A stretch of DNA of 64,000 nucleotides from positions 56,680 to 120,679 of the forward strand of contig CAYQVD010000001.1 of the NCBI GenBank assembly GCA_964421125.1. Direction: 5' to 3'. Source of the stretch: an uncultured Bdellovibrionales bacterium. GTDB lineage: Bacteria > Patescibacteriota > Minisyncoccia > Moranbacterales > DUUL01. The notes beneath the pieces are model-generated. The model saw only the letters and a program-made list of their open reading frames with translations. It did no database searches and was not told the origin of the DNA. Position 1 is the first letter of the stretch. Every line of letters starts with the position of its first letter. This document shows, piece after piece, positions 1-64,000 of the stretch. The position numbers were made by a program, and so were the translations under genes.

Positions 1-2
1 AA

Positions 3-557
3 TTTATCCTTCATGGAGGAGGAACAAGAAAAGACTCCATTAAAAATAAAACATTTTTCCAACAAATAGCCTCTACTTCAAAAGGCGGTGATCTTTTAAT
101 TATATGCTTTGCTCGACCAAAAAAAGAATGGAAAAAACACTTTGAGAATGAACAAAAAAAATTCTCACATATAAGAGGTACATTAAATTTCATTCTCGCC
201 GATGATAAACCAAAAAAATTCCGCCAGCAAATAGAGTCAGCAAATGCAATTTACATCAAAGATGGCAATGACGCTTTATTACAAAAAAAAATTAAACCTA
301 TTGAAGATTTTGAAGAACTAATCCAAGGAAAAACAATCGCCGGATCATCTGCAGGAGCAAACCTCTTGTCAAAATACTACTATTCAACAGATAACTGTCG
401 AATCGAAGAAGGTCTAGGAATTTTACAGATAAAATTATTTACTCACTATTTTCCAAATCGCAGAACCGAATTAAGAGAACTATTTGGCTATAAAGACGAT
501 CTTGAAATCGTTAGTCTTCTTGAAACAGATTTCACAATAATAGACATTCGATCCTAA
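3..557 (+). CDS. Partial CDS (5' end outside window); S51 peptidase family (peptidase E / cyanophycinase-like) protein, C-terminal part
   Basis: Frame continuous from the window start to the stop at 555-557. Translation contains ILHGGG near the start and GSSAGANLL, which resembles the S51 nucleophile-Ser motif (GxSAG). Confidence 0.45.
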   Translation, partial: FILHGGGTRKDSIKNKTFFQQIASTSKGGDLLIICFARPKKEWKKHFENEQKKFSHIRGTLNFILADDKPKKFRQQIESANAIYIKDGNDALLQKKIKPIEDFEELIQGKTIAGSSAGANLLSKYYYSTDNCRIEEGLGILQIKLFTHYFPNRRTELRELFGYKDDLEIVSLLETDFTIIDIRS

Positions 558-679
558 AAGAAAAAAGGAGGCAAACAATAACGCAAATATTTCTTGCGTT
601 TTTATATACAAAAAATAAAACTATATTTTTTTCTATTTATATGTTATATTAGAAAAATTAAACGCAAATTATAAAATAA

Positions 680-1108
680 ATGAAAAATTCTGATTATAGA
701 AAATCTATTGGATTAATGATGATGACAATTCTTTTGTTGTTTGCTGGATTTTTCTTAACAATGCTCTTATTGTTATTTATCTTAAATAGTGAACTAGGAG
801 ATATCTATTGGGGAATTATTTTACCAATTTTCGCTTTTATTATAATAATCATCTTCATTTTTGCATTCACCCTATATCTTGCAAGTTGGATTTATTTTGT
901 AAAAACGAAAAGATACAGCAGATGGCTTGGTCTTCTCGGACTTATTCCTATCATTGGTCCATTGTTTTTAATAATAATAAAAAACAACTCTCATCAAGAG
1001 GAAGAGCAAGAAAAAAAAGAGAGAATTTATATTATAATTACTGCTATTATTGGAATGGTCATTCCAATAATTGTAATTTTTTCTGCCTTCTTTTTTTGTC
1101 ATCGTTAA
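680..1108 (+). CDS. Hypothetical small integral membrane protein (about 4 TM helices)
   Basis: 142-aa ORF dominated by hydrophobic helices. No recognisable family. Confidence 0.4.
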   Translation: MKNSDYRKSIGLMMMTILLLFAGFFLTMLLLLFILNSELGDIYWGIILPIFAFIIIIIFIFAFTLYLASWIYFVKTKRYSRWLGLLGLIPIIGPLFLIIIKNNSHQEEEQEKKERIYIIITAIIGMVIPIIVIFSAFFFCHR

Positions 1109-1359
1109 AAAAAGAAATAAAAAATATAAATCAAGATACATATTTATCAGAAAGCAAAATCAATGCTACCGTTAAGGGCGTGCATCATGAAAAAAAATGA
1201 AAAAAAATGCAAGAAAATATAAACTCTTTAATAAATTTGATGCCTCTTTTGCATCATTTTTTTAAAAAAACAATCAACGATCTTCTTTTTTGTTTATTAT
1301 ATTGAAAATCTTTTTAACTCATGTTATAATTAAATTGTTATCTTAAATCAAATAAAAAA

Positions 1360-2742
1360 ATGAAAAATAAAAAAATAATATCAATAAGTGCTCTTTTCTT
1401 TATAATTGCTTCAATTTTTTTACTATCAGGATGTCTTAAGGGAGGGAATACTATTAACTATGAGATGAATTTGGAAGTCTGGGGTTTTATTGATGATTCT
1501 GATGCTTTTAAGGAAATAAATAAAAATTATAAAACTCTTTCCCCTCAAATTAAACAACTTCAATACAAAAAAGTTTCATCAAACGTAGAAGAATTTGAAA
1601 AAGAATTAATAAATGCAATTGCAAGTGGAAAAGGACCAGATATAATTTTCTTTCACAGTTCATGGTTATTAGACCATACTGATAAAGTCGCTCCTCATCC
1701 ACAATCAGCTCAATACCTAAATCAATTTAATAAAAAATTTATTGACGTTGCATCTACTGACTTCATTAACAATGATGAAATCTATGCGATGCCTCTTTAC
1801 TCTGACACTCTTGCCCTTTTCTATAATAAGGATATTTTTAATCAAGAAGCCTTCACAAAAGCACCTGAGACCTGGGAAGAAGTCGTGGAATATACCAGAA
1901 AAATTACTAAACTTGATCAAAATGGAAACTTCTCTCGATCCGCAATAGCACTCGGAAGATCAAATGCTCCAGGTAGTATAAATCGTGCCTCCGACATTAT
2001 TAATCTTCTTTTCATGCAAAATGAAATTAAAATTCTTAATGAAGAAGGAACAAGAACTGAATTTGACAGAGTTGTTTTGAGCTCATCACTACTCGATTTC
2101 TACACTAAATTCGCAAAAAATTCACCTTTTTACACCTGGAATTCAAAAATGGAAAACTCTATAGACAGTTTTCGTTTTGGTAAAACAGCTATGATGATTA
2201 ATTATTCTTACATGGCAAATCGATTAAGAGAAACTGATCCAAAATTTAATTTTGAAATCGCCCCTGTCCCACAAGTTGATCTAGAAAATAAAGTAAACTA
2301 TGCAAATTACTGGGGGCTTGCAGTAGTCAAGAATAAAGCACTAGTTCCAGAAACACCTAATCAGATTATTAATTACACAAATAAAGACCGGATTAAAGAA
2401 TCTTGGAAATATATTAAATACGTAACAATGGGAACTATTACCAATAAAGAAGGACAAGAAGTTTCTCCAACTCCTGATCCAACAAAAAGTTATCTTGAAC
2501 TAACTAAAAAACCTACTGCCCGAAAAGATTTAATTGAAGAACAAAAAAATGATCCCGAACTTGGAATTTTCGCAGTACAAGCTCTTACCGCAAAATCATG
2601 GCAAGGTCCAAGCGATGCTGTAACTGAACCCATTTTCAATGAAATGATCGACAATGTTGTTTCAGGGAAATTAATCGCAAGAGATGCCATTAAGACAGCA
2701 GCCTCTAGAATTAATATAATATTAAGAGATTTAAAAAAATAA
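1360..2742 (+). CDS. Extracellular solute-binding lipoprotein (ABC transporter substrate-binding protein, family 1 / sugar-type)
   Basis: N-terminal signal peptide with lipobox (LLSGC). MalE-like motif GKGPDIIFFHSSW. Typical 460-aa length. Confidence 0.65.
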   Translation: MKNKKIISISALFFIIASIFLLSGCLKGGNTINYEMNLEVWGFIDDSDAFKEINKNYKTLSPQIKQLQYKKVSSNVEEFEKELINAIASGKGPDIIFFHSSWLLDHTDKVAPHPQSAQYLNQFNKKFIDVASTDFINNDEIYAMPLYSDTLALFYNKDIFNQEAFTKAPETWEEVVEYTRKITKLDQNGNFSRSAIALGRSNAPGSINRASDIINLLFMQNEIKILNEEGTRTEFDRVVLSSSLLDFYTKFAKNSPFYTWNSKMENSIDSFRFGKTAMMINYSYMANRLRETDPKFNFEIAPVPQVDLENKVNYANYWGLAVVKNKALVPETPNQIINYTNKDRIKESWKYIKYVTMGTITNKEGQEVSPTPDPTKSYLELTKKPTARKDLIEEQKNDPELGIFAVQALTAKSWQGPSDAVTEPIFNEMIDNVVSGKLIARDAIKTAASRINIILRDLKK

Positions 2743-2746
2743 TCAC

Positions 2747-4411
2747 ATGATCTCAAAAAAATCATTTTCACTTTTCTTTATCGGATTTTCATTGTTATTT
2801 TTCTTATTTGGAACAGTCAATAATACTAATGCTGCAATAATAGGTGAAGATTGTAATGAAGAAAACTCTTGTACAGACGGAACTTATTGCCTTTCTGCAT
2901 ATTGTAGACCTGCATTCAATGGAGGACTCGGAGATGAATGCAATCCAACCGAAGAAATGCCAGCTGGAACAGTTTGTTCTGATGGAATAAGTTTTTGTTA
3001 TGAAGGCAAATGTGCAGAAAAATGTGTTGTTGCTTATGGAAATTTATGTCATACGAATGATCCTTCAATAAGATGTTACCCATCAAAAGAAAATACCCAA
3101 GTTTCAATTTGTAAAACAAAATCATCAATTAATTGGATTGGCGCTCCATGTGGAATTGACATAGGAACTTTTTGTAAAAAAGAAGACCATGATCCCGTTT
3201 CTGGAGAAAAGACCTGCGGACCAGGCCTTGACTTTGCTTGGAGAGGATTTTTTATGTGTAGCCCAACAATAGGAACAGAAACTGAACCAAGTGTTAATCT
3301 CTCATGTTGCAAACCAGCATCGGAGACAGCAAAAGTACCTTGCCCTGATCTTAAATATGGAGCACTTTGTGCTAATAATAATGGATATTGTTATGATGGA
3401 TTGTGTGAACCTGAACCAGGAAAAGAAGTAGGTGCTTTATGCGGAAACGATGGAGGAACTTGCCAAGGAGACCCAGGATGGACTGAAATTTGTCCAGGAA
3501 TGACGACTTGGGATAGTGTTTCAGGAAGAGATTGCGATAAAACTGCATCAGGGCAAGAACTTAATTGTTGCATAGATAACAATTACCTACCTGACAGTAC
3601 TTGTGTTAATAAAACAAATGGTGAATCATGCGGTAATGGTGGTTATTGTTATGATGGAATATGCTCTGAATTCGGACTAGGCACCTTAGATGAGAAATGC
3701 GGAGCTCATGACGGACACTGTGTTATTGGAATAAAAGAGAATAATATTTGGTCATGCCCAGAAAGTGCTCCGCAAAGAGACAATGCGGAAAGAAAATGTG
3801 ATATAGGAAGTGATCCAGATAATAACCCAATTCTTTGTTGTACAATTCCTCCTACTGCTTCTCCTACTCCAACCCCAAACCCAATTAACATATCAGATTT
3901 CAATCCTACATACAAAGCATGTGCAGGAACTCAGCCAAGAGAAGGAATTGTGGGAGGAATGGGAATGTTTAGCGGATCAATTGTCCCTTGTGGAAGAAGT
4001 TGTGATGACCTCGGAACTCCAACCAACGAAATGAAAGAATGCACAATTTGTCATTTCATTCTGATGGGGAAAAGAATTTATGACCTAGTTCTTTCTTTGC
4101 TTATTATTGTTTCAATTGTTATGCTTACAGCCAGTGGAATTCTTTACATGTTTTCTGGAGCCAATCCAGAACTAAATTCTACTGCTAAAGAAATTGTTAC
4201 CAAAACACTAATTGGCTTTGCCTTATTCCTAGGAAGCTGGTTGATAGTCAGCACGATTCTTATTCTCATTTCTTATAATAGTGCCTTCTTGGGAACTGGA
4301 GGAAAATGGTATAATTTCTCTTGTGACACTACTAGCAAATTTCAAGCTAAAGATGACCAAGGGAATCAATCATGGCAAAACCCAAACAACTTAAATATCC
4401 CTGTCAATTAG
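2747..4411 (+). CDS. Secreted Cys-rich repeat protein fused to a C-terminal TrbC/VirB2-like pilin hairpin (two TM helices)
   Basis: Signal peptide followed by repeated GYCYDG(L/I)C Cys-rich modules and a Pro/Thr linker (PTASPTPTPNP). The C-terminal hydrophobic hairpin (LVLSLLIIVSIVMLTASGILYMFSGANPELNSTAKEIV...FALFLGSWLIVSTILILISY) is of the same type as the downstream pilin genes. Confidence 0.6.
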   Translation: MISKKSFSLFFIGFSLLFFLFGTVNNTNAAIIGEDCNEENSCTDGTYCLSAYCRPAFNGGLGDECNPTEEMPAGTVCSDGISFCYEGKCAEKCVVAYGNLCHTNDPSIRCYPSKENTQVSICKTKSSINWIGAPCGIDIGTFCKKEDHDPVSGEKTCGPGLDFAWRGFFMCSPTIGTETEPSVNLSCCKPASETAKVPCPDLKYGALCANNNGYCYDGLCEPEPGKEVGALCGNDGGTCQGDPGWTEICPGMTTWDSVSGRDCDKTASGQELNCCIDNNYLPDSTCVNKTNGESCGNGGYCYDGICSEFGLGTLDEKCGAHDGHCVIGIKENNIWSCPESAPQRDNAERKCDIGSDPDNNPILCCTIPPTASPTPTPNPINISDFNPTYKACAGTQPREGIVGGMGMFSGSIVPCGRSCDDLGTPTNEMKECTICHFILMGKRIYDLVLSLLIIVSIVMLTASGILYMFSGANPELNSTAKEIVTKTLIGFALFLGSWLIVSTILILISYNSAFLGTGGKWYNFSCDTTSKFQAKDDQGNQSWQNPNNLNIPVN

Positions 4412-4433
4412 AATTTTTTCTCAATAAAAAAAT

Positions 4434-5039
4434 ATGAAATTAAAAACAATTTATTACAGCTTGCTATTAATTTTTTTTTCACTCAGTGCAGGAATCACAA
4501 ATGCCGCTGGTTCTAATTACAACTATACAAACCCTCTCAAAGTGGACAGTATGACAGCCTGGCTTTCCGGAATTCTCGCTGGCCTTCAAGGAGTTGTCGG
4601 AATTATTGCAGTCATGATGCTGGTACTAGCAGGAATAATTTATATCGCCGCTGGAATAAATTCAAACTGGATGATACTAGCAAAAAACATGGCGACTTGG
4701 GCAATCATTGGCTTCGCTATTGTTGTTGCCGTTCCTTCATTACTAAAAGAAATTTACGACATCTTCAATACTAACCCTACAACTTCTCCTGATATCATTA
4801 AAGAAGCCAATTTTTTTAGAGACATCTTATTAAATGTTCTGCGATTCCTTCTGACAATCATTGGAGTTTTTGCTCTTATTAGTTTTGTGATTGCTGGATT
4901 CAAATACCTCACATCTGGTGGAGACCAAGGTAGAGCTGATAGTGCAAAAAAAATGGTTTTCTATTCCATCATCGCTGTTCTAGTATCAGGATCTGGAGTT
5001 ATCATCATTCGTCAAATCTTCAAAATCCTTGAAGGATAA
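4434..5039 (+). CDS. Pilin-like protein with two tandem TrbC/VirB2-type hairpin domains
   Basis: Signal peptide followed by two copies of the [TM]-[loop with AAG/GG and basic/acidic residues]-[TM] unit. Similar to the single-domain pilins downstream. Confidence 0.55.
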   Translation: MKLKTIYYSLLLIFFSLSAGITNAAGSNYNYTNPLKVDSMTAWLSGILAGLQGVVGIIAVMMLVLAGIIYIAAGINSNWMILAKNMATWAIIGFAIVVAVPSLLKEIYDIFNTNPTTSPDIIKEANFFRDILLNVLRFLLTIIGVFALISFVIAGFKYLTSGGDQGRADSAKKMVFYSIIAVLVSGSGVIIIRQIFKILEG

Positions 5040-5053
5040 TTTAAAATAAATTT

Positions 5054-5662
5054 ATGAATAAAAAAATACTTTACGGGGGAATAATCTTTTTTGTTTTGTT
5101 TTTTGTAACAAACATTTCCATCGCAGCCGATTACATTGTTGAGTTTGGTAGTCCCTTCGGTATTTCAACAGTAGAAAACTTTTTCCTAACAATCATTGAA
5201 AATCTTAAAAACTTGGTTGTCTTAATTGCAATTCTTTTTATTGTAATTGGTGGACTTTTCTATATCACCGCCGGAGAATCTAGTGAAAGAATCACTACTG
5301 CTAAAAAAATATGGACAGGCTCAATTATCGGCCTTTCACTTGCCCTGCTTGCTCCAACTTTTCTTAGAGAAATCCAACATACTTTTCTTAAAGATAAAAT
5401 TCTTAAAACCGATATCAATCAACTACTTAGCTTAAGTGCTATCATCACAAACGTCCTGACGTTCCTGTTGTCAATTGTTGGAATTCTAGCTATAATAAGT
5501 TTAGTGATAAGTGGACTGACTCTGATATTCTCTTTTGGAGACACTTCAAAAGCAGAGAAAGCAAAAGAAATGATCAAATGGTCTCTTGTTGGACTAGCTC
5601 TTTCCGGAGCATCAGTTATCATCGTAAGACAAATTGCTGATTTCATTCTGACAAAACCATAA
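5054..5662 (+). CDS. Pilin-like protein with two tandem TrbC/VirB2-type hairpin domains (paralog of 4434..5039)
   Basis: Same architecture as 4434..5039: ...IVIGGLFYITAGESSERITTAKKIW... and ...ISGLTLIFSFGDTSKAEKAKEMIKWSLVG... Confidence 0.55.
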   Translation: MNKKILYGGIIFFVLFFVTNISIAADYIVEFGSPFGISTVENFFLTIIENLKNLVVLIAILFIVIGGLFYITAGESSERITTAKKIWTGSIIGLSLALLAPTFLREIQHTFLKDKILKTDINQLLSLSAIITNVLTFLLSIVGILAIISLVISGLTLIFSFGDTSKAEKAKEMIKWSLVGLALSGASVIIVRQIADFILTKP

Positions 5663-5721
5663 TCAACTCCATAAGAAAAGTTCAAAATAAATAAAAAATA
5701 AACTAGAAAGGCGGTGAAAAA

Positions 5722-6090
5722 ATGAGTATTACAACTAAAAGAATTTTATCCTTTGTTTTCCTATTTGCTATTATGGGACTACCATTGCTAGCAGGAGCAC
5801 AACTTAACGTTGACTCCACTGAAATGGCTAACTCACGTCTAAGCAATATCACATTCTATGATCTACTAGTAACTGTCATGAATTGGTTATTAATAGTTAT
5901 AACTGTTCTAGCTGTTATTGGTTTTATTGTATCTGGAGTATATTTTATCACTGCCGCTGGAACCGGAAAAGTAGAAGACGCAAAACATTGGTTAACTTAT
6001 TCAATTATCGGAATAATCGTAGCCTTAATTGGATTCATCATCGTTAGACTTATCGATAGTCTTGTCGCTGGAAAGGCTTCATACACATAA
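5722..6090 (+). CDS. TrbC/VirB2-like (T4SS-type) pilin-family protein
   Basis: 122 aa: signal peptide, then a two-TM hairpin ...NWLLIVITVLAVIGFIVSGVYFITAAGTGKVEDAKHWLTYSIIGIIVALIGFIIV. Close paralog of the next gene. Confidence 0.65.
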   Translation: MSITTKRILSFVFLFAIMGLPLLAGAQLNVDSTEMANSRLSNITFYDLLVTVMNWLLIVITVLAVIGFIVSGVYFITAAGTGKVEDAKHWLTYSIIGIIVALIGFIIVRLIDSLVAGKASYT

Positions 6091-6105
6091 GTCTTCAATT
6101 GTTTT

Positions 6106-6158
6106 ATAAAACAAAACAAAACAGGTCCACTCGGACTTGTTTTGTTTTGTTTTTTTAA
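6106..6158 (+). terminator. Rho-independent terminator (about 19-bp stem, one mismatch, loop ACTC, followed by a T-run)
   Basis: aaacaaaacaaaacaggtcc-actc-ggacttgttttgttttgttt followed by ttttt. Confidence 0.7.
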
Positions 6159-6200
6159 TTATAATAAGAAAAACGATGTAAAAAATAAAAAACAATAAAA

Positions 6201-6578
6201 ATGAACATCTTCACAAAAAAAATTATATCCTTTATTTTTTTAATTTCAATTATGAGCATTCCTATGATTGCCATAGGTTTTGACACAGATTTACAAGAAC
6301 TTAAAGATTCGAAGCTAAGTAGTAAAAGTATTCAGGCAATAATTATAGTCACCATGAATTGGTTGCTAACAATAGTAACCGTCCTAGCTGTTATCGGATT
6401 TATTATATCTGGAGTATATTTTATTACTGCCCAAGGAAGCGGGGAAATAGAAGAAGCAAAGAGCTGGATGATTTATTCAATTATTGGAATCGTTGTGGCA
6501 CTTATTGGATATATCATCATCAACCTTGTTAACAGCCTACTCCTAGGAAATGCCACTCAAACAATAGTAATCCCTTAG
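6201..6578 (+). CDS. TrbC/VirB2-like pilin-family protein (close paralog of 5722..6090)
   Basis: ...TMNWLLTIVTVLAVIGFIISGVYFITAQGSGEIEEAKSWMIYSIIGIVVALIGYIII, near-identical to the hairpin of the upstream gene. Confidence 0.65.
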   Translation: MNIFTKKIISFIFLISIMSIPMIAIGFDTDLQELKDSKLSSKSIQAIIIVTMNWLLTIVTVLAVIGFIISGVYFITAQGSGEIEEAKSWMIYSIIGIVVALIGYIIINLVNSLLLGNATQTIVIP

Positions 6579-6669
6579 ACTCCTTAATAAACAGTCATAC
6601 TTAAATAAATCCAAATAAATAATTGTTTTGTTTTATGAAAAATGATAGAATATCAATAATAGAGAAAAA

Positions 6670-7011
6670 ATGATAAAGACAATTAAATACAATTTAATAT
6701 TAGCTGTTCTTTGGTCAAATAAAACTCTTGCGCAATTTATTGAACCAGAGAATAAAACAACTTCTTCGACAACTAAATCATCTTCCATAGATATTAATTT
6801 TCTCATAGAAGTTGTCACCCTCCTCTTTGCTTTTGTTTTTATTATCTCTATTATTGGATTTCTTTTTTCTGGACTCAAGTTCATGACCGCTGGAGGGTCA
6901 GAATCAGTTCTTGAAAGCGCTCATAAAACTTGGATAGCTTCACTAACAGGATTAATTGTTTCCTTATTAGGATACATAATGATATACATATTAAAAATGA
7001 TTTTTCTTTAA
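6670..7011 (+). CDS. TrbC/VirB2-like pilin-family protein
   Basis: 113 aa: signal peptide and a two-TM hairpin with GLKFMTAGGSESVLESAHKTW in the loop. Confidence 0.5.
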   Translation: MIKTIKYNLILAVLWSNKTLAQFIEPENKTTSSTTKSSSIDINFLIEVVTLLFAFVFIISIIGFLFSGLKFMTAGGSESVLESAHKTWIASLTGLIVSLLGYIMIYILKMIFL

Positions 7012-7026
7012 ACATAAATAAAAAAC

Positions 7027-7422
7027 ATGAAAAATAAAAAAATAATTTTATTGTCTCTTATCACCATCTTTTTAACATTAGCCTCAACTGCTCTTGCACA
7101 AGAGATTAATGCAGGTGTTATCAGTGGTATTAAGTCAGTTGGTTTTATTGCTGCTGTAGGAGCCCTTATAGCTTTCGTCCCTTTTGCATCAGCTTCTTCT
7201 GTCCTAGGAACACTACTAAACTGGCTACTTTCAATTTTCACTTTCATTGCTGTTATTTCTTTTATTATAACTGGAATAATGTTTATATTTTCTGGTTCAA
7301 ACCCCGAACTAAAAACACAAGCAAAATCTGGCCTAGTTTATTCAATTATTGGAATTGCTATTGGAATTTCAGGCTGGATAATCCTTGGTACAATAGCTAA
7401 TCTTATGGGAGGTTCTATATAA
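7027..7422 (+). CDS. TrbC/VirB2-like pilin-family protein
   Basis: Signal peptide (ASTALAQE cleavage-like site) followed by ...LLNWLLSIFTFIAVISFIITGIMFIFSGSNPELKTQAKSGLVYSIIGIAIGISGWIIL. Confidence 0.6.
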   Translation: MKNKKIILLSLITIFLTLASTALAQEINAGVISGIKSVGFIAAVGALIAFVPFASASSVLGTLLNWLLSIFTFIAVISFIITGIMFIFSGSNPELKTQAKSGLVYSIIGIAIGISGWIILGTIANLMGGSI

Positions 7423-7436
7423 ATAAAATCTTAAAA

Positions 7437-7838
7437 ATGAAACTATTTAAAAACATTGCAACCCCTCTTTTATCAACAATCACTTTTTTCGCAACAACAC
7501 TTTATGTAAAAGCAAGTTGGACGGCAGGAATGGAAGTAATCAATAACCCCCTTGAAGTAACTCTTCCTGGAGGATCCTTTGCTCCAGGCCCTATTTGGAT
7601 TTTACTATCACTCTTTCTATGGTTATTAAAAATATTTATGATACTAGGAGTAATTTCCTTTGTAATAGCTGGAATTGTATTTCTAGTTTCTACTGTTAAT
7701 CCAGAATTAAGGGAAAGAGCTAAGAACATTGTCACTTACTCAATCATTGCAATCATTATTGGATTCTCTGGAATTCTTATTCTAGTAACTATCCTCTCCA
7801 TTCTTACCGGTGCATCAGGAATAGATTACTTATTATAA
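7437..7838 (+). CDS. TrbC/VirB2-like pilin-family protein
   Basis: ...LWLLKIFMILGVISFVIAGIVFLVSTVNPELRERAKNIVTYSIIAIIIGFSGILIL. The NPEL motif is shared with 7027..7422 and 2747..4411. Confidence 0.55.
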   Translation: MKLFKNIATPLLSTITFFATTLYVKASWTAGMEVINNPLEVTLPGGSFAPGPIWILLSLFLWLLKIFMILGVISFVIAGIVFLVSTVNPELRERAKNIVTYSIIAIIIGFSGILILVTILSILTGASGIDYLL

Positions 7839-7853
7839 ATAAAAATAAATAAT

Positions 7854-8411
7854 ATGAAAATCGGATCACTACGTTTCTTGTTAATTATAGGAATTATTTT
7901 TACTTCTTTTGCAATTTTTTCAGGCAATGCTCTTGCTCAAGTTTGCATTGGAGATAATGGAAGCGATGGAGCTTGTGAATTCGGATGGTGCAGTGATGGG
8001 GAGAATATAGGAGATTCTGGAGATGATTGTGATATGGGGGATGTTTGCTGTGGGACAATTGGAGGAGGTAATACTGGAGGTAATACTGGAGCAACATCTG
8101 GTGTTCCTGTTGATTTAATCCCTGAAGGTCTTGGATTACCTGATCCCGGATTAACGAGTGGAGATCAAAGTGGAATTGAAGTGATACTCCTTGCTCTCTT
8201 GAATTGGCTCTTAATCATTTTCCTTATTGTATCTCTGATTGCTTTTATCATAACAGGGTTAATGTATCTTCTCGCAATGGGAAACTCCAGAACTGTCTTA
8301 ATGGAAAATGCAAAGAATTATTTCTATTATGCGGTGATAGCCCTGTTAGTGACTGGCTCAGGACTAATTATCGTTAATGTTATCAACAACTTTCTCAACG
8401 CAAGCCTTTAA
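7854..8411 (+). CDS. Pilin-family protein with an N-terminal Cys/Gly/Asp-rich module
   Basis: Signal peptide, then CIGDNGSDGACEFGWCSDGENIGDSGDDCDMGDVCCGT, a Gly/Thr linker and a pilin hairpin ...LLNWLLIIFLIVSLIAFIITGLMYLLAMGNSRTVLMENAKNYFYYAVIALLV. Confidence 0.6.
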   Translation: MKIGSLRFLLIIGIIFTSFAIFSGNALAQVCIGDNGSDGACEFGWCSDGENIGDSGDDCDMGDVCCGTIGGGNTGGNTGATSGVPVDLIPEGLGLPDPGLTSGDQSGIEVILLALLNWLLIIFLIVSLIAFIITGLMYLLAMGNSRTVLMENAKNYFYYAVIALLVTGSGLIIVNVINNFLNASL

Positions 8412-8440
8412 AAATTTTCATCATAACATTCTTAACAAAA

Positions 8441-8466
8441 AAGACACCAGAAGGTGTCTTTTTTTG
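8441..8466 (+). terminator. Rho-independent terminator closing the pilin array
   Basis: agacacc-agaa-ggtgtct followed by ttttttt. Confidence 0.75.
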
Positions 8467-8492
8467 AACTACAAACCATTACAATTTCATTA

Positions 8493-9494
8493 TCAAACTG
8501 ATTTTTCTATTAAATCCTTAGCCTTAACTAAAATAAAATTCCTTCTAGGTTCCGGTAAAAAAATTAAAGCCTGATCACTAATTCTAATATCAGCACCGGA
8601 CTTTTTTGTTTTTGGATTATTTTTGATTTTTAAAATCATAAATTTCTTTGCTAATTTATTTAAAAAATTGGCAACTCCAATTTTTTCCAAGAAAACTTCT
8701 ATATAAAAAGAAAATTTTGAAATATTTTTTGATTTTTTGATTTTATTACTTTCAATTAAATCAGACTGAAAATTTGGTAAAAATGCTTTATTTTTAAAAT
8801 CATTTAATTGATAAAAACGTCTAGCTGTATCATGACCAACCATCCAAAAAGAAAATGCAATTTCATTGGAAATAAAAATACCATCTTCTTCAAAAATAAG
8901 TCCCTCCTCAGTCAAATAATGATTTAAACAAAATCTATCTTTAACCATCTTCCCATGTCTCCTTTTTCCAAACAAACTTAAAGTTAACGACAAAAAAAGT
9001 CTTCCCAGCCAAATATAATCCTTTTTAACTATTACTAAAAGATCCCAATCACTTCCATGGTTAGAGTTTTTCATTGCCAACGTTCCATTAAAAATGACCG
9101 CTCGTAAAAATGGAATATTACGAAAAAGTTTATTCCACTTTATTATTTTTTTAATTTTTGTTATCGAAATTTTTTGTTTCAAAATTCGATTTTGAAAAAA
9201 ATCAGGTTCCTCCCTTCCCATTTTCCAAAAACCTTTTTGGAATGAAAGAAATAATCTTTCTTCTAATTCTCTTAGTGCTTCAATGACATCAATAAGCTCA
9301 CAACATTCTCTTCTCCCTTTAATGTCAATATAATGCCTCCAAACCTCAAAAGTCGTTGGAGTAAAATCCATCGCATTTAAATAAGCGACTGTAAATAGAA
9401 CGTTTTTATTAAGAGGATTCATAAAATTATTTAGTAATTCATATACATCCTTTCTGTCACAGTTGAAATATAGATAATGTATTTTCAAAAGCAT
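8493..9494 (-). CDS. Predicted nucleotidyltransferase-domain protein (Pol-beta superfamily NTase motif)
   Basis: 333-aa ORF containing FNGTLAMKNSNHGSDWDLLVIV, which fits the hG[GS]-x9-13-DhD NTase signature. No further family assignment possible. Confidence 0.4.
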   Translation of the reverse strand: MLLKIHYLYFNCDRKDVYELLNNFMNPLNKNVLFTVAYLNAMDFTPTTFEVWRHYIDIKGRRECCELIDVIEALRELEERLFLSFQKGFWKMGREEPDFFQNRILKQKISITKIKKIIKWNKLFRNIPFLRAVIFNGTLAMKNSNHGSDWDLLVIVKKDYIWLGRLFLSLTLSLFGKRRHGKMVKDRFCLNHYLTEEGLIFEEDGIFISNEIAFSFWMVGHDTARRFYQLNDFKNKAFLPNFQSDLIESNKIKKSKNISKFSFYIEVFLEKIGVANFLNKLAKKFMILKIKNNPKTKKSGADIRISDQALIFLPEPRRNFILVKAKDLIEKSV

Positions 9495-9541
9495 GACGTT
9501 CTGATAGAATTTTTTGAGAAGAAGTGTTATCCATTTAAGAA

Positions 9542-9620
9542 TCTGATGTGCAGATAATGTATTTTCGAGGATCTCGCCATTTTGATGGCGTTGCGAGAAA
9601 ATACATTATCTGCACATCAG
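9542..9620. repeat. Long inverted repeat (about 23-bp perfect stem, about 30-nt spacer containing a second 6-bp hairpin) between the uvrA stop and the NTase-like gene start
   Basis: tgatgtgcagataatgtattttc ... gaaaatacattatctgcacatca. The spacer contains cgccat-tttg-atggcg. Confidence 0.6.
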
Positions 9621-9666
9621 CACTATACCATATTTAAGTAAGATAAAAATACGTTATCTACATCTC

Positions 9667-12525
9667 TTATTTCAAAAGCATCCCAGTTGGTGTCTTCTTG
9701 TTCTTTAGTGAATCAGGAGTACCTTCAAAAACCACCTGTCCTCCCTTAACTCCTCCCTCTGGACCTAATTCTATCACCCAATCACATACTTTTGCAACAT
9801 CAAGATTATGCTCAACAATCAATACCGAATTCCCTACTTTAATTAAACTATTTAAAAGTTTAAGTAATTTTTCAGTATCATTGAAATGAAGTCCGATAGT
9901 TGGTTCATCTAAAACATATAAACAATTTCCTTTAGATTTTCGAGAAAGTTCTGTCGCCAATTTCACCCTCTGAGCCTCACCTCCAGAAAGACTCATAGCA
10001 TTTTGACCCAATTTAAGATAATCAAGCCCCACATCACACAAGCATTTCAATTTCCCTCTAATAGTTTCATTAGCATGAAAAAAATGATACGCGTAACCAA
10101 CATTCATATCTAATATATCCGCAATATTTGCACCATGATATTCAATTTCAAGAACCTTTTTATTATACCTTTTACCCTGGCAATGAGGGCAAACAGAAAA
10201 AACATCATCAAGAAGTCTCATTTCTATTTTAACCACTCCATCTCCCTGGCAATATTCACAACGTCCACCTCTCATGTTAAAAGAAAAGTGACTTGCTTTA
10301 TATCCTCTTTTTTGAGCCTCTTCTGTCTTAGCAAATAATTCTCTAATATAACTAAAAACACCAGTGTAAGTTGCTGGATTAGAACGAGGAGATTTTCCAA
10401 TTGGTGCTTGATCCACGACAACAATCTTAGAAAGATTTTTAAATCCTTCAATTCTTTTGTGTTTTCCAGGCTCTTCCTGTGTTCTTAAAAACTTCTTTCT
10501 AATTCCCTTGGAAATAATATCATTCACCAATGAACTTTTTCCTCCGCCAGAAACTCCAATAACAGCTACCATACAATTTAAAGGAATCTCTAGATCAATA
10601 TTTTTCAAATTATTTTGAACTGCCCCAATAACTTTTATAGATTTACTTTTATCTACATTATTATTAGCAATTTTATATTTTTTCTTATTATACAAATAGA
10701 GAGCTGTTTCACTTTTTGATTTTTTTAATTTTTCGAGAGTTCCTTCAAAAATCACGTTTCCTCCTTTTTCACCAGCTCCCGGACCAAAATCAACAATATA
10801 ATCAGCTGCCTTTATAATGTCCCTATCATGCTCAACAACCACAACAGAATTACCATTGTCACGTAACTTATTTAAAGTTTTGACCAACTTTATCGTGTCA
10901 CGACTATGTAAACCAATTGATGGCTCATCAAGAACGTATAAAATTCCACTCAGTCCACTATAAAGTTGTGATGCAATTCTAATTCTTTGAAACTCTCCTC
11001 CAGACAACGTTCTACAACTTCTATCAAGGGTTAAATAATCAACGCCAACTTCCTGAAGAGGCTTGAGACGATTAATAATTTCTTCTATTAAAAAAGTTGC
11101 CGCCTTTTCATTAGCTTTTTTATTTTTTTCTTTTATTAACTCACCATTTTTTTCTTTAAGAAAAATAATTAAATCATTAAGTTCAAGATTAACATAATCA
11201 CTAATATTTCTACCAAAAACTTTGACAAAAAGATACTGTCGTTTGAGCCTATGACCCTCACAATCAGGACAAACACTAACGCTCATATACTTTTCTAGCT
11301 CACTCTTTGAAAAAAGTGATTCAGTTTTTTTATATTTATTTTCAATATTTTTTAATAAACCTTCAAAACCAATATCCCTCTTTCCTTTTTTAGTTTTTAT
11401 TTCAAAATCTTCATTAACTCCAAAATACAATAATTCCAACACTTTATTGCTAAGTTTTTCAACTGGAACTTTTAAGGAAAATTTATATTTTCTACTTAAT
11501 CCTTTTAAAAGTTGTTGTTGAAAATTATCTCCATCTGTTCTCCCTCCCATTTTTGTCCATGGAGCAATTGCTCCTTCTGCTAATGATAATTTCTTATTAG
11601 GAATAATTCTTTCTTTATCGGCCATCATAACTTCTCCTAGTCCTCCGCACCTCGTACAAGCTCCTTCAGGAGAATTAAACGAAAAATTTCGAACAGAAAA
11701 ACCATTAGCACGGTTTAAACAATTTGAACAAACATATTCATTACTAAAAATCAATTCTTCTTCATTATCAATTAAAATATTTGCAGTTCCTTCTGAAAAT
11801 TTTATTGCTGTCTGCAAAGAATCAATTATCCTCTCTCTATCAAAATGACCCTTATTAATTATAACCCTATCAATAACAACTTCAATCAAAGAATTCGGAT
11901 TAATTTTATCTAAATTATCTTTTGCTTCTATTATTGTTAATATTCTCTCCTTATTCAAACGAATTTTTGAGTAACCTAGATTCTCAATAGCCTTAATTTT
12001 TTCTCCAATACTTTTTTGGTCCTTATTCCAAGTTGAAGTAATAATTATATAAGTCCCTTCCTCAAGCTTTTTAATTTTATCAACTATTGTTTCCACAGAA
12101 CTTTTCTTCATTGGCAAATTACAATTTTCACAAAACGGTTCACCTGTAATAGCAAACAGAGAACGAAATAAATCATATATCCCCGTAATTGTCCCAACAG
12201 TAGAACGAGGATTACTTATTCCGCTTTTTTGACTAATAGCAATCGCCGGTGGAAGATTATTTATACTTTTAACTTTTGGTTTTTTAGCTGAATTTAGGAA
12301 AAAATAAGCATGATTTGAAAGATTTTCCATATATCGTCGATGACCCTCAGCATACAAAGTATCAAAAGCCAAAGATGACTTACCGCTACCAGAAACACCT
12401 GTAATAACAACGAACTTATTCTTCGGAATATCAATATCAATATTATTAAGATTATTCTCAGAAGCACCACGAATTTTTATTCTATTAGTATTTTGCATGT
12501 AAATAAGTAAACGATTAACTTCCAA
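9667..12525 (-). CDS. uvrA: Excinuclease ABC subunit A (UvrA)
   Basis: 952 aa with two ABC ATPase modules (Walker A GVSGSGKSSL and GVSGGGKSSL; signatures LSGGEFQR and LSGGEAQR) and Zn-finger Cys pairs. Confidence 0.95.
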   Translation of the reverse strand: MEVNRLLIYMQNTNRIKIRGASENNLNNIDIDIPKNKFVVITGVSGSGKSSLAFDTLYAEGHRRYMENLSNHAYFFLNSAKKPKVKSINNLPPAIAISQKSGISNPRSTVGTITGIYDLFRSLFAITGEPFCENCNLPMKKSSVETIVDKIKKLEEGTYIIITSTWNKDQKSIGEKIKAIENLGYSKIRLNKERILTIIEAKDNLDKINPNSLIEVVIDRVIINKGHFDRERIIDSLQTAIKFSEGTANILIDNEEELIFSNEYVCSNCLNRANGFSVRNFSFNSPEGACTRCGGLGEVMMADKERIIPNKKLSLAEGAIAPWTKMGGRTDGDNFQQQLLKGLSRKYKFSLKVPVEKLSNKVLELLYFGVNEDFEIKTKKGKRDIGFEGLLKNIENKYKKTESLFSKSELEKYMSVSVCPDCEGHRLKRQYLFVKVFGRNISDYVNLELNDLIIFLKEKNGELIKEKNKKANEKAATFLIEEIINRLKPLQEVGVDYLTLDRSCRTLSGGEFQRIRIASQLYSGLSGILYVLDEPSIGLHSRDTIKLVKTLNKLRDNGNSVVVVEHDRDIIKAADYIVDFGPGAGEKGGNVIFEGTLEKLKKSKSETALYLYNKKKYKIANNNVDKSKSIKVIGAVQNNLKNIDLEIPLNCMVAVIGVSGGGKSSLVNDIISKGIRKKFLRTQEEPGKHKRIEGFKNLSKIVVVDQAPIGKSPRSNPATYTGVFSYIRELFAKTEEAQKRGYKASHFSFNMRGGRCEYCQGDGVVKIEMRLLDDVFSVCPHCQGKRYNKKVLEIEYHGANIADILDMNVGYAYHFFHANETIRGKLKCLCDVGLDYLKLGQNAMSLSGGEAQRVKLATELSRKSKGNCLYVLDEPTIGLHFNDTEKLLKLLNSLIKVGNSVLIVEHNLDVAKVCDWVIELGPEGGVKGGQVVFEGTPDSLKNKKTPTGMLLK

Positions 12526-12688
12526 GAATTATACATGATTTTTTTCTATTAGTAAACCCTCAAGCATACCTTCATAAAAAGAATTAAAAAATAATTAAAA
12601 CGCATTATATAAATTTACACATCTTAAACAACAAAAAATCCTCACACCTGGCAAGGACTTTTGTATAGAAAATCTATTAAAGTAAAAA

Positions 12689-12931
12689 CTATTTTTTCTT
12701 TTTAGTAGCTTTTCTTTTTTTTGTCTTCTTAGCTGTCTTCTTTTTTGGAGTAGCTTTTCTTTTTTTTGTCTTCTTAGCTGTCTTCTTTTTTGGAGCAGCT
12801 TTTTTCTTGGTAACTTTTTTAGTAGCTTTCTTTTTAGAAGTTTTTTTAGCTACTCTTTTTTTTGGAGCAGCTTTTCTTTTTGTTGTTTTTTTAGCAGTTT
12901 TTTTCTTCTTCTTAGTTGGCATAAATTTCAC
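12689..12931 (-). CDS. Lys/Ala-rich histone H1-like basic protein (KKxAKKTxKRKA repeats)
   Basis: 80-aa ORF that is almost entirely K/A/T. Strong RBS (gaaaggaaggtgaaatttATG). Internal DNA repeats of about 33 bp encode the peptide repeats. Resembles bacterial Hc1/H1-like nucleoid proteins. Confidence 0.55.
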   Translation of the reverse strand: MKFMPTKKKKKTAKKTTKRKAAPKKRVAKKTSKKKATKKVTKKKAAPKKKTAKKTKKRKATPKKKTAKKTKKRKATKKKK

Positions 12932-13032
12932 CTTCCTTTCTATTTTAATTTTTTATTTTATTTTTTTAAGCATAACTGAATTATAAAGCAAAAATTAAAT
13001 TGTGCAAACATTTTTTAAAATACAAAACCCCG

Positions 13033-13056
13033 ATCATTGTCGGGGCTTCGCATTTT
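13033..13056 (-). terminator. Hairpin terminator downstream of the acidic-protein gene (ccccga-tcattg-tcgggg followed by a U-run on the minus strand)
   Basis: Plus strand reads aaaaccccgatcattgtcggggcttcgcatttttt. The stem has T-rich runs on both sides. Confidence 0.5.
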
Positions 13057-13100
13057 TTGTTAGCTAGCAACAAAAAATATCAAAAGAGCTAATATATATC

Positions 13101-13760
13101 TTATAAATCAGAAACTCTCGCTGAATATTTCTTTAGATTTTCTAGTTGATTCTCATTTAACGTTTTTGATTTCTCGATTGAATTTTGAATCAATTCCTTA
13201 GAAAAACTAATTTCCCCACCAACAGCAAGAGATCCAGAATGATTTACATTTTTCCTTAGATAATCTTCAATGTAAATCTTATGTTCAGCAGTCAAACTGG
13301 AATCATTGTTTTTCTCTAAATAATCCCTTAATGCTTGTCGAGAAAGCGTAGTTACGCTATCTCCAGAAACAGCTGTAACAACAAATGCTTCATCAGTTTC
13401 TTCACTAGTTGTTTCAATAACATCCTCAACTGAATCAATAACTTTAACATCTTCAACTTCTTCTTTTTCAGTTTCAGCAATAACATCAGGAGCAATTTCT
13501 TTATCAACATCTTCAACCATAACATCCTCGTTCTCAACATAAACATCTTCTCCTTCTATCTCTTCATCATCAATATCTTCTATTGCAATATCTTCTTCGC
13601 TCATAGAATCATTTCCTCGATTTGAGTAAGAATAAATTCCACCAGCAATAGCAATTACAATTAGAACAGAAATGATAATTCGTATGTTATCTTGTAACCA
13701 GTTTTTTAGTTTCCCTCCAGTCCCTAAATCTTCTTGAACTTCCTGATTTTCTTGTTCCAT
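13101..13760 (-). CDS. Hypothetical membrane-anchored acidic (Glu/Asp-rich) protein
   Basis: One N-terminal TM helix (IRIIISVLIVIAIAGGIYSY) followed by a long D/E-rich low-complexity region. RBS aaaggcaggtg. Confidence 0.5.
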   Translation of the reverse strand: MEQENQEVQEDLGTGGKLKNWLQDNIRIIISVLIVIAIAGGIYSYSNRGNDSMSEEDIAIEDIDDEEIEGEDVYVENEDVMVEDVDKEIAPDVIAETEKEEVEDVKVIDSVEDVIETTSEETDEAFVVTAVSGDSVTTLSRQALRDYLEKNNDSSLTAEHKIYIEDYLRKNVNHSGSLAVGGEISFSKELIQNSIEKSKTLNENQLENLKKYSARVSDL

Positions 13761-13912
13761 AATTTCACCTGCCTTTCTAGATTCAATGAGTCATTAAGCA
13801 CTGAGCTCAACTCTCATAAAATTAATTTTTAATGTTCTAACGCTTAAAAGCGCCTTTATCTCATGTTAGCAAAAAAAACTATAACGTCAACCATTGACAA
13901 AAATGATAATCT

Positions 13913-14650
13913 CTAGAAAAAAATTTGACTGCTTAAAATATTTTCTAATGCCAATTGAGTAATTTTTTCCAATTGATTTAATTCGCTTTCTTTAACTAAA
14001 ACTTTTTGTACAATATCCCAATCTTTCTTAACAACAAGACGAAGAATTTTAATCACTGCTTGATCTATTTTAATCTTCTTGATATTCACGTTAGCACCAC
14101 AAGAATTACAATAAGTTTCTAAAGACGAACAAAACCAAAAATTATGATTCTCTAAAGAAAACTTTTTCTGACATCCAGAACAACAAAATAATTCTGGCTG
14201 ATTTCCAAATAAATACATTGTTTTCCAAATCAAATACATTCTCATTAAACGCATTCTTTCCCAACTAAGATCTTGAACTGACATTTCTTCTAAAAATTCC
14301 GTAATCAAATTAAAAATCTCTTGTTGCTGATTACTGCTTTCTAGAAAAGAATGTTTGAATATTGAAAAAATTGGTTTAACAAATTTAATTCTATCAAGAT
14401 CATTTTTAATCCTAATATACTGATTATGGATAATCACCCCTGTCACCCGATCCAAAGACTTCCCTTTAACTAGAAATATTTCCGAATGAGTCAGGGGTTC
14501 TAAACCACTAGATAATTTAGCCGTTGGTTTCCGTACTCCTTTTGCTAAAACGCTAGTTTTCCCAAAATCACAAGAAAAAATATCATAAATTCGATCAAAT
14601 TCATTAACCTCTCTGGAATTCAAAATAATTGCTTCTGTTTTATAACTCAT
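13913..14650 (-). CDS. recO: DNA repair protein RecO
   Basis: N-terminal OB-fold region (AIILNSREVNEFDRIYDIFSCDFGKTSVLAKGVRKP) and C-terminal Cys4 zinc motif (CSGC...CNSC). Confidence 0.75.
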   Translation of the reverse strand: MSYKTEAIILNSREVNEFDRIYDIFSCDFGKTSVLAKGVRKPTAKLSSGLEPLTHSEIFLVKGKSLDRVTGVIIHNQYIRIKNDLDRIKFVKPIFSIFKHSFLESSNQQQEIFNLITEFLEEMSVQDLSWERMRLMRMYLIWKTMYLFGNQPELFCCSGCQKKFSLENHNFWFCSSLETYCNSCGANVNIKKIKIDQAVIKILRLVVKKDWDIVQKVLVKESELNQLEKITQLALENILSSQIFF

Positions 14651-14780
14651 TCAGACTTACAATAAAAATTTTAATATATATTTTAATATATATTAAAATA
14701 CATACTTAAACAATAAAAAGTATTGCCAAAAATAAAAATTTATGTTATCTTGACTCTTGTATTGAATTTGAAATTTTTAT

Positions 14781-14855
14781 GGCCTCATCGTCTAGTGGTT
14801 AGGACGCCAGGTTTTCATCCTGGTAACAGGGGTTCGATTCCCCTTGAGGCTACCA
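14781..14855 (+). tRNA. tRNA-Glu (anticodon UUC)
   Basis: Cloverleaf: acceptor GGCCTCA, anticodon arm ccagg-TTTTCAT-cctgg (anticodon TTC), T-loop GGTTCGATTCC, 3' CCA encoded. Confidence 0.85.
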
Positions 14856-14947
14856 CTTATAAAAACACTATTAGATTATCTGGTATTGTTTTTTGTTAAA
14901 TATAAATTCTTGCAATTTTACAATTATTAAATTATATTGAGTATATT

Positions 14948-15029
14948 GCCGGAGTGGTGAAATTGGTATACACGCTTGGCTTAGGACCAAGTGGGGCAAC
15001 CCGTGGAGGTTCAAGTCCTCTCTCCGGCA
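14948..15029 (+). tRNA. tRNA-Leu (anticodon UAG), type II with long variable arm
   Basis: Acceptor GCCGGAG/CTCCGGC, anticodon arm cttgg-CTTAGGA-ccaag, long variable arm, T-loop GGTTCAAGTCC, discriminator A. Confidence 0.85.
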
Positions 15030-15050
15030 CATAAAAGTAAGATAAGATAG

Positions 15051-16007
15051 ATGGAAAAAATAACCTTCTCTTCTAAAGAAAAAATCAGAATTGACAAATA
15101 CTTATCCGATAAAAATCCCGGCATTTCTCGCCGGGTTTTTAAAAACGCCATTGAAGAAGGCAATGTTTTAATAAATAACAAAAAGGTTTCTTCAAGCTAC
15201 AAACTAAAGCAGGATGATGAAATAATTACTCTCCAAGAAATTAAAAAAGAAATCATAGTGAAAGAAATTCTTCCGAATAAAGACATTACTTTTGAGATTA
15301 TTTTTCAAAACAAAGATTTTTTAGTTCTTAATAAAAAGCCTGGAATATCTATTCACCCTTCAGACAAAGGCGAACAAGACACTCTTGTTAATGGACTAAT
15401 TCACCAATTTCCAGGAATCAAAAATGTTGGTGAAGATTCTTTGCGTCCTGGAATTGTGCATCGTCTCGATAAAGACACTTCCGGTATTATGATTGTCGCT
15501 TTAAATCAAAAAAGTTTTGCTTACTTTAAAAATCTTTTTCAAAATAGAACTATTCAAAAAACTTACCTTGCAATTATTTGGGGGGAAATTAATCAAAAAT
15601 CAGGAACTATTGAATCATATATAGGAAAATCTAACAAAAACCCTTCTAAACAAGCCACGAGCGACTCTCCTCATAAACTTATTAATCCTAAAAGCGCAAA
15701 AACTTCTTATAAAGTATTAAAAATTAAAAACAACATGAGCTTAATTAAAGTTAAACTAGAAACCGGAAGAAAACATCAAATTCGCATCCATTTTCATTCT
15801 CTTGGACATCCAATTGTTGGTGATAAAAAATACTCCACTAAAGAAGGAAATAAATTAAACAAAGAATTTGAAAATATGATGCTTCATGCCTTTAAAATTG
15901 AATTCATTGACCCTGACAACAAAAAGTATTCTTTTTCCGCACCAATCCCTAGTTATTTCCCTATTAAAACAAGCCATCCTCTTGACCAAAGCATAAAACT
16001 AAGCTAG
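15051..16007 (+). CDS. rluD: RluA-family 23S rRNA pseudouridine synthase (RluD-like) with N-terminal S4 domain
   Basis: S4-like N-terminus. Catalytic motif [14 protein letters not shown] (conserved Asp). 318 aa. Confidence 0.8.
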
Positions 16008-16053
16008 GCTAGGGGAAGTTTTAAAAACATTTAATGACAATAATTCGAAAAAT

Positions 16054-16506
16054 ATGGACCAAAAAATAATTGATTTTAATAAATCACAACAAAACAAATC
16101 AATGCCGGAAATTCAAACCGGTGATATTGTTCGTGTTCACAAGAAAATTACAGAAGGAGATAAGGAAAGAGTTCAAATTTTTGAAGGACTTGTTATCGCT
16201 ATTAAGGGAAAACAAAGCTCTTCTCCGATGATTACCGTTCGAAGAAATTCTAAGGGAATTGGAGTTGAAATAACAATTCCAATGTTTTCACCTTCTATTG
16301 AAAAAATTGAGATTCTTCGTCACAGTAAAGTGCGTCGATCAAAGCTTTACTACATGAGAGACAGAGCTGGAAAAGCAGCTAAAATGCAAGTAAAAGAACT
16401 AAGTGAAAAAGAAGAAAACCAAGCTGAAGAATTAAATAAAAAACCAGAAGAAGAAACTTCTAAGAAAAAAACAGAAGAAATTAAAAAATCTCTTGAAAAA
16501 AAATAA
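16054..16506 (+). CDS. rplS: 50S ribosomal protein L19 with a Lys/Glu-rich C-terminal extension
   Basis: [31 protein letters not shown] ... ITVRR ... [11 protein letters not shown] matches L19. RBS present upstream. Confidence 0.9.
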
Positions 16507-16603
16507 GCATCTTAAATTGCTTGAAACAACTCGATGATGGCCTCGCAACCAGAGGACTGGTGCGGGGTAAAAATTTAGCTTTTTAGAAAAACAAAACCAA
16601 CAA

Positions 16604-16687
16604 GGGAATGTGGTGAAACTGGTAGACACGCAAGCTTGAGGGGCTTGTCCTCGCAAGAGGGTGGGAGTTCAAATCTCCCCATTCCCA
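16604..16687 (+). tRNA. tRNA-Leu (anticodon GAG), type II
   Basis: Acceptor GGGAATG/CATTCCC, anticodon arm caagc-TTGAGGG-gcttg, long variable arm, T-loop GAGTTCAAATCTC. Confidence 0.85.
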
Positions 16688-16779
16688 CAATATTAATTGG
16701 TTTCAGCAATAACCTGCCTCGACTGGCAAGACGGGCTGATTTATTGTGTGGTCGAAAGTCCCTCTCGAGACACAAAAAT

Positions 16780-16803
16780 ATCCCGTATAAACGGGATTTT
16801 TTG
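16780..16803. terminator. Rho-independent terminator (atcccgt-ataa-acgggat followed by TTTTTT), probably bidirectional
   Basis: Perfect 7-bp stem with a T-run on the plus strand. A-run on the other side. Confidence 0.75.
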
Positions 16804-16826
16804 ATACAAGAATTATATAAATATAT

Positions 16827-17777
16827 TTAAAAAATAGAAAAAAGTTTTCCGATATAGAAAACGTAAAATATTATCAAAAGCCCTCCTTCCCACCTTGTAA
16901 TCTTTCTATCCTGAGTAATAAATAAATACAAAAGAGTTGCAATAACCATCATAGGAAGACCAAAAATTAAAATATCTTTTGATACGACAACGGATCCAAC
17001 AAGAGCTGAAACGCCAAGAACACCAAATAAATTAAAAATATTTGAACCTAAAACATTTCCAACAGCAATCTCAGCCTTTCCTTTTAACGCCGCTCTAATA
17101 CTAACCACTAACTCAGGCAAAGACGTTCCAAGAGCCACTGCACTAGCCGCAATAATTGCTTTACTAATTCCCAGCATTCCAGATAAAATCACCACAGATT
17201 CAACTGTGTATCTAGCTCCAAAGTAAATAAAGACCATACTAACTAAAAGAATAAAGATATGCTTCTTGTTTAATTTTCTTTTCACAACCTTCTTCTTTTT
17301 GTGAGACTTTTCTTTAACATCTTCATTACTTGATGTGATAGTGTAAAGCAAGTAAACAAGAAGGCCAGCTAAACATAAGATTCCCTCAAAAATAGTCACT
17401 CTTCCATCAATCATCATCATAGCAACTAAAAAGGTTGAACCAACAAACAAAGGCAAATCAACGCTTATCAGCTCATGATCAATTTTTAATTTTTTAGCTA
17501 CTACAGCTGTTACTCCTAGAATTAAAAAAATGTTCGTAATATTTGAACCTATTATATTTCCAACTGCAATTTCAGAAGATCCTCCTAGGACAGCAATAAC
17601 TGACGAAATCAACTCAGGCAAAGATGTTCCAAGAGCTACAATCGTAACCCCAACAATAAAAGAAGGAAGTCCAAAAAAAGAACCAATTGCTTCAGCAGAA
17701 TCAGTAAAATAATCAGCTGCTTTAACTAAAACAGCAAGACTTACAATAAAAATCAATACCCAAATAAAAATTGTCAT
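16827..17777 (-). CDS. Ca2+/cation antiporter, CaCA family (YrbG-like Na+/Ca2+ exchanger)
   Basis: Two internal alpha-repeats: GNIIGSNITNIFLILGV and GNVLGSNIFNLFGVLGV; GTSLPEL(I/V)S occurs twice. About 10 TM helices. Confidence 0.8.
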   Translation of the reverse strand: MTIFIWVLIFIVSLAVLVKAADYFTDSAEAIGSFFGLPSFIVGVTIVALGTSLPELISSVIAVLGGSSEIAVGNIIGSNITNIFLILGVTAVVAKKLKIDHELISVDLPLFVGSTFLVAMMMIDGRVTIFEGILCLAGLLVYLLYTITSSNEDVKEKSHKKKKVVKRKLNKKHIFILLVSMVFIYFGARYTVESVVILSGMLGISKAIIAASAVALGTSLPELVVSIRAALKGKAEIAVGNVLGSNIFNLFGVLGVSALVGSVVVSKDILIFGLPMMVIATLLYLFITQDRKITRWEGGLLIIFYVFYIGKLFSIF

Positions 17778-17819
17778 TTTTGTTTTTTCTATTAAATAAA
17801 ACTCCTGCTTTGCTTAAAA

Positions 17820-18887
17820 TTAGTTTTCATTCTCTAGAACCAAATCTCCCTGAGATGTAACTGAATCAGCCTCAACTTCTTTATTAATAAGTTCCTCGTT
17901 TTTCTCTGTTACTTTTTCTTGTGAAACTTCAATTCCTTGCATTTTCTTCACCCACCAAATAACCACATCTTGAGACCAAAGAGAAATAAAAGATTTTAAT
18001 AACAAAAAGATTACGATGATTATTATACCAGAAATAACCATTAAAAATATCCCCAAAGGTTTCAACGCAAGCATAATCGCAAATGACAAGCCAATTAAAA
18101 CTACAGAAATAATACCAATCACAACCATCCCAATAACTCCTCCAACCATGCTAATTAAAATATTTATTAGTATAATTTTAAAAGTTTCCATCTTATTGTT
18201 CTTGATAAGAAAATAACTTGTTTTAATAACAGTTAACCAATTCATATCTCCAAGGGAAACAAAGACGACTCCAATTCTTCTAATAATACTAACAACTATA
18301 ATAGAAAGAATAAAAATCACAAAAAATGCCACTCCTAACAAAATTGCCAACACTATTAATACAATACCTCCACTAAATGCCATTCCAGCTCCAATGAAAA
18401 GTGCAATGATAATCATAGCTATAACGAAAGACATCATTATTCCGATACCCACTAGAAAAATAATCAAATCTAGCTTAATAATTTCAATAAACCTTGATTT
18501 TCCTTGTTCCCAAATATCTCGATGTTTTGCTTTTGAATTTTCATTATTTTGAAGACGATCTAACGCTCGAATCACTCCAGGACGAACAATTGTTGAAAAA
18601 ATCCAAAAAACAATTCCAATCAAAAATCCTATTCCAATTGCAATTGGAATTATCCACCAAAATTCAGCTAGTGCACTTCTTTCTTCTATTTCCGGCGAAT
18701 TACCTATGTTTGAAAAAAAACCACCACCACCTGCTGTCAAAAAAATTCCCCAAATCCAAAGAGTTTTATTTTTCCAAATTCTCTGAAAAGCACCACTAAG
18801 AGCATCAAAATAGCCATATGGTTGTTGACCTTGCTTTTGATTACCAGACTGAACACTATTTGGTTGTGCTTGCATTTGATTTTCCAT
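17820..18887 (-). CDS. Hypothetical polytopic membrane protein with Gln-rich N-terminus
   Basis: 355-aa ORF with multiple TM helices. No recognisable family. Confidence 0.45.
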   Translation of the reverse strand: MENQMQAQPNSVQSGNQKQGQQPYGYFDALSGAFQRIWKNKTLWIWGIFLTAGGGGFFSNIGNSPEIEERSALAEFWWIIPIAIGIGFLIGIVFWIFSTIVRPGVIRALDRLQNNENSKAKHRDIWEQGKSRFIEIIKLDLIIFLVGIGIMMSFVIAMIIIALFIGAGMAFSGGIVLIVLAILLGVAFFVIFILSIIVVSIIRRIGVVFVSLGDMNWLTVIKTSYFLIKNNKMETFKIILINILISMVGGVIGMVVIGIISVVLIGLSFAIMLALKPLGIFLMVISGIIIIVIFLLLKSFISLWSQDVVIWWVKKMQGIEVSQEKVTEKNEELINKEVEADSVTSQGDLVLENEN

Positions 18888-18994
18888 ATTTTTATTTTAT
18901 AAGTAATTTTATTTAATTTATTCTAACACATTTTGTTTAATTTAGAAAATTATAATTTTTGATAGTATTCTTAATTCAAAATAATGTATTATGG

Positions 18995-19132
18995 AAATTC
19001 AGCATATTTATTTTTTGAACGTAATGGCTTTGATAAGAATAACAACGATATTAAGTAAAATACAGTCTTTAGCTACACTAATATTTCAAAGCAATGATAA
19101 ATTCAGTGAAAAAAATAAATATGCTGAATTTC
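18995..19132 (+). repeat. Intergenic conserved element, copy A (upstream of trpS), bounded by a perfect 20-bp terminal inverted repeat
   Basis: 5' arm gaaattcagcatatttattt pairs with 3' arm aaataaatatgctgaatttc. Internal conserved motifs tttgaacgtaatg and gataaattcagtgaaaaaaataaatat are shared with the copies at 26468 and 27750. Confidence 0.7.
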
Positions 19133-19215
19133 AAACAAATAAAATTAAAATTATTGCTAAAACAATATTAATCGATTAATATATAATAAGGAATAATAAC
19201 TTATTTAAAAAATTT

Positions 19216-20259
19216 ATGTCAAAAAAGACCATCTTTTCAGGAATTCAACCATCAGGAAATCTTCACCTCGGAAATTACCTTGGGGCTGTTAAAAACTGGG
19301 TAGAACTTCAAGAGGAGTACACTTCAATTTTTTGTGTGGTTGATCTTCATGCTATCACTATACCACAAGAACCAAAATTTCTTCGAAAAAAAACCATTGA
19401 AATTGCAAAAACTTATTTAGCTGCCGGAATTGACTCAGAAAAATCAACTCTTTTCGTTCAATCTCACATTCCACAACACACTGAATTAATGTGGATTTTG
19501 AATACAATTACAAAAATTTCTGAATTAGAAAAAATGACTCAATATAAAGATAAAGCTCGACGTGGTATTAAAAAATGGAAAAATGATAAGGGAGAAGAAA
19601 TTAAAAGAAAAGTCATTTCAAAAGAAGAATATACAAGTGCTGGTCTTCTTAATTATCCAATTCTAATGGCTGCTGACATTCTTCTCTATAACACCGAGGT
19701 TGTTCCTGTTGGTGAAGATCAGGTGCAACACATTGAGATTGCAAGAGATTTAGCTAAAAGGTTTAATCACAAGTTCGGAGAAACTTTCACAATTCCAAAA
19801 GCATTTCTTAAAGAAGAAGGAATGAGAATTATGGGACTAGATGATCCAACTAAAAAAATGTCTAAATCAGCTGATTCGAAATATAACCGAATTGAATTAC
19901 TTGATTCGCCAGAAGAAATCAAAGAAAAATTTATGAAAGCTGTTACTGATAGTGGATCTAATATTGAATATTCTGATGATCGACCAGCTTTGAAAAACTT
20001 GATTAACATTTTTTCTTCTGTTACTGAAAAAAGTACTGAAGAGATTGCCAGTGAATATAAAGATAAGGGATATAAAGAACTCAAAGAGTCTCTCACAGAT
20101 GCAGTAATTGAATTTCTAAAGCCTTTTCAAGAAAAATACAACGAACTTCAAGATGAAGATGTTTTGAAAATTCTCAATCAAGGAGCAAAAAAGCTTGAGC
20201 CAATCGCCCAAGCTAAAATAAAAGAAGTGAAAGAAAAAGTTGGATTTATCATTAATTAA
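19216..20259 (+). CDS. trpS: Tryptophanyl-tRNA synthetase
   Basis: Class I motifs: HIGH-type region GIQPSGNLHLGNYLGA and KMSKS. 347 aa. Confidence 0.92.
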   Translation: MSKKTIFSGIQPSGNLHLGNYLGAVKNWVELQEEYTSIFCVVDLHAITIPQEPKFLRKKTIEIAKTYLAAGIDSEKSTLFVQSHIPQHTELMWILNTITKISELEKMTQYKDKARRGIKKWKNDKGEEIKRKVISKEEYTSAGLLNYPILMAADILLYNTEVVPVGEDQVQHIEIARDLAKRFNHKFGETFTIPKAFLKEEGMRIMGLDDPTKKMSKSADSKYNRIELLDSPEEIKEKFMKAVTDSGSNIEYSDDRPALKNLINIFSSVTEKSTEEIASEYKDKGYKELKESLTDAVIEFLKPFQEKYNELQDEDVLKILNQGAKKLEPIAQAKIKEVKEKVGFIIN

Positions 20260-20263
20260 AAAA

Positions 20264-20752
20264 TTAATACTTTCTCTTTTTGATTACAACTAGTAATAAG
20301 AATGGAACTAAGGCCCAAATGAATCTTGCTAAATCTGAAACGAAAAGCTGTTGAGGAAAAGGCGTAAAGAATTCACTAATTTCTTTTGCTGAAATCCAAG
20401 TTAAGACTAAGCTAAGAGATAGACCAACGATAGCAAGTGCAATCACTAAAGTTTGTGCCCAAATAACAATTTTTCTTCCATGAAAATTAAGACCAAAAAC
20501 TTTTTTCATCATCCAAAAAACAATTGCAATTATTACAAGAAAATAAATTGCTCTAAAATTAATATCTTCGGGAAGAAAAAAAGATGACAGAGAAATCACA
20601 TAAGCAACGTAAACAGAAAGCAACAAGGAACCAAGATTTTTCTTTTTAATTAAAAAAATCAAAGCGACGCTGATTACTAAAAAAACTATCAATAGCCAAA
20701 TATCACCCGCATATTGACTTGGAATACCAATGTTAATTAAAAAATCTATCAT
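20264..20752 (-). CDS. Hypothetical small membrane protein
   Basis: 162-aa ORF with 4-5 TM helices, convergent with trpS. Confidence 0.4.
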   Translation of the reverse strand: MIDFLINIGIPSQYAGDIWLLIVFLVISVALIFLIKKKNLGSLLLSVYVAYVISLSSFFLPEDINFRAIYFLVIIAIVFWMMKKVFGLNFHGRKIVIWAQTLVIALAIVGLSLSLVLTWISAKEISEFFTPFPQQLFVSDLARFIWALVPFLLLVVIKKRKY

Positions 20753-20917
20753 TTTATTTTTGTTTAATTTTATTTAAAAAATTCTAAAGTAAATAATTTA
20801 TTGTTATTATAATCCTAAATGCGATTTTTTTCAAACACAATGTCTGAATTTATTTTTTTTAAGAGGAAATACTCTATAATACTAACAATAATCCACTACT
20901 AGTAGCTATAAACATTC

Positions 20918-23900
20918 ATGGTTATGAACAAGAAAAAGACAATTATTGATGCTGGGGTTGGACACATTAATATTTATTTTTTTGATACCCAAAATAAAAA
21001 AACAGAGAATGTTTTAATTACTGGTAATGATGACCTCCGAATACTTTTTCAAAAATATGATATTTTTGAAAAAATTAAAGACACCGATGTTTTTATAACT
21101 GGAAAACTAGCCAATATTGTTAAAAAAATTGTTAAAAAAGGAAATATTATTTTGCCAGTAGCAGCTCTCTGGGAAGCTGGAAAAAAATTGATGCATCAAA
21201 ATGAAAACAAAGACATTGAAGAGCTAGCTATTATTGACCTATCTGCTTCTGGATATTTACTAATTGGGATTGATAAAAAAGGAAATCTAAAAAACGATAC
21301 TCTAATAACTAATCCTCACTGTGGAGCTGGTAGTGGTGTAAACTTAGACCGAGTGTTACAAAAATTAGCAATCAAAAGAGATGGCGTAGATAAACTACTT
21401 TCGCAATATCTTGGAAAAAATAATAAAGAAGAAAGAGAAAAAATCAACATCAGAGCTGATCGTTGCGGTGTTTTTAGCTCTTCTGCTACTATATCTGACA
21501 AAAATCAAGGAATTCCTTTATCCTTTGCCCTAGCTACCACCATAAAATCAGAAGTGATAAAAACTTGCACAAAACTTCCAGAAAGATTTGAAAAGGTATA
21601 TTTGACAGGACGTGTTTTCAATTGGCAATTTGCCAGAGAATGCGCTCAGGACTATTTGAAAAAGAAAGGAACAAAAATAATTGAGCTTGATAAAGATAAT
21701 GATCTTTCCATTACTGGAACACTTGAACTTTCCAAAAAAGTGAAAAATGAAAATTTTAACAACGGAGAAACTGAATTAAAAAAAGAAGAAAAATTAGAAG
21801 AATTTCCCTCTTTTAAGTCAATTAAAAACAAACACGAAAAATCTAATTTATATAAAAGATTAGAAAGTGAACATATATCAGAATTGCAAGCTGACAAATT
21901 TGAAACAACCCCAGTGTATCTAGGCTTAGATGTAGGCTCAACCATGGCAAAGCTGGTAATATGCGATCAAAATGAAAATATTCTTCTTATAGACTCTTAT
22001 GGTAATTCTGGAGATACTATTGATACTGTAAAATCAATTTTCAACAGCTTAAAAAATAAAAACGTTCACAAGCTTCAAATATTAAACATTGGAATTACTG
22101 GAAGCGCCAGATATCAAGTTGAACAATCAATAACACAAATTTATCCTCAATTAAAAGATAAGGTTTCAGTTTTAGTAGAAAATTATGCTCATGCTCGAGG
22201 ATCAATTGATTATGCTCGAAATCATATTAAAACACTGAAAGAAAAAGGCATAAAAGATATTAATAACAAGTTTTGTATTCTAGTTGACATAGGAGGAGAG
22301 GACACTAAATTATCAACAATTACTTTAGAAAAAGGAGAGCTTTTTGATAATGTCATGAATGTAAAATGTTCAGCTGGAACTGGCAGTCTAATGGACACCC
22401 TCACTTCTCTGTTTGGAATGGACAATGTTGAAGAAGCTTGTAATCTAGCCTTTAATGCTGAAAAATCATATGCCATAAATGCTACTTGTGCAGTATTTTT
22501 AATGGAAAATGCTAGAAAATTACAGGCTCAAGGATATCCAAAAAATGAAATTCTAGCTTCAGCTAATTGGGCAATTGTAGAAAACATGGCTAGAAGCCTT
22601 TGGGGTCAAATTGATTTACCAAAAAATGCTATCACACTATTGCATGGTCAAACTATGCTCTCTGAACCTCTTCCTCTTGCTGTTTGTAATAGACTACAAG
22701 AATTTACCAATTCAAAAAATTACTGCCTAGTCCCTCCTTATCCAGGACATCGAGCTTGTATTGGACTAATAAAATCTCTGTCTAAAGATAATACAAATGA
22801 AACAAAAGAAATAATTTTACAAAGTTTTATTGAAAAAAAATTCTCAAAAAAAGTTATAGTTTGCAATGGCGTAGCCTGTGGAGATCGTAATGCACGTTGC
22901 AATAGAACTTTATTAAGTTGTACTAATGATAATAATGAAAAATTTAGTTTCACTCTCGGTGGTTGTACAGCTGTAAATGAACTTCTTAATAAAAAAGTAA
23001 AGCCTAATAAAAAACCAATTGATTCCTATAAAGAATTATGGAATTTCATTGATTCTCATCATCCAACAACAGAAGATAAAAATAGATTAATAATTCCAAG
23101 GAGCTTTGCCGTAAGTGAGTGGGCATATTTTTTATCTCAAATTTTTGAAGATATTGGAATAAAAACACATGTAGACAATGTGCAAGAAAAAGATATTCTA
23201 AATGCACAACCACTTTTCAATATCGACACTTGCGCCCCTCATATTGGAGCAGTTGGTCAATATAGACGATTAGCGAATGAACCACACGGAATGATTTTAG
23301 CCCCTCAAATTACCTTTTTACCTACTAATAAAAAAAGCCTAGGAAGAACCTGTACTCTTAATCAAGGAGGAATAGCCACAGCAAAAAACTTAGCTACCCT
23401 AAAAAACAAAAATTCTAAATTCCATTTATTTAGCATGAATCTTAGCGAACTAGATTCTAAAAAAATCAGCAACAACATTTTTCATCAATTGAAACCAGTT
23501 CTTAATTACTACAAAAAAAATATTAGTCGTAAAAGCTTTGAAAAATCAGTAACCAACGCACTTAAACTTAACGATAAACTCAAAAATGCAGTAGCAGATA
23601 AAGCAGCCATCTTTGCAGAAAAAGCTCTAGCAGATAACAAACAAATCGCGTTAGTCGTTGGACGTGAATACATCCTAAATCCAGGAATATACGACAGCCA
23701 CGCTGGAAGACTACTACGAGATAAGGGAATGCTAGTTTTACCTTCCTATGTTTTTGACGTGGAACTAGATGATGATTTCAAACACATCTACTGGAAAAAT
23801 CCTCACACAATCACAAGTATTGTTAAATATGTTTCCCAAAACAACTTAAGCAAAAAAATAAAAAATTTGAAACTTAAAAAAGTTTTTGAAAAAATTGAAT

Positions 23901-25555
23901 CAAATAATAATAATCAATACCCTATTGTTCAAGTATCAACTTTTCGCTGTGGACCAGACAGTGCTACTTCTCATCTTATTTCAGAAATAACAAAAAAAAG
24001 ACCGTTCCTGTTGATTCAATCTGACGCTATCATTAAAGAATTGGCTCATCTGGAAAACAGAGTTAATACCCATATAAAACAAATAGAACAAGACCTTCAC
24101 TCAAAACTTTTAGATGAAGAAAATGAAGATTTTGAAATTAAAATCTTGGAAAACTTTCAAAATACTCAAGATATTGATAAGGAAACGGATGTAATTTATT
24201 TTCCGACACTTGGAGACAATAGGACAATTTCCTCTGTCGTTAGATCCATTGGATTTACTTGTATTGATAATTTTAATGACGAAAGCTATAATCTCTCAGA
24301 CCTTATAAAAGAAGGTCGAAAATATGCCGGCGACTCCATTTGCGCTCCACTCGCAGCTGTCTTTGGAGATACCATTAGAGCAGTTGAAGATTTTAAAAAA
24401 AGAAAAGACAATAATGATCCTTTGTTTATAAATAAAAAACGAGTTTTAGTCTTTAATAACAAAGGAACTGGTCCATGCAGACAAGGTCAATATAGTGAAG
24501 TACACAAATTACTTGCTCATCAAAAATATTCAAACTCAGAAGATCAAAATCTTCTTAAATTCCTAGTTAGCGATGAAAGAAAGGGTTATAATTTCGGTGT
24601 TGACAAGGCAATTCTAATTCGAGCATTCAAAGGCGGAATACTTCAAGGTGTTCTTCATCAAATATTATTTAATTTTGGTTCAAGTTGCAATAACTTAAAA
24701 GAATACAAAGTATTTAAAGAAGAATTTAAATATCTTAAAAAGAAAATATTCAAAATTCAAGAAAATACAAAACCAAATGAAAAATTCCTAGAAAAGACAA
24801 ATCTTATTCAAAAAATACCACTGATTAATGAAATTATTAAATATTATGGTTATGGCCTTAATAATAAAAATATAGAAAAAGAACTTTCAAAATTTACCGA
24901 TAAATGGAAAAGGCAAATAAGAATAAAAACAAAAGATATTATCAAAATCCACATTGAAGGAGAAGCCTATTTACGTATAGCTCAAAGTGAAGAAGTTTTT
25001 AATAATCTATTATCAACTCTCGGTTTTAATAAATTTAACCTTGAATACACTCCGGTTTGGTCCTATCTTGAATACATTCTTTTAAATCAAATAAATATTG
25101 AAAAAGAAAAAATCAGCAATGACAAAACATTCAAAAACATCTTTAATTCCAGTAAAAAAATCATGAAACTAAATCTTGCTCATTTTTTCATAAGAAATAT
25201 CTTAGCAAAACCACTTTACAAAGCAGTGAAAATAAAAGTTCCTGAATCAATGAAGAAAATTTTAGAATTATCAAAAAAAATAATCCCAACGCTACAACCA
25301 GCAGGAGAGCTAACTCCCTACGTAGGAGAAGCTATTCATAAACTTGAAAATGACACAGACCTACTCCTTAATATTGCTCCGGAAGGCTGTATGGTTTCTT
25401 CTATGGGAGAAGTTTTAACTCCGAAAATATTAAACTATACTAAAAACAAAGGAGGAATTCAAAATTTATTCTCTCAAGACGGAGAAATTAACGATGAAAT
25501 ATTAACGACTGCACTCTTGAAAATACTCGGACCTGAAAAATTCTATAAAAAATAA
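20918..25555 (+). CDS. Giant CoA-substrate-specific enzyme activase-like protein: two BcrAD/BadFG (HgdC-type) ATPase domains fused to a 2-hydroxyacyl-CoA dehydratase D-component-like (DUF2229/HgdB-like) domain
   Basis: 1545 aa. N-terminal region has NPHCGAGSGVNLD; second ATPase has LGLDVGSTMAKLV, DIGGEDTKL and KCSAGTGSLMD (both resemble the activase CAAGTG cluster-Cys motif). Downstream FRCGPDS and CGDRNARC are typical of dehydratase-like partner domains. Confidence 0.55.
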   Translation: MVMNKKKTIIDAGVGHINIYFFDTQNKKTENVLITGNDDLRILFQKYDIFEKIKDTDVFITGKLANIVKKIVKKGNIILPVAALWEAGKKLMHQNENKDIEELAIIDLSASGYLLIGIDKKGNLKNDTLITNPHCGAGSGVNLDRVLQKLAIKRDGVDKLLSQYLGKNNKEEREKINIRADRCGVFSSSATISDKNQGIPLSFALATTIKSEVIKTCTKLPERFEKVYLTGRVFNWQFARECAQDYLKKKGTKIIELDKDNDLSITGTLELSKKVKNENFNNGETELKKEEKLEEFPSFKSIKNKHEKSNLYKRLESEHISELQADKFETTPVYLGLDVGSTMAKLVICDQNENILLIDSYGNSGDTIDTVKSIFNSLKNKNVHKLQILNIGITGSARYQVEQSITQIYPQLKDKVSVLVENYAHARGSIDYARNHIKTLKEKGIKDINNKFCILVDIGGEDTKLSTITLEKGELFDNVMNVKCSAGTGSLMDTLTSLFGMDNVEEACNLAFNAEKSYAINATCAVFLMENARKLQAQGYPKNEILASANWAIVENMARSLWGQIDLPKNAITLLHGQTMLSEPLPLAVCNRLQEFTNSKNYCLVPPYPGHRACIGLIKSLSKDNTNETKEIILQSFIEKKFSKKVIVCNGVACGDRNARCNRTLLSCTNDNNEKFSFTLGGCTAVNELLNKKVKPNKKPIDSYKELWNFIDSHHPTTEDKNRLIIPRSFAVSEWAYFLSQIFEDIGIKTHVDNVQEKDILNAQPLFNIDTCAPHIGAVGQYRRLANEPHGMILAPQITFLPTNKKSLGRTCTLNQGGIATAKNLATLKNKNSKFHLFSMNLSELDSKKISNNIFHQLKPVLNYYKKNISRKSFEKSVTNALKLNDKLKNAVADKAAIFAEKALADNKQIALVVGREYILNPGIYDSHAGRLLRDKGMLVLPSYVFDVELDDDFKHIYWKNPHTITSIVKYVSQNNLSKKIKNLKLKKVFEKIESNNNNQYPIVQVSTFRCGPDSATSHLISEITKKRPFLLIQSDAIIKELAHLENRVNTHIKQIEQDLHSKLLDEENEDFEIKILENFQNTQDIDKETDVIYFPTLGDNRTISSVVRSIGFTCIDNFNDESYNLSDLIKEGRKYAGDSICAPLAAVFGDTIRAVEDFKKRKDNNDPLFINKKRVLVFNNKGTGPCRQGQYSEVHKLLAHQKYSNSEDQNLLKFLVSDERKGYNFGVDKAILIRAFKGGILQGVLHQILFNFGSSCNNLKEYKVFKEEFKYLKKKIFKIQENTKPNEKFLEKTNLIQKIPLINEIIKYYGYGLNNKNIEKELSKFTDKWKRQIRIKTKDIIKIHIEGEAYLRIAQSEEVFNNLLSTLGFNKFNLEYTPVWSYLEYILLNQINIEKEKISNDKTFKNIFNSSKKIMKLNLAHFFIRNILAKPLYKAVKIKVPESMKKILELSKKIIPTLQPAGELTPYVGEAIHKLENDTDLLLNIAPEGCMVSSMGEVLTPKILNYTKNKGGIQNLFSQDGEINDEILTTALLKILGPEKFYKK

Positions 25556-25604
25556 AGAACTATTCCTACTTACTAGATTATCTCCTTTTGCTATATCTTA
25601 AAAA

Positions 25605-26453
25605 ATGCTTATGGAAAACATATTAACTTTCTGGCAAAACATTCCTTACAATATCAGTGAAATCGCTTTTTCAATTGGCCTTTTTCAAATAAAATGGTAT
25701 TCGATTTCCTACGTTCTCGTAATCTTAACAATTGCATTACTTTTATGGTGGAGAATTAATAGAAATGAACTTCCAGAAATAAAAACATCTAAAGAAAAGT
25801 TTTCTCAAGATCTTCTTGATATCGGAATTTTCACTTTCCTTGGAGTTCTTTTGGGTGCTAGAATTGGATATGCTTGTTTTTATGATCAATCTTTATTATT
25901 CTCAAATATTTCACAACTCTTCAATCCATTCGAAAATGGTCAATTTATCGGCATCTACGGGCTTTCTTTTCATGGAGGATTAATTGGTTCCGCTCTCACA
26001 GGATTTGCAATAATTAAATTTAAAAAATATTCATTTCTACCAATCGCAAACTTTGTCATTCCAGCAATTCCTTTAGGTTATTTCTGGGGAAGAATCGGAA
26101 ACTTTCTTAATAAAGAACTTATTGGGAGAGTAACTGACTCTCTAATCGGAATGAATTTCTCAGAAAATTTCCAGAGAGTACTTTTAAATCATCCCTCCCA
26201 ACTCTACGAAGCACTGGGAGAAGGACTGTTAATCTTTCTTATTCTTTGGCCAATTCGAAATCATTTAGTTTTCAAAAAATATCTTTTTGCAATATTCCTA
26301 ATTCTCTATGGAACAATTCGCTTTATTATCGAATTTTTCCGACAACCAGAAATCACCTTCAATTGGTTGACAATGGGTCAAATTTTGTGCTTTGCTATGA
26401 TAATAACTGGAATATTTATAATATTTTTCTCTTTCAAGATAAGAAAAAATTAA
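25605..26453 (+). CDS. lgt: Prolipoprotein diacylglyceryl transferase
   Basis: Lgt signatures: W..Y..YVL near the N-terminus, GLSFHGGLIGSAL, GRIGNFLNKELIGR. Confidence 0.85.
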   Translation: MLMENILTFWQNIPYNISEIAFSIGLFQIKWYSISYVLVILTIALLLWWRINRNELPEIKTSKEKFSQDLLDIGIFTFLGVLLGARIGYACFYDQSLLFSNISQLFNPFENGQFIGIYGLSFHGGLIGSALTGFAIIKFKKYSFLPIANFVIPAIPLGYFWGRIGNFLNKELIGRVTDSLIGMNFSENFQRVLLNHPSQLYEALGEGLLIFLILWPIRNHLVFKKYLFAIFLILYGTIRFIIEFFRQPEITFNWLTMGQILCFAMIITGIFIIFFSFKIRKN

Positions 26454-26467
26454 AACAATCCAGAAAA

Positions 26468-26601
26468 GATTTAATATATTTATTTTTTGAACACAATGGT
26501 TTCGAGAAGAAAGATAAATTTAGCCAGCAAATTAACGCCTTTAATCATTTAAGGATTAAAAGCAAAGATAAATTCAGTGAAAAAAATGAATATATTAAAT
26601 C
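26468..26601 (+). repeat. Intergenic conserved element, copy B (upstream of tsaD), closed by a 19-bp inverted repeat (18/19)
   Basis: gatttaatatatttatttt ... aaaatgaatatattaaatc. Internal ttgaacacaatgg and gataaattcagtgaaaaaaatgaatat. Confidence 0.65.
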
Positions 26602-26631
26602 TTAACACTCTTGATTTACGGTAATAACTAT

Positions 26632-27732
26632 ATGAAAATCCTCGCCATCGAAACTTCTTGTGATGAAACCGCTGCTTCAGTCATTTCCTTTTTACAAGAT
26701 AAAATAGACATTCAATCAAATATTGTTTCATCTCAAATAAAAATCCACGCTGAGTGGGGTGGTGTTGTGCCAAATCTAGCTGCTCGAGAACATCTTAAAA
26801 ACATCATACCCGTTATTAATGAGTCGCTCGATCAATCCAAAACAACTCTCGAAGAAATTAATCTCATTGCTGTCACTTATGGACCAGGACTTATCCCTGC
26901 TCTTTTAATCGGAACAAGTGCCTCAAAAACATTAAGCTATTTTTCTAACAAGCCCTTAATTGGAATAAATCACGTCGAAGCTCATGTTTATGCAAATTAT
27001 TTTTCTGAAAACAAAAAACTTTTAAATGATTTTGAATTCCCGATTCTCGCGCTTATTGTTTCTGGTGGTCATACTCAACTAATATTAATCAAGGATCATC
27101 TTAAATATAAAATAATCGGAGAAACCCAAGATGATGCCATCGGAGAAGCCTTTGATAAGATAGCAAAAATTCTTAAACTTGGATATCCTGGTGGACCAAT
27201 CATCTCAAAACTTGCTGATGAAACAAAAAACAAAGAAGTTGATTTAATTAAAAATACTGAAATAAAAAAACTTTTCGAAAACCTAAAATTTCCTCGACCA
27301 ATGATTGGATCAGGAGATTTTAATTTTTCTTATTCTGGACTCAAAACTTCTGTAATGTATTTTTTCAAAAAACTAACAACCCTATCTCCATCAGAAAAAG
27401 ACTTGGAAGTTAGCAAAAAATTAATAGCAAAATATTTTCAAGAAGCTGCCGTAGAAATTTTAATAAAAAAATCTCAAAAGGCTATTGAAGAATACGACGC
27501 AAAAACTTTTCTTCTTGCAGGAGGAGTGGCTGCTAATTCATATTTACGAAATCAAATTTCAGAAAATATTAAAATTCCTTTTCATTTTCCACCACTCGAA
27601 CTTTGCGGAGATAACGCCGCCATGATCGCCATCTCTGCCTATTACCAATATCAAAATCTTTCTAAAAAAGAAAAAGCTAATTTAACGAGCAACTGGAAAA
27701 CCCTCGAAGCAGATTCTAACTTAAGATTGTAA
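26632..27732 (+). CDS. tsaD: tRNA N6-adenosine threonylcarbamoyltransferase TsaD (Kae1/Gcp family)
   Basis: MKILAIETSCDETAASV start is typical of TsaD (the ORF-track start at 26611 is probably an upstream in-frame extension). Metal-binding His motifs (INHVEAH). About 366 aa. Confidence 0.9.
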   Translation: MKILAIETSCDETAASVISFLQDKIDIQSNIVSSQIKIHAEWGGVVPNLAAREHLKNIIPVINESLDQSKTTLEEINLIAVTYGPGLIPALLIGTSASKTLSYFSNKPLIGINHVEAHVYANYFSENKKLLNDFEFPILALIVSGGHTQLILIKDHLKYKIIGETQDDAIGEAFDKIAKILKLGYPGGPIISKLADETKNKEVDLIKNTEIKKLFENLKFPRPMIGSGDFNFSYSGLKTSVMYFFKKLTTLSPSEKDLEVSKKLIAKYFQEAAVEILIKKSQKAIEEYDAKTFLLAGGVAANSYLRNQISENIKIPFHFPPLELCGDNAAMIAISAYYQYQNLSKKEKANLTSNWKTLEADSNLRL

Positions 27733-27749
27733 TTCTAAATAACGAAAGG

Positions 27750-27844
27750 GTTGATATGTTTATTTTTTGAACGTAATGATATCAATTTAGATGACTCCAA
27801 AAAAAGGAAAATAAATTCAGTGAAAAAAATAAACATATCAACTC
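27750..27844 (+). repeat. Intergenic conserved element, copy C (upstream of miaA), closed by a perfect 19-bp inverted repeat
   Basis: gttgatatgtttatttttt ... aaaaaataaacatatcaac. Internal gaacgtaatg and aataaattcagtgaaaaaaataaacat. Confidence 0.7.
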
Positions 27845-27869
27845 TTTATAAATCCTTCATTTATTAAAT

Positions 27870-28805
27870 ATGAAAAAAATTCCTGTCATCCTCGGACCAA
27901 CATCTTCTGGGAAATCAGAAATTGCTGTAAAATTAGCAAAGCATTTTAATGGTGAAATTATTTCGACTGATTCAAGACAAATATACAAAGATATGAATCT
28001 TGGAACTGGAAAAGTTAAAGGAGAATGGATTAATAAGAATGATGAAAAAATATATTCATACAAAAACACCCCTCATCACTTAATTGATTTCGTTAGCCCA
28101 AAAGATGATTATAATGTTTCGCATTTCAAAAAAGATGCTAAGAAAAAAATTACTGAAATTCTTCAAAGAAAAAGAATGCCAATTCTTTGCGGAGGAACCG
28201 GCTTTTGGATTCTTTCATTAATTGATAATTTAAATTTTCCAAAAGTAGAACCTGATCTAACTCTAAGAAAAGAACTAGAGAGAAAATCAAATGAAGAACT
28301 TTTAGAATTACTTGAAAAACTTGATCCAGAAAGAGCCAAAACTGTTGATTCAAAAAATAAGATTCGCTTGATCCGAGCAATTGAGATTGCTAAAAAACTC
28401 GGAAAAGTTCCGAAAGTAGAAATGTTTCCAGAAAAAACCCCTATCTTCGAATTTGAAAATGAAAAAGTTCCTTTTATTCAAATCGGCATTGACTGGCCAA
28501 TTAAAAAACTTTCAGAAAAAATAAAAGATCGACTTGACGATCGATTTCAAGCTGGAATGATTGAAGAAATTAAAATGCTACAAGAAAAATATCAAATTAG
28601 TCTTGAAAAAATTCAGTCTTTCGGCCTAGCTTACCACTGGATTCCAGAATTCATAAAAGGAAACATTTCAGAAAAAGAATTGCGAGAAAAAGTCTATTTT
28701 GCCGAACGAGGCTATGCCAAACGCCAAAAAACCTGGTTTAAAAGAGATGAAAGAATCATCTGGAAAAATGATACTAAAAAGATTATAAAATTAATAGAAA
28801 AATAA
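27870..28805 (+). CDS. miaA: tRNA dimethylallyltransferase
   Basis: P-loop ILGPTSSGKSE, then STDSRQIYKDMNLGTGK, characteristic of MiaA. 311 aa. Confidence 0.9.
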   Translation: MKKIPVILGPTSSGKSEIAVKLAKHFNGEIISTDSRQIYKDMNLGTGKVKGEWINKNDEKIYSYKNTPHHLIDFVSPKDDYNVSHFKKDAKKKITEILQRKRMPILCGGTGFWILSLIDNLNFPKVEPDLTLRKELERKSNEELLELLEKLDPERAKTVDSKNKIRLIRAIEIAKKLGKVPKVEMFPEKTPIFEFENEKVPFIQIGIDWPIKKLSEKIKDRLDDRFQAGMIEEIKMLQEKYQISLEKIQSFGLAYHWIPEFIKGNISEKELREKVYFAERGYAKRQKTWFKRDERIIWKNDTKKIIKLIEK

Positions 28806-28830
28806 AAACACCATTGAGGGTGTTTTTATT
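28806..28830 (+). terminator. Rho-independent terminator of miaA
   Basis: aacacc-attgag-ggtgtt followed by tttatt. Confidence 0.7.
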
Positions 28831-28835
28831 GAAAT

Positions 28836-28911
28836 GAGCCACCTATCGGAATCGAACCGATGACCTACTGTTTACAAGACAGTCGCTCTAGCCATCTGAG
28901 CTAAGGTGGCC
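28836..28911 (-). tRNA. tRNA-Thr (anticodon UGU)
   Basis: Reverse complement ggccaccttagctcagatggctagagcgactgtCTTGTAAacagtaggtcatcggttcgattccgataggtggct. Anticodon loop CTTGTAA. Confidence 0.8.
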
Positions 28912-28942
28912 TTCTAATTTTTAAATAATAATTAAAACTTAA

Positions 28943-29029
28943 ATGGTGGGCCGGAACGGATTCGAACCGCCGTAGACGTAAGTCGCCTGATTTACAGTCA
29001 GGTGCATTTGACCACTCTGCCACCGACCC
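28943..29029 (-). tRNA. tRNA-Tyr (anticodon GUA), type II, CCA encoded
   Basis: Reverse complement gggtcggtggcagagtggtcaaatgcacctgaCTGTAAAtcaggcgacttacgtctacggcggttcgaatccgttccggcccacca. Long variable arm, typical of bacterial tRNA-Tyr. Confidence 0.8.
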
Positions 29030-29127
29030 ATATATTTGGTAACCATTAAAACAACTTTTCAAAAAACTTACACATCATAATTACATCACAATAACATCCA
29101 TTTAACTATAATAAAACTCCTCTGTCA

Positions 29128-29190
29128 ATCACGAGCCCACGAGCAGAATCGAACTGCTGACCTCATCCTTACCATGCCTGCCCGCCAATG
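29128..29190 (-). pseudogene. Truncated tRNA-like remnant (3' two-thirds resembling the adjacent tRNA-Thr(GGU), with no D-arm) in the position occupied by glyT in thrU-tyrU-glyT-thrT clusters
   Basis: Reverse complement gcgggcaggcATGGTAAGGAtgaggtcagcagTTCGATTctgctcgtgggctcg. The T-arm and anticodon-loop sequence are conserved with the neighbouring tRNA-Thr. Only about 10 nt lie 5' of the anticodon arm, and the acceptor stem cannot pair. Confidence 0.4.
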
Positions 29191-29194
29191 CTTG

Positions 29195-29266
29195 AGCCCG
29201 GGAAGAGAATCGAACTCTTAACCTCTTCCTTACCATGGAAGCGTTCTGCCACTGAACTACCCGGGC
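29195..29266 (-). tRNA. tRNA-Thr (anticodon GGU)
   Basis: Reverse complement gcccgggtagttcagtggcagaacgcttccATGGTAAggaagaggttaagagttcgattctcttcccgggct. Acceptor GCCCGGG/CCCGGGC. Confidence 0.8.
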
Positions 29267-29414
29267 ATTTAAAGCTAAAGCAGGCGAGGATGCGCTCTAC
29301 TGACTGAGTTACGTGAACATTTTTACATCAACCCTTTTATTATCTGAAAACACCAACAATACTAAACTCCCTTCTTTTAAATTAATAACTAAAAAATAAT
29401 AATTAGTAATTAGT

Positions 29415-30491
29415 CTACCCCATTCTTTTCAATAATTTTATTTTCTCCAGTTTTCTTTTCGCATCAATATCTCTAAGATGAACTCTTAAAATTTGCCTGT
29501 AACATTCTTCTGCATCTGAAAAATTTTTCATTTTTATATATAACTCTCCTAATGCTCTATAATTTTCCATGTCCTTAGGAGTGTTGGCAATTTTTTGAAC
29601 AATTTTTTTCTCAAGAATTGAACGATCCACCCCAATCTCATCATCAATATCAATTTCTTTCTTAGTAACAGGAACAACTTCCTTGATTAAATTATCATTA
29701 TTATTCAATCCATAATCCGCTTCTGTCACATTAACAATTCCATCAGAAAATGACTCATCCTGATCAAAATTTTCTTCTTCAATATCATCATCTTCCACAT
29801 TCGCTTTCTTGAATTTTTTTCTAAATTTTCCAAAAATTCCCACTGCTGTTGATAAAGAGAACTTCCCCTTCCTTTCTACGTCCTCTAATTCTTCGGCTTT
29901 TTGAACCTCTTCAGAGAAAAATGATTCGATTTTGTCATCTGTTTCAATTAACTCATCGTCATTTTCTTCTTCAATTGCCACAACGACAGACTTATTTCTT
30001 GTTTCAGGTTCTTTTTTAACGCCTTCTGTTATAACAATTTCCTCTTTAACCACGGCAATATCTTCATTAGCAAAAATATCTTTTTTAATATCAATTTCCA
30101 CTTCCTTATTTGAGTCATCTTCTATTATTTTTTCGAGACTTTGTTCTTCCGCTTCGATTAACTCTTTCTTAACTTCAATCTCTCGAGATAATTCATCTCC
30201 TCCGTTATTCCCCTTTTTCATTTTTAAAACCCAAAAATGAATAAGATGTAAAAATTGCTTAATTTTCTTAAGAATAACTTCTATCAAACAAAAAAATCCA
30301 TTCTTAAAAACCTTTCCTCCTTTATAAAACATTCCTTTAAATTTTTCAATTGCCTTCTCATCATTAATATCCCTGTTACTTTTAGTTTTATCTTGACTAA
30401 ATTTTCTAATTTCAGGCAAATGTTTTCCGACGATATAAATAATAACGCCAAGACTCACAAAGATTAAAAATGGTAAAATATATTCCAGCAC
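29415..30491 (-). CDS. Hypothetical membrane-anchored protein with acidic repeats and C-terminal TPR-like motif
   Basis: N-terminal TM (ILPFLIFVSLGVIIYIV), a long E/D-rich middle region, and a C-terminal ALGELYIKMKNFSDAEECYRQIL TPR-like helix pair. Confidence 0.45.
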   Translation of the reverse strand: MLEYILPFLIFVSLGVIIYIVGKHLPEIRKFSQDKTKSNRDINDEKAIEKFKGMFYKGGKVFKNGFFCLIEVILKKIKQFLHLIHFWVLKMKKGNNGGDELSREIEVKKELIEAEEQSLEKIIEDDSNKEVEIDIKKDIFANEDIAVVKEEIVITEGVKKEPETRNKSVVVAIEEENDDELIETDDKIESFFSEEVQKAEELEDVERKGKFSLSTAVGIFGKFRKKFKKANVEDDDIEEENFDQDESFSDGIVNVTEADYGLNNNDNLIKEVVPVTKKEIDIDDEIGVDRSILEKKIVQKIANTPKDMENYRALGELYIKMKNFSDAEECYRQILRVHLRDIDAKRKLEKIKLLKRMG

Positions 30492-30502
30492 TATTTTTAA
30501 AA

Positions 30503-31306
30503 TTAACTTTTAGCTTTAATAACTTTAATCTCCTTATTTTCAACACTTACAATACTACCATCACCAATTTTGACTTTAACTTTTTGACTAATCGGATTTA
30601 CTTCCAAAACTTTTCCTTCAATTTTTCCCGCTTTTACTTGATCGTCTCTTTTCGGCATTTCTCTGAGCATTTCTTCGTATTGCTCCGCTTCATATGCTAA
30701 ACAACACATTAATCTTCCACAAACCCCAGAAATTCTTTCCGATCCACGATGAGAAATCAATTGACATCGTGCCATTTCAGTTGAAATACTCTTCAAGTTT
30801 CCAGGGAACTTCTTACAACAAAGTTCTCGACCACAAACTCCACACCCACCAATTTTTCGAGCCTCATCTCGTGATCCAATTTGTTGGAAACGAACTGATT
30901 TATGAAATTGAGCAGATAATTTCTTAACAAAATCACGAAAATCAATTCTGCCATCTGCAATAAAAACTGCTACTATTGAACTACTATCTAAACTTAAACA
31001 AACTTCCACCATCTTCATCGGCAAATTCAATTCTCGCGCTTGTTTTTTAATGTCATTAAGATACTCTTTTTCTTTTTTTTCATTATTAAGAATTATCTGA
31101 TGATCCTGAGCATTTGCTTTTCGAACAACTCTTCCAGCAGACTCTCCTCCTTCAATATTTTTATCCACAAAAAGGACTTTGCCCAGAAAAGTCCCTCCCC
31201 ATTCATGCTGAATAACAACCCAATTATTATTTTGAATTCCTTTTATTCCACAAAATACATTTTTTGGCTGATCCCAATCAAAAAGCCTAACAATCATTTG
31301 ATTCAA
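30503..31306 (-). CDS. PSP1 C-terminal domain protein (YaaT/RicT family)
   Basis: Conserved PSP1 Cys motifs GGCGVCGRELCC and GVCGRLMCC. 267 aa. Located downstream of tsf in the same orientation. Confidence 0.75.
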   Translation of the reverse strand: MNQMIVRLFDWDQPKNVFCGIKGIQNNNWVVIQHEWGGTFLGKVLFVDKNIEGGESAGRVVRKANAQDHQIILNNEKKEKEYLNDIKKQARELNLPMKMVEVCLSLDSSSIVAVFIADGRIDFRDFVKKLSAQFHKSVRFQQIGSRDEARKIGGCGVCGRELCCKKFPGNLKSISTEMARCQLISHRGSERISGVCGRLMCCLAYEAEQYEEMLREMPKRDDQVKAGKIEGKVLEVNPISQKVKVKIGDGSIVSVENKEIKVIKAKS

Positions 31307-31312
31307 TTAAGA

Positions 31313-31891
31313 TTAAATCTCCATTCTTAAAAATTCTCCAACTTGAATATTCTCTCCAAGTTTAGCAATTTTTTCTTTTACATAATCCTCAATAATCATA
31401 TCAGGATTTTTAACAAAAGATTGAGTCATTAAAGCATTTTCTTTTCTAAATTTATCTTCTTTTCCAGCAAGTGCCTTCTCAGCAATATCTTCTGTTTTCC
31501 CATCTTCAATTAAATCTTTTTTCCAATCCTCTTTTTGCTTCTCAATTTCTTCAGTAGGCACATCCTCAGGTTTCAAATATCTTGGATTCATTGCAACAAT
31601 CTGCATTGCAATGTCTTTTGCTAATTCCTGAAATTCTTCATTCTTAGCAACAAAATCAGTTTCACAGAAAACTTTTACAAGTCCAGCAATTTTTCCATTA
31701 CCATGAGTATAAGACATTATAACTCCTTCTCGAGCCTCTCTATCTCCCTTTTTTTCAGCTTTTTCTAATCCCTTTTTTCGTAAAAGTTCAATTGCCTTTT
31801 GTTCATCTCCGCCAGCTTCATCAAGAGCCTTTTTAGTATCAACAACTCCAGCACCAGTTTTTTCACGAATCTTTTTTATTGCTTCTATCAT
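31313..31891 (-). CDS. tsf: Translation elongation factor Ts (short form)
   Basis: MIEAIKKIREKTGAGVVDTKKAL (UBA-like N-terminus) and dimerisation-region motifs. The true start is probably the Met at 31891, not 31933. Confidence 0.88.
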   Translation of the reverse strand: MIEAIKKIREKTGAGVVDTKKALDEAGGDEQKAIELLRKKGLEKAEKKGDREAREGVIMSYTHGNGKIAGLVKVFCETDFVAKNEEFQELAKDIAMQIVAMNPRYLKPEDVPTEEIEKQKEDWKKDLIEDGKTEDIAEKALAGKEDKFRKENALMTQSFVKNPDMIIEDYVKEKIAKLGENIQVGEFLRMEI

Positions 31892-31952
31892 GATTATTTC
31901 GAAACTGATAAACTGTTTTAAAAAACAATTCACCTGTTTATTAATTTTTTAT

Positions 31953-32819
31953 TTATTCTTTGTCCGACGTAGCTTTGGCGGAGTCAGATTTATCTATAGA
32001 TTTTTTTGAAACAGTCTCTTCTTTAACTTCAACTTTCCCTGCCTTAAGTATTCTGCATAGAAAAATCTCTAGAATATATTTCAAAGATGAAACTGCGTCA
32101 TCGTTAGCAGGAATAGCATAATCAACTAAATCAGGATTACTATTACTGTCAACAAGTCCAATGATTTTTACTCCAGCCTTTCGAGCTTCTTTCAAAGCAA
32201 TATTGTCCTTGTTAATATCAAGAATAAAAACAGCTTCAGGAATTTTTTTCATACCCAAAAGACCACCGATTTTAACTTCTAACCCGTCTAATTCTTTTGT
32301 AAGTTTTAATCTCTCAAGTTTTGTTAAGTAAGAAAATTTTCCCTTCTCTAATCCATCTCTGTTTTCTTCAAGATATTTAATTCTTTTGGAAATAACTCCA
32401 AAATTAGTAAAAGTTCCACCAATCCATCGCTCATTCACGTATGGCATTTTCAATTCTTCTCCAACTTTCCAAACCAATTCTTTCGCTTGCTTCTTGGTTC
32501 CAACAATCATAACTTTCCCATTCTTCTTAATAATCTCTTCAAAAACTTTTAATGCTTTTTCATACATTTCAAGACTTTTTTCAAGATTGATAATGTGAAT
32601 TCCGTTTCGAACACCAAAAAGATAATTAGTCATCTTTGGATTCCATCGCGATTTTTTTTGTCCAAAATGAACACCTGCCTTCAAGAGTCCTTCAAGAGTC
32701 AATTCACAATTTTCCTTATCAAGCTCTAAAGTTTGTGTTCTTTGTGGGCTCAATAGAGCCTTTTCCTCTACCTGCTCTTCTTTTTTTTCCTCTGCCTCAT
32801 TCACTTCTTTTTCTGTCAT
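31953..32819 (-). CDS. rpsB: 30S ribosomal protein S2 (with N- and C-terminal low-complexity extensions)
   Basis: LLKAGVHFGQKKSRWNPKM..., GIHIINLEKS, FVDSNSNPDLVDY-type core. rpsB-tsf gene order conserved. Confidence 0.92.
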   Translation of the reverse strand: MTEKEVNEAEEKKEEQVEEKALLSPQRTQTLELDKENCELTLEGLLKAGVHFGQKKSRWNPKMTNYLFGVRNGIHIINLEKSLEMYEKALKVFEEIIKKNGKVMIVGTKKQAKELVWKVGEELKMPYVNERWIGGTFTNFGVISKRIKYLEENRDGLEKGKFSYLTKLERLKLTKELDGLEVKIGGLLGMKKIPEAVFILDINKDNIALKEARKAGVKIIGLVDSNSNPDLVDYAIPANDDAVSSLKYILEIFLCRILKAGKVEVKEETVSKKSIDKSDSAKATSDKE

Positions 32820-33101
32820 GTTTATTCCTTAATTAATTATCACCTACTTGGCTTTCAAAGTCTGGCTAGACTTTTAACTCTCGGAAAAATCTCTCATATT
32901 AAATGAAAGACAGGAAATCCGGCCACCAAATATGTTTATTTAATATGAAGCCAATGACTTCATATCAACCCTTAATTTAGCATGTATTTTTTTGAATGTA
33001 AAGACCGTAATTAGTTGTTAGTTGTTAATTTAAAACAAAAAACTACCCTTTTTATTTAAAATACGCTAAAATTAAGATATTAATCTTTATAAATTAAATA
33101 A

Positions 33102-33410
33102 ATGGAACAATTAGATCTACCAGGGTTTGGACCGCTTAAAGAAGAAAAGTTAACTTGGGGACCAATTAATTTTGAAACTTTTGAAAAAATAGATCCGGAT
33201 GATTATCACTCTGAGTTTAAGGATGTTAAGATTGAATTTAAGGAGGGCCAATGGTTTATTGACGATAATGAAAAACCAGTTGAATTCGAAGAAATGCAAA
33301 AGATTCTTAAGTCGACAAATAAAGGCTTAGCATTTGCCCTTAGAGATAAAAAATTTAAAAGAATTTATTCTTATCTCGAAGAAAAAAATAAGCATAAATC
33401 CCAAAATTGA
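33102..33410 (+). CDS. Hypothetical small acidic protein
   Basis: 102-aa ORF. Its upstream region carries a degenerate copy of the conserved intergenic element (32975..33085). Confidence 0.35.
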   Translation: MEQLDLPGFGPLKEEKLTWGPINFETFEKIDPDDYHSEFKDVKIEFKEGQWFIDDNEKPVEFEEMQKILKSTNKGLAFALRDKKFKRIYSYLEEKNKHKSQN

Positions 33411-33495
33411 CATTTTTTCTTCTAAATGCTAACTTTTCTAAAGATTAAGTCTACAAAACTGTACGCTTAAATTTAATAATTTAACGCTTCTTGTT

Positions 33496-33571
33496 CCGCA
33501 AACATCTAAGACGACGAAGTCGTCCCCATGAAAATGGGGATCCAGCTTTTTCCTTGTCTTATCGTTTGCGG
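33496..33571 (+). promoter_or_regulatory. Structured 5' leader of pnp: 8-bp closing helix (ccgcaaac / gtttgcgg) enclosing two adjacent hairpins (gacgac-gaa-gtcgtc and cccca-tgaaaa-tgggg)
   Basis: Nested complementary segments read directly from the sequence, 20 nt upstream of the pnp start. Confidence 0.4.
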
Positions 33572-33591
33572 GCCAGGGAAACAAAAAAATA

Positions 33592-35703
33592 ATGTTAGAA
33601 GCAAAGAAGTTTTCCACTGAAATTGCTGGAAAACAACTTGTTGTTGAAGCAGGTCTTTTGGCTCAACAAGCTGGTGGTTCTGTAACAGTGCGTTATGGAG
33701 ACACCATGGTACTTTCAACTGCCACTATGAGCAGTCGAAAGGTAACTGAAATCGACTATTTTCCTTTAATGGTTGATTATGAAGAAAAGTATTATGCTGC
33801 TGGGAAAATTAAAGGATCTCGATTTATCAAAAGAGAAGGACGACCTTCTGATGATGCTGTTTTAACATCACGTCTTATCGACCGAACAATTCGGCCTCTT
33901 TTTGATGAAAGAATGAGAAATGAAGTTCAAGTAATTGCAACTGTTCTCTCAATTGATCATGAAAATGACCCAGATCTAGTTGCTTTGATTGCTGCATCTC
34001 TTGCGATTGGAATCTCAGATATTCCATGGGCTGGTCCAGTAGCTGCAGTTCGAATTGGAAAAAATGGGGAAGAGCTAGTTACAAATCCTCTAATGGAATC
34101 ATATCCTGATTCACAACTTAATTTACTTGTTTCTGGAACAGAAGAACGAATCAATATGATGGAGGCTGGAGCAAATGAATTACCAGATTCAGAAATGTTT
34201 GAAGCAATCAAACAAGCTTTTGATGTGATCAAAGAAATTGCTGTTTTTGAAAAGAAAATTATCAAAGAAATTGGAAAAGAAAAAGCTCAAATTGAATTCA
34301 TTGAACCAGAAAAAGACTTTAAAAAGGGAATTATTTCATTCCTTGACAATGAAGGACTTGAAAATGCTTTTTATACTAAAGAGAAAAAAGAGCAAGATGA
34401 AAAAATGGGTGCCATCAAAGAAAAAATGGGTGAATATCTTACAGACAAATTTACTGACGAAGATGAGTTGGCAAAAAAGAAAGCAGAAGCTGATCTTGTT
34501 TTTGAACAATACCTTAATGATGTTCTTCACCGAAGAATTCTTGAAAAAGATGAACGACCAGATGGACGAAAACTTGATGAAGTTCGATCAATTGATTGTC
34601 AAACCAATCTTCTTCCAAGGACTCATGGTTCTGGACTTTTCACTCGAGGTGACACTCAAGCCTTGACTGTAGCAACTCTTGGAGCTCCTGGAGCAGAACA
34701 AATTGTTGATACTATGGAAGCAGATGAAAAGAAACGATATATTCATTATTACAACTTCCCTCCATACAGTGTTGGAGAAGTTCGATTCCTTCGAGGACCA
34801 GGACGAAGAGAAATTGGTCATGGAGCTCTTGCAGAAAAAGCTCTTATTCCAATGATTCCTTCAAAAGAAGAATTTCCATACACTATTCTTTTAATGAGTG
34901 AAATTCTTGGATCAAACGGTTCATCATCAATGGCATCCACTTGTGGTTCAACTCTTGCATTAATGGACGCTGGAGTGCCAATCAAGAAACCTGTTAGTGG
35001 AATCGCTATGGGAATCGTGACTGGAGAGAAAGGAGAATTCAAAGTGCTTTCAGATATCCAAGGACCAGAAGATCACTGGGGAGATATGGACTTCAAGATC
35101 GCTGGAACAAAAGATGGAATCACTGCAATGCAACTTGATGTGAAGATTGATGGAATCACTCCTGATATGGTTGAAAAAGTTTTCTCACAAGCCTATGACA
35201 ACCGAGTCTTCATTCTTGGAAAAATTGCTGAAACTCTTGAGGTACCGAAGAAAAAACTTTCTCCATATGCACCAAGCATCATCACAATCAACATTAACCC
35301 TGACAAAATCAGAGACGTCATCGGACCAGGTGGAAAAATGATTAATGAAATCATTGATACTACTGGAGTTGAAATCGATATCGAAGACGATGGAAGTGTT
35401 TTCATTACCGCTAAAGATGGAGAATCTGGACAACAAGCCAGAGAATGGGTTGAAAAGCTTACCAAGGAAGTTCAGATTGATGAAATCTATGATGGGAAAA
35501 TTGTAAAAATCATGGACTTCGGAGCTTTCACTGAAATTCTTCCAGGTCGAGACGGACTTATTCATATTTCTGAAATTTCAGATAAGCGTGTTGAAAAAGT
35601 TGAAGATCATTTGAAAGTTGGACAAATCGTTCAAGTAAGAGTCAAAGAAGTTGACCCTCAAGGAAAGATCAGTCTTACTATGAAAAATGTAAACAAAGAA
35701 TAA
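33592..35703 (+). CDS. pnp: Polyribonucleotide nucleotidyltransferase (PNPase)
   Basis: 703 aa with two RNase PH domains and C-terminal KH and S1 domains (GKMINEIIDTTGV; S1 IYDGKIVKIMDFGAF). Confidence 0.95.
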   Translation: MLEAKKFSTEIAGKQLVVEAGLLAQQAGGSVTVRYGDTMVLSTATMSSRKVTEIDYFPLMVDYEEKYYAAGKIKGSRFIKREGRPSDDAVLTSRLIDRTIRPLFDERMRNEVQVIATVLSIDHENDPDLVALIAASLAIGISDIPWAGPVAAVRIGKNGEELVTNPLMESYPDSQLNLLVSGTEERINMMEAGANELPDSEMFEAIKQAFDVIKEIAVFEKKIIKEIGKEKAQIEFIEPEKDFKKGIISFLDNEGLENAFYTKEKKEQDEKMGAIKEKMGEYLTDKFTDEDELAKKKAEADLVFEQYLNDVLHRRILEKDERPDGRKLDEVRSIDCQTNLLPRTHGSGLFTRGDTQALTVATLGAPGAEQIVDTMEADEKKRYIHYYNFPPYSVGEVRFLRGPGRREIGHGALAEKALIPMIPSKEEFPYTILLMSEILGSNGSSSMASTCGSTLALMDAGVPIKKPVSGIAMGIVTGEKGEFKVLSDIQGPEDHWGDMDFKIAGTKDGITAMQLDVKIDGITPDMVEKVFSQAYDNRVFILGKIAETLEVPKKKLSPYAPSIITININPDKIRDVIGPGGKMINEIIDTTGVEIDIEDDGSVFITAKDGESGQQAREWVEKLTKEVQIDEIYDGKIVKIMDFGAFTEILPGRDGLIHISEISDKRVEKVEDHLKVGQIVQVRVKEVDPQGKISLTMKNVNKE

Positions 35704-35732
35704 TCTATTTTACAAAAATAGAAGCATAGAAA

Positions 35733-35768
35733 AAAGCGGTCGATGATTTTCATCAGACCGCTTTTTGA
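35733..35768. terminator. Bidirectional rho-independent terminator after pnp
   Basis: aaaaaagcggtc-gatgattttcatca-gaccgcttttt. The stem has A- and T-runs on either side. Confidence 0.75.
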
Positions 35769-35793
35769 TTATTTATTTCCTCCTTTCTTTTTA

Positions 35794-36510
35794 TTAGAAT
35801 TCAAACATCCAAAAGACCGTCGGATTTATCTCCCATCCATATCTGGATCCGAAGAAATCATGAGTGATTTCGACCTCTGATCCAATTGCAGATTGACTCA
35901 AAAATCCTTTCGGGAAGAAACTCGACATTTTCAAGCGAATTTGTGGCTCGGAAATGAAAACAGAGCCACTATCACTTTTCCAATAATCAGCAAATCCCGG
36001 CTGGGAAAATTTTAACCCATAGACTTCAAAATTCTCACACCATTTCAAAGTAAAATGATATGAATCATCTTGTCCAATTTGATCTCGCAAATATGCAGAA
36101 AAACTCAACATATCCAACCACAAATCCAAGTCAGCAGAAAGTCCCCAAAGAAAAACTCGACCGAAAACATCCTTGTCGCTGTCATTATACTGTCCAGCGA
36201 TAAAAGATTCTTTAATGAAACCGATCGGCACGTGAATTCCAAATATCTTACCTACACTTAGATAAGTATGATACTCGAAATACATAGACTCTGCCTCGGT
36301 CTTAAACTCATCTTTTCCAGCAAGATCCAAGAAAAAATAGTTTTTCCCATAATCCCACTTTGAAAAGTGGTCGACGGTTAAAGTGAAAACCTTCTGATTC
36401 CCCGGATCCCGATCAACTTCCATGTGAAATTGAACAGAGCCTCCGGCGAAACAATTACCAGAAAATAAAACTATCACAATCACCAGTAAAACTAATTTTA
36501 CTTTTTTCAT
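35794..36510 (-). CDS. Secreted protein with beta-strand periodicity and C-terminal aromatic residue (outer-membrane beta-barrel-like). Start taken at MKKVKLVLLVIV
   Basis: Signal peptide MKKVKLVLLVIVIVLFSGNCFA. Alternating hydrophobic pattern throughout. Ends ...TVFWMFEF (terminal Phe). The ORF-track start at 36570 adds 20 aa upstream. Confidence 0.4.
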   Translation of the reverse strand: MKKVKLVLLVIVIVLFSGNCFAGGSVQFHMEVDRDPGNQKVFTLTVDHFSKWDYGKNYFFLDLAGKDEFKTEAESMYFEYHTYLSVGKIFGIHVPIGFIKESFIAGQYNDSDKDVFGRVFLWGLSADLDLWLDMLSFSAYLRDQIGQDDSYHFTLKWCENFEVYGLKFSQPGFADYWKSDSGSVFISEPQIRLKMSSFFPKGFLSQSAIGSEVEITHDFFGSRYGWEINPTVFWMFEF

Positions 36511-36523
36511 CTTGACTCTCCTT

Positions 36524-36883
36524 TTATCTTTTTTCAATTTTATACCAAAAACCCATAATTCTTTTTGCAATTCCTTTTGTAAAACTCTGGATATCTTTGA
36601 TCAGCTTCCATAGCTGTTGTTCTCTTCCCAACAAGATAGCAACAACTAAAATTAGATAGAAATAGGCTAAAATCAAAATAATGCCTTGTCCAAATATCAA
36701 GAAAAAATTCCCAATAAAGCAAAATTTGATAAAAAATAAAGTACAAGCCAACGCTCTGGCAATCACATCTCCCATTTCAATGTCATCTACACGCTTCCTT
36801 TCTTTGATTTTCATTATTTGCTTTAGAAATCCCCAACTAAAAAGAAACGATGCTACTAGAAAATATATATCGGAAATAATCAC
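36524..36883 (-). CDS. Hypothetical small membrane protein
   Basis: 119-aa ORF with 3 TM helices. Confidence 0.3.
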   Translation of the reverse strand: MIISDIYFLVASFLFSWGFLKQIMKIKERKRVDDIEMGDVIARALACTLFFIKFCFIGNFFLIFGQGIILILAYFYLILVVAILLGREQQLWKLIKDIQSFTKGIAKRIMGFWYKIEKR

Positions 36884-37064
36884 AATAAACCCCTTTTATT
36901 ATTATTTAATTGTTAAATAACAGTAACGCTTCACTCTAGCGCACTGAAAGTTTTTTACAAATTTGTCAAAATATTTTTGACTTTTCTCTTTAAATTTACT
37001 ATAATTGCTATACATAAGGTTATTTTACAGCATTTATCTGTCAAAATAATTTGGTGACAAAATT

Positions 37065-37805
37065 ATGAACTATCTCAAAGAACTGCAAAAATTAGGCTTA
37101 AAGAAAAATGAGGCGCAAGTTTATCTGGCCGGACTTAAGCTTGGTCCGACGATTATTTCAAATATCGCCCAAGAAACCAGCTTAAAAAGGACTAATATTT
37201 ATGCTTTAATTAATGTATTAATGGAAAAAGGCTTATTTAAACTAAAAGAGTCCGAGTTTAAGAAATACTACTGTGCTGAATCGCCTAAAAACCTCAAAAA
37301 TCTTGTTGAACAGCAAACTGATCAAATAATCAATTTGCTTGAATCTAAAGTAGAGAAGCATAAAAATACTGGCACCAATGAAGTTCTTCATTTTAAAGGA
37401 GTTGGCGGAATGAAAAATGCTTTCATGTCAATGCTTAATGATTTAAGAAAAGGAGATTTTTACTATGTAGTTAGTGACGGAAACAGATGGTATAACACAG
37501 ACCCAAAATTCTTCAAAAAATTCATGCGAAAAAGAGCTAAGAAAAATTTAGATTTAAGATTAATTTTAGTAGATAATGAATTTGGAAGACATTCTCTTAA
37601 ATACCAAAAAAACTACGGCAAAAAAGTAAAACTTCTACCTAAAGGAAGCGAGCTCAATGTCAATTTAGTTTTTAATCCGAATCGGGTTCTCACTCATCAA
37701 CTCACAGGAAATCGCATAACAACAATTTTAGAAAGTCCCGAAGCTGCTCTAGCGCAAAAACAAATTTTTGATATTGCATGGGAGAATCTAAAAACATCTG
37801 AATAA
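37065..37805 (+). CDS. TrmB-family transcriptional regulator (N-terminal winged HTH)
   Basis: LGLKKNEAQVYLAGLKLGPTIISNIAQETSLKRTNIYALINVLMEKGLF matches the TrmB N-terminal HTH pattern. Confidence 0.6.
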   Translation: MNYLKELQKLGLKKNEAQVYLAGLKLGPTIISNIAQETSLKRTNIYALINVLMEKGLFKLKESEFKKYYCAESPKNLKNLVEQQTDQIINLLESKVEKHKNTGTNEVLHFKGVGGMKNAFMSMLNDLRKGDFYYVVSDGNRWYNTDPKFFKKFMRKRAKKNLDLRLILVDNEFGRHSLKYQKNYGKKVKLLPKGSELNVNLVFNPNRVLTHQLTGNRITTILESPEAALAQKQIFDIAWENLKTSE

Positions 37806-37887
37806 AATTTAAAATAATTTCTTTTTTTATTGTTTTTGTGTTACAATGTTTTTACTATTTTGAAAAACAAAAATTAACTTTAAAAAA

Positions 37888-39300
37888 ATGTTTGGAAACA
37901 AAAAAACAAGTGCTTCAAGTGACAACGATATTCAGCTAACAACTCGCTCAATGAAAAGTGATCTTGAAGGTGATTCTAGTAAAAAATTTGTAGAAAAAGA
38001 AAGAAAACCTCTTTCGAAAGCTCCTGAGAGAAAGAAGGAGTTAGAGATTCACAAAAAACCAGAAATTAAAAAAGTTCCAGAACCAATTGCAACACCAGCG
38101 AAAAGCTTTGATCTACCAACCAAAAAACCCCTTAGATCTACCACTCAGCCACAAATCAAAGAATCTGGAGAATTTAAACTGCCAACAGATTTTCCTGCTG
38201 CCAACAAAATGCCTGCCAAAACAACAGTTGACAAGTCACTTGAAAAACAATTCGGGGATAAGAAAGAAAAAACTCACGCTAATGATTTTTCTCCAGAAAA
38301 TAAGTCAAAGGAAGAATTTCCAAAAAATCCAATAATTAATCCTAAAAAAGAACCTGTACAAAGCGCTAAATTAAAACCAATAAACCCTGCTCTAAAGAAA
38401 GACTATGATAAATTCTTTAAAGATAAAATTAGTCCACTTCCAGAAAAGGAAAACAAAAATAGTTCATCAAGCATGATTCTAGTAATCATCCTTGTGATTG
38501 TTTTAATTATCGCAATTGCCTCTGGAACGTACTATTACTTTTTTGTAATCAATAAACCCGTAACACCAACTGAATTACCAATTATATCCGATCCAACACC
38601 AATCTTCCCTGTTGATTCAACGCCGGTTCAACCCCCTAAAGAACCTCTTCCAATCGTTTTAACAGAAGCAAGTGAGATGATAATAACTGCCGAAAAAGAT
38701 ACAAGAGTTATTTTTTTCGACCCTCAAAATTCTGAAAATCTCATCTCTGGATTCTATTCCATTGAGAATGAAGAAGGGCTACTAATGAATGTCAAAGACC
38801 TTTCAACTTTATTAAACATTCAAATGCCAGAATCTATTGAAACTGCTTCACAAAATGCATGGATTTACTACGATGCAACAATCACACCAAAAATTAGCCT
38901 TGTAATTAAGATTGACTCCAAAGATACATACGAAGTGAAAAATTCTATTATGAATATTGAAAATAATCTTCCAATTATGTTTTCAGGACTTTACTCAGCT
39001 CCTATTGATAAATATTCAACAGGGGAAACAGTAATCTTTAAAGATAGTTTTGAAAATTTAAATTTTCGATATTACAATATTTCAACAACTCCGTCTGACT
39101 TAAAATCGCTTGATTGGGGAATAATTAATAACGATACTATTTTAGTTTTTGCTACATCAAAAGAAATGGCTTCAACTATCTCAAATCAATTATTGATCAA
39201 TGATATTCCAAATAATACAACTAAGGAGGTTATATTAGAGAATACCCCTGAGGATGTTACTCCCGGAGATATTCTTGAAAATGAAGCAGTTGTGGATTAA
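37888..39300 (+). CDS. Membrane-anchored (single TM, Lys/Pro-rich cytoplasmic N-terminus) protein with extracytoplasmic domain; paralog A
   Basis: TM ILVIILVIVLIIAIASGTYYYFFV. The C-terminal 80 aa are identical to those of 39543..40583. Confidence 0.55.
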   Translation: MFGNKKTSASSDNDIQLTTRSMKSDLEGDSSKKFVEKERKPLSKAPERKKELEIHKKPEIKKVPEPIATPAKSFDLPTKKPLRSTTQPQIKESGEFKLPTDFPAANKMPAKTTVDKSLEKQFGDKKEKTHANDFSPENKSKEEFPKNPIINPKKEPVQSAKLKPINPALKKDYDKFFKDKISPLPEKENKNSSSSMILVIILVIVLIIAIASGTYYYFFVINKPVTPTELPIISDPTPIFPVDSTPVQPPKEPLPIVLTEASEMIITAEKDTRVIFFDPQNSENLISGFYSIENEEGLLMNVKDLSTLLNIQMPESIETASQNAWIYYDATITPKISLVIKIDSKDTYEVKNSIMNIENNLPIMFSGLYSAPIDKYSTGETVIFKDSFENLNFRYYNISTTPSDLKSLDWGIINNDTILVFATSKEMASTISNQLLINDIPNNTTKEVILENTPEDVTPGDILENEAVVD

Positions 39301-39402
39301 TTGTGGATAACTTTCAATGAAAATATCACGACTTTGCATTAAAAAGTTTTTGCAAAAACTTCGAAATGCCATTGTTTAAAAGCATTATCAGGTAAATTAA
39401 GT
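39085..39402 (+). repeat. 318-bp direct repeat, copy 1 (3' end of paralog A plus about 100 bp of 3' flank), identical to 40368..40685
   Basis: Base-for-base identity read directly, including a 16-bp perfect palindrome agtttttgcaaaaact at 39345..39360. Confidence 0.8.
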
Positions 39403-39542
39403 AAAAAAAGAACCAGAAACCAAAGCAAAACCCTTATTCCTTGAGACATGGGGATGTGAGAAAAGAAATGAACGAGAAAATGAACTAATTAGAGTGATTA
39501 AAAAATTAATACAAGAAGAGGAGGAGAAATTAAAACATAATC

Positions 39543-40583
39543 TTGCTAAAAAAATTAAGAGAAGAAAAAAATATGAATCATAAAGTTATTAACCCAGAAA
39601 GTGCTCGAAATAATACTATGAAAGAAAAACCGCTAACAATTACTAAAAATAAAACATTATCTAGTTCAAGGGAAACCATTACTCCTGCATCCAAAGACTA
39701 TGATAAGTTTTTCAAAGACAAGATTAAAAAATCTCCAGAAAAAGAAGAAAAAAATGCATCATCAAGTCTCACTCTTATTATTATTCTTATAGTTATTTTA
39801 ATCATTACAATTGTTTCTGGCTTTTATTATTATTTCTTTGTGCTCAGTAAGACACCAATTCCAGTTAAGCCACCAATTACCATTGAACCAGATCTAAATT
39901 TTCCAGTTGAGCCACTGGCTGAAAAAGCTTTTCCTTTTGTATTGACAAACTCACCTGAAATAGTACTAACTACTAAAAATGACATTAAGGTTATTTTATT
40001 CGACCCTCAAAATCCTGAGAATCTTACATCTAACTTCTATTCCATTAAAAACGAAGGAGGCATGGCAATGAACATCAAGGAACTTTCACTTCTCCTTGGA
40101 ATTCAAATACCCGAAATTATTAACGCCACACCTGAAAACACTTGGATTTATTATAACTCATCAGCAACGCCTGAAATTAGCCTTGTTATTGGTATTGATA
40201 TAGAAGATGCCGTGGAAATAAAACAATCAATCCTGAAAATGGAAAACGAACTTCCAAAGATGATGTCGGGTTTATATTCAACTCCTATTATTGAATATCT
40301 AATTGAGAAAACATTGTTATTTAAGGATAGTTCTGATGATCAAGCTTTCCGATATTACAATTTTGCAACAACTCCGTCTGACTTAAAATCGCTTGATTGG
40401 GGAATAATTAATAACGATACTATTTTAGTTTTTGCTACATCAAAAGAAATGGCTTCAACTATCTCAAATCAATTATTGATCAATGATATTCCAAATAATA
40501 CAACTAAGGAGGTTATATTAGAGAATACCCCTGAGGATGTTACTCCCGGAGATATTCTTGAAAATGAAGCAGTTGTGGATTAA
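39543..40583 (+). CDS. Membrane-anchored protein, paralog B (tandem duplicate of 37888..39300)
   Basis: Same TM and ectodomain architecture (KDYDKFFKDKI...SSS-TM). C-terminus identical to paralog A. The true start may be the Met at 39573. Confidence 0.55.
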   Translation: MLKKLREEKNMNHKVINPESARNNTMKEKPLTITKNKTLSSSRETITPASKDYDKFFKDKIKKSPEKEEKNASSSLTLIIILIVILIITIVSGFYYYFFVLSKTPIPVKPPITIEPDLNFPVEPLAEKAFPFVLTNSPEIVLTTKNDIKVILFDPQNPENLTSNFYSIKNEGGMAMNIKELSLLLGIQIPEIINATPENTWIYYNSSATPEISLVIGIDIEDAVEIKQSILKMENELPKMMSGLYSTPIIEYLIEKTLLFKDSSDDQAFRYYNFATTPSDLKSLDWGIINNDTILVFATSKEMASTISNQLLINDIPNNTTKEVILENTPEDVTPGDILENEAVVD

Positions 40584-40685
40584 TTGTGGATAACTTTCAA
40601 TGAAAATATCACGACTTTGCATTAAAAAGTTTTTGCAAAAACTTCGAAATGCCATTGTTTAAAAGCATTATCAGGTAAATTAAGT
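40368..40685 (+). repeat. 318-bp direct repeat, copy 2
   Basis: Identical to 39085..39402. Palindrome agtttttgcaaaaact at 40628..40643. Confidence 0.8.
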
Positions 40686-40692
40686 GAAAGAA

Positions 40693-40721
40693 TTGACCGT
40701 TGCCTCAAAAAATGCTATAAT
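40693..40721 (+). promoter_or_regulatory. Near-consensus sigma70-type promoter: -35 TTGACC, 17-bp spacer, extended -10 TGcTATAAT
   Basis: ttgacc gttgcctcaaaaaatgc tataat, read directly. No protein-coding ORF of 60 aa or more follows for about 470 bp. Confidence 0.55.
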
Positions 40722-40727
40722 AGACAT

Positions 40728-41160
40728 GTAAGTTAGTTCTTTAGAAAAAATCTGACATTTCATGGGTTGCAATGAACTTCAGCGAGATGAACTCCAGCCA
40801 CGATTTCCCCCTATTCGTGACTGGAATTCATCTTACTGTTTCATTTCATCTTTAAAAACAAAAATAAAAAAAGATCACCCAAAAACAAAAACAAAAATTG
40901 AGTAAAATCATGAAATGGTTAGATGAAACATCACTTAATTAAGTGATACCTCCCAATCTTGATATTAAAAAACTTAGTATTATATTTTGTTTTCGGACGA
41001 AATAAATCTATTTTAAATCAAGACTGGTACCGGTGGCGCTAGCCACATATTAATTTTTTTGGGCTCAGCGCCCCGGTTTCCTTACTAAAACCAAAATGCA
41101 CCGGTTACAGATTCAGACAAGAACGACTCACTTGAGGCCGTTTTTTTTATTAAACTTTTC
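40728..41160 (+). ncRNA. Candidate noncoding transcript or long structured leader. AT-rich 5' part, then a GC-rich 3' part with stable hairpins and three palindromic CCGGT sites, ending in a T8 run
   Basis: Predicted from the upstream promoter. Contains gtggc-gcta-gccac and gggc-tcagc-gccc hairpins, ACCGGT at two sites, and tttttttt at 41149..41156. Only 51-aa and 10-aa ORFs without RBS. Confidence 0.35.
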
Positions 41161-41191
41161 AATATATTTAAATTAATGCTATAATATTAAT

Positions 41192-42976
41192 ATGACAAAT
41201 ATACATATAGAAAGAAAAATTGAAGTTAATCGTTGGTTAATAAAAGCTCGTTGGTTTTACGGATTTGGTATTTTTTTAATTGGTATTGTTTCAAAAATTC
41301 TTAGTAACTCTAATGTAAACTTCTCGGTTATCAACATGCTTACATTGATAATAGTTTTTACTTTAATTAATGTTGTTTTTGAAATATCCTTTCGTCAGAT
41401 TCGCAAAAAACGCTCTATCCGAGGATTAAACATCCTCAGTTTTTCTCAAATGGCCGTTGAACTTGGGATCCTGCTTATTGTAATGCATTCCGCTGGAGGA
41501 GTAGAAAGCATTGGAATTACATTCTTTTTCATACCAATCGTTTCTGCTTCCTATTTATTCAGTGCTAAAGGTTCAATAATAACTGCTATTGCTTCAACCG
41601 TCCTTGTTAATGCCTTAGTAACATTAGAGTACTTTGAGATCATTCCCCACGTAGCAAGATACAACACTCCTTCTCCTGAGCTAAACAGCCTAGCTCTATC
41701 CTTAACTATAACCATAACAATTTCAATATTTTATCTAATAATAGGAGTCTATAGTGGATATGGAGCAAAACTTCTCTTTAAACGAGAAGAACTTCTGGAA
41801 AATCAAAAAAAGCAACTTAGTAAAAAAACTAAACTTCTCTCCAATCGTGAAAAAACTTTGTCCAATATAAACGCTGAATTAACTGAAGAAAAAAACAAGA
41901 TAGGATCAATTGTTGCCAACTTTACTGGTCCGATTATATTTATAAATAGTAAAAAAGAAATTGGGCTTATCAATCCATCTGCAAAGGAAGTTTTAGGAAT
42001 TAGCGAAAATGATTATGGTGTAAAAATTTCATCTAAAAATAACTACAGCTTGGATAATTTTAATAAGCTAATAAAAAATGAATTTGAAATTCAAAGTCAT
42101 GAAGGAGAAATGGATGAAAACAACAAACCAATTGAGGAAGTTGAAATTAAATATGAGGATCAAACTAAAACATATAAAGTAATAACCACTTCTGTATGTC
42201 GAGGGAAAGACAAGGATGCTTGTTATGGATTTCTAAAAATATTCTATGACTTAACTCGAGAAAAACAAATTGATAAACTAAAATCAGAATTTATCTCCAT
42301 TGCCGCTCATCAACTTAGAACGCCTCTCTCTGCAATTAAATGGGTAATCAAGATGATTCTAGATAAAGACGTTGGACCTCTTAACAAAGAACAATCTGAA
42401 TTACTTGAAAAGGGGTACAAAAGCAATGAAAGAATTATTGAGTTAGTAAATGACCTTTTGAATGTTTCAAGAATCGAAGAAGGAAGATTTGGTTATGATT
42501 TCAATATGTGTGATCTTCAGGAAATTCTTGACATTGTTACAGAAGACACTGAAAGATTTATCGCAAAAAATCATCAAAAATTTCTCATTAATAAACCAGA
42601 GAATCTACCAAAAATCTATATGGACAAAGAACGAGTTCTTTTGATTATTCAGAATCTTCTAGATAATGCAGTAAAATACACTCCAGAGTTTGGCAAAATT
42701 GAAATTAATATAAAAAAACAAAATGATGAATTTATTGAAATTTCTGTTCAAGATAACGGAGTTGGTGTACCTGAAGAAGATAAAATTAAATTATTTTCAA
42801 AATTTTTCCGAGCAAAGAACGTAATACGAATGGAGACCGAGGGAAGTGGACTCGGATTATTCATTGCTAAAAACATCGTAGAAAAACATCACGGTCAAAT
42901 ATCTGTTGAAAGCAGAGAAGGAAAAGGAACAACGGTTAGTTTTACATTGCCTCTCAAAAAGAGTAACATGGAATAA
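41192..42976 (+). CDS. Membrane-bound sensor histidine kinase (6-TM sensor domain, coiled coil, PAS-like, HisKA, HATPase_c)
   Basis: H-box FISIAAHQLRTPLSAIKW; N, G1 and G2 boxes (LLDNAVKYT, DNGVGV, GSGLGLFIAKNIV). Extended -10 TGcTATAAT ends 5 nt before the ATG, so the mRNA is possibly leaderless. Confidence 0.85.
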   Translation: MTNIHIERKIEVNRWLIKARWFYGFGIFLIGIVSKILSNSNVNFSVINMLTLIIVFTLINVVFEISFRQIRKKRSIRGLNILSFSQMAVELGILLIVMHSAGGVESIGITFFFIPIVSASYLFSAKGSIITAIASTVLVNALVTLEYFEIIPHVARYNTPSPELNSLALSLTITITISIFYLIIGVYSGYGAKLLFKREELLENQKKQLSKKTKLLSNREKTLSNINAELTEEKNKIGSIVANFTGPIIFINSKKEIGLINPSAKEVLGISENDYGVKISSKNNYSLDNFNKLIKNEFEIQSHEGEMDENNKPIEEVEIKYEDQTKTYKVITTSVCRGKDKDACYGFLKIFYDLTREKQIDKLKSEFISIAAHQLRTPLSAIKWVIKMILDKDVGPLNKEQSELLEKGYKSNERIIELVNDLLNVSRIEEGRFGYDFNMCDLQEILDIVTEDTERFIAKNHQKFLINKPENLPKIYMDKERVLLIIQNLLDNAVKYTPEFGKIEINIKKQNDEFIEISVQDNGVGVPEEDKIKLFSKFFRAKNVIRMETEGSGLGLFIAKNIVEKHHGQISVESREGKGTTVSFTLPLKKSNME

Positions 42977-43016
42977 ATCTCTACGAATTAAACTAAAATA
43001 AATTTAAAATAAAGAA

Positions 43017-44237
43017 ATGGAATTCTCCTTTTTGTCTTTTGTTCATTTTTTAAGTCTGGCAACTTTTTTGTTTTTTACTGTCTTCATCTTACACAAAGAC
43101 CTAAAAAGCACCCTTAACAGAATAACAGCCGCATATCTTGCATGTTTTGTGGTTTGGAGTGCAGGGATGTTTTTTATTAATAACACAGGAACAACTTATG
43201 AGGGAGCTATCCTGGCTAATAAATTTGATTCCTTTGGATGGATCTCTTTTCCTGCCTTCTTTTTTTGGTTTACCTTAGTTTTCATTAAAAACAAAAGGTT
43301 TTTAGAAAAAATATATAGCGCAATAATACTTTTCATTCCAACTATTTTCTTTATTTTTCAGCAATTGCAAGGAAAATTAATTTATACTTTTGAAAAAACT
43401 TCCTATGGTTGGTCTCATGTATGGTCTAATTCTATTTATACTTATCTATTTTATTTTTATTACACCCTTTTTACCTTAATTCCAATATATTTATTAATTA
43501 AGTATTATAAAAAATCTTCATCTGTAATAAAAAGAAAGCAAGCAAAAATAATCATCATTTCATCAATTATTCCTTTAACAATTGGGACTCTTACAAATGT
43601 TATTTTTCAAGAATTTGGTTTTCATAAAATCCCCTCAGTTGCTGATGTCTCTGCTCTTTTTTGGTCTTTTGGAATTGTCTACGCTGTAGTTAAATATAAA
43701 TTTCTTGGAATTACACCAGTAACTGCTGCAGAAAACATCATAGAAACTATGTCAGATGCTCTTATTTTAATAAATCTACAAGGGGAAATAAATACCATTA
43801 ATAAAGCTACGCTACAGCTTTCTGGTTATAGTGAAAAGGAAATAAAAGAGATAGGATTAAATGGACTTTTCATGGAAGACAATTTCAGTGAAATGATTAT
43901 AAATAAGGCTATTAATGGATTAACAATTAATAATTATAATTTACTACTAATAACAAAAAAAGGAAACAATATTCCAGTTATATTCTCAAACTCCCTACTA
44001 AAAAATAAAGAAGGTCACATAATAGGAATTACTTGTATTGCAAAAGATATTACTAAACTTAAAAAAACAGAAGAACAACTAGAAAAAAGAGCCTGGGAAT
44101 TAGAAACTAAAATCAAAGAATTAGAAAAAATACAAAAATTAACTATTAATAGAGAATTTAAAATGATTGAGTTAAAAGAAGAAAATAAAAATCTTCGAGA
44201 AAAGATTGAAGTGCCCAAAAAAACAACTAACCAATAA
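43017..44237 (+). CDS. Integral membrane sensor protein (7 TM) with cytoplasmic PAS domain and coiled coil, no output domain
   Basis: N-terminal polytopic region, then ENIIETMSDALILINLQGEINTINKATLQLSGYSEKEI...GHIIGITCIAKDITKLKKTEEQL (PAS signature). Confidence 0.6.
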   Translation: MEFSFLSFVHFLSLATFLFFTVFILHKDLKSTLNRITAAYLACFVVWSAGMFFINNTGTTYEGAILANKFDSFGWISFPAFFFWFTLVFIKNKRFLEKIYSAIILFIPTIFFIFQQLQGKLIYTFEKTSYGWSHVWSNSIYTYLFYFYYTLFTLIPIYLLIKYYKKSSSVIKRKQAKIIIISSIIPLTIGTLTNVIFQEFGFHKIPSVADVSALFWSFGIVYAVVKYKFLGITPVTAAENIIETMSDALILINLQGEINTINKATLQLSGYSEKEIKEIGLNGLFMEDNFSEMIINKAINGLTINNYNLLLITKKGNNIPVIFSNSLLKNKEGHIIGITCIAKDITKLKKTEEQLEKRAWELETKIKELEKIQKLTINREFKMIELKEENKNLREKIEVPKKTTNQ

Positions 44238-44262
44238 ATATTATAATCTTTATTTCAAAAAA

Positions 44263-44865
44263 ATGCTTAATAAAAAAATAGTCAATAATTTATTAAAAAG
44301 TATCAAAGGCGATGTTCGTGGTGTTGTTTTTAAAACTGATGCAGAATTTATTAAAGAAAAATTCGGAGAAGAAGGACTCGAAAAACTTCAAAGTGCGGCT
44401 AAAAAGATGGATATTCCAATCGACTATAAAGGAGAAATTAACGCTACAAGATGGTATCCGCTAAGCTGGAGAGTTCTTTCAATTCTCCTCATCCAAGAAG
44501 TATTTGGTTGGAACGATGAAAAAATAATTGAAATGGGAGAAGCTGCCCCCAAATACTCTTTTATAATAAAGACTCTTTTGCGATATTTTTTATCACTTGA
44601 GAAAACTTTTTCTGAAATTTCAAAATATTGGGATGAACATTATTCTGTTGGCAAACTAGTTGTTCCTGATCCAACCGTAGTTAATGAAAATTATCTCCTT
44701 TTTTATTTAAAGGACTTTAAGGTACATCCAATTATGTGTGAATATTATAAAGGATACTTTCTGTCTGTTTGTAAGTTAATAATCAAATCAGAAAATATGG
44801 TTATAGAAGAAACCAAATGTATGTTTAAAGGAGATGACTATCATGAATTTAAAATAACTTGGTAA
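44263..44865 (+). CDS. Small cytoplasmic protein of unknown function (about 200 aa), first of two tandem paralogs inside the kinase island; possibly a ligand-binding accessory (V4R/H-NOX-like is only a guess)
   Basis: Paralog of 44872..45477 (shared WxPxxxxV/I, FxWNxxxIIxMG, HPxxxxxxxG motifs). Start taken at MLNKKIV to avoid overlap with the upstream gene. Confidence 0.4.
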   Translation: MLNKKIVNNLLKSIKGDVRGVVFKTDAEFIKEKFGEEGLEKLQSAAKKMDIPIDYKGEINATRWYPLSWRVLSILLIQEVFGWNDEKIIEMGEAAPKYSFIIKTLLRYFLSLEKTFSEISKYWDEHYSVGKLVVPDPTVVNENYLLFYLKDFKVHPIMCEYYKGYFLSVCKLIIKSENMVIEETKCMFKGDDYHEFKITW

Positions 44866-44871
44866 AATAAA

Positions 44872-45477
44872 ATGGAAAAATTACACTTTAAAAGCTTCAA
44901 GAAAGAATTTGCAGATATAAATAAACTAAAAGGAGAAGAACGCGCTTTAGATCTGAAATACGTAACTGAATATGTTAAAAAGAAGGAAGGAGAAGTAAAA
45001 TACAATCTTCTCTTGAAAAAACTTAAAAAAATTGGCTTTATTTTGCCCGAAATAAATGAATCAGACAAAATGGATTGGATTCCTATGAAGATCCCTGTAT
45101 TTTTTGTTATAGCTAGTGCAAAATTTTTCAATTGGAACCGTCAAAATATAATTAACATGGGACGTAATTTCATAACTTTTTCACCGCTACTTAAAATATT
45201 TATAAAATATTTTATTTCTCCAGAAAAAACACTTGGATCAGGAGCTGAAAATTGGAAAAAGCATTACACACTAGGAGAATTAGAACTTGTTAAATATAAC
45301 GAGCAAGAGAAAGAAATTGTCCTTCATATTAAAAATTTTAAAACTCATCCAGTAGATTATATTTTTATAATTGGATCTCTTGAAAAAATGGGTGAACTTT
45401 CCTTAGGTCTTAAAAATATTAAAGGAGAAGGAGTCCAAAGAGATGCTTATTATGAAATTATCTTTCACTGGAATTAA
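44872..45477 (+). CDS. Small cytoplasmic protein, second tandem paralog
   Basis: 201 aa. Aligns with 44263..44865 (NWNRQNIINMGRNF versus GWNDEKIIEMGEAA; FKTHPVDY versus FKVHPIMC). Confidence 0.4.
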   Translation: MEKLHFKSFKKEFADINKLKGEERALDLKYVTEYVKKKEGEVKYNLLLKKLKKIGFILPEINESDKMDWIPMKIPVFFVIASAKFFNWNRQNIINMGRNFITFSPLLKIFIKYFISPEKTLGSGAENWKKHYTLGELELVKYNEQEKEIVLHIKNFKTHPVDYIFIIGSLEKMGELSLGLKNIKGEGVQRDAYYEIIFHWN

Positions 45478-45492
45478 TCAATACAAAAAATA

Positions 45493-47094
45493 ATGAAAAA
45501 CCAACAGGATAAATTATCTCAACAAATATATGAAGACATAGAAAGTCTAGAAAAATATATAGAAGAATTTTCGTTCTTTCTTCCTCTTGCAGTCTGCACT
45601 ATAAATCCAAGAAAAGTTATTGTTGATATTAATGAATCTACTAAAAAAATTACAGGTTTTACAGAGATTGATCTTATTGGAGAATATGCCAGCAAACTAT
45701 TTGAAAATAAATCCTTAATTGATGCCTTCTTAAAGGAAGTAATAGAAAAAGAAATTCTCAAAAATAAAGAAATGGTCCTCATTACCAATAAAGGTGAAAA
45801 AATTTCCGTTAATGCATCTGTCGCCAAACGAACAGATCGTGAAGGAAACTTTATTGGATTCTTTTTAGCTATTTCAGATATAACAGAAATAAAAAAACTT
45901 CAAGAAGGATTGGAAGATAAAGTTGCCAAAAGAACAAAAGAATTAGAAAGAACAAAAAAATCTCTAATTAACATGCTTGAAGATACTGAAGACGCAAGGA
46001 AAAAAGTTGAAGATGAAAAGAATAAAACGTCTGCAATTCTTTCAAATCTCGTTGACCCTATAATAGTAGTAAATGAAAATGGGTTAATAATACTACTTAA
46101 TCCAGCAGCTAAAAACGTTCTTGGTTTAAGTGATAATAATCTTGGACAAAAAGCCTTTAGTGATGATAATCTTTCAATGAATAACTTTCACAAAATTGCC
46201 CGAAAAGATTTTGAAGTTAAGGAAGTAATTAGTCCTGATTCAAACGAAGAGAATAACAACGAGGAATTAATTATAAAAAATGGTGACAAGGAATCAATTT
46301 ACAAAGTAATAACAGCTAAAATCTTTGATAGAGACATCTACCTAGGAACCATGAAAATATTTCACGACCTCACTCGAGAAAAAGCAATCGATCAAATGAA
46401 GTCAGAATTTATTTCCATTGCTGCCCATCAGCTAAGAACGCCTCTCTCTGCAATTAAATGGATACTTAAAATGGTTTTAGATGGAGATAGTGGAAAATTA
46501 AATGAGGAACAAAAGGAGTTACTTGACAAGGGCTATAAAAGTAATGAAAGAATTATTGGATTAGTAAATGATCTTCTTAATGTTTCTAGAATTGAAGAAG
46601 GAAGATTTGGTTATAACTTTGACATGTGTGATCTTCAAGAAATAATTGATATTGTTAAAGATAACACCAAGAATCTTATAAAAAAGAACAGTCAAACGTT
46701 TAAAATTACTAAGCCTCTCAATTTACCAAAGGCTTATATTGACAAAGAACGAATTTTACTAGTCCTGCAGAATCTTGTTGATAATGCCATAAAATATACT
46801 CCAGAATTTGGAAAAATTGAAATTATCATTAAAAAACAAAAAAACAAATTTCTTGAAATCTCTGTTAAAGACAATGGGGTTGGTGTTCCAGAAAAAGATA
46901 AGGTTAAGTTGTTTACAAAATTTTTTCGAGCAACCAACGTAATGCGAATGCAAACTGAAGGAAGCGGTCTTGGATTATTTATTGCAAAAAATATTATCGA
47001 AGAACATAAAGGAAGAATTTACATCGAAAGCGAGGAAGGAAAAGGAACAAAAATAAATTTTACATTGCCCTTAAAAAGTAGTAAAATAAAGTAA
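45493..47094 (+). CDS. Cytoplasmic sensor histidine kinase (PAS, PAS-like, HisKA, HATPase_c); C-terminal 250 aa paralogous to 41192..42976
   Basis: Identical H-box FISIAAHQLRTPLSAIKW. Catalytic domain about 80% identical to the first kinase. Confidence 0.85.
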   Translation: MKNQQDKLSQQIYEDIESLEKYIEEFSFFLPLAVCTINPRKVIVDINESTKKITGFTEIDLIGEYASKLFENKSLIDAFLKEVIEKEILKNKEMVLITNKGEKISVNASVAKRTDREGNFIGFFLAISDITEIKKLQEGLEDKVAKRTKELERTKKSLINMLEDTEDARKKVEDEKNKTSAILSNLVDPIIVVNENGLIILLNPAAKNVLGLSDNNLGQKAFSDDNLSMNNFHKIARKDFEVKEVISPDSNEENNNEELIIKNGDKESIYKVITAKIFDRDIYLGTMKIFHDLTREKAIDQMKSEFISIAAHQLRTPLSAIKWILKMVLDGDSGKLNEEQKELLDKGYKSNERIIGLVNDLLNVSRIEEGRFGYNFDMCDLQEIIDIVKDNTKNLIKKNSQTFKITKPLNLPKAYIDKERILLVLQNLVDNAIKYTPEFGKIEIIIKKQKNKFLEISVKDNGVGVPEKDKVKLFTKFFRATNVMRMQTEGSGLGLFIAKNIIEEHKGRIYIESEEGKGTKINFTLPLKSSKIK

Positions 47095-47123
47095 AATAAA
47101 TAACTACAATAAAAAATAAACAA

Positions 47124-47966
47124 ATGGAAAATAAAACAGCAAGAATACTTTTAGTAGAAGACGAAGAAGCGTTAGCAGATGTTCTTGAAGCTAAACTAAA
47201 AAAAGAAGGACATGAATTAAAAGTATCCTACAACGGAGAAGATGGTTATGAACAAATCAAAAATTGGAAGCCTGATTTAATCCTGCTCGATATTGTAATG
47301 CCAAAAATGGATGGGTATGAAGTTCTTGAAAAAATGAATGAAGAAGGAATTAAAATTCCAGTAATTATTATTTCAAACTCTGGTCAACCAGTTGAAATTG
47401 AAAAAACAAAGAAACTAGGAGCAATTGATCATTTAATCAAAACTCAATTTGATCCAAAAGAAGTTGTGGATAAAGTTCAAAAATATTTAGTATCTTCTAG
47501 TAAGAATTCGGGTCAAGAAGAATCCAATGCTTCAATAGAAGAAGAAGTTATCCAACCTCGAAAAGAAGAAGGAGCAAAAAAAAGCATCAATATTAAGGTA
47601 ATGCTAGTTGAAGATGATTCTTTTTTGAGAGATATTTGTGCTAAAAAATTGAGCAAGGAAGGATTTGAAGTTTATGAAGCAATCGACGGCGAAGAAGCAT
47701 TAAAAATTGTTGATAAAGTTAAACCAGATATTGTACTTCTAGATATTATACTCCCTGCTATTGATGGATTTGAAGTGCTTGAAAAAATTAGGAGTAATCC
47801 AAATCCAGAAACTCAAAAAGTTCCAATTATTATGCTTTCAAATCTTGGGCAAAAAGATGATATTGAAAAAGCTTTGAAAATTGGAGCCAATGACTATCTC
47901 GTAAAAGCCCACTTTAATACTGAAGAGATTATCGATAAAATCAAAAAAGAACTTGGGAAAGAATAG
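47124..47966 (+). CDS. Response regulator with two tandem receiver (REC) domains and no output domain
   Basis: ILLVEDEEALADVL...LDIVMPKMDGYEVL and VMLVEDDSFLRDIC...LDIILPAIDGFEVL. Both have the phospho-acceptor Asp context and conserved Lys (LIKTQF / LVKAHF). Confidence 0.85.
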   Translation: MENKTARILLVEDEEALADVLEAKLKKEGHELKVSYNGEDGYEQIKNWKPDLILLDIVMPKMDGYEVLEKMNEEGIKIPVIIISNSGQPVEIEKTKKLGAIDHLIKTQFDPKEVVDKVQKYLVSSSKNSGQEESNASIEEEVIQPRKEEGAKKSINIKVMLVEDDSFLRDICAKKLSKEGFEVYEAIDGEEALKIVDKVKPDIVLLDIILPAIDGFEVLEKIRSNPNPETQKVPIIMLSNLGQKDDIEKALKIGANDYLVKAHFNTEEIIDKIKKELGKE

Positions 47967-47991
47967 TTAAAAAATCAGATTCATATATCAA

Positions 47992-48017
47992 AAAAACGCC
48001 TTCAAGGCGGTTTTTTG
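47992..48017. terminator. Bidirectional rho-independent terminator (between the response regulator and convergent ileS)
   Basis: aaaaacgcc-ttcaa-ggcgg followed by tttttt. Confidence 0.7.
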
Positions 48018-48041
48018 ATATAACTAAACTGACAATTAAAA

Positions 48042-51000
48042 TCAACTTTTCAACCAAAAATTGATTTCTATACCATCAATTTTTACTTGTTTTTCAATGT
48101 CAGCTTCTGGTTTTTGATTGCCAGCTTTTCCAAGCTTGATTGCTAATACTTCCTTGGAAATTTCTGTCTTAAACTTTTCAAAAATTTCTTCCCCACCTTT
48201 ATAAAAGACCTCTATCCGATCATCAATCTGAAAATCAGCTTCTTTTCGAGCTTGTTGAATGTGACGAATAAGCTCTCGCATCTGACCTTCGATTTTGAGT
48301 TCAGGGGTAATTGTTGTAATAACTCCTAAAACTGCTATTTCAAAAAAATCAACAGTGGGAGTGTCTCCTTCATTAGATGGCTCACTTTTAACCCCCAAAG
48401 AAATTGCGACATCATTAGACTCTTTAATTTCATTAACCCTCGTAATGAGCTTAACATTTAACTCTTCTTTTATGATGTCGTTAATTTCATTGTTTAATTT
48501 TTCAATAATTTGAACTTCTGAAAGTGGTTGCCTGACTTTTATTTTCTGAGATGCTCGCACCTCTAACCCCCTCTTAACCAATTCTCGCGCAGAAGCCATC
48601 TCCTCGTTCAATTCCTTGTTAATCATTTTCTTATCAGCAATTGGGAAATCACAAAGGTGGACAGATTCTCCCTCTGTTAAATTTCTATAAATTTCTTCGG
48701 AGATGAAAGGAGCGAATGGTGCTAAAACCTTTGAAAATTCAGTCAGAACTGTCCAAAGCGTTTGATAGGCATCATTCTTGTCGTCATCACTTTCACTTTT
48801 CCAAAACCTCTTTCTACTTCTCCTGATATACCAATTAGAAAGATTGTCAACAAATTGTGGGAAAAATCTAGTTGCTTTATTCAACTCATATTTCTCCATC
48901 GCTGAATCAACATCTCGAATCAACATATTTAATTCTGATAAAATCCATTTATCCAATAAGTTTTTTGGTTCAACTTTTTCTCCTGGAGTCCAGTTATCAA
49001 TGCTGGCATAAAGAGTGAAAAATGAATAAGAATTTTGAATCATTCGAAACATCCCTCGAGAAAATTCAGAAAGCTCTTTTTCTGAAAAATTCAAATTCTG
49101 AGCACGAACAACTGGCGAATGAAGAAGATAAAATCTCAAAATATCTGCTCCGTATTTTTCAATCATCTCGGTTGGATCTGGATAATTCTGAAGTTTTTTT
49201 GCCATTTTCTTTCCATCTTCCGCCAAAACAATTCCATTCACAATTACATTTTGAAAGGCTTTTTTGTCAAAAATCCCAACAGCAATAGCGTGAAGATAAT
49301 AAAACCATGCCCTGGTTTGATCAATCCCTTCAGCAATAAACTCGGCTGGGAAACTTTTTTCAAATTTTTCTTTATTTTCAAACGGATAATGTACCTGAGC
49401 ATATGGCATTGAACCACTGTCAAACCAGGTATCCAATACATCTGGAATTCTTTTCATTTCTTTTTTACATTTTTCACAAGGAAAGGTAATCTCATCAACT
49501 ACATGCTTGTGAAGATCTTTAACTTTCTTACCACTCAAGTCTTCAAGCTCCTTCGCACTTCCCAAGACTTTCATTTCTCCACATTCACACTTCCAAATCG
49601 GCATTACAGATGCCCAATAACGCTGACGACTGATTGACCAATCTCTCGCTCCTTCAAGCCAGTTACCCCAACGACCTTCTTTAATATTATCAGGTTCCCA
49701 ATTAAGCTCCTTAGCATGTTCTAGCATTTTTTCTTTAATTTTTGTAATCGCCACAAACCAAGAAGATGTCGCATAATTTATCAAAGGCGTATCACACCTC
49801 CAACAATGCGGATAGCTATGTTCGTATTTCTTTTTTGAAAAAAGAAGGCTATTGTGTGCAAGATATTTAATAATTTCAATATCGGTTTTCTGATGATCAT
49901 CGCGAGGCTTCACTGAAAGTCCTGCAAAATCTTTAGCTTCAGCTTTAATCGCTCCATTCATTCCAACGTGCTGAATAAAGGGTAAGTTATTTTCTTTTCC
50001 AAAATTCATATCATCTTCACCAAAAGCAGGAGCGATATGAACAACTCCAGTCCCTTCTTCAGTCGTCACAAAATCTCCTGCATAAATCTTCCAACCATTT
50101 TCTTTATTTTCTAAACTATCTTGACTTGAATAATAATCAAAAAGAGGCTTATAATTCAGACCAATCAATTCTTTCCCTTTAATTTCAATTACAAAATCAT
50201 AATTCTTATCATTAAAAACCTCATTAATTCTATCTTTTGCTAAAATATAAAAATCATTTTCATGTTTTACTAAAAAATATTTAACATCTTTGCCAATAGC
50301 CAATGCAACATTTCCAATCAATGTCCATGGAGTAGTTGTCCAAGCCAAAACATAAACTCGTGGAGGACTTTTTTCTGTTTCCTCATCCGCTCTTTTTGCC
50401 TTATCCTTAAGATAAGATTTTATAGCATTTTCCGTCGGCTCGTAATCTATTTCGGGCAAATTATCAAAAGAAAACCATTCAATCTTTTCTGTTTCATCAG
50501 GCACTAAATTTTCTGGTTCACCTTTTATCCTGGTTAGATAACAAACTGTATCAAAAAGTCGTCCTTCTATAAACTCTGGATTGTGAATAATTGGCTCTGC
50601 TAATTCAATATTAACCCCTAGTTCTTCTTTTATTTCTCGTTCAAGTGCTTGACGAAAAGTCTCTCCTTCATCAACTTTACCCCCAGGCATAGCCCAAGTT
50701 TCTCGACGTCTGTCCTCTTTACGACGAATAAGTAATATCTCATCTTTATCATTAAAGATAAGCGCACCTACCCCTCGGCCAGTTTTACCCTTACAATATT
50801 TTAATTCAAATTTAGATATTACAGAAAGATCCTTAATATCTTTATATCCTTCTGAAATTTCAGTTTGCGAAAGAGTTGTTTCACATCGAGGACAAATATG
50901 CATCGACCGATATCCCTCATAAATCAGATCTTTTTCATAAAGCTTTTTGAACACCCACCAAACTGATTCCATATATTCAAGGTCCATAGTTTTATAACTA

Positions 51001-51437
51001 TTGTCCATATCAGCCCAACGTCCCATTTTCTCAATAACCTTTTCCCATTCTTCCACATAGCCCAAAACCTTAGTCCGACAGGTTTCATTGAACTTTTCTA
51101 CTCCCAATTCTTCAATTTCCTTTTTATTAGAAATTCCAAGGTCTTTTTCTGCAATATTTTCAATTGGTAATCCATGACAATCCCAACCCCATCGACGTTC
51201 CACTCGAAAGCCTTTCATTGTCCAATAACGCGGGATAACATCTTTCATGGTACTTCCTACAATATGACCATAATGAGGAGCTCCTGTTGCAAAAGGAGGG
51301 CCATCATAGAAACTATAGAGCTTTTTCTCACTTCTTTGTTCCACAGACTTCTCAAAAGTTTTATTTTCTTTCCAATACTCAGTTTGCTCATTTTCCATTT
51401 CTGAATATTTCCTTCTTGTATCTACTGGTTTGAACAT
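48042..51437 (-). CDS. ileS: Isoleucyl-tRNA synthetase (type 2, eukaryote/archaeal-like) carrying an embedded Nudix hydrolase domain
   Basis: N-terminus MFKPVD...EYWKENKTF; HIGH region YDGPPFATGAPHYGH; editing domain AWTTTPWTLIGN and TGVVHIAPAFGEDD; KMSKS variant GKKMAKKLQNYPDP. Residues about 216-345 insert GALIFNDKDEILLIRRKED...PGGKVDEGETFRQALEREIKEELGV (perfect Nudix box). Confidence 0.9.
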   Translation of the reverse strand: MFKPVDTRRKYSEMENEQTEYWKENKTFEKSVEQRSEKKLYSFYDGPPFATGAPHYGHIVGSTMKDVIPRYWTMKGFRVERRWGWDCHGLPIENIAEKDLGISNKKEIEELGVEKFNETCRTKVLGYVEEWEKVIEKMGRWADMDNSYKTMDLEYMESVWWVFKKLYEKDLIYEGYRSMHICPRCETTLSQTEISEGYKDIKDLSVISKFELKYCKGKTGRGVGALIFNDKDEILLIRRKEDRRRETWAMPGGKVDEGETFRQALEREIKEELGVNIELAEPIIHNPEFIEGRLFDTVCYLTRIKGEPENLVPDETEKIEWFSFDNLPEIDYEPTENAIKSYLKDKAKRADEETEKSPPRVYVLAWTTTPWTLIGNVALAIGKDVKYFLVKHENDFYILAKDRINEVFNDKNYDFVIEIKGKELIGLNYKPLFDYYSSQDSLENKENGWKIYAGDFVTTEEGTGVVHIAPAFGEDDMNFGKENNLPFIQHVGMNGAIKAEAKDFAGLSVKPRDDHQKTDIEIIKYLAHNSLLFSKKKYEHSYPHCWRCDTPLINYATSSWFVAITKIKEKMLEHAKELNWEPDNIKEGRWGNWLEGARDWSISRQRYWASVMPIWKCECGEMKVLGSAKELEDLSGKKVKDLHKHVVDEITFPCEKCKKEMKRIPDVLDTWFDSGSMPYAQVHYPFENKEKFEKSFPAEFIAEGIDQTRAWFYYLHAIAVGIFDKKAFQNVIVNGIVLAEDGKKMAKKLQNYPDPTEMIEKYGADILRFYLLHSPVVRAQNLNFSEKELSEFSRGMFRMIQNSYSFFTLYASIDNWTPGEKVEPKNLLDKWILSELNMLIRDVDSAMEKYELNKATRFFPQFVDNLSNWYIRRSRKRFWKSESDDDKNDAYQTLWTVLTEFSKVLAPFAPFISEEIYRNLTEGESVHLCDFPIADKKMINKELNEEMASARELVKRGLEVRASQKIKVRQPLSEVQIIEKLNNEINDIIKEELNVKLITRVNEIKESNDVAISLGVKSEPSNEGDTPTVDFFEIAVLGVITTITPELKIEGQMRELIRHIQQARKEADFQIDDRIEVFYKGGEEIFEKFKTEISKEVLAIKLGKAGNQKPEADIEKQVKIDGIEINFWLKS

Positions 51438-51544
51438 AGTTTTAATTACTAAAAATTAACTAACATAAATATTTCTCAATTCACAATTTTCAAACTACCC
51501 ATTGGAAATTGTAAAATGAAAATTTCGTCCACTTTTTTATCAAA

Positions 51545-51800
51545 AGACTGTAACTATTTACTGTTTAAATAAAAAATCCCAAAGCCTAAAAGACTTAAGG
51601 ACGATTTTCACCGTGGTACCACCTTATTTCAGTTATTAATTGATAGTTAATAGTTTTTAGAAGAAATCGAAAAACTAACACTATAAACAATAACCCTCAA
51701 TTAACGGCTATTACGGGCTTACCCGGTGAGTTCTACTTTTCTATTTAAAAAATTTCTTCTCACAGCTCCAGAGTGATAACTCTATCTTCGCTTTTATTAA
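51545..51800 (-). promoter_or_regulatory. T-box riboswitch-like leader of ileS (Ile specifier)
   Basis: Minus-strand RNA contains AAGGUGGUACCACGG, matching 13 of the 15 positions of the AGGGUGGUACCGCGG core of the AAUUAGGGUGGNACCGCG consensus; the UGGU bulge would pair with a 3' ACCA (discriminator A). F-box CCGUUA lies about 95 nt upstream. A stem AGAG-UUAUCA-CUCU presents AUC followed by A (Ile specifier). Further GUGAG/CUCAC helix. Downstream hairpin CCUUAAGUC-uuuua-GGCUUUGGG followed by a U-run. Confidence 0.55.
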
Positions 51801-51922
51801 TTTATATCTCTATCTTACAAATAAAACAATAAAATTGCAAGAAGAAAATAAAACTGGTAAAATAATCGTATAGATGGAGGCTCGCCCAAAGAGCTTTTCT
51901 GAATAAAAATTAATCTAAAAAA

Positions 51923-52276
51923 ATGATAGATCCAACAACACTAGAAGAACTCAAGCAAAGTCTTTTGGATGAAAAAAAGAAACTTAAAGATGAACTCGGG
52001 TTAATTGCAAGCAAAGAAGGAGGAGATGATTATGAAACAAAATTTGAAGACTTAGGCAGAGATGAGGAAGATAATGCCGAAGAAATTGAAGAATACACTA
52101 ATAAAATGGGAATAACAGAAACTCTTGAGAAAAAACTAAAAGAAATTAACGATGCACTTAATCGAATGGAAAGTGGAACTTACGGAATTTGTGAAAATTG
52201 TTTGAAGGAAGAAATTCCCCTAGATAGATTAAAAGCTTACCCTGCAGCAAGTACTTGCTTAAAATGTCAAAAATAA
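51923..52276 (+). CDS. DksA/TraR-family C4-type zinc-finger protein
   Basis: Coiled-coil N-terminus and C-terminal CENCLKEEIPLDRLKAYPAASTCLKC, matching the DksA/TraR CxxC-x17-CxxC finger. Confidence 0.7.
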   Translation: MIDPTTLEELKQSLLDEKKKLKDELGLIASKEGGDDYETKFEDLGRDEEDNAEEIEEYTNKMGITETLEKKLKEINDALNRMESGTYGICENCLKEEIPLDRLKAYPAASTCLKCQK

Positions 52277-52279
52277 TTT

Positions 52280-52702
52280 TTGAAAATGAGAAATTGGCCT
52301 TATCTACTATTAGCAACTTCTCTGTTAATTATTGATCAGATACTAAAAATTTTATCAATAAAAAACACCTTTCCAGAAATGGGAGGGTTTCTGGTTAGCT
52401 TCTGCAATCCCAATCTTGCATGGAACATTCCAGTGAATGAAATCTTTTTTTGGATCGCTTGGATTATTATTGTCTTTCTAATTATTTATAATCTCAAAAA
52501 GTCTTTCAATATTTTTCTGCTAATCGTTCTCTTTGGAGCAATTTCAAATATTATTGATAGAATATTGGGAGGTTGTGTTATTGATTATATAAATATTCCT
52601 TATTTTCCAGCCTTTAATCTTGCTGACGTAATGATAACAGGTGGAATTATCCTCTTTTTAATTCAAAATGTTTTCTGGAAAAATAAAAATAATTCAAAAT
52701 AA
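52280..52702 (+). CDS. lspA: Lipoprotein signal peptidase (signal peptidase II)
   Basis: 4 TM. Conserved FNLADVMITGG (catalytic Asp region) and N-terminal DQILK region. 140 aa. Confidence 0.75.
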   Translation: MKMRNWPYLLLATSLLIIDQILKILSIKNTFPEMGGFLVSFCNPNLAWNIPVNEIFFWIAWIIIVFLIIYNLKKSFNIFLLIVLFGAISNIIDRILGGCVIDYINIPYFPAFNLADVMITGGIILFLIQNVFWKNKNNSK

Positions 52703-52727
52703 CATTCAGTTGTTGATAGAAACAAAA

Positions 52728-52751
52728 AGCCCGAAATATTCGGACTTTTTT
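52728..52751 (+). terminator. Rho-independent terminator after lspA
   Basis: aagcccgaa-ata-ttcggact followed by ttttt. Confidence 0.6.
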
Positions 52752-52769
52752 ATACAAAATTTCTAAAAT

Positions 52770-54530
52770 CTAACCACCGAAAATATGCTTCCATAAAACT
52801 CTCTCTAATCTTGCAGGCGCTTTTTCTGTTTTTTCTTTTTCAGCTTTGTCCTCAGCAACATCAATTCCAATCTTTTCTTCTACTATATCGACCTCTTCTA
52901 TTCCCTCTAGTTCCTCATTATAACTCTTTTTAGTCTTATCTTCTTTTTCGTTATAATTTATAAATTTTTCTCTTGGATAAATCTCCCAGACAGCAATTGT
53001 TCCAACTTTATATGAATCACCAAAATCAAAATAATCAACATAACGATTCGAAATCTTCTTAGCTTCATCGGTTGCTGTTGCAATTGAAAAATAAATGCAC
53101 CCTTCTTTATCCTCTATTGATTTACTCATTCTATCATATTCTATATCAGGATAATAAACATCAAAAATATATTCATAAGAACGCTTGTAATCAGCTCCAA
53201 CATAAAAGCACACCCTTTTCCCTGACTCCCTTCCTTTTTCAGCCATGAGTTCAGCTGCTTTTTTTATTTGACCAAAAGTTTTTCCATCATCTTGTTTAAT
53301 AAAAATATGCCTAGTCACATGTGAAATGTCTTGTGTTCCCAGATAATCAAACCACATCTTTATCCCACTTAAATTCATAAGCAAAATAACAATAAAAGAA
53401 GCATAGGCAACCACAGATAAGAATTTATAACCGAAGCCTTCTACTACTTTCAATGTTGTTCCCCAGAAAATAAATGGTAAAACAGCAATTGGCATGAAAA
53501 ATCTTGGCTTCAAACTAATATTGGTTTTTATTTGTAAAATTATAAAAACAAAAAACCAAATTAAAACTAAATAAATAAATGGTCTTGATTTTTTTTCCTT
53601 TTTCCAAAAATAAATTAATGCTGTTATTCCAGCTACCACGAGAAACGCTCCTAACCAAGCAGAAACGACACCTTCTTTGTGACCAAAAGAAGTTAAAAAC
53701 ATAAAAAGAGAAATAGCAATAATCTTACAAGTTTCAAAAAATCCCAACGCCTGATCTCCCGTTTTTGCAGTAATCGCATAAATAAACTGTTTCAAATTAT
53801 CGCCACTGGTATAAAAATCGCTCAAAAAAACTGGGATATAAATAAAAATTCCCGTAGCTACTGCCCCCACCCAATATTTCCAATTAATTTTTCTTGGAAA
53901 ATAAAGAACCCAAAATAAAGCTGCCACAATTGGAAATCCAACAAAAGCAACAAAATGAAGCTGACTAACAATAGCGTAACTCAGTCCAGCTAAAACCAAC
54001 CACCATCCTGCTTTTTTTCCATCTAACTCCTTATAGGATTTTAATAATGAAAGCGAAAAAAGTAATCCCCAAAATGGAATTTGATTTGGATTCCAAGCAA
54101 AACGAGAATACTGCGTAATTATAAAAGAAAAACTATAGAGAATCGTTATCAAAATAGAAATTCTTTTTGAAAAAAATATTCTAAGAAAAATAAAAAATAT
54201 TGGGATTGTTAAAAGAGAAAACAATAAATCCGGAAATGCAAAAACATGTGGCTCCACACTATTAAAAAGCTTGGCAGAAATATATTCCTCGTAATAGAAG
54301 ATCGGACCAAGTCTCAAAAAGGTTCCTGCTGCTCTTGGTCCCAATAAAGAAAGTTCTCCTGGACCATTCTCAAAGGCTGATACTGCTAACTTTGCATCCC
54401 TTACTTGATCAGCCTTAAAATAAAGCCAATCACTAAAATTGTAAGTCCTTAAAACAAAGGCTCCTAAGATTATTAAAACAAAAACTATTACTAACCAATG
54501 TTTTTTTGTAAAATCTAAAATTTTTTCCAT
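52770..54530 (-). CDS. GT-C fold glycosyltransferase, ArnT/PMT-like (family 39/83-type), paralog 1
   Basis: About 12 TM N-terminal domain with first-loop motif FKADQVRDAKLAV (ArnT-like DEAR-type loop) and RFAWNPNQIPFWGLL, plus a soluble C-terminal domain. 586 aa. Confidence 0.65.
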   Translation of the reverse strand: MEKILDFTKKHWLVIVFVLIILGAFVLRTYNFSDWLYFKADQVRDAKLAVSAFENGPGELSLLGPRAAGTFLRLGPIFYYEEYISAKLFNSVEPHVFAFPDLLFSLLTIPIFFIFLRIFFSKRISILITILYSFSFIITQYSRFAWNPNQIPFWGLLFSLSLLKSYKELDGKKAGWWLVLAGLSYAIVSQLHFVAFVGFPIVAALFWVLYFPRKINWKYWVGAVATGIFIYIPVFLSDFYTSGDNLKQFIYAITAKTGDQALGFFETCKIIAISLFMFLTSFGHKEGVVSAWLGAFLVVAGITALIYFWKKEKKSRPFIYLVLIWFFVFIILQIKTNISLKPRFFMPIAVLPFIFWGTTLKVVEGFGYKFLSVVAYASFIVILLMNLSGIKMWFDYLGTQDISHVTRHIFIKQDDGKTFGQIKKAAELMAEKGRESGKRVCFYVGADYKRSYEYIFDVYYPDIEYDRMSKSIEDKEGCIYFSIATATDEAKKISNRYVDYFDFGDSYKVGTIAVWEIYPREKFINYNEKEDKTKKSYNEELEGIEEVDIVEEKIGIDVAEDKAEKEKTEKAPARLERVLWKHIFGG

Positions 54531-54752
54531 TTTTAAATACTTTTAAAATACTTCCTATAAATTAACTCTGATTAATTTTTTTATAAAAATTTAGGGCGTA
54601 GCTACTTGATACTCTAGTTGAGTATTTCTTAAATTTATCTTTTTATATCTAGATAAGCCTTGAAAGTCAAGCGGAGTGGTTCCTGAATTTTTTAAAAAAA
54701 TTGATTAGAGTTAATAATTTCAATTTGAATTACTCTAAGACAATGTTCCTTC

Positions 54753-55874
54753 TTAAAGACGCCAAACCACCTTAGTAACTAATATAAAATTAATTGCTGT
54801 AGCCGCAATTACTCCCAAAAAAGCAGCAATTACATAATGAAAACCTAAGTATTCCATTGTTCCAGCAAAAACTAGCCAATTAAATATAATTGAAAAGAAA
54901 GAAATTAAATAATACAAAGTCACTCTTCGTAGGCTTTCTTTTTGAGTTGATGACCTTTTATCACTATAAGTAAATAAAGTATTAAAAATATAATTAGTAA
55001 AAATTGATAAAACAACTGCGATTGCCCATGCAAAATGCTCACCAAAATCATAAAACTCTACAAGTAAATATAATATACCAATATTTACAATTACTCCGCT
55101 TCCTCCAACAATACAAAATTTAATAAATCTTCCAGCCTCAGGAACAGTTAGAAAAATATGCCAAAGATGCTTAAAAAATTCCAATCCTTGCTTAAGAGTT
55201 GCCTTGCTATCATCGTTTTCTCGAACAAGAAATGTGTACGGAACCTCAACCGTCTTACTAACATTAGCTCTCATCAAAACCTCAACTAAAATTTTAAATC
55301 CCTTAGGAGAAAGATTCACATTGTCTAAAATGCTTTTCTTAAAAAGAAAAAATCCTCCTAACGGATCAGATGTCTTTCTGGTTGGAATAAAGAGAATTTG
55401 GGTAAAATATTTAAAGCCCAAAGAAACTGCTCGACGATAAATACCATAGAAAGTTTTTAAACTCCCTAATCCTTCGGCACTTCCGCCTTTAATATATCTA
55501 GTTGCAACGGAAAGATCCGCATCTTCTTCAATAATTTTCTTATAAAGTTCTGGAATTGTACTTGGTGGATGTTGTAAATCACTATCCATACAACAAATAT
55601 ATTTTCCCTGGGCTTTTTTAAACCCCTCTATGAATGCAGTTGCCAAACCCGTTCGATTCTCTTTTGAACGATGAATTGTATTAATTTCTAATTCTGGATT
55701 CTCTCGTTTTTGTTTTTCAATTTCTTCCGGAGTATCATCACTACTGTCATCAACAAACAAAACATCAAAAGAAACATATCTTCCCTTCATCACGTTTTTT
55801 ATATCTTGCAAAATAGGTCCCACATTCCCTTTTTCATTGAATGTAGGCAGAATAATAGTTAAATCCTTTTCCAT
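54753..55874 (-). CDS. Family 2 glycosyltransferase (polyprenyl-phosphate sugar synthase, DPM1/ArnC-like) fused to a C-terminal GtrA-like membrane domain
   Basis: LTIILPTFNEKGNV, FVDDSSDDT and DSDLQHPP (GT-A DxD region). Four C-terminal TM helices typical of GtrA. Confidence 0.75.
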   Translation of the reverse strand: MEKDLTIILPTFNEKGNVGPILQDIKNVMKGRYVSFDVLFVDDSSDDTPEEIEKQKRENPELEINTIHRSKENRTGLATAFIEGFKKAQGKYICCMDSDLQHPPSTIPELYKKIIEEDADLSVATRYIKGGSAEGLGSLKTFYGIYRRAVSLGFKYFTQILFIPTRKTSDPLGGFFLFKKSILDNVNLSPKGFKILVEVLMRANVSKTVEVPYTFLVRENDDSKATLKQGLEFFKHLWHIFLTVPEAGRFIKFCIVGGSGVIVNIGILYLLVEFYDFGEHFAWAIAVVLSIFTNYIFNTLFTYSDKRSSTQKESLRRVTLYYLISFFSIIFNWLVFAGTMEYLGFHYVIAAFLGVIAATAINFILVTKVVWRL

Positions 55875-55891
55875 CTTTTTTAAAATAAAGA

Positions 55892-57733
55892 TTAATCACC
55901 AAAAACATCTTTCCAAATGAGTCTTCCTGTCTTTTCACTTTCTTCACTTTCCGGATTATCCTCAAAATTATCATCTTTTTTTTCTTTTGAAAAAATCACT
56001 TGTTCTTTTTCAATTTTTATTTTAATAAACTGATTCACCTTATCTTTCGAAACGTTCATTTTAAAAACCACCAATTGTCCAATTTCTTTCGATGAAACAA
56101 CTTCTGCATAATTCTTTATGTCCTTAGAAACAGAACCCAATCCACCACTAATTGTGTTAATAGCAAAAATTTGATCATAATTCAACAACTCACTAGTTCC
56201 ACTAAGATGATCTGCGTCACCTTTTAAGTTTTTTATTTTTTCTTGATTTATTAGGTAAATCAAGGGTTGCTTGTATTCTGCCTTTGAATAAAATGCTATT
56301 TCATCCCCCTTGTGATTTTCTTTAATATAATCGACTACCCTCTCAAGTTGCCCTAATGTAACTCCATCTTCTTTTTTAAGAATAAAATCTCGATCCGTTG
56401 GAAAACTTTGCTTTTGAGAAATATATTGATCCTTAAACCAAGCAGTTGTTCCATATACATTCATTAAAAGAAAAACAATAAAAATTATTATGGTTAAAAT
56501 TAAACCTACGCTTCTTTCTTTTAATTTTTTCTGAAAAAAACTAAACCAAAAACCTAAAACGATGAAAGGAATTGGGAAAACTACTACAAAATAACGTGGT
56601 CTCAATTGATAAGAAGTCGAAATCGTTATCAAAAAAAACATCCCAATCCAAATTGGCATCAAGAGTAAGAAGTCTCTTTTATTTTTATTTTTTATTTTTT
56701 TTCTTCGCCATAAAGAAAAAACAATCCCACTGGCCATTAAAAATAAACCCAATCCCACTGGGTATGGATCAGATTTTTTACCACTTCTGGTCCAAAAAGA
56801 AGTTGCAATTAAATTATAATTCTTTCCCTGCTCCCTGAAATTTCTCAACACCTTCTCCCCAAAAGTCTTGTCGTCTCTTGGCTTTTCCGAAAAAGCCCCA
56901 ATAAAATTTTTCGTATTACTCCAATTAGTCCTGCTATCGCTTATAATAACTGGAACATAAACTAAACTAAAAATAAATAATGGAACTAATATGTACCCAA
57001 TAGTTTTTTTATTAAAAACATTTTTAATCTTATCTAAAAACTCTCTTATTTTCCAAGGCTCTAAATAAAAGAAAAAATAAACTGCCGTTATTGCAATCAA
57101 GCTAAAAAAAGCAAAAAAATGGTATTGAGTAGCAATTGCAAAAGATAAGGACCAAACAACTAACCAACTAAGTCTTTTTTTATAATCATTGGTTCGCATT
57201 GTCATAAACATCCCCAAGAAAGTCAACAACATTAGGAAAGGAACTGTATTAGGATTCCAAGCAAAACGAGAATATTGAATTATCAAGAAAGAAAAAGTGT
57301 AAAGAGCTGTTATCAATAAAGAGTTTGATCGATTGAAATACAATCTTAAAAATAAAAATAAAAGTGGAATTGTCAAAATGGCGAACAACAAATCAGGGTA
57401 AGAAAAAACTTCTGGTGCAGTCGAATTAAATATTGCTCCGGAAAGATACTGGGAATAATAAAAAGCTGGTCCCAATCGCAGATAATCATCACCAACTTGA
57501 GTTGCCCGAGGCCCTAAAAGAGGAAGATATTCAACTCCTTTTTCAATCGCTTCCGCTGTAACCATAGCATCACGAGCCTGATCCCACTTGAAAAATAGCC
57601 AATCATGATGTTGATAAACTCTTAAAAAAATTCCAAATAAAAAAATAACCAGAAATAAAAAACCTGTTATTTTTTTACTATCGTTGATTTTATCGTAAAT
57701 ATTTTTTAGCATCTTTTTATTTTGAATAAACAA
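55892..57733 (-). CDS. GT-C fold glycosyltransferase, ArnT/PMT-like, paralog 2
   Basis: FKWDQARDAMVTAEAI and RFAWNPNTVPF, same architecture as paralog 1. 613 aa. Confidence 0.65.
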   Translation of the reverse strand: MFIQNKKMLKNIYDKINDSKKITGFLFLVIFLFGIFLRVYQHHDWLFFKWDQARDAMVTAEAIEKGVEYLPLLGPRATQVGDDYLRLGPAFYYSQYLSGAIFNSTAPEVFSYPDLLFAILTIPLLFLFLRLYFNRSNSLLITALYTFSFLIIQYSRFAWNPNTVPFLMLLTFLGMFMTMRTNDYKKRLSWLVVWSLSFAIATQYHFFAFFSLIAITAVYFFFYLEPWKIREFLDKIKNVFNKKTIGYILVPLFIFSLVYVPVIISDSRTNWSNTKNFIGAFSEKPRDDKTFGEKVLRNFREQGKNYNLIATSFWTRSGKKSDPYPVGLGLFLMASGIVFSLWRRKKIKNKNKRDFLLLMPIWIGMFFLITISTSYQLRPRYFVVVFPIPFIVLGFWFSFFQKKLKERSVGLILTIIIFIVFLLMNVYGTTAWFKDQYISQKQSFPTDRDFILKKEDGVTLGQLERVVDYIKENHKGDEIAFYSKAEYKQPLIYLINQEKIKNLKGDADHLSGTSELLNYDQIFAINTISGGLGSVSKDIKNYAEVVSSKEIGQLVVFKMNVSKDKVNQFIKIKIEKEQVIFSKEKKDDNFEDNPESEESEKTGRLIWKDVFGD

Positions 57734-57810
57734 TAACTAAACATATCATTGCTTTATTATCGCAAAAAATAAGATTTTTATCAATGTCTTCTTTTTTCTT
57801 TTATTATTGA

Positions 57811-59397
57811 CTAGAAAGAACCCTTCCAAACAGTTATTAATCCAAATTGTGCCCCTTTTTCTAAATTTATCAAAACCCCTTTCTTAGAAAATTTATCACT
57901 TATTTTATCTAATGAATTGCCATTATGATCGACGATGAATATATCACAATTATCAGCCAATTCCGTTTCTATAGTTTTATTTATACGTTTTGCATTAAAA
58001 TCAGGATAATTTCTATTAAAAATAAACTTGTAAGAAGCAAGATAAGTTGAAGGACTATTGAAGCAAACTTTGTTTCTCCCAGATTCCTTCACCATCCAAT
58101 CAACGGCATTTTCCATTTCTCCATAAACAATAAAGTCATTTTGCATTAAAGATGTACTTGAAATCGTTCTACTAAGCGCAATCTCACTATTTTGATTCTC
58201 CAGTCCTTCATACCAATTAAAAATAGCACTTAGATTTAAAATGATAATAATTCCACAAACAAAAACTGATATTACTCTTCCCGTCTTATTCTTCCAGATA
58301 CTGAAAATTAAAATTGATAAAAGTATATATGGAAGAAAAAAGGCAGAAAACCAAAACCTGGGCTGATTAATCTTGAAAGCAAGACTATAATTTAAAACAA
58401 AAAATACTAAAAACCAAATTAAAATCAAAGAAAGAAAGCTTCTGGGAAGTAAGGGCTTTCCATTGCCATCCTTCTCGTCTCTTTTCCACAAAATAACTCC
58501 CACTACAACTGAAGCTAAAATAATCAAACAACTAAACCATTTTATATTTTCAACCTCTTTGTCATTAACAGAAAGGATAATTAGAGAGTAATATTTTCCA
58601 TACTGTTCTACTGTTTTATGTGCTTTCTCGAAAAATCCTCGCTCTTCTGTTTTCACGCTAAAAGCTTTAGTAAATTCTTTCACATTACTTCCATGCATAT
58701 TTATATCATAAGCAATCAACGGTGAGTACACTGCAATCAAAATTAAAACTGCTCCAATCCAATATTTCCAATTCACCTTCACTGGACGATAAAATGCCCA
58801 AAAAATCAAAGCGACCAGAGGGAATCCTAGCAAAGGAAACGTATGAAGTTGACTAGCGACACCATAACTCAAACTAGCAACAAGCAACCACGTGCCTGCC
58901 TTATTTTTATTTTTTTCAAAAACAACCTTATATATACTCAAAATGAATAAAAGTCCCCAAAAAATTATTGCATTAGGATTCCACGAGAATCTGGCATATT
59001 GTGCCATAAGATAAGAAGAAGCAAGCACGGCAGTGACCAAAAGACTTTGTCCTTTTGAAAAAAAATGTCTAAGAAAATAATAAAAAAGAGGTATTGAAAG
59101 AATAAGAAAAAAGAAATTAGAAAAAGCAAAAACGTCTGGTGAGTCAATACCAAAAATTAATCCTGATGCATACTCAAAATAATAGGAAACTGGCCCTAAA
59201 TGAAAATTAGTTCCACCTGCTTTTGGCCCTAATAGTGGAAGATTTTTAACGCCATCTTCTATCGCCACCACGGAATTTTTTGCATTTCTTGCTTGATCAG
59301 CCTCAAAATAAAGCCAATCATGAAAATTATGTATTCTGATAAAAATTGCAACAACCACAATAGCCAACAACACTAAAAAATGCCAATTTTTTTTCAT
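57811..59397 (-). CDS. GT-C fold glycosyltransferase, ArnT/PMT-like, paralog 3
   Basis: FEADQARNAKNSV and RFSWNPNAIIFWGLLF. 528 aa. Confidence 0.65.
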   Translation of the reverse strand: MKKNWHFLVLLAIVVVAIFIRIHNFHDWLYFEADQARNAKNSVVAIEDGVKNLPLLGPKAGGTNFHLGPVSYYFEYASGLIFGIDSPDVFAFSNFFFLILSIPLFYYFLRHFFSKGQSLLVTAVLASSYLMAQYARFSWNPNAIIFWGLLFILSIYKVVFEKNKNKAGTWLLVASLSYGVASQLHTFPLLGFPLVALIFWAFYRPVKVNWKYWIGAVLILIAVYSPLIAYDINMHGSNVKEFTKAFSVKTEERGFFEKAHKTVEQYGKYYSLIILSVNDKEVENIKWFSCLIILASVVVGVILWKRDEKDGNGKPLLPRSFLSLILIWFLVFFVLNYSLAFKINQPRFWFSAFFLPYILLSILIFSIWKNKTGRVISVFVCGIIIILNLSAIFNWYEGLENQNSEIALSRTISSTSLMQNDFIVYGEMENAVDWMVKESGRNKVCFNSPSTYLASYKFIFNRNYPDFNAKRINKTIETELADNCDIFIVDHNGNSLDKISDKFSKKGVLINLEKGAQFGLITVWKGSF

Positions 59398-59406
59398 ATA
59401 ATTTAA

Positions 59407-61161
59407 TTACTTTTTGTAAGGTGGGGATTGAAGCAATTCTCCCCATGTCTCTGCTCTCATTCTTGTTTCACTCTCTCTTGTTTTAACTCCTTTTTCTTTA
59501 GAATTAATCTTTAATTCGTCCTTTAATTCAAATTCCCAAATCGTTAATGCGTCGATTTTTTTTGAGTTTTTAATTTTAAAATTACCAAAAACATCTTCAT
59601 CGATATCTTTTACTCCCTTTGTAGTTCTTCCAATAATAAAATATAAACAATCCGAATAAGCATCGGCATAACTGAAACGACTAAGTATAATGTTTGGATA
59701 ATTCACATCCCTAATAAACTCAAACCCTAAATTATATTGATAATTTGAATTACGTAAACACACCTTTTTTTCCTGAACTTCAGCTTGCTTAGCAATGTAA
59801 TCAAAAGATTTCTCCATTTGACTAAATGTTATCATCTCTCCATGAGGACCAAGCTTTAAATTACGATTATATTTAAACTCATCTTTTTTATTATCACCTT
59901 TTAATGCATCATGCCAAGAATATGAAGCTTGAAAGTTAAAAAATAGAAGAACAATTGTAACAATCAACATTGTTATAACTCCGATCATTTTAAATTTAAT
60001 TTTTTCTAGTAATGAGAACCAAATTCCTACCATAATAAAAACCAAAGGGGATATGCTTACAAAATATCTCATATTATCCAACTTACCGTAGATCTTAAAA
60101 AATATAACAAAATTACATATCGACCAAAGCAAAATTATAGACAAAAGAATTTTTTGATTTTTAAATAAAACTACAGACTTATTTTTGAAGAATAAAAATG
60201 CAACAAAAATAATTGAACTCATAAAAAAAATCCCTCCAACTCTTTCTACTGAACCGATTTCTCTTTCATGAAAAGAAGTTAAATTAAATCCAAAGAATTC
60301 TCCAAATCGATCATATGTTTTTGAAACTTTTTTCAAGAAAGGTTTATTTTCTTTTTGCTCTCTGGTTATTGCAACTAAAAATCTCTTGGAGTTATCCCCG
60401 TTATTCTTAATTTCACTAGCAATCATGGGTAAACTAAAAACTAACACCAAGAGAGCTGAAGTCAACCAAAATTTCTTTGAAATTTTAGAACAACGAATAA
60501 AAAATAAAAAGTAAATAGTAAAAAGAGTAAATACTACAAATGCAACAAAATGTAACTGAGAAATAATAACCAGACTCAAAACAGTTAAAATTAACCACCA
60601 CCCTCTTTTTTCGTCTCTTAATTTAAGCAATTTAAACAAACTCAAAACTAATAATATCTCCCAAAAAAATAATTGGTTTGGATTCCAATTAAAACTTGAG
60701 TACATTAAATTAAAAAAAGAAAATGCAAAAAGTGCTGTTATTAAGAGGCTATTTTTTCTAGAAAAAAACTGAATACTCAAATAATAAAATAATGGAATAG
60801 ATAAAATGAACATTAATGCGTCCGGTAACGCAATTACCCAAGGTTGAAAGCTTTTAAAAATAAAAGCGAAAAATAATTGAGTATAATAATAAAAAGGACC
60901 AATATGCAAAGTGTCTCCACGAGAATTTACATCTCCCTTAATATAAGCCAAGTCAATTTTAGGTCCTAATAACTTAATAGAGCCAACTCCCCTCTCAAAA
61001 ACTTCCTTAACATGAAAAGCATCCCTTGCTTGATCTGCTCTAAATAAAAGACCAGAAGACAAGCTTAAGAAGTGAATAAAGCTTGCAATTAAAATAATCC
61101 CTATTAAAACATGCCAATGCCAATGTCTTTTAATATGATCAATTAACTTTCCTTTAAACAT
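59407..61161 (-). CDS. GT-C fold glycosyltransferase, ArnT/PMT-like, paralog 4 (more divergent)
   Basis: FRADQARDAFHV and SFNWNPNQLFFWE. 584 aa. Confidence 0.6.
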   Translation of the reverse strand: MFKGKLIDHIKRHWHWHVLIGIILIASFIHFLSLSSGLLFRADQARDAFHVKEVFERGVGSIKLLGPKIDLAYIKGDVNSRGDTLHIGPFYYYTQLFFAFIFKSFQPWVIALPDALMFILSIPLFYYLSIQFFSRKNSLLITALFAFSFFNLMYSSFNWNPNQLFFWEILLVLSLFKLLKLRDEKRGWWLILTVLSLVIISQLHFVAFVVFTLFTIYFLFFIRCSKISKKFWLTSALLVLVFSLPMIASEIKNNGDNSKRFLVAITREQKENKPFLKKVSKTYDRFGEFFGFNLTSFHEREIGSVERVGGIFFMSSIIFVAFLFFKNKSVVLFKNQKILLSIILLWSICNFVIFFKIYGKLDNMRYFVSISPLVFIMVGIWFSLLEKIKFKMIGVITMLIVTIVLLFFNFQASYSWHDALKGDNKKDEFKYNRNLKLGPHGEMITFSQMEKSFDYIAKQAEVQEKKVCLRNSNYQYNLGFEFIRDVNYPNIILSRFSYADAYSDCLYFIIGRTTKGVKDIDEDVFGNFKIKNSKKIDALTIWEFELKDELKINSKEKGVKTRESETRMRAETWGELLQSPPYKK

Positions 61162-61177
61162 AAAAATATTCTATTTT

Positions 61178-62230
61178 TTAATCATCATCCTCAGCTATCT
61201 TTTTCCCATCAAGACAACTCATCTCCTCAGGAACTAATTCAAAAGACTGATACTCAGAGTCACTCTTACTATTCATTTCTGGATTATAATAAGAAACAAC
61301 ATTTACATCATCATTATCAATTAAAATCTCACTAAAAACTCCATCGTCTTTAAACTGATATTCTTTTTTTAGACCCCTGTTTGCCTTCCAAAATCCCTGT
61401 GAAACATAATAATCTACACCATTTTCATTAAGATAACAAAACCTCTCAGTATGACCCGAAAAAACTGCTCTGACTTTATTTTTAGAAAACAAATCTCTTA
61501 ACTCCATGCCTCCAATAAATAATTCATCTTGAGTCTTTTTTTCCTCTATAATTAAAGGCTGATGAACAAAAACTACCTTTTGATACTCTTTTGATTCTAA
61601 TAATAAATTTTCCAACCAAATCATTTGAACTGGGTCAATAAATCCTGGATAAAATTCATTTTCCGGACTAGTATTGAAAGACTCACCTTCTTCAGCAGGC
61701 TTATTATTACCATCTAAAACAATAATTCTATAACCATTCATATCAAAATAATAATAAGGTTTTTCATAGCCGACCAAGTCAAGCCAAGTTTTCTTAATAA
61801 AACCTCTTGTTTCATGATTACCTAAAACATGATATTTAGGAGCTTTTACTTGATTATAAAAATTAAGTGCTTCAACAAAAGTTTCCTGACTACGATCATC
61901 TTTACCATCAATAAAGTCTCCATTTTCAATAACAAAATCTGGATTAAATATATTATTCATCCTATCAACAAAAGCTTCTAATGGTTTTTCGCATCGCCAA
62001 TTAAGTTTCCATTCTCCGGTGTCTTTATTTAGATTTGCATAACAATGAGCATCTGTTATAAAACCAATTTTTAAAAGACTTGTTTGAGTTTGATTATTTT
62101 CTTCTTTAATTAAAATATTCTTGTTTAAATCTTTATTATTTATTTTTAAAAACATAAAAATAAGAACTCCAGCCACTATTAAAATTGTCATTAAAATAAT
62201 ATTTTTATGTATTTTTTTCATTTTTTTCAT
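61178..62230 (-). CDS. Membrane-anchored metallophosphoesterase (calcineurin-like phosphoesterase)
   Basis: N-terminal TM. Motifs GFITDAHC, ENGDFIDGKDD, LGNHE, SGHTE match the metallophosphatase signature blocks. Confidence 0.7.
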   Translation of the reverse strand: MKKMKKIHKNIILMTILIVAGVLIFMFLKINNKDLNKNILIKEENNQTQTSLLKIGFITDAHCYANLNKDTGEWKLNWRCEKPLEAFVDRMNNIFNPDFVIENGDFIDGKDDRSQETFVEALNFYNQVKAPKYHVLGNHETRGFIKKTWLDLVGYEKPYYYFDMNGYRIIVLDGNNKPAEEGESFNTSPENEFYPGFIDPVQMIWLENLLLESKEYQKVVFVHQPLIIEEKKTQDELFIGGMELRDLFSKNKVRAVFSGHTERFCYLNENGVDYYVSQGFWKANRGLKKEYQFKDDGVFSEILIDNDDVNVVSYYNPEMNSKSDSEYQSFELVPEEMSCLDGKKIAEDDD

Positions 62231-63285
62231 TAATCTTGAAAAGGTAATGTTTTGTTATTACAAACTACCGTATCTTGATTTATTTTTATTGACTGATAAT
62301 CATCTTCTTTTCCATCACTAAAAAACATTTCGATTTTGATTTCATCATCTTTATTTATAGTCACTTGATAAAAATTTCCTTTGTCCTTATATTGATCCTC
62401 CTTATTAAGACGAGGATTCTTCTTATGAAAACCTTGAAATGTAAAATATTTAACTCCATCAATATCAATATCACAAAGTTCTTCTATGTGACCTGAAAAA
62501 ACAGCCTTTACTTCATATTTTGAAAAAAGACTTCTTAAAGGCTTTGGATTAATAAAAAGATCGCCACGTATCTCTCCAATTGTTTCATCTAGAGGTGGTT
62601 CGTGAATAAAAACAATCTTTTTAAAATCTTCTGATTCATCCAAAACATTCTCGAGCCATCTCATTTGTTCATCATCCATTAGGCCTTTATAAGAATGAGG
62701 CTCCATTTCAGGTTCCATGTCAACTATTTTCTGAGAATCATCAACATCCTCATAAGTATTATTACCATCTAAAACTATAAATCTGTAATCTTTAAAATCG
62801 AAATAATAATACGTTCTCTTGTTTTCAGTAATCTCCATCCATCTTTCCTTGGTAAAATTATTCGTTTCATGATTACCTAAAACATGAAATTTGCGAACTT
62901 TAATTTTATCATAAATATTTTTAGCCTCTAAAAACCCATCTTCTTTTAATTTGTCTCTTCCATCAACCAAATCTCCTCCCTCAATCACAAAATCAGGATT
63001 AAATTCATTATTCATTTGATTAACAAAAGTCTCCAATGGTCGAGAACATCTCCAATTAACCTCCCAATCATCTAAATCTTTATTGAACTTTGAATAGCAA
63101 TGAGCATCTGTTATAAAACCAAAACGCACAGATTCATCTTGTCTAATGTTTTTAAAATAAACAAATAATCCATAACTAACAAGAAAAACTATTCCAATAA
63201 AAATCAAAAGACCAACAATCCTTTTAAGATTTTTGTTTCGAGTCTGGTTTTTATCTATCTGAGTGTCGCCTTTTTTAATTTCCAC
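62230..63285 (-). CDS. Membrane-anchored metallophosphoesterase, tandem paralog
   Basis: GFITDAHC, EGGDLVDGRD, LGNHE, SGHIE. About 40% identical to the downstream copy. Confidence 0.7.
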   Translation of the reverse strand: MEIKKGDTQIDKNQTRNKNLKRIVGLLIFIGIVFLVSYGLFVYFKNIRQDESVRFGFITDAHCYSKFNKDLDDWEVNWRCSRPLETFVNQMNNEFNPDFVIEGGDLVDGRDKLKEDGFLEAKNIYDKIKVRKFHVLGNHETNNFTKERWMEITENKRTYYYFDFKDYRFIVLDGNNTYEDVDDSQKIVDMEPEMEPHSYKGLMDDEQMRWLENVLDESEDFKKIVFIHEPPLDETIGEIRGDLFINPKPLRSLFSKYEVKAVFSGHIEELCDIDIDGVKYFTFQGFHKKNPRLNKEDQYKDKGNFYQVTINKDDEIKIEMFFSDGKEDDYQSIKINQDTVVCNNKTLPFQD

Positions 63286-63288
63286 TTC

Positions 63289-63993
63289 CTATTTCTTATT
63301 ATTTATATCGCTATTTCTCCATCTCCAAATCTCTAACTGCTTATTAGCATAACTACTATCAACTTCTTCAAATTTCTCTTCTATATAATCCAATGCATCT
63401 CCATCTATATAAAAACTTCTAGAAAAAATCAGCCAGACATCCTTATATTCTTTTTGCGCATCCAACACCATGTTTAATGTAAGTTCATAACCCTCTTTTT
63501 CATTATAATTAATTAAATCGACATAAAAGCCATTAAAATAATAATCCTTAGAAGGAATATTTCGAATAATCAAAACACTCTTGTAATCACGATGATTTAA
63601 AAAATATTGAGAAACTTCACGATAGTTAGAGTAATTCCAACTTTTCACATTACCATAAAAACTGTCCTTTGAATAAAAAAATGAAAAGTTAAAAATGAGA
63701 ATTAAAAACAAAGCTATTAATCCCCAAAAATGCTTACGGGAACTATCAAAAACTTTGTCAGCAATAATCTTTGCAACATAAAAAATACCACTGGAAATAA
63801 TAATGATTTTAAATGGTTGAGTGAAAACAATATACTGATTACCTGGCTCCCTCCTCCAAATCATAATTGCTAAAAATAAAACAACTATATATGAAACTAC
63901 TATCCAAACCCCCGCCTTAAAATGATTTTTAATTAAATAATAAGAACCTATCAAAAAGAATACTATTGCTAAAAGCATATTGCTATAATCCAA
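63289..63993 (-). CDS. Hypothetical membrane protein (start uncertain or near the window edge)
   Basis: 234-aa ORF with 4-5 TM helices. The first codon in the track corresponds to TTG, so the true start may lie outside the window. Confidence 0.35.
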   Translation of the reverse strand: MDYSNMLLAIVFFLIGSYYLIKNHFKAGVWIVVSYIVVLFLAIMIWRREPGNQYIVFTQPFKIIIISSGIFYVAKIIADKVFDSSRKHFWGLIALFLILIFNFSFFYSKDSFYGNVKSWNYSNYREVSQYFLNHRDYKSVLIIRNIPSKDYYFNGFYVDLINYNEKEGYELTLNMVLDAQKEYKDVWLIFSRSFYIDGDALDYIEEKFEEVDSSYANKQLEIWRWRNSDINNKK

Positions 63994-64000
63994 TGTAACT

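What the first reader, a model, noticed from the sequence alone, without database searches (positions are those of the whole stretch)
50403..50792. Nudix hydrolase domain inserted into isoleucyl-tRNA synthetase between the catalytic core and the editing domain
After the first half of the Rossmann fold (…ISKFELKY), a segment of about 130 aa with a textbook Nudix box (GGKVDEGETFRQALEREIKEELGV = Gx5Ex7REUxEExGU) is present before the editing-domain motif AWTTTPWT. Canonical IleRS goes from the equivalent of ISKF to WTTTPWT within about 30 residues. Aminoacyl-tRNA synthetases generate Ap4A and related dinucleotides and mis-activated adenylates, which are classic Nudix substrates, so a built-in Nudix domain could locally hydrolyse these. 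I am not aware of this fusion being described.
Basis: partly seen in the sequence, partly recalled or inferred. Interest (0 to 1): 0.8.

Follow-up and report, generated by a model that had tools for sequence, protein, structure and literature searches.

The report
Nudix enzyme nested inside isoleucyl-tRNA synthetase
A complete small nucleotide-pyrophosphatase (Nudix) enzyme is built, in frame, into a surface hairpin of the proofreading domain of this uncultured bacterium's isoleucyl-tRNA synthetase; the arrangement is real, conserved in dozens of related candidate-phyla bacteria and apparently undescribed, but what the extra enzyme does there is not yet known.

Summary
Confirmed. Window 48042-51437 (-) is one uninterrupted 1131-aa type-2 IleRS. 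Residues 214-359 (50361-50798) replace a 3-6-residue beta-turn and consist of a complete Nudix domain (PF00293, 84 bits; canonical box at 253-275) plus a 15-aa linker. All IleRS synthetic and editing motifs are intact.

The insert folds on its own (pLDDT 90.8). It sits in the first hairpin of the CP1 editing domain, just before WTTTPWT, not strictly between domains.

It is not an artefact. About 30 independent clusters from Moranbacteria-, Falkowbacteria- and Dojkabacteria-type Patescibacteria carry the same-origin insert at the same site, with RExxEE conserved. In the Dojkabacteria-type clade it is the majority form. Other Nudix lineages have entered the same loop and a second CP1 loop.

In the window's lineage the Nudix and the adjacent editing-domain segment have a different ancestry from the rest of the gene, which points to a recombining cassette.

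Its nearest relatives are small free-standing MutT/NUDX1-like Nudix proteins, and the substrate cannot be assigned. The Ap4A/adenylate idea is neither supported nor excluded.

Seven literature searches found no description. I rate it a new variant of a known kind, with moderate-to-high interest.

The parts
48042..51437 (-). ileS: type-2 isoleucyl-tRNA synthetase with embedded Nudix domain, 1131 aa
   Evidence: Single ORF. TIGR00392 ileS scores 916 bits against a cutoff of 621. Best solved relatives are IleRS2 structures, 8C8V at 770 bits.
51264..51275 (-). HIGH motif (HYGH, aa 55-58) of the synthetic site
   Evidence: Direct reading.
50802..50822 (-). Hairpin strand 1 (aa 206-212, VISKFEL), the last scaffold element before the insert
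   Evidence: DSSP strand 206-212 in the AF2 model. Aligns to 8C8V residues up to 212.
50361..50798 (-). The whole insertion (aa 214-359, 146 aa) replacing a 3-6-residue beta-turn
   Evidence: Alignment with insert-less relatives and with 8C8V.
50775..50801 (-). N-terminal junction (aa 213-221, KYCKGKTGR) with the conserved Y..TG.G motif
   Evidence: At least 90% conserved across 30 embedded copies. Corresponds to the G.DYIGVG N-terminus of free-standing relatives.
50406..50774 (-). Nudix fold (aa 222-344): strands 219-228, 234-241, 245-255, 276-305, 316-322; helices 261-273 and 333-344
50613..50681 (-). Nudix box GX5EX7REUXEEXGU (aa 253-275), with catalytic E259, R267, E268, E271, E272
   Evidence: Direct reading. 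RE..EE and GG are conserved in all 30 embedded copies.
50547..50570 (-). Family-specific motif IEGRLFDT (aa 290-297); E..GR...T is conserved in embedded copies only
   Evidence: At least 90% conserved in 30 embedded copies. Free-standing relatives have HWVSP here.
50358..50402 (-). Return linker (aa 346-360, KAKRADEETEKSPPR)
   Evidence: No secondary structure and lower pLDDT (~61-71). Only 22-55% identity among homologues, against 56-64% for the fold.
50322..50357 (-). Hairpin strand 2 and the Thr-rich editing motif (aa 361-372, VYVLAWTTTPWT)
   Evidence: DSSP strand 361-367; motif position.
49938..50360 (-). Editing-domain body (aa 360-~500) whose ancestry differs from the rest of the gene (mosaic segment)
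   Evidence: P0123 ranks 1-2 of 119 for aa 1-213 and 521-1000 but 83-111 for 360-480. Nudix-bearing P0122, P0157, P0125 and P0165 rank 1, 2, 7 and 10 for 360-420.
50010..50054 (-). Editing-site motif GTGVVHIAPAFGEDD (aa 462-476)
   Evidence: Direct reading. Aligned to the same motif in 8C8V.
49194..49208 (-). KMSKS-type loop (KMAKK, aa 744-748)
   Evidence: Direct reading.

Best explanation
SHOWN. The gene encodes a functional-looking type-2 IleRS of a Patescibacteria (Moranbacteria-like) bacterium. A whole free-standing-type Nudix protein (about 130 aa) plus a 15-aa return linker is nested in the tip of the first beta-hairpin of the CP1 editing domain, six residues before the Thr-rich editing motif. 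The Nudix folds as an independent excursion and keeps every catalytic residue. The host keeps HIGH, KMSKS, its zinc cysteines and its editing motifs. The insertion had a single origin for the main type, is old, is the majority form in Dojkabacteria-type IleRS, and is under purifying selection.

INFERRED (evolution). The insert moves between IleRS alleles together with the adjacent stretch of editing domain by homologous recombination, and it is occasionally lost. This explains its patchy distribution.

INFERRED (function, my best guess). The polypeptide is bifunctional. The Nudix module is an active Mg-dependent nucleoside-polyphosphate pyrophosphohydrolase of the MutT/NUDX1/NUDT15-like kind, doing NTP or NDP-X clean-up or salvage. 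In some relatives a histidine-phosphatase module in the same protein would complete a second step. It has been lodged in a permissive loop of an essential, constitutively expressed enzyme in a gene-poor organism. It is not an integral part of the aminoacylation or editing chemistry.
For: Anatomy:
- One ORF with a nested Pfam hit.
- Insertion delimited against relatives and against 8C8V.
- Full-length AF2 model has a confident Nudix and a coil linker; the excised domain reaches pLDDT 90.8.
- Host motifs are intact.

Reality and conservation:
- The identical protein is in four public sources on a 122-kb contig.
- Homologues at 86, 62, 61 and 58% identity have the same insert.
- Three GTDB species representatives carry it.
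- 21 of the 31 closest Dojkabacteria-type clusters carry it, on contigs up to 1.14 Mb.
- RE..EE, GG, the junction motif and E..GR..T are at least 90% conserved in 30 copies, while the linker is poorly conserved.

Single origin from a free-standing Nudix:
- Embedded copies are monophyletic relative to the free-standing ones. The best free-standing relatives are 38-43% identical, complete 140-150-aa proteins.

Cassette:
- Rank switch of P0123 against Nudix-bearing sequences exactly at the insert. P0123's editing domain is congruent with its scaffold neighbours, whereas the window's is not.

Kind of Nudix:
- Sequence profile and fold searches give 4DYW, 4KYX, AtNUDX1, NUDT15, NudI and MutT as nearest. 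MutT models align end to end.

Generic-host reading:
- Sister IleRS carry unrelated small enzymes (His_Phos_1, an alpha/beta-hydrolase-like module, rhodanese) at other loops. A LeuRS-like protein carries Nudix x3 plus HAD. NCBIfam has an IleRS with GNAT.
- No other Nudix of this family is present in the 64-kb window.
Against: - Nudix domains entered the CP1 editing domain repeatedly. At least two further lineages occupy the same loop (P0271/P0085, P0394/P0335), and another occupies the next CP1 loop (P0431/P0513). Other module types used other sites. That non-random pairing argues for some functional coupling with the editing domain rather than mere lodging.
- The embedded family has its own conserved motifs (E..GR..T and a basic R.E..RR loop) that free-standing relatives lack, which hints at specialisation.
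- The recombination inference rests on identity ranks and NJ trees of protein alignments, not on formal tests. Co-adaptation of the neighbouring segment could mimic it.
- I had no model coordinates, so the distance and orientation of the Nudix site relative to the editing and synthetic sites are unknown.
Confidence: 0.5

Rival explanations
1. By-product clearance. The embedded Nudix is a dinucleoside-polyphosphate (Ap3A-Ap6A) hydrolase, or otherwise removes adenylate-derived side products made by the IleRS active site. It is positioned on CP1 so that hydrolysis happens where the products are released.
For: - aaRSs are the main cellular source of Ap4N, and Nudix enzymes (NUDT2, RppH/NudH, mycobacterial MutT1) are known Ap4A hydrolases (review PMC7705103).
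- Nudix was captured repeatedly and independently in CP1 loops.
- The embedded family has a specific basic loop, RRKEDRRRE, which could bind a long polyphosphate. This last point is my inference.
Against: - RppH-type NCBIfam models match only the box region, at 41 bits against cutoffs of 116 or more.
- No dedicated Ap4A hydrolase is in the top 60 sequence-profile PDB hits. The first one appears at Foldseek rank 49.
- The Tyr about 17 residues after the box, which I recall as the ApnA-hydrolase marker, is absent (G292 is at +17, with no Tyr from +10 to +24).
- Aminoacyl-AMP is an acyl-phosphate, not a Nudix-type pyrophosphate substrate.
- Most close IleRS relatives manage without the insert.
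Confidence: 0.2
2. Regulatory sensor. The Nudix module mainly binds (and perhaps slowly turns over) a signalling nucleotide such as ppGpp, Ap4A or ADP-ribose. Through its rigid N-terminal junction to the CP1 hairpin, it modulates editing-domain movement or tRNA 3'-end shuttling.
For: - The N-junction is short and conserved (Y..TG.G, 8 residues), whereas the C-linker is long and variable. This suggests a fixed orientation relative to the hairpin.
- The adjacent editing-domain segment co-varies or co-travels with the insert.
- Dojkabacteria-type copies have a 1-2-residue expansion in the box loop, and some lack the final G of the box, which may lower catalysis.
Against: The catalytic RE..EE and the upstream E/D are retained in all 30 copies, which is what one expects of an active hydrolase. 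There is no structural or biochemical evidence for inter-domain contact, because no coordinates were available.
Confidence: 0.1
3. Self-protection. The embedded small enzymes of CPR IleRS (Nudix, GNAT, phosphatase, esterase-like) inactivate natural IleRS inhibitors that mimic Ile-AMP or bind the synthetic site. This would be analogous to GNAT or phosphoramidase immunity against aminoacyl-nucleotide antibiotics.
For: The only support is the pattern that every embedded module is a small-molecule-modifying enzyme, plus general knowledge that MccE/RimL-type GNATs detoxify aminoacyl-nucleotides (my recollection, not checked here).
Against: There is no direct evidence. Known IleRS inhibitors such as mupirocin are not Nudix substrates. 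The inserts are at different sites and occur in different combinations, which fits opportunistic lodging better.
Confidence: 0.05
4. Artefact: an assembly chimera, a frameshift, or a mis-joined neighbouring Nudix gene.
For: None found. The window comes from a metagenome-type assembly, and read support could not be inspected.
Against: - The frame is uninterrupted and composition is uniform.
- The same insertion is present at the same residue in about 30 independent clusters from different samples and phyla-level lineages, including contigs of 0.66-1.14 Mb.
Confidence: 0.01

Closest known systems
Type-2 (eukaryote-like) bacterial IleRS, e.g. Priestia megaterium IleRS2 (PDB 8C8V) and Thermus thermophilus IleRS (1ILE)
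   Same: Collinear over the whole scaffold (770 and 677 bits). Same HIGH and KMSKS motifs, zinc knuckles, Thr-rich and GTG.VH.AP..G.DD editing motifs, and the DUF5915-type C-terminal domain.
   Different: Those enzymes have a 3-residue turn (8C8V residues 213-215) where this protein has 146 residues forming a Nudix domain plus linker.
Free-standing small Nudix hydrolases of the MutT/NUDX1/NUDT15 type: Burkholderia pseudomallei 4DYW, Rickettsia felis 4KYX, Arabidopsis NUDX1, human NUDT15, and 140-150-aa homologues in Patescibacteria, Saccharibacteria, DPANN and Clostridia
   Different: The embedded copies are covalently nested in IleRS. They have their own motifs (Y..TG.G junction, E..GR..T in place of HWVSP, a basic R.E..RR loop) and form a separate clade. 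The substrates of the nearest neighbours are diverse or unknown.
NCBIfam NF040702 'isoleucine--tRNA ligase, N-acetyltransferase domain-containing' (ileS_w_GNAT)
   Same: A curated precedent for a bacterial IleRS with a foreign small-enzyme domain embedded in its N-terminal half. The model is about 200 positions longer than a plain IleRS before the position that aligns with residue 397 here.
   Different: The guest domain is different (GNAT, not Nudix). This protein scores 312 bits against a cutoff of 1999, so it is not a member. The exact insertion site of the GNAT was not determined, and I found no publication on it.
Mycobacterial MutT1 (Rv2985), a Nudix enzyme with 8-oxo-(d)GTP and diadenosine-polyphosphate activity (PDB 9CXX)
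   Different: NF052459 scores 28.7 bits against a cutoff of 475. The His_Phos_1 inserts are nearest to PhoE/CobC-type phosphatases and do not hit MutT1. In IleRS the two modules sit at separate loops, and the window's protein has only the Nudix.
Accessory-domain accretion in aminoacyl-tRNA synthetases generally (CP1 editing domains nested in class Ia Rossmann folds; appended domains of eukaryotic aaRSs)
   Same: Domain-in-domain nesting is typical of class Ia synthetases and is catalogued as such (PMC13114784).
   Different: Here a second level of nesting places an unrelated, complete metabolic enzyme inside the editing domain itself. That survey does not list Nudix as a guest (0 occurrences).

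Membership tests
Isoleucyl-tRNA synthetase (TIGR00392 equivalog) | HMM score above the curated cutoff | tested here: met
   916.2 bits against a cutoff of 621.4.
Isoleucyl-tRNA synthetase (TIGR00392 equivalog) | Class I signature motifs HIGH and KMSKS | tested here: met
   HYGH at 55-58 and KMAKK at 744-748. Relatives have KMSKR, KMAKR or KMAKK.
Isoleucyl-tRNA synthetase (TIGR00392 equivalog) | CP1 editing motifs (Thr-rich WTTTPWT; GTG.VH.AP..G.DD) and zinc-knuckle cysteines | tested here: met
   AWTTTPWT at 365-372, GTGVVHIAPAFGEDD at 462-476, CPRC at 182-185, CWRC at 545-548.
Isoleucyl-tRNA synthetase (TIGR00392 equivalog) | Ile-tRNA(Ile) synthesis and Val editing activity | not testable with these tools
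   Requires biochemistry.
Type-2 (IleRS2) subclass | Closer to IleRS2/eukaryote-like structures than to type-1, and a DUF5915-type C-terminal domain | tested here: met
   8C8V at 770 bits and 1ILE at 677 bits, against type-1 1FFY at 298 and 8C9E at 288. PF19302 at 60 bits.
Nudix hydrolase superfamily (PF00293) | HMM score above the gathering threshold | tested here: met
   84.0 bits against 21.1, E 1.3e-23, residues 219-331.
Nudix hydrolase superfamily (PF00293) | Nudix box GX5EX7REUXEEXGU | tested here: met
   GKVDEGETFRQALEREIKEELGV at 253-275 fits every position. The main-type homologues keep it. Dojkabacteria-type copies keep RExxEE but have 1-2 extra residues in the loop.
Nudix hydrolase superfamily (PF00293) | Alpha/beta/alpha sandwich Nudix fold | tested here: met
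Nudix hydrolase superfamily (PF00293) | Mg-dependent pyrophosphohydrolase activity | not testable with these tools
   Requires enzyme assays.
MutT 8-oxo-dGTP diphosphatase (TIGR00586 equivalog) | HMM score above the curated cutoff | tested here: not met
   56.5 bits against 97.9, although the alignment is end to end (10-126 of the insert to 10-125 of 129).
Nudix Ap4A hydrolase / RppH (NudH) type | Score above cutoff for RppH-type NCBIfam models | tested here: not met
   Best is NF001938 at 41.1 bits against 116, covering only the box region (residues 6-61 of the insert).
Nudix Ap4A hydrolase / RppH (NudH) type | Structural neighbours dominated by ApnA hydrolases | tested here: inconclusive
Nudix Ap4A hydrolase / RppH (NudH) type | Tyr about 17 residues downstream of the Nudix box (marker recalled from the Bessman-lab literature, not re-verified here) | tested here: not met
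   Downstream sequence is NIELAEPIIHNPEFIEGRLFDTVCY. Position +17 is G292, and the first Tyr is at +25.
Mycobacterial MutT1 (NF052459) | HMM score above cutoff, and a homologous second (phosphatase) domain | tested here: not met
   28.7 bits against 475. The His_Phos_1 inserts of sister IleRS hit PhoE and CobC, not MutT1. The window's protein has no His_Phos_1 module.
IleRS with embedded GNAT (NF040702) | HMM score above cutoff / presence of a GNAT domain | tested here: not met
   312 bits against 1999, and no acetyltransferase Pfam hit.
Intein | Conserved N-terminal Cys/Ser, C-terminal His-Asn, and a downstream Cys/Ser/Thr nucleophile | tested here: not met
   C215 is not conserved (Q, M, M, K, R or A in homologues). 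The C-junction is P-x-V-Y with no His-Asn. The insert is a Nudix fold.

The most novel reading that the evidence does not exclude
The Nudix module is functionally coupled to the IleRS editing domain rather than merely lodged in it. It would either hydrolyse a nucleotide by-product or signal generated at or near the synthetase (Ap3-6A, adenylylated nucleotides, ppGpp-type alarmones), or use nucleotide binding to gate CP1 movement. This would make it a previously unknown, built-in link between proofreading or aminoacylation and nucleotide signalling. The pointers are: repeated independent capture of different Nudix lineages in two CP1 loops; a rigid conserved junction; motifs specific to the embedded family; and co-inheritance with the adjacent editing-domain segment.
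Probability: 0.2. Interest if true: 0.8.

Novelty: new variant of a known kind. Interest (0 to 1): 0.62.

Why it matters
- **For aaRS biology.** Aminoacyl-tRNA synthetases are textbook examples of domain accretion, but a complete, catalytically intact metabolic enzyme nested inside the proofreading domain of a bacterial synthetase has not, as far as I could find, been described.
- **It is not a one-off.** It is the majority form of IleRS in one candidate-phylum lineage, and unrelated Nudix lineages have repeated the capture. Either the CP1 hairpin is an unusually permissive 'docking port' that gene-poor episymbiotic bacteria use to keep small housekeeping enzymes expressed, or there is an unrecognised functional link between editing or aminoacylation and nucleotide-polyphosphate metabolism.
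- **Both readings are testable** with one recombinant protein and two mutants.
- **For evolution.** The apparent cassette-like exchange of the 'Nudix plus editing-domain segment' between IleRS alleles is a concrete case of modular evolution within an essential gene.
- **For annotation.** Such proteins are currently labelled 'class I tRNA ligase family protein' or 'NUDIX domain-containing protein', and they can be mis-split by annotation pipelines.

Tried and rejected
- **Frameshift, chimera or composition anomaly.** Rejected: single frame, uniform GC/GC3, and many independent homologues.
- **Intein.** Rejected: no conserved junction nucleophiles or His-Asn.
- **Gene neighbourhoods of the closest free-standing relatives in CPR loci.** Heterogeneous and uninformative.
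- **MutT1 homology of the Nudix + His_Phos pairing.** Rejected for the phosphatase domain.
- **Contig and sample origin of the window's gene.** The exact-product look-up found nothing on record.
- **AFDB search for the whole architecture.** The library was unavailable.
- **First short-query homologue search.** It returned only short or partial proteins and was of limited use. My first attempt was out of frame.
- **GTDB species-representative scan.** In particular it misses Dojkabacteria-type copies.
- **Literature.** Seven searches and four papers inspected, with no prior description. One apparent hit (a P. falciparum IleRS paper) mentions Nudix only in its reference list.
- **Rfam.** Only tRNAs in the window, and no T-box or other leader upstream of ileS.
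Full report
**1. The observation**

Window 48042-51437 on the minus strand is one uninterrupted 1131-aa ORF (no internal stop). The finding's coordinates (50403-50792) correspond to residues 216-345.

Pfam gives NUDIX PF00293 at 84.0 bits (E 1.3e-23, gathering 21.1) for residues 219-331. This hit is nested inside a single tRNA-synt_1 match covering 20-782. The protein also has the anticodon-binding domain and DUF5915 C-terminal domain of type-2 IleRS. NCBIfam's ileS equivalog scores 916 bits against a cutoff of 621.

**2. Exact anatomy**

Close relatives without the insert read ...KDLSVIAEFRLID-DEKT-SILAWTTTPWTL. The window's protein has 146 residues between the same two strands. Against the best solved relative, Priestia megaterium IleRS2 (8C8V, 770 bits), query 3-213 aligns to chain 2-212 and query 360-999 to chain 216-848. 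So residues 214-359 replace a three-residue turn.

An AlphaFold2 model of the whole protein (73-sequence alignment, mean pLDDT 78.4, pTM 0.72) shows:
- strand 206-212;
- a confident Nudix sandwich (strands 219-228, 234-241, 245-255, 276-305, 316-322; Nudix helix 261-273; C-terminal helix 333-344; block pLDDT 73-91);
- a 15-residue segment without secondary structure (345-360, pLDDT about 61-71);
- strand 361-367, which leads directly into WTTTPWT.

Excised, the insert folds on its own with pLDDT 90.8 and pTM 0.85. The site is therefore the tip of the first beta-hairpin of the CP1 editing domain.

**3. The host enzyme looks intact**

HYGH (55-58), KMAKK (744-748), the zinc-knuckle cysteines (CPRC 182-185, CWRC 545-548), the Thr-rich motif and GTGVVHIAPAFGEDD (462-476) are all present. 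The scaffold aligns end to end with solved IleRS structures.

Gene context is ordinary: a divergent DksA/TraR-type zinc-finger gene and lspA, then glycosyltransferases. Rfam finds only tRNAs in the window.

**4. Not an artefact, and not unique**

- The identical protein is recorded from NCBI, JGI, Logan and ENA on a 121,930-bp contig.
- Homologues at 86% (P0122), 62% (P0124), 61% (P0125, Moranbacteria), 58% (P0165, Falkowbacteria) and P0157 have the same insert at the same residue.
- Three GTDB species representatives (L001-L003) encode it inside IleRS ORFs.
- An exhaustive HMM scan of 1.84 billion cluster representatives found further, much more divergent carriers: P0241; P0243/P0390; P0250; and P0251/P0391 from a Candidatus Dojkabacteria contig of 888,748 bp.
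- Searching with the Dojkabacteria protein showed that 21 of its 31 closest clusters (44-99% identity, contigs up to 1.14 Mb) carry the hairpin Nudix. The insert-less P0401-P0407 are nested among them. In that lineage the insert is the majority state and its absence looks secondary.
- Across 30 embedded copies the following are at least 90% conserved: the N-junction Y..TG.G, GG, the catalytic RE..EE, a family-specific E..GR...T, a Trp, and the P.V at the C-junction. The linker is only 22-55% identical, against 56-64% for the fold and 61-71% for the scaffold.
- That is the pattern of a functional domain under purifying selection joined by a spacer. Composition gives no hint of recent foreign origin (GC3 0.21 against 0.27 +/- 0.05).

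**5. Where it came from**

The nearest non-embedded relatives (38-43% identity) are complete 140-150-aa stand-alone Nudix proteins of Patescibacteria, Saccharibacteria, DPANN archaea and Clostridia. They start G.DYIGVGVGALIFN and end ..I..YKK. The insert is therefore a whole Nudix protein, not a fragment.

Main-type inserts are monophyletic relative to these. The Dojkabacteria-type inserts hit main-type inserts better than any free-standing protein and share the junction and EGRLF motifs, so they have the same origin.

Other captures look independent:
- Two other insert types in the same loop hit free-standing Nudix proteins better than they hit the main type: P0271/P0085 and P0394/P0335.
- P0431 and P0513 carry a Nudix in the next CP1 loop, about 25 residues after WTTTPWT.

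Nudix domains have therefore entered the IleRS editing domain several times.

**6. How it spreads**

On an NJ tree of the scaffold (inserts masked) the Nudix-bearing IleRS are scattered among insert-less ones (the tree is weakly resolved). A sliding comparison explains at least the window's case:
- The window's protein is 85-95% identical to insert-less P0123 (rank 1-2 of 119) over residues 1-213 and 521-1000.
- From the insertion point through about residue 480, P0123 drops to rank 83-111.
- Over residues 360-420 the best matches are Nudix-bearing P0122, P0157, P0125 and P0165 (ranks 1, 2, 7, 10). Elsewhere P0125, P0157 and P0165 rank 84-119, whereas P0122 ranks 1-2 throughout. A mean-rank test over core columns 212-300 gave P = 0.0085.
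- P0123's editing domain agrees with its own scaffold neighbours (P0128, P0135, P0145), whereas the window's does not.

I infer that the window's lineage imported a segment comprising the Nudix plus the adjacent part of CP1 by homologous recombination. Strong co-adaptation of the neighbouring segment is the alternative.

**7. What kind of Nudix, and the Ap4A idea**

- Every subfamily model is below its cutoff: PRK08999 at 69 against 245, MutT TIGR00586 at 56.5 against 97.9 (aligned end to end), RppH-type at 41 against 116 (box region only), MutT1 at 28.7 against 475.
- A profile of the insert against PDB sequences ranks 4DYW, 4KYX, AtNUDX1, MutT, NudG, NUDT15 and NUDT18. No dedicated Ap4A hydrolase is in the top 60.
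- Foldseek gives 4DYW (TM 0.84/0.88, 35% identity), 4KYX, NUDX1 and NUDT15. An Aquifex Ap4A hydrolase appears only at rank 49.

So the module is a small monomeric MutT/NUDX1-like Nudix whose substrate cannot be assigned from sequence or fold. aaRSs do make Ap4N, and Nudix enzymes are among the known Ap4A hydrolases (PMC7705103). It is not reasonable for aminoacyl-adenylates, which are acyl-phosphates (established chemistry).

**8. A wider pattern**

Sister IleRS of the same radiation carry other small enzymes at other loops:
- His_Phos_1 (119 bits) at the zinc-knuckle loop (P0123, P0203, P0157, P0241), or after KMSKS (P0394, residues 846-1017).
- A weak Ser_hydrolase-like alpha/beta module with HSLGAS in the second CP1 loop (P0182, P0224; 16.4 bits, below cutoff).
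- A C-terminal rhodanese (P0157).

Nudix and His_Phos_1 co-occur in three divergent IleRS (P0157, P0241, P0394). The phosphatase is nearest to PhoE/CobC and not to MutT1. A LeuRS-like protein (P0259) carries a Ser_hydrolase-like module, three Nudix domains and a HAD domain. NCBIfam curates an IleRS with an embedded GNAT. No other Nudix of this family is encoded in the 64-kb window.

**9. Mechanism: best estimate and rivals**

Shown: a bifunctional polypeptide with an intact IleRS and an intact, autonomously folding Nudix on the CP1 hairpin.

| Reading | Weight |
|---|---|
| Active nucleoside-polyphosphate pyrophosphohydrolase doing NTP/NDP-X clean-up or salvage, lodged in a permissive loop of an essential gene in a gene-poor organism | about 0.5 for the whole statement; the anatomy alone about 0.95 |
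| Clearance of ApnA-type by-products of the synthetase | 0.2 |
| Nucleotide-sensing regulator of CP1 | 0.1 |
| Inhibitor detoxification | 0.05 |
| Artefact | 0.01 |

The variety of guest enzymes and sites supports the lodging view. The repeated, site-biased capture of Nudix domains specifically in CP1, the conserved rigid junction, the motifs specific to the embedded family and the co-travelling CP1 segment are the observations that lodging explains least well. They keep the coupling hypotheses alive.

**10. Known or new**

Seven full-text searches and four inspected papers gave no description of a Nudix-bearing IleRS, or of any aaRS with an embedded Nudix. These included a survey of the whole Nudix clan with no occurrence of 'tRNA', 'synthetase' or 'ligase', and a 2026 survey of domain-insertion architectures with no mention of Nudix.

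The proteins themselves are in public databases under generic names such as 'class I tRNA ligase family protein' and 'NUDIX domain-containing protein'. Both component families are well known, and domain nesting is typical of class Ia synthetases. I therefore rate it a new variant of a known kind, not a categorically new system.

**11. Limits**

- There was no access to model coordinates or PAE, so inter-domain geometry is unknown.
- Trees are NJ on protein identities.
- Taxon names are those given by the sources.
- The source sample of the window could not be retrieved.
- The afdb50 library was unavailable.
- No biochemical inference here has been tested.

Noticed in passing
Proteins P0123, P0203, P0157, P0241 (site equivalent to window aa ~627-640, about 49518-49559) and P0394 (aa 846-1017): Sister CPR IleRS carry a complete His_Phos_1 (PhoE/CobC-like histidine phosphatase, 119 bits). 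It sits in the zinc-knuckle loop after CECGE.KV.GS or, in P0394, between the catalytic and anticodon-binding domains. It co-occurs with the Nudix in P0157, P0241 and P0394. The window's closest scaffold relative, P0123, has the phosphatase but not the Nudix.
   Followed up: partly
Proteins P0182, P0224 (second CP1 loop, equivalent to window aa ~385-395); P0513: An insert of about 190 aa with an HSLGAS motif. It is only weakly similar to Pfam Ser_hydrolase (16.4 bits, below the cutoff of 22), so it may be an alpha/beta-hydrolase. P0513 has a precomputed PF06821 hit together with a Nudix.
   Followed up: partly
Proteins P0431 (Nudix box at aa 291) and P0513 (aa 296): A different Nudix lineage is inserted in the second CP1 loop, about 25 residues after WTTTPWT, rather than in the hairpin. 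This is an independent Nudix capture by the IleRS editing domain.
   Followed up: partly
Proteins P0271/P0085 and P0394/P0335 (same hairpin loop): Two further Nudix insert types occupy the same loop. By BLAST they resemble free-standing Nudix proteins more than the main insert type, so they are probably independent captures.
   Followed up: partly
Protein P0259 (1268 aa, Logan contig of 22 kb): A LeuRS-like class I synthetase fragment with an N-terminal Ser_hydrolase-like module, three Nudix domains and a HAD phosphatase between the KMSKS region and the anticodon-binding domain. Its N-terminal catalytic half appears to be missing or replaced.
   Followed up: no
Protein P0157 (C-terminal ~120 aa): A rhodanese domain (55 bits, active-site loop CKTGARS) is appended to an IleRS that also has Nudix and His_Phos_1 inserts, giving three guest enzymes in one synthetase of 1423 aa.
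   Followed up: partly
Window 49938-50360 (aa 360-~500): The editing-domain body of the window's IleRS has a different nearest-neighbour set from the rest of the gene. This is a mosaic: a likely recombination tract that includes the Nudix.
   Followed up: yes
NCBIfam NF040702 (hit on the window's IleRS): A curated model exists for 'isoleucine--tRNA ligase, N-acetyltransferase domain-containing'. I did not see a member sequence, its insertion site, or any paper on it.
   Followed up: partly
Proteins P0009 (395 aa, 385-kb contig), P0011 (436 aa, 70-kb contig), P0032 (418 aa, 181-kb contig): Several IleRS gene products on long contigs are short and end in divergent tails (for example ...QKQTWKLLKI). 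This suggests frameshifts, split genes or sequencing errors in ileS of some CPR assemblies. P0011's tail begins a His_Phos_1 insert.
   Followed up: no
Window 51923-52702 (+): Divergently transcribed from ileS are a DksA/TraR-type C4 zinc-finger protein (117 aa) and signal peptidase II (lspA, 140 aa, TTG start). This is the classic ileS-lspA neighbourhood in a rearranged orientation. Downstream are a PMT-like membrane glycosyltransferase and a GT2-GtrA fusion.
   Followed up: partly
Locus L007 443-976; locus L009 2788-3339: The free-standing relatives of the insert have no common gene context. Judging by eye from the N-terminal sequences only, one lies next to a dCTP-deaminase-like gene and another next to a second Nudix-like gene.
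   Followed up: no

What the first reader, a model, noticed from the sequence alone, without database searches (positions are those of the whole stretch)
51438..51800. T-box riboswitch-like leader upstream of ileS with an Ile (AUC) specifier candidate
On the ileS sense strand, about 175 nt upstream of the start codon, lies AAGGUGGUACCACGG, which matches the canonical T-box core (AGGGUGGUACCGCGG) at 13 of 15 positions. Its UGGU bulge is appropriate for pairing with the ACCA end of tRNA-Ile (discriminator A). Further 5' are CCGUUA (F-box), a short helix AGAG/CUCU whose loop UUAUCA presents AUC followed by a purine (Ile specifier), and additional helices. A hairpin followed by a U-run lies downstream. 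T-box control of ileS is known in Firmicutes and Actinobacteria. Its presence here, in a probable CPR genome, would extend the known phylogenetic range. The downstream hairpin does not overlap the T-box in the classical terminator/antiterminator fashion, so the mechanism (termination versus translational sequestration) is unclear.
Basis: partly seen in the sequence, partly recalled or inferred. Interest (0 to 1): 0.7.

Follow-up and report, generated by a model that had tools for sequence, protein, structure and literature searches.

The report
Short-stem tRNA-Ile T-box leader of ileS
The RNA leader in front of the isoleucyl-tRNA synthetase gene of this CPR (Patescibacteria) bacterium is a genuine tRNA-sensing T-box riboswitch, of the rare type with an ultrashort first stem known from Actinobacteria, but here it ends in a transcription terminator instead of a ribosome-binding-site trap.

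Summary
Window 51567..51797 (minus strand), upstream of ileS (48042..51437), matches Rfam T-box RF00230 end to end at 61.1 bits (E 8e-11 window-wide). That is below the curated cut-off of 93 because 76 Stem I model positions are replaced by 6 nt. A model built from relatives finds the same leader upstream of ileS in 33 of 80 CPR MAGs. The structure is 94.8% paired, and 23 of 27 pairs show compensatory changes.

Stem I is ultrashort: a K-turn-like base, a 4-bp helix and an apical loop UUAUCA. AUC plus a purine occurs in 34 of 34 leaders. The Stem II S-turn, Stem IIA, Stem III and the UGGUACC bulge are all present.

This arrangement is conserved in 33 of 34 leaders and covaries.

The genome uses essentially no Shine-Dalgarno sequences and the AUG lies 157 nt downstream, so the actinobacterial translational mechanism is excluded.

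Best reading: a Class III/ultrashort ileS T-box wired to transcription attenuation. I found no report of T-boxes in CPR. The tRNA-Ile gene could not be retrieved, and Sherwood et al. 2015 could not be read.

The parts
51812..51840 (-). Candidate promoter: TTGCAA (51835..51840), 17-nt spacer, TAAGAT (51812..51817), about 15 nt upstream of the leader
   Evidence: Read directly from the sequence. It matches the consensus at only 8 of 12 positions, so it falls below the scan's threshold, and the scan found no excess of promoter-like sites. This part is inferred, not shown.
51764..51792 (-). Ultrashort Stem I. Base helix AGC/GCU; K-turn-like GAAGAU / GGA; 4-bp helix AGAG/CUCU; apical loop UUAUCA with Specifier AUC (51775..51777) and the following purine A (51774)
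   Evidence: In the RF00230 alignment, 76 model positions are replaced by 6 nt. The helix covaries and AUC plus purine occurs in 34 of 34 leaders. Coordinates were verified.
51726..51763 (-). Stem II: GUGAG/CUCAC, with the S-turn strands AAGAAA (51753..51758) and AGUAGAA (51731..51737)
   Evidence: All five pairs show changes on both sides and 98.8% of cells are paired. AAGAAA and (A)GUAGAA are nearly invariant. They align to the GAA / AGUA of RF00230.
51707..51725 (-). Stem IIA hairpin CGGG-UAAG-CCCG followed by the conserved UAAUAGC (the Stem IIA/B and F-box region)
   Evidence: CGGG..GCCCGUAA.AGC is conserved at 90% or more across 34 leaders and aligns to the Stem IIA/F-box of RF00230. The IIB pseudoknot pairing could not be established.
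51631..51695 (-). Stem III, enlarged by an insert of about 46 nt relative to the Rfam consensus
   Evidence: It folds at -17.0 kcal/mol with z = -4.0. It aligns to the Stem III of RF00230 with an insertion. Its length varies among relatives.
51596..51626 (-). T-box / antiterminator. Helix A1 UAAGG/CCUUA; 7-nt bulge UGGUACC (UGGU at 51618..51621, predicted to pair with the 3'-ACCA of the tRNA); helix A2 ACGGU/AUCGU; loop GAAA
   Evidence: Fold of -6.2 kcal/mol. UGGUACC is present in 33 of 34 leaders. Both helices covary.
51567..51602 (-). Intrinsic terminator: hairpin GUCCU.AAGUCU-UUU-AGGCUU.GGGAU (51576..51602) followed by UUUUUUAUUU. It shares GUCCUUA (51596..51602) with the antiterminator
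   Evidence: Fold of -13.7 kcal/mol with z = -3.6. An equivalent hairpin plus U-tract occurs in 33 of 34 leaders. Helix covariation is 0.434 against 0.194 for shuffles, with 0 of 500 shuffles reaching it.
51438..51566 (-). 129-nt spacer between the terminator and the ileS start codon. It has no ORF and no Shine-Dalgarno sequence
   Evidence: Relatives usually have 31-70 nt here. Its function is unknown.
48042..51437 (-). The regulated gene: ileS, a type-2 isoleucyl-tRNA synthetase of 1131 aa with an inserted NUDIX domain
   Evidence: Pfam tRNA-synt_1, Anticodon_1 and NUDIX. The PDB comparison gives 770 bits to the 8c8v-type IleRS against 298 bits to the type-1 enzyme 1ffy.

Best explanation
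The 5' leader of the ileS mRNA (about 51797 down to 51567 on the minus strand) is a T-box riboswitch specific for tRNA-Ile that controls ileS by transcription attenuation.

Proposed mechanism:
1. As the leader is transcribed, the anticodon GAU of tRNA-Ile pairs with the Specifier AUC. The Specifier sits in the apical hexaloop of an ultrashort Stem I.
2. [quoted passage not shown] There is no distal Stem I platform to bind the tRNA elbow.
3. If the tRNA is uncharged, its 3'-ACCA end pairs with UGGU in the T-box bulge. This stabilises the weak antiterminator (-6.2 kcal/mol), and RNA polymerase reads through into ileS.
4. If the tRNA is charged or absent, the more stable terminator (-13.7 kcal/mol) forms. 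It uses the same GUCCUUA strand, and transcription stops at the U-tract.

Shown here: the sequence and structure elements, their conservation and covariation, the mutual exclusivity of the two helices, the ileS linkage, and the absence of Shine-Dalgarno usage in this genome.

Inferred from the family: tRNA binding, discrimination of charged from uncharged tRNA, and actual termination.
For: - Full-length RF00230 alignment at 61.1 bits, E 7e-13 for the region and 8e-11 for the window. It is the only T-box hit in the window.
- The family model R1 finds 34 full-length leaders (the window scores 133.7 bits). All lie upstream of ileS on the same strand in CPR MAGs.
- On the 34-sequence alignment, 94.8% of cells are paired and 23 of 27 pairs change on both sides. 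Covariation is 0.609, against 0.214 for shuffles (0 of 500 reach it) and at most 0.126 when partners are slid.
- AUC plus a purine is invariant in the Stem I loop, while the two preceding loop bases vary.
- UGGUACC is present in 33 of 34 leaders.
- The terminator shares GUCCUUA with the antiterminator. A hairpin plus U-tract that begins inside the T-box element occurs in 33 of 34 leaders under one uniform rule. The distal pairs of the terminator covary on a structure-blind alignment.
- SD-like motifs occur upstream of 4 of 42 long ORFs against a 12.5% background, and the ileS AUG lies 157 nt after the T-box.
- In a gene-blind metagenome scan, short-Stem-I/AUCA leaders always precede ileS wherever downstream sequence exists. 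Long-Stem-I hits carry other specifiers and precede other genes.
- The literature describes the same decoding architecture as Class III/ultrashort ileS T-boxes, which bind tRNA-Ile with Kd of about 24 nM (PMC10482949; bioRxiv 10.1101/2023.02.28.530422).
Against: - The RF00230 score is below Rfam's gathering threshold (61.1 against 93).
- No tRNA-Ile gene could be found in the window or in any fetched locus, so the anticodon and the A73 discriminator are assumed from general bacterial knowledge.
- The review PMC7583486 argues that transcriptional T-boxes need the elbow-binding platform (IDTM) for fast tRNA capture, and this leader lacks it.
- The IIB pseudoknot pairing could not be demonstrated.
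- The promoter is only a weak consensus match.
- Intrinsic termination has not been studied in CPR bacteria.
- The 129-nt spacer after the terminator is unexplained.
Confidence: 0.85

Rival explanations
1. It is a translational T-box like the actinobacterial ultrashort ileS leaders. Uncharged tRNA-Ile would stabilise an anti-sequestrator and free the ribosome-binding site, and the hairpin plus U-run would be incidental.
For: The decoding module is of the class described as translational (bioRxiv 10.1101/2023.02.28.530422; PMC7583486). Some related leaders from metagenomes (L105, L146, L149) lack a U-tract, and their SD (AAGGGGG, AAGGA, GAGGAAG) can pair with the 3' strand of the antiterminator. 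In relatives where the AUG lies 31-45 nt after the T-box, the terminator hairpin sits close to the start codon and could also hinder initiation.
Against: In the window the AUG is 157 nt downstream of the T-box and no SD precedes it. The genome shows no SD usage: 4 of 42 ORFs against a 12.5% background. The hairpin is followed by a U-tract in 33 of 34 leaders and covaries.
Confidence: 0.07
2. It is a decayed or non-functional T-box remnant, or a chance resemblance in an AT-rich intergenic region. This would explain why it fails Rfam's curated threshold.
For: The score is 61.1 bits against a gathering score of 93. Most of Stem I is missing. The element is absent from 47 of 80 related ileS loci. 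One relative, L049, has a degenerate T-box bulge.
Against: The E-value is 8e-11 for the window. The element is conserved in 33 relatives whose IleRS N-termini are only 66-75% identical to the window's. Compensatory changes occur in every helix, and the Specifier and UGGUACC are invariant. The missing part of Stem I is exactly what is missing in the experimentally validated Class III T-boxes (PMC10482949).
Confidence: 0.03
3. It is a T-box, but it responds to a tRNA other than tRNA-Ile, because another triplet of the loop is read (UUA Leu, UAU Tyr or UCA Ser).
For: The loop UUAUCA contains overlapping triplets. The cognate tRNA could not be retrieved.
Against: Only AUCA is invariant across the leaders. 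The two 5' loop bases vary (CA, CU, UU, UA, CC, CG, AU, UC, AA), which excludes UUA and UAU. UCA would place the required 3' purine in the closing base pair, which varies. The regulated gene is always ileS. UGGU fits an A73 discriminator.
Confidence: 0.03

Closest known systems
Class III / 'ultrashort' (US) ileS T-box riboswitches of Actinobacteria (Mycobacterium tuberculosis, M. smegmatis, Nocardia farcinica; Sherwood et al. 2015; PDB 6UFG, 6UFM as cited in PMC7583486 and PMC10482949)
   Same: - A short Stem I without the distal double-T-loop platform.
- The Specifier AUC plus a purine in a hexanucleotide apical loop, about 15-18 nt from the 5' end.
- A K-turn at the base of Stem I.
- Stem II with an S-turn, a Stem IIA/B element and Stem III.
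- A UGGN bulge.
- Insertions in Stem III and helix A2.
- The regulated gene is always ileS. The enzyme here is type 2; from my own knowledge, mycobacterial and Streptomyces IleRS are type 2 as well.
   Different: - The expression platform is an intrinsic terminator rather than a Shine-Dalgarno sequestrator.
- The host is an AT-rich (about 31% GC) CPR bacterium that uses essentially no Shine-Dalgarno sequences, not a high-GC actinobacterium.
- The start codon lies 157 nt after the T-box.
Canonical transcriptional T-box leaders of Firmicutes (Class I, e.g. Bacillus subtilis tyrS; Rfam RF00230)
   Same: - Terminator/antiterminator competition through a shared strand.
- The T-box sequence with the UGGN bulge.
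- Stem II, Stem IIA/B and Stem III.
- Control of an aminoacyl-tRNA synthetase gene by its cognate uncharged tRNA.
   Different: About 76 nt of Stem I are absent: the internal Specifier Loop, the AG bulge and the distal loop platform that stacks on the tRNA elbow. As a result the leader scores only 61 bits against the 93-bit cut-off. The review PMC7583486 regards that platform as generally required for transcriptional T-boxes.
Class IV (intermediate Stem I) ileS T-boxes, e.g. Actinomyces odontolyticus (PMC10482949)
   Same: No elbow-binding platform, ileS-specific. Two CPR relatives (L039, L064) and the metagenome locus L146 carry an extra upper hairpin that places AUC in a side bulge.
   Different: The window's own leader has the Specifier in the apical loop, which makes it Class III rather than Class IV.

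Membership tests
T-box riboswitch (Rfam RF00230) | T-box sequence forming an antiterminator with a 7-nt bulge that carries UGGN | tested here: met
   UAAGG[UGGUACC]ACGGU-GAAA-AUCGUCCUUA at 51596..51626. UGGUACC occurs in 33 of 34 leaders and both helices covary.
T-box riboswitch (Rfam RF00230) | Specifier codon matching the amino acid of the regulated gene, followed by a purine | tested here: met
   AUC-A at 51774..51777 upstream of ileS. AUC plus purine in 34 of 34 leaders.
T-box riboswitch (Rfam RF00230) | Mutually exclusive terminator (or sequestrator) sharing a strand with the antiterminator | tested here: met
   GUCCUUA is shared. Terminator -13.7 against antiterminator -6.2 kcal/mol. Conserved in 33 of 34 leaders. 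Covariation.
T-box riboswitch (Rfam RF00230) | Score at or above Rfam's gathering threshold | tested here: not met
   61.1 bits against 93. Relatives score 38-71 bits and three are undetected. The deficit comes from the missing Stem I positions, and the E-value is still 8e-11.
T-box riboswitch (Rfam RF00230) | Long Stem I with an internal Specifier Loop, AG bulge and distal loop (tRNA-elbow platform) | tested here: not met
   76 model positions are replaced by 6 nt. The interior of Stem I is about 23 nt in this family, against 91-118 nt in the canonical hits of the same scan. This feature is also absent from the accepted Class III and Class IV T-boxes.
T-box riboswitch (Rfam RF00230) | K-turn (GA motif) at the base of Stem I | tested here: inconclusive
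   GC-GAAGAU...GGA-GC aligns to the model's gCgaUGA...GGAGc with high posterior probability, and the motif is conserved as GAUGA/GGA in most relatives. Seven relatives replace it with a three-way junction. The evidence is at sequence level only.
T-box riboswitch (Rfam RF00230) | Binding of the cognate uncharged tRNA: anticodon to Specifier, and NCCA to UGGN with a matching discriminator | not testable with these tools
   No tRNA-Ile gene in the window or in any fetched locus. UGGU predicts an A73 discriminator, which is the usual one for bacterial tRNA-Ile (my own knowledge).
Class III / ultrashort ileS T-box | Short Stem I without the platform, with the Specifier in a penta- or hexanucleotide apical loop (definition in PMC10482949) | tested here: met
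   A 4-bp helix with the hexaloop UUAUCA.
Class III / ultrashort ileS T-box | Stem II with an S-turn, plus a Stem IIA/B element | tested here: met
   The Stem II helix covaries (5 of 5 pairs). AAGAAA / AGUAGAA and CGGG..GCCCGUAA.AGC are conserved. The IIB pseudoknot pairing itself is inconclusive.
Class III / ultrashort ileS T-box | Regulates ileS and responds to tRNA-Ile | tested here: met
   All 34 leaders lie upstream of ileS. In the gene-blind scan, every short-Stem-I hit with downstream sequence precedes ileS. The tRNA response itself is inferred.
Class III / ultrashort ileS T-box | Translational output: an SD sequestrator / anti-sequestrator (as the class is described in bioRxiv 10.1101/2023.02.28.530422 and PMC7583486) | tested here: not met
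   There is no SD, the AUG lies 157 nt away, and a terminator with a U-tract is present instead. The decoding module works like Class III, but the output module is that of a transcriptional T-box.

The most novel reading that the evidence does not exclude
A widespread clade of CPR/Patescibacteria ileS leaders joins the platform-less ultrashort (Class III) tRNA-Ile decoding module to an intrinsic terminator. If so, co-transcriptional tRNA sensing can work without the Stem I elbow-binding platform that is currently thought to be required for transcriptional T-boxes. These would also be the first T-box regulators described in the Candidate Phyla Radiation. The shared architecture and the shared type-2 IleRS would point to common ancestry or horizontal transfer of the ileS-plus-leader unit between CPR and Actinobacteria. 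The output module would then have been adapted to whether or not the host uses Shine-Dalgarno sequences.
Probability: 0.55. Interest if true: 0.65.

Novelty: new variant of a known kind. Interest (0 to 1): 0.55.

Why it matters
T-box riboswitches are a textbook RNA-RNA sensing system, and the ultrashort ileS class is the basis of the full-length crystal structures. The current view is that short, platform-less Stem I's are tolerated only in translational T-boxes. The reasoning is that transcriptional T-boxes must capture tRNA quickly, before RNA polymerase reaches the terminator (PMC7583486).

A conserved, covarying family that combines the short Stem I with a terminator gives a natural test case for that kinetic argument. 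The family has 33 of 34 genome-derived members with this combination, plus many metagenomic ones.

It also shows that reduced-genome CPR bacteria retain a direct sensor of tRNA-Ile charging. Few regulators are known in these organisms, and this genome lacks Shine-Dalgarno-based initiation.

Finally, it shows that Rfam's curated threshold misses the whole group: members score 38-71 bits against a cut-off of 93. T-box surveys that rely on RF00230 or on Actinobacteria-only searches, as TBDB did (PMC7778990), will therefore under-report the family's phylogenetic range.

Tried and rejected
1. The default Rfam gathering search found no T-box. This is a threshold effect, not absence.
2. Looked for the cognate tRNA-Ile in the window, in 60 genome loci and in 23 metagenome loci, and found none. 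Tried to extend beyond the window ends through exact-protein look-ups. One protein is not on record, and the other is found only on short contigs.
3. The exact IleRS is not on record.
4. Tried to read Sherwood et al. 2015, Suddala & Zhang 2019 (both the NSMB and IUBMB papers), and supplements containing actinobacterial leader sequences. None is held. So no direct alignment to an M. tuberculosis or N. farcinica leader was made.
5. Looked for covariation supporting the Stem IIB pseudoknot pairing by eye on the alignment and found no consistent pattern. This is left inconclusive.
6. RNAalifold on the terminator alignment recovered only 4 inner pairs because of MAFFT register shifts. I replaced it with explicit pair counting.
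7. Whole-leader MFE folding pairs the A-rich region with the U-tract and disrupts the T-box domains. I did not use it as a structural model.
8. Checked for other aaRS genes in the window to test for additional T-boxes. There are none among the large ORFs.
9. The weak internal promoter-like site in the spacer (51486..51515) was dismissed because such sites are no more frequent than in shuffled sequence.

Full report
**Observation**

- AAGGUGGUACCACGG at 51611..51625, 174 nt upstream of the AUG.
- A 4-bp helix AGAG/CUCU capped by UUAUCA (51770..51783).
- CCGUUA at 51702..51707.
- A hairpin followed by a U-run.

At Rfam's curated threshold nothing but tRNAs is reported. With permissive filters the T-box family RF00230 aligns over its whole length (model 1-219) to 51594..51797. 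The score is 61.1 bits, with E = 7e-13 for the region and 8e-11 for the whole 64-kb window, and it is the only T-box hit there. The score falls short of the 93-bit gathering cut-off for one visible reason: 76 model positions of Stem I are replaced by 6 nt.

**Organism and gene**

The ORF is IleRS (Pfam tRNA-synt_1, Anticodon_1) and is of type 2. It scores 770 bits against the 8c8v-type IleRS chains, and similarly against eukaryotic cytoplasmic IleRS and 1ile, but only 298 bits against the type-1 S. aureus enzyme 1ffy. Its N-terminal 212 residues find their best relatives (66-75% identity) in Patescibacteria/CPR MAGs, mostly Moranbacteria. The window is about 31% GC.

**Comparative evidence**

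About 25 of the 80 relatives carry GGUGGUACC(A/G)CG upstream of ileS. I aligned 15 leaders (A1) and built a covariance model, R1, from them. R1 finds 34 full-length matches: the window at 133.7 bits and 33 of the 80 loci, all on the ileS strand and upstream of ileS.

On the 34-sequence alignment:
- 94.8% of pair cells are standard pairs.
- 23 of 27 pairs have changes on both sides.
- The covariation score is 0.609, against 0.214 for shuffles (0 of 500 reach it) and at most 0.126 when the 3' partners are slid by 1-3 columns.

That alignment was fitted to the model. However, the MAFFT/RNAalifold analysis of the seed already showed 16 of 27 pairs with compensatory changes.

The 47 loci without a hit mostly have short upstream gaps (median 142 nt against 293 nt) and no UGGNACC motif. 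The element is therefore patchy within the clade.

**Anatomy**

Coordinates were verified.
- **Stem I:** a base helix AGC/GCU; a K-turn-like GAAGAU/GGA that aligns to the model's GAUGA/GGA; a 4-bp helix; and the apical loop UUAUCA.
- **Specifier:** across the 34 leaders the helix covaries (AGAG/CUCU, GAGG/CCUC, GGAG/CUCC, GGAA/UUCC, AGAGAU/AUCUCU and others). The first two loop bases vary. AUC followed by a purine is invariant: 32 AUCA and 2 AUCG. This fixes the Specifier as AUC (Ile) and excludes the overlapping triplets UUA and UAU.
- **Stem II:** GUGAG/CUCAC, with all five pairs covarying. It carries the nearly invariant AAGAAA and AGUAGAA strands, which correspond to the S-turn (GAA / AGUA in RF00230).
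- **Stem IIA region:** Stem IIA (CGGG-UAAG-CCCG) and the following UAAUAGC are conserved at 90% or more.
- **F-box correction:** The models place the F-box position on the 3' strand of Stem IIA.
- **Stem III:** 51631..51695, a strong hairpin (-17.0 kcal/mol, z = -4.0) with an insert of about 46 nt.
- **Antiterminator:** UAAGG[UGGUACC]ACGGU-GAAA-AUCGU-CCUUA (51596..51626, -6.2 kcal/mol).

**Expression platform**

The downstream hairpin GUCCU.AAGUCU-UUU-AGGCUU.GGGAU (51576..51602; -13.7 kcal/mol; z = -3.6) is followed by UUUUUUAUUU. Its 5' arm, GUCCUUA, is the 3' arm of the antiterminator.

The same arrangement is seen in all 25 close relatives. Under one uniform rule, 33 of 34 leaders have a hairpin plus U-tract that begins inside the T-box element. 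The exception, L038, has the same hairpin with a shorter U5 run.

On a structure-blind MAFFT alignment of 25 terminators:
- The 10-bp helix is 84% paired.
- Covariation is 0.434, against 0.194 for shuffles (0 of 500 reach it) and at most 0.199 when slid.
- The compensatory changes are concentrated in the four distal pairs, which are not constrained by the antiterminator.

**The translational alternative**

This alternative can be excluded for the window. The AUG lies 157 nt beyond the T-box and has no Shine-Dalgarno sequence. Only 4 of 42 long ORFs in the window have even a 4-mer SD-like motif at -20 to -4, against a background of 12.5%. This genome essentially does not use SD sequences, so SD sequestration has nothing to act on.

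**Relation to known classes**

- The Zhang-lab scheme (PMC10482949) defines Class III T-boxes (N. farcinica ileS) by three features: a short Stem I without the elbow-binding double-T-loop platform, the Specifier in a penta- or hexanucleotide apical loop, and dependence on Stem II. They bind tRNA-Ile with Kd of about 24 nM.
- The Henkin-lab preprint (10.1101/2023.02.28.530422) calls the same group 'ultrashort (US)'. [quoted passage not shown] - It also notes that the short-Stem-I leaders often carry insertions in Stem III and helix A2. Both kinds of insertion are seen here.

The window's leader therefore has a Class III decoding module joined to a transcriptional output module.

**How far the novelty claim can go**

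- TBDB ran its truncated-Stem-I model only on Actinobacteria (PMC7778990).
- Full-text searches for T-box together with CPR, Patescibacteria or Parcubacteria found nothing relevant.
- RF00230 scores for nine relatives are 38-71 bits, all below 93, and three relatives are undetected. This explains why routine annotation would miss the group.
- I could not read Sherwood et al. 2015. As I recall its abstract, 'many' of the atypical leaders are predicted to be translational. Terminator-coupled short-Stem-I leaders may therefore already have been noted in Actinobacteria.

**Gene-blind control**

I scanned metagenome contigs for the Stem IIA/B block CGGGNNNGCCCGTAAYAGC. R1 hit 48 of the 80 loci returned. 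They fall into two groups:
- Hits with a long Stem I (91-118 nt) have other specifiers (UAC, AUG, UUC and others) and are not followed by ileS.
- Hits with a short Stem I (about 23-27 nt, AUCA loop) are followed by ileS wherever downstream sequence exists.

The expression platforms of the short-Stem-I hits differ with base composition:
- The AT-rich short-Stem-I leaders end in a hairpin plus U-tract.
- GC-rich L146 and L149, and also L105, lack a U-tract. They have an SD that can pair with the 3' strand of the antiterminator, which is the actinobacterial translational design.
- L090 (63% GC, SD present) combines an ultrashort Stem I with a hairpin plus U-tract, so this combination may not be limited to CPR.

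One decoding module therefore appears with either output module, and the choice seems to track whether the host uses SD sequences.

**What is not shown**

- No tRNA-Ile gene was recoverable. The GAU anticodon and the A73 discriminator are assumed.
- The IIB pseudoknot pairing could not be demonstrated.
- The promoter is only an 8-of-12 consensus match.
- Termination and tRNA dependence are inferred from the family.
- The 129-nt spacer after the terminator is unexplained.

**Verdict**

This is a real, conserved T-box riboswitch for tRNA-Ile controlling ileS by transcription attenuation (confidence 0.85). It is a member of the T-box family with the Class III/ultrashort decoding architecture, but with a terminator output and in a new superphylum. 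I rate it a new variant of a known kind, of moderate interest (0.55).

Noticed in passing
window 50445..50783 (-), within ileS 48042..51437: A NUDIX hydrolase domain (Pfam PF00293, E 1e-23, with the Nudix box GGKVDEGETFRQALEREIKEELGV) is inserted in frame at aa 219-331 of IleRS, between the N-terminal Rossmann half and the editing domain. None of the 80 CPR relatives has it inside ileS. The exact protein is not on record elsewhere, so a genuine domain insertion cannot yet be told apart from an assembly chimera.
   Followed up: partly
L024:2279-2470, L053:2274-2460, L065:2268-2460, L069:2261-2450, L139:838-1000: A divergent CPR subgroup of these ileS leaders lacks Stem III and has a different switch topology. 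The 3' arm of the terminator (CCGU or GCCA, then CUCGG, then U7) pairs with the 5' arm of helix A1 and with the UGG(U) of the T-box bulge. In effect it is a built-in mimic of the tRNA acceptor end, rather than a structure competing for the 3' arm of the antiterminator. This rests on MFE folds only.
   Followed up: partly
L001:796-1510, L002:1754-2500, L018:2008-2500, L023:1730-2500, L025:1846-2500, L041:2016-2500: In six relatives a different, unrelated small ORF (127-236 aa) sits between the T-box terminator and ileS. The leader would therefore control a two-gene unit, or the ORFs were inserted with promoters of their own.
   Followed up: partly
L006, L008, L009, L023, L029, L030, L031 (Stem I region, alignment A2 columns 72-119): Seven relatives carry an extra hairpin between the Specifier hairpin and the 3' strand of the Stem I base helix. 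This gives a three-way junction where the others have a plain K-turn-like motif.
   Followed up: no
whole window: The genome shows essentially no Shine-Dalgarno usage. SD-like 4-mers occur upstream of 4 of 42 long ORFs against a 12.5% background, and start codons are preceded by A/U-rich sequence.
   Followed up: partly
L105:7586-7723(-), L146:8733-8910, L149:5938-6235, L090:2024-2213: Metagenome leaders found by the same model show the other platform combinations. L105 (IleRS 58% identical to the window's), L146 and L149 have short or intermediate Stem I's with SD-sequestrator-like helices and no U-tract. L090 (63% GC, with an SD) has an ultrashort Stem I plus a hairpin and U-tract.
   Followed up: partly
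window 51438..51566 (-): The 129-nt A/U-rich spacer between the terminator and the ileS AUG has no ORF and no Rfam match. Most relatives have only 31-70 nt here.
   Followed up: no
window 51923..52702 (+): A DksA/TraR-type zinc-finger protein (117 aa) and signal peptidase II (LspA) are transcribed divergently from the ileS leader region. The ileS-lspA neighbourhood known from many bacteria is kept, but with the orientation inverted.
   Followed up: no
L042:770-2217, L044:1282-2350; window 28836..29266: Two relatives without a T-box have a tRNA cluster (Thr-Tyr-Thr-Trp) directly upstream of ileS. The window carries the Thr-Tyr-Thr cluster about 22 kb away.
   Followed up: no
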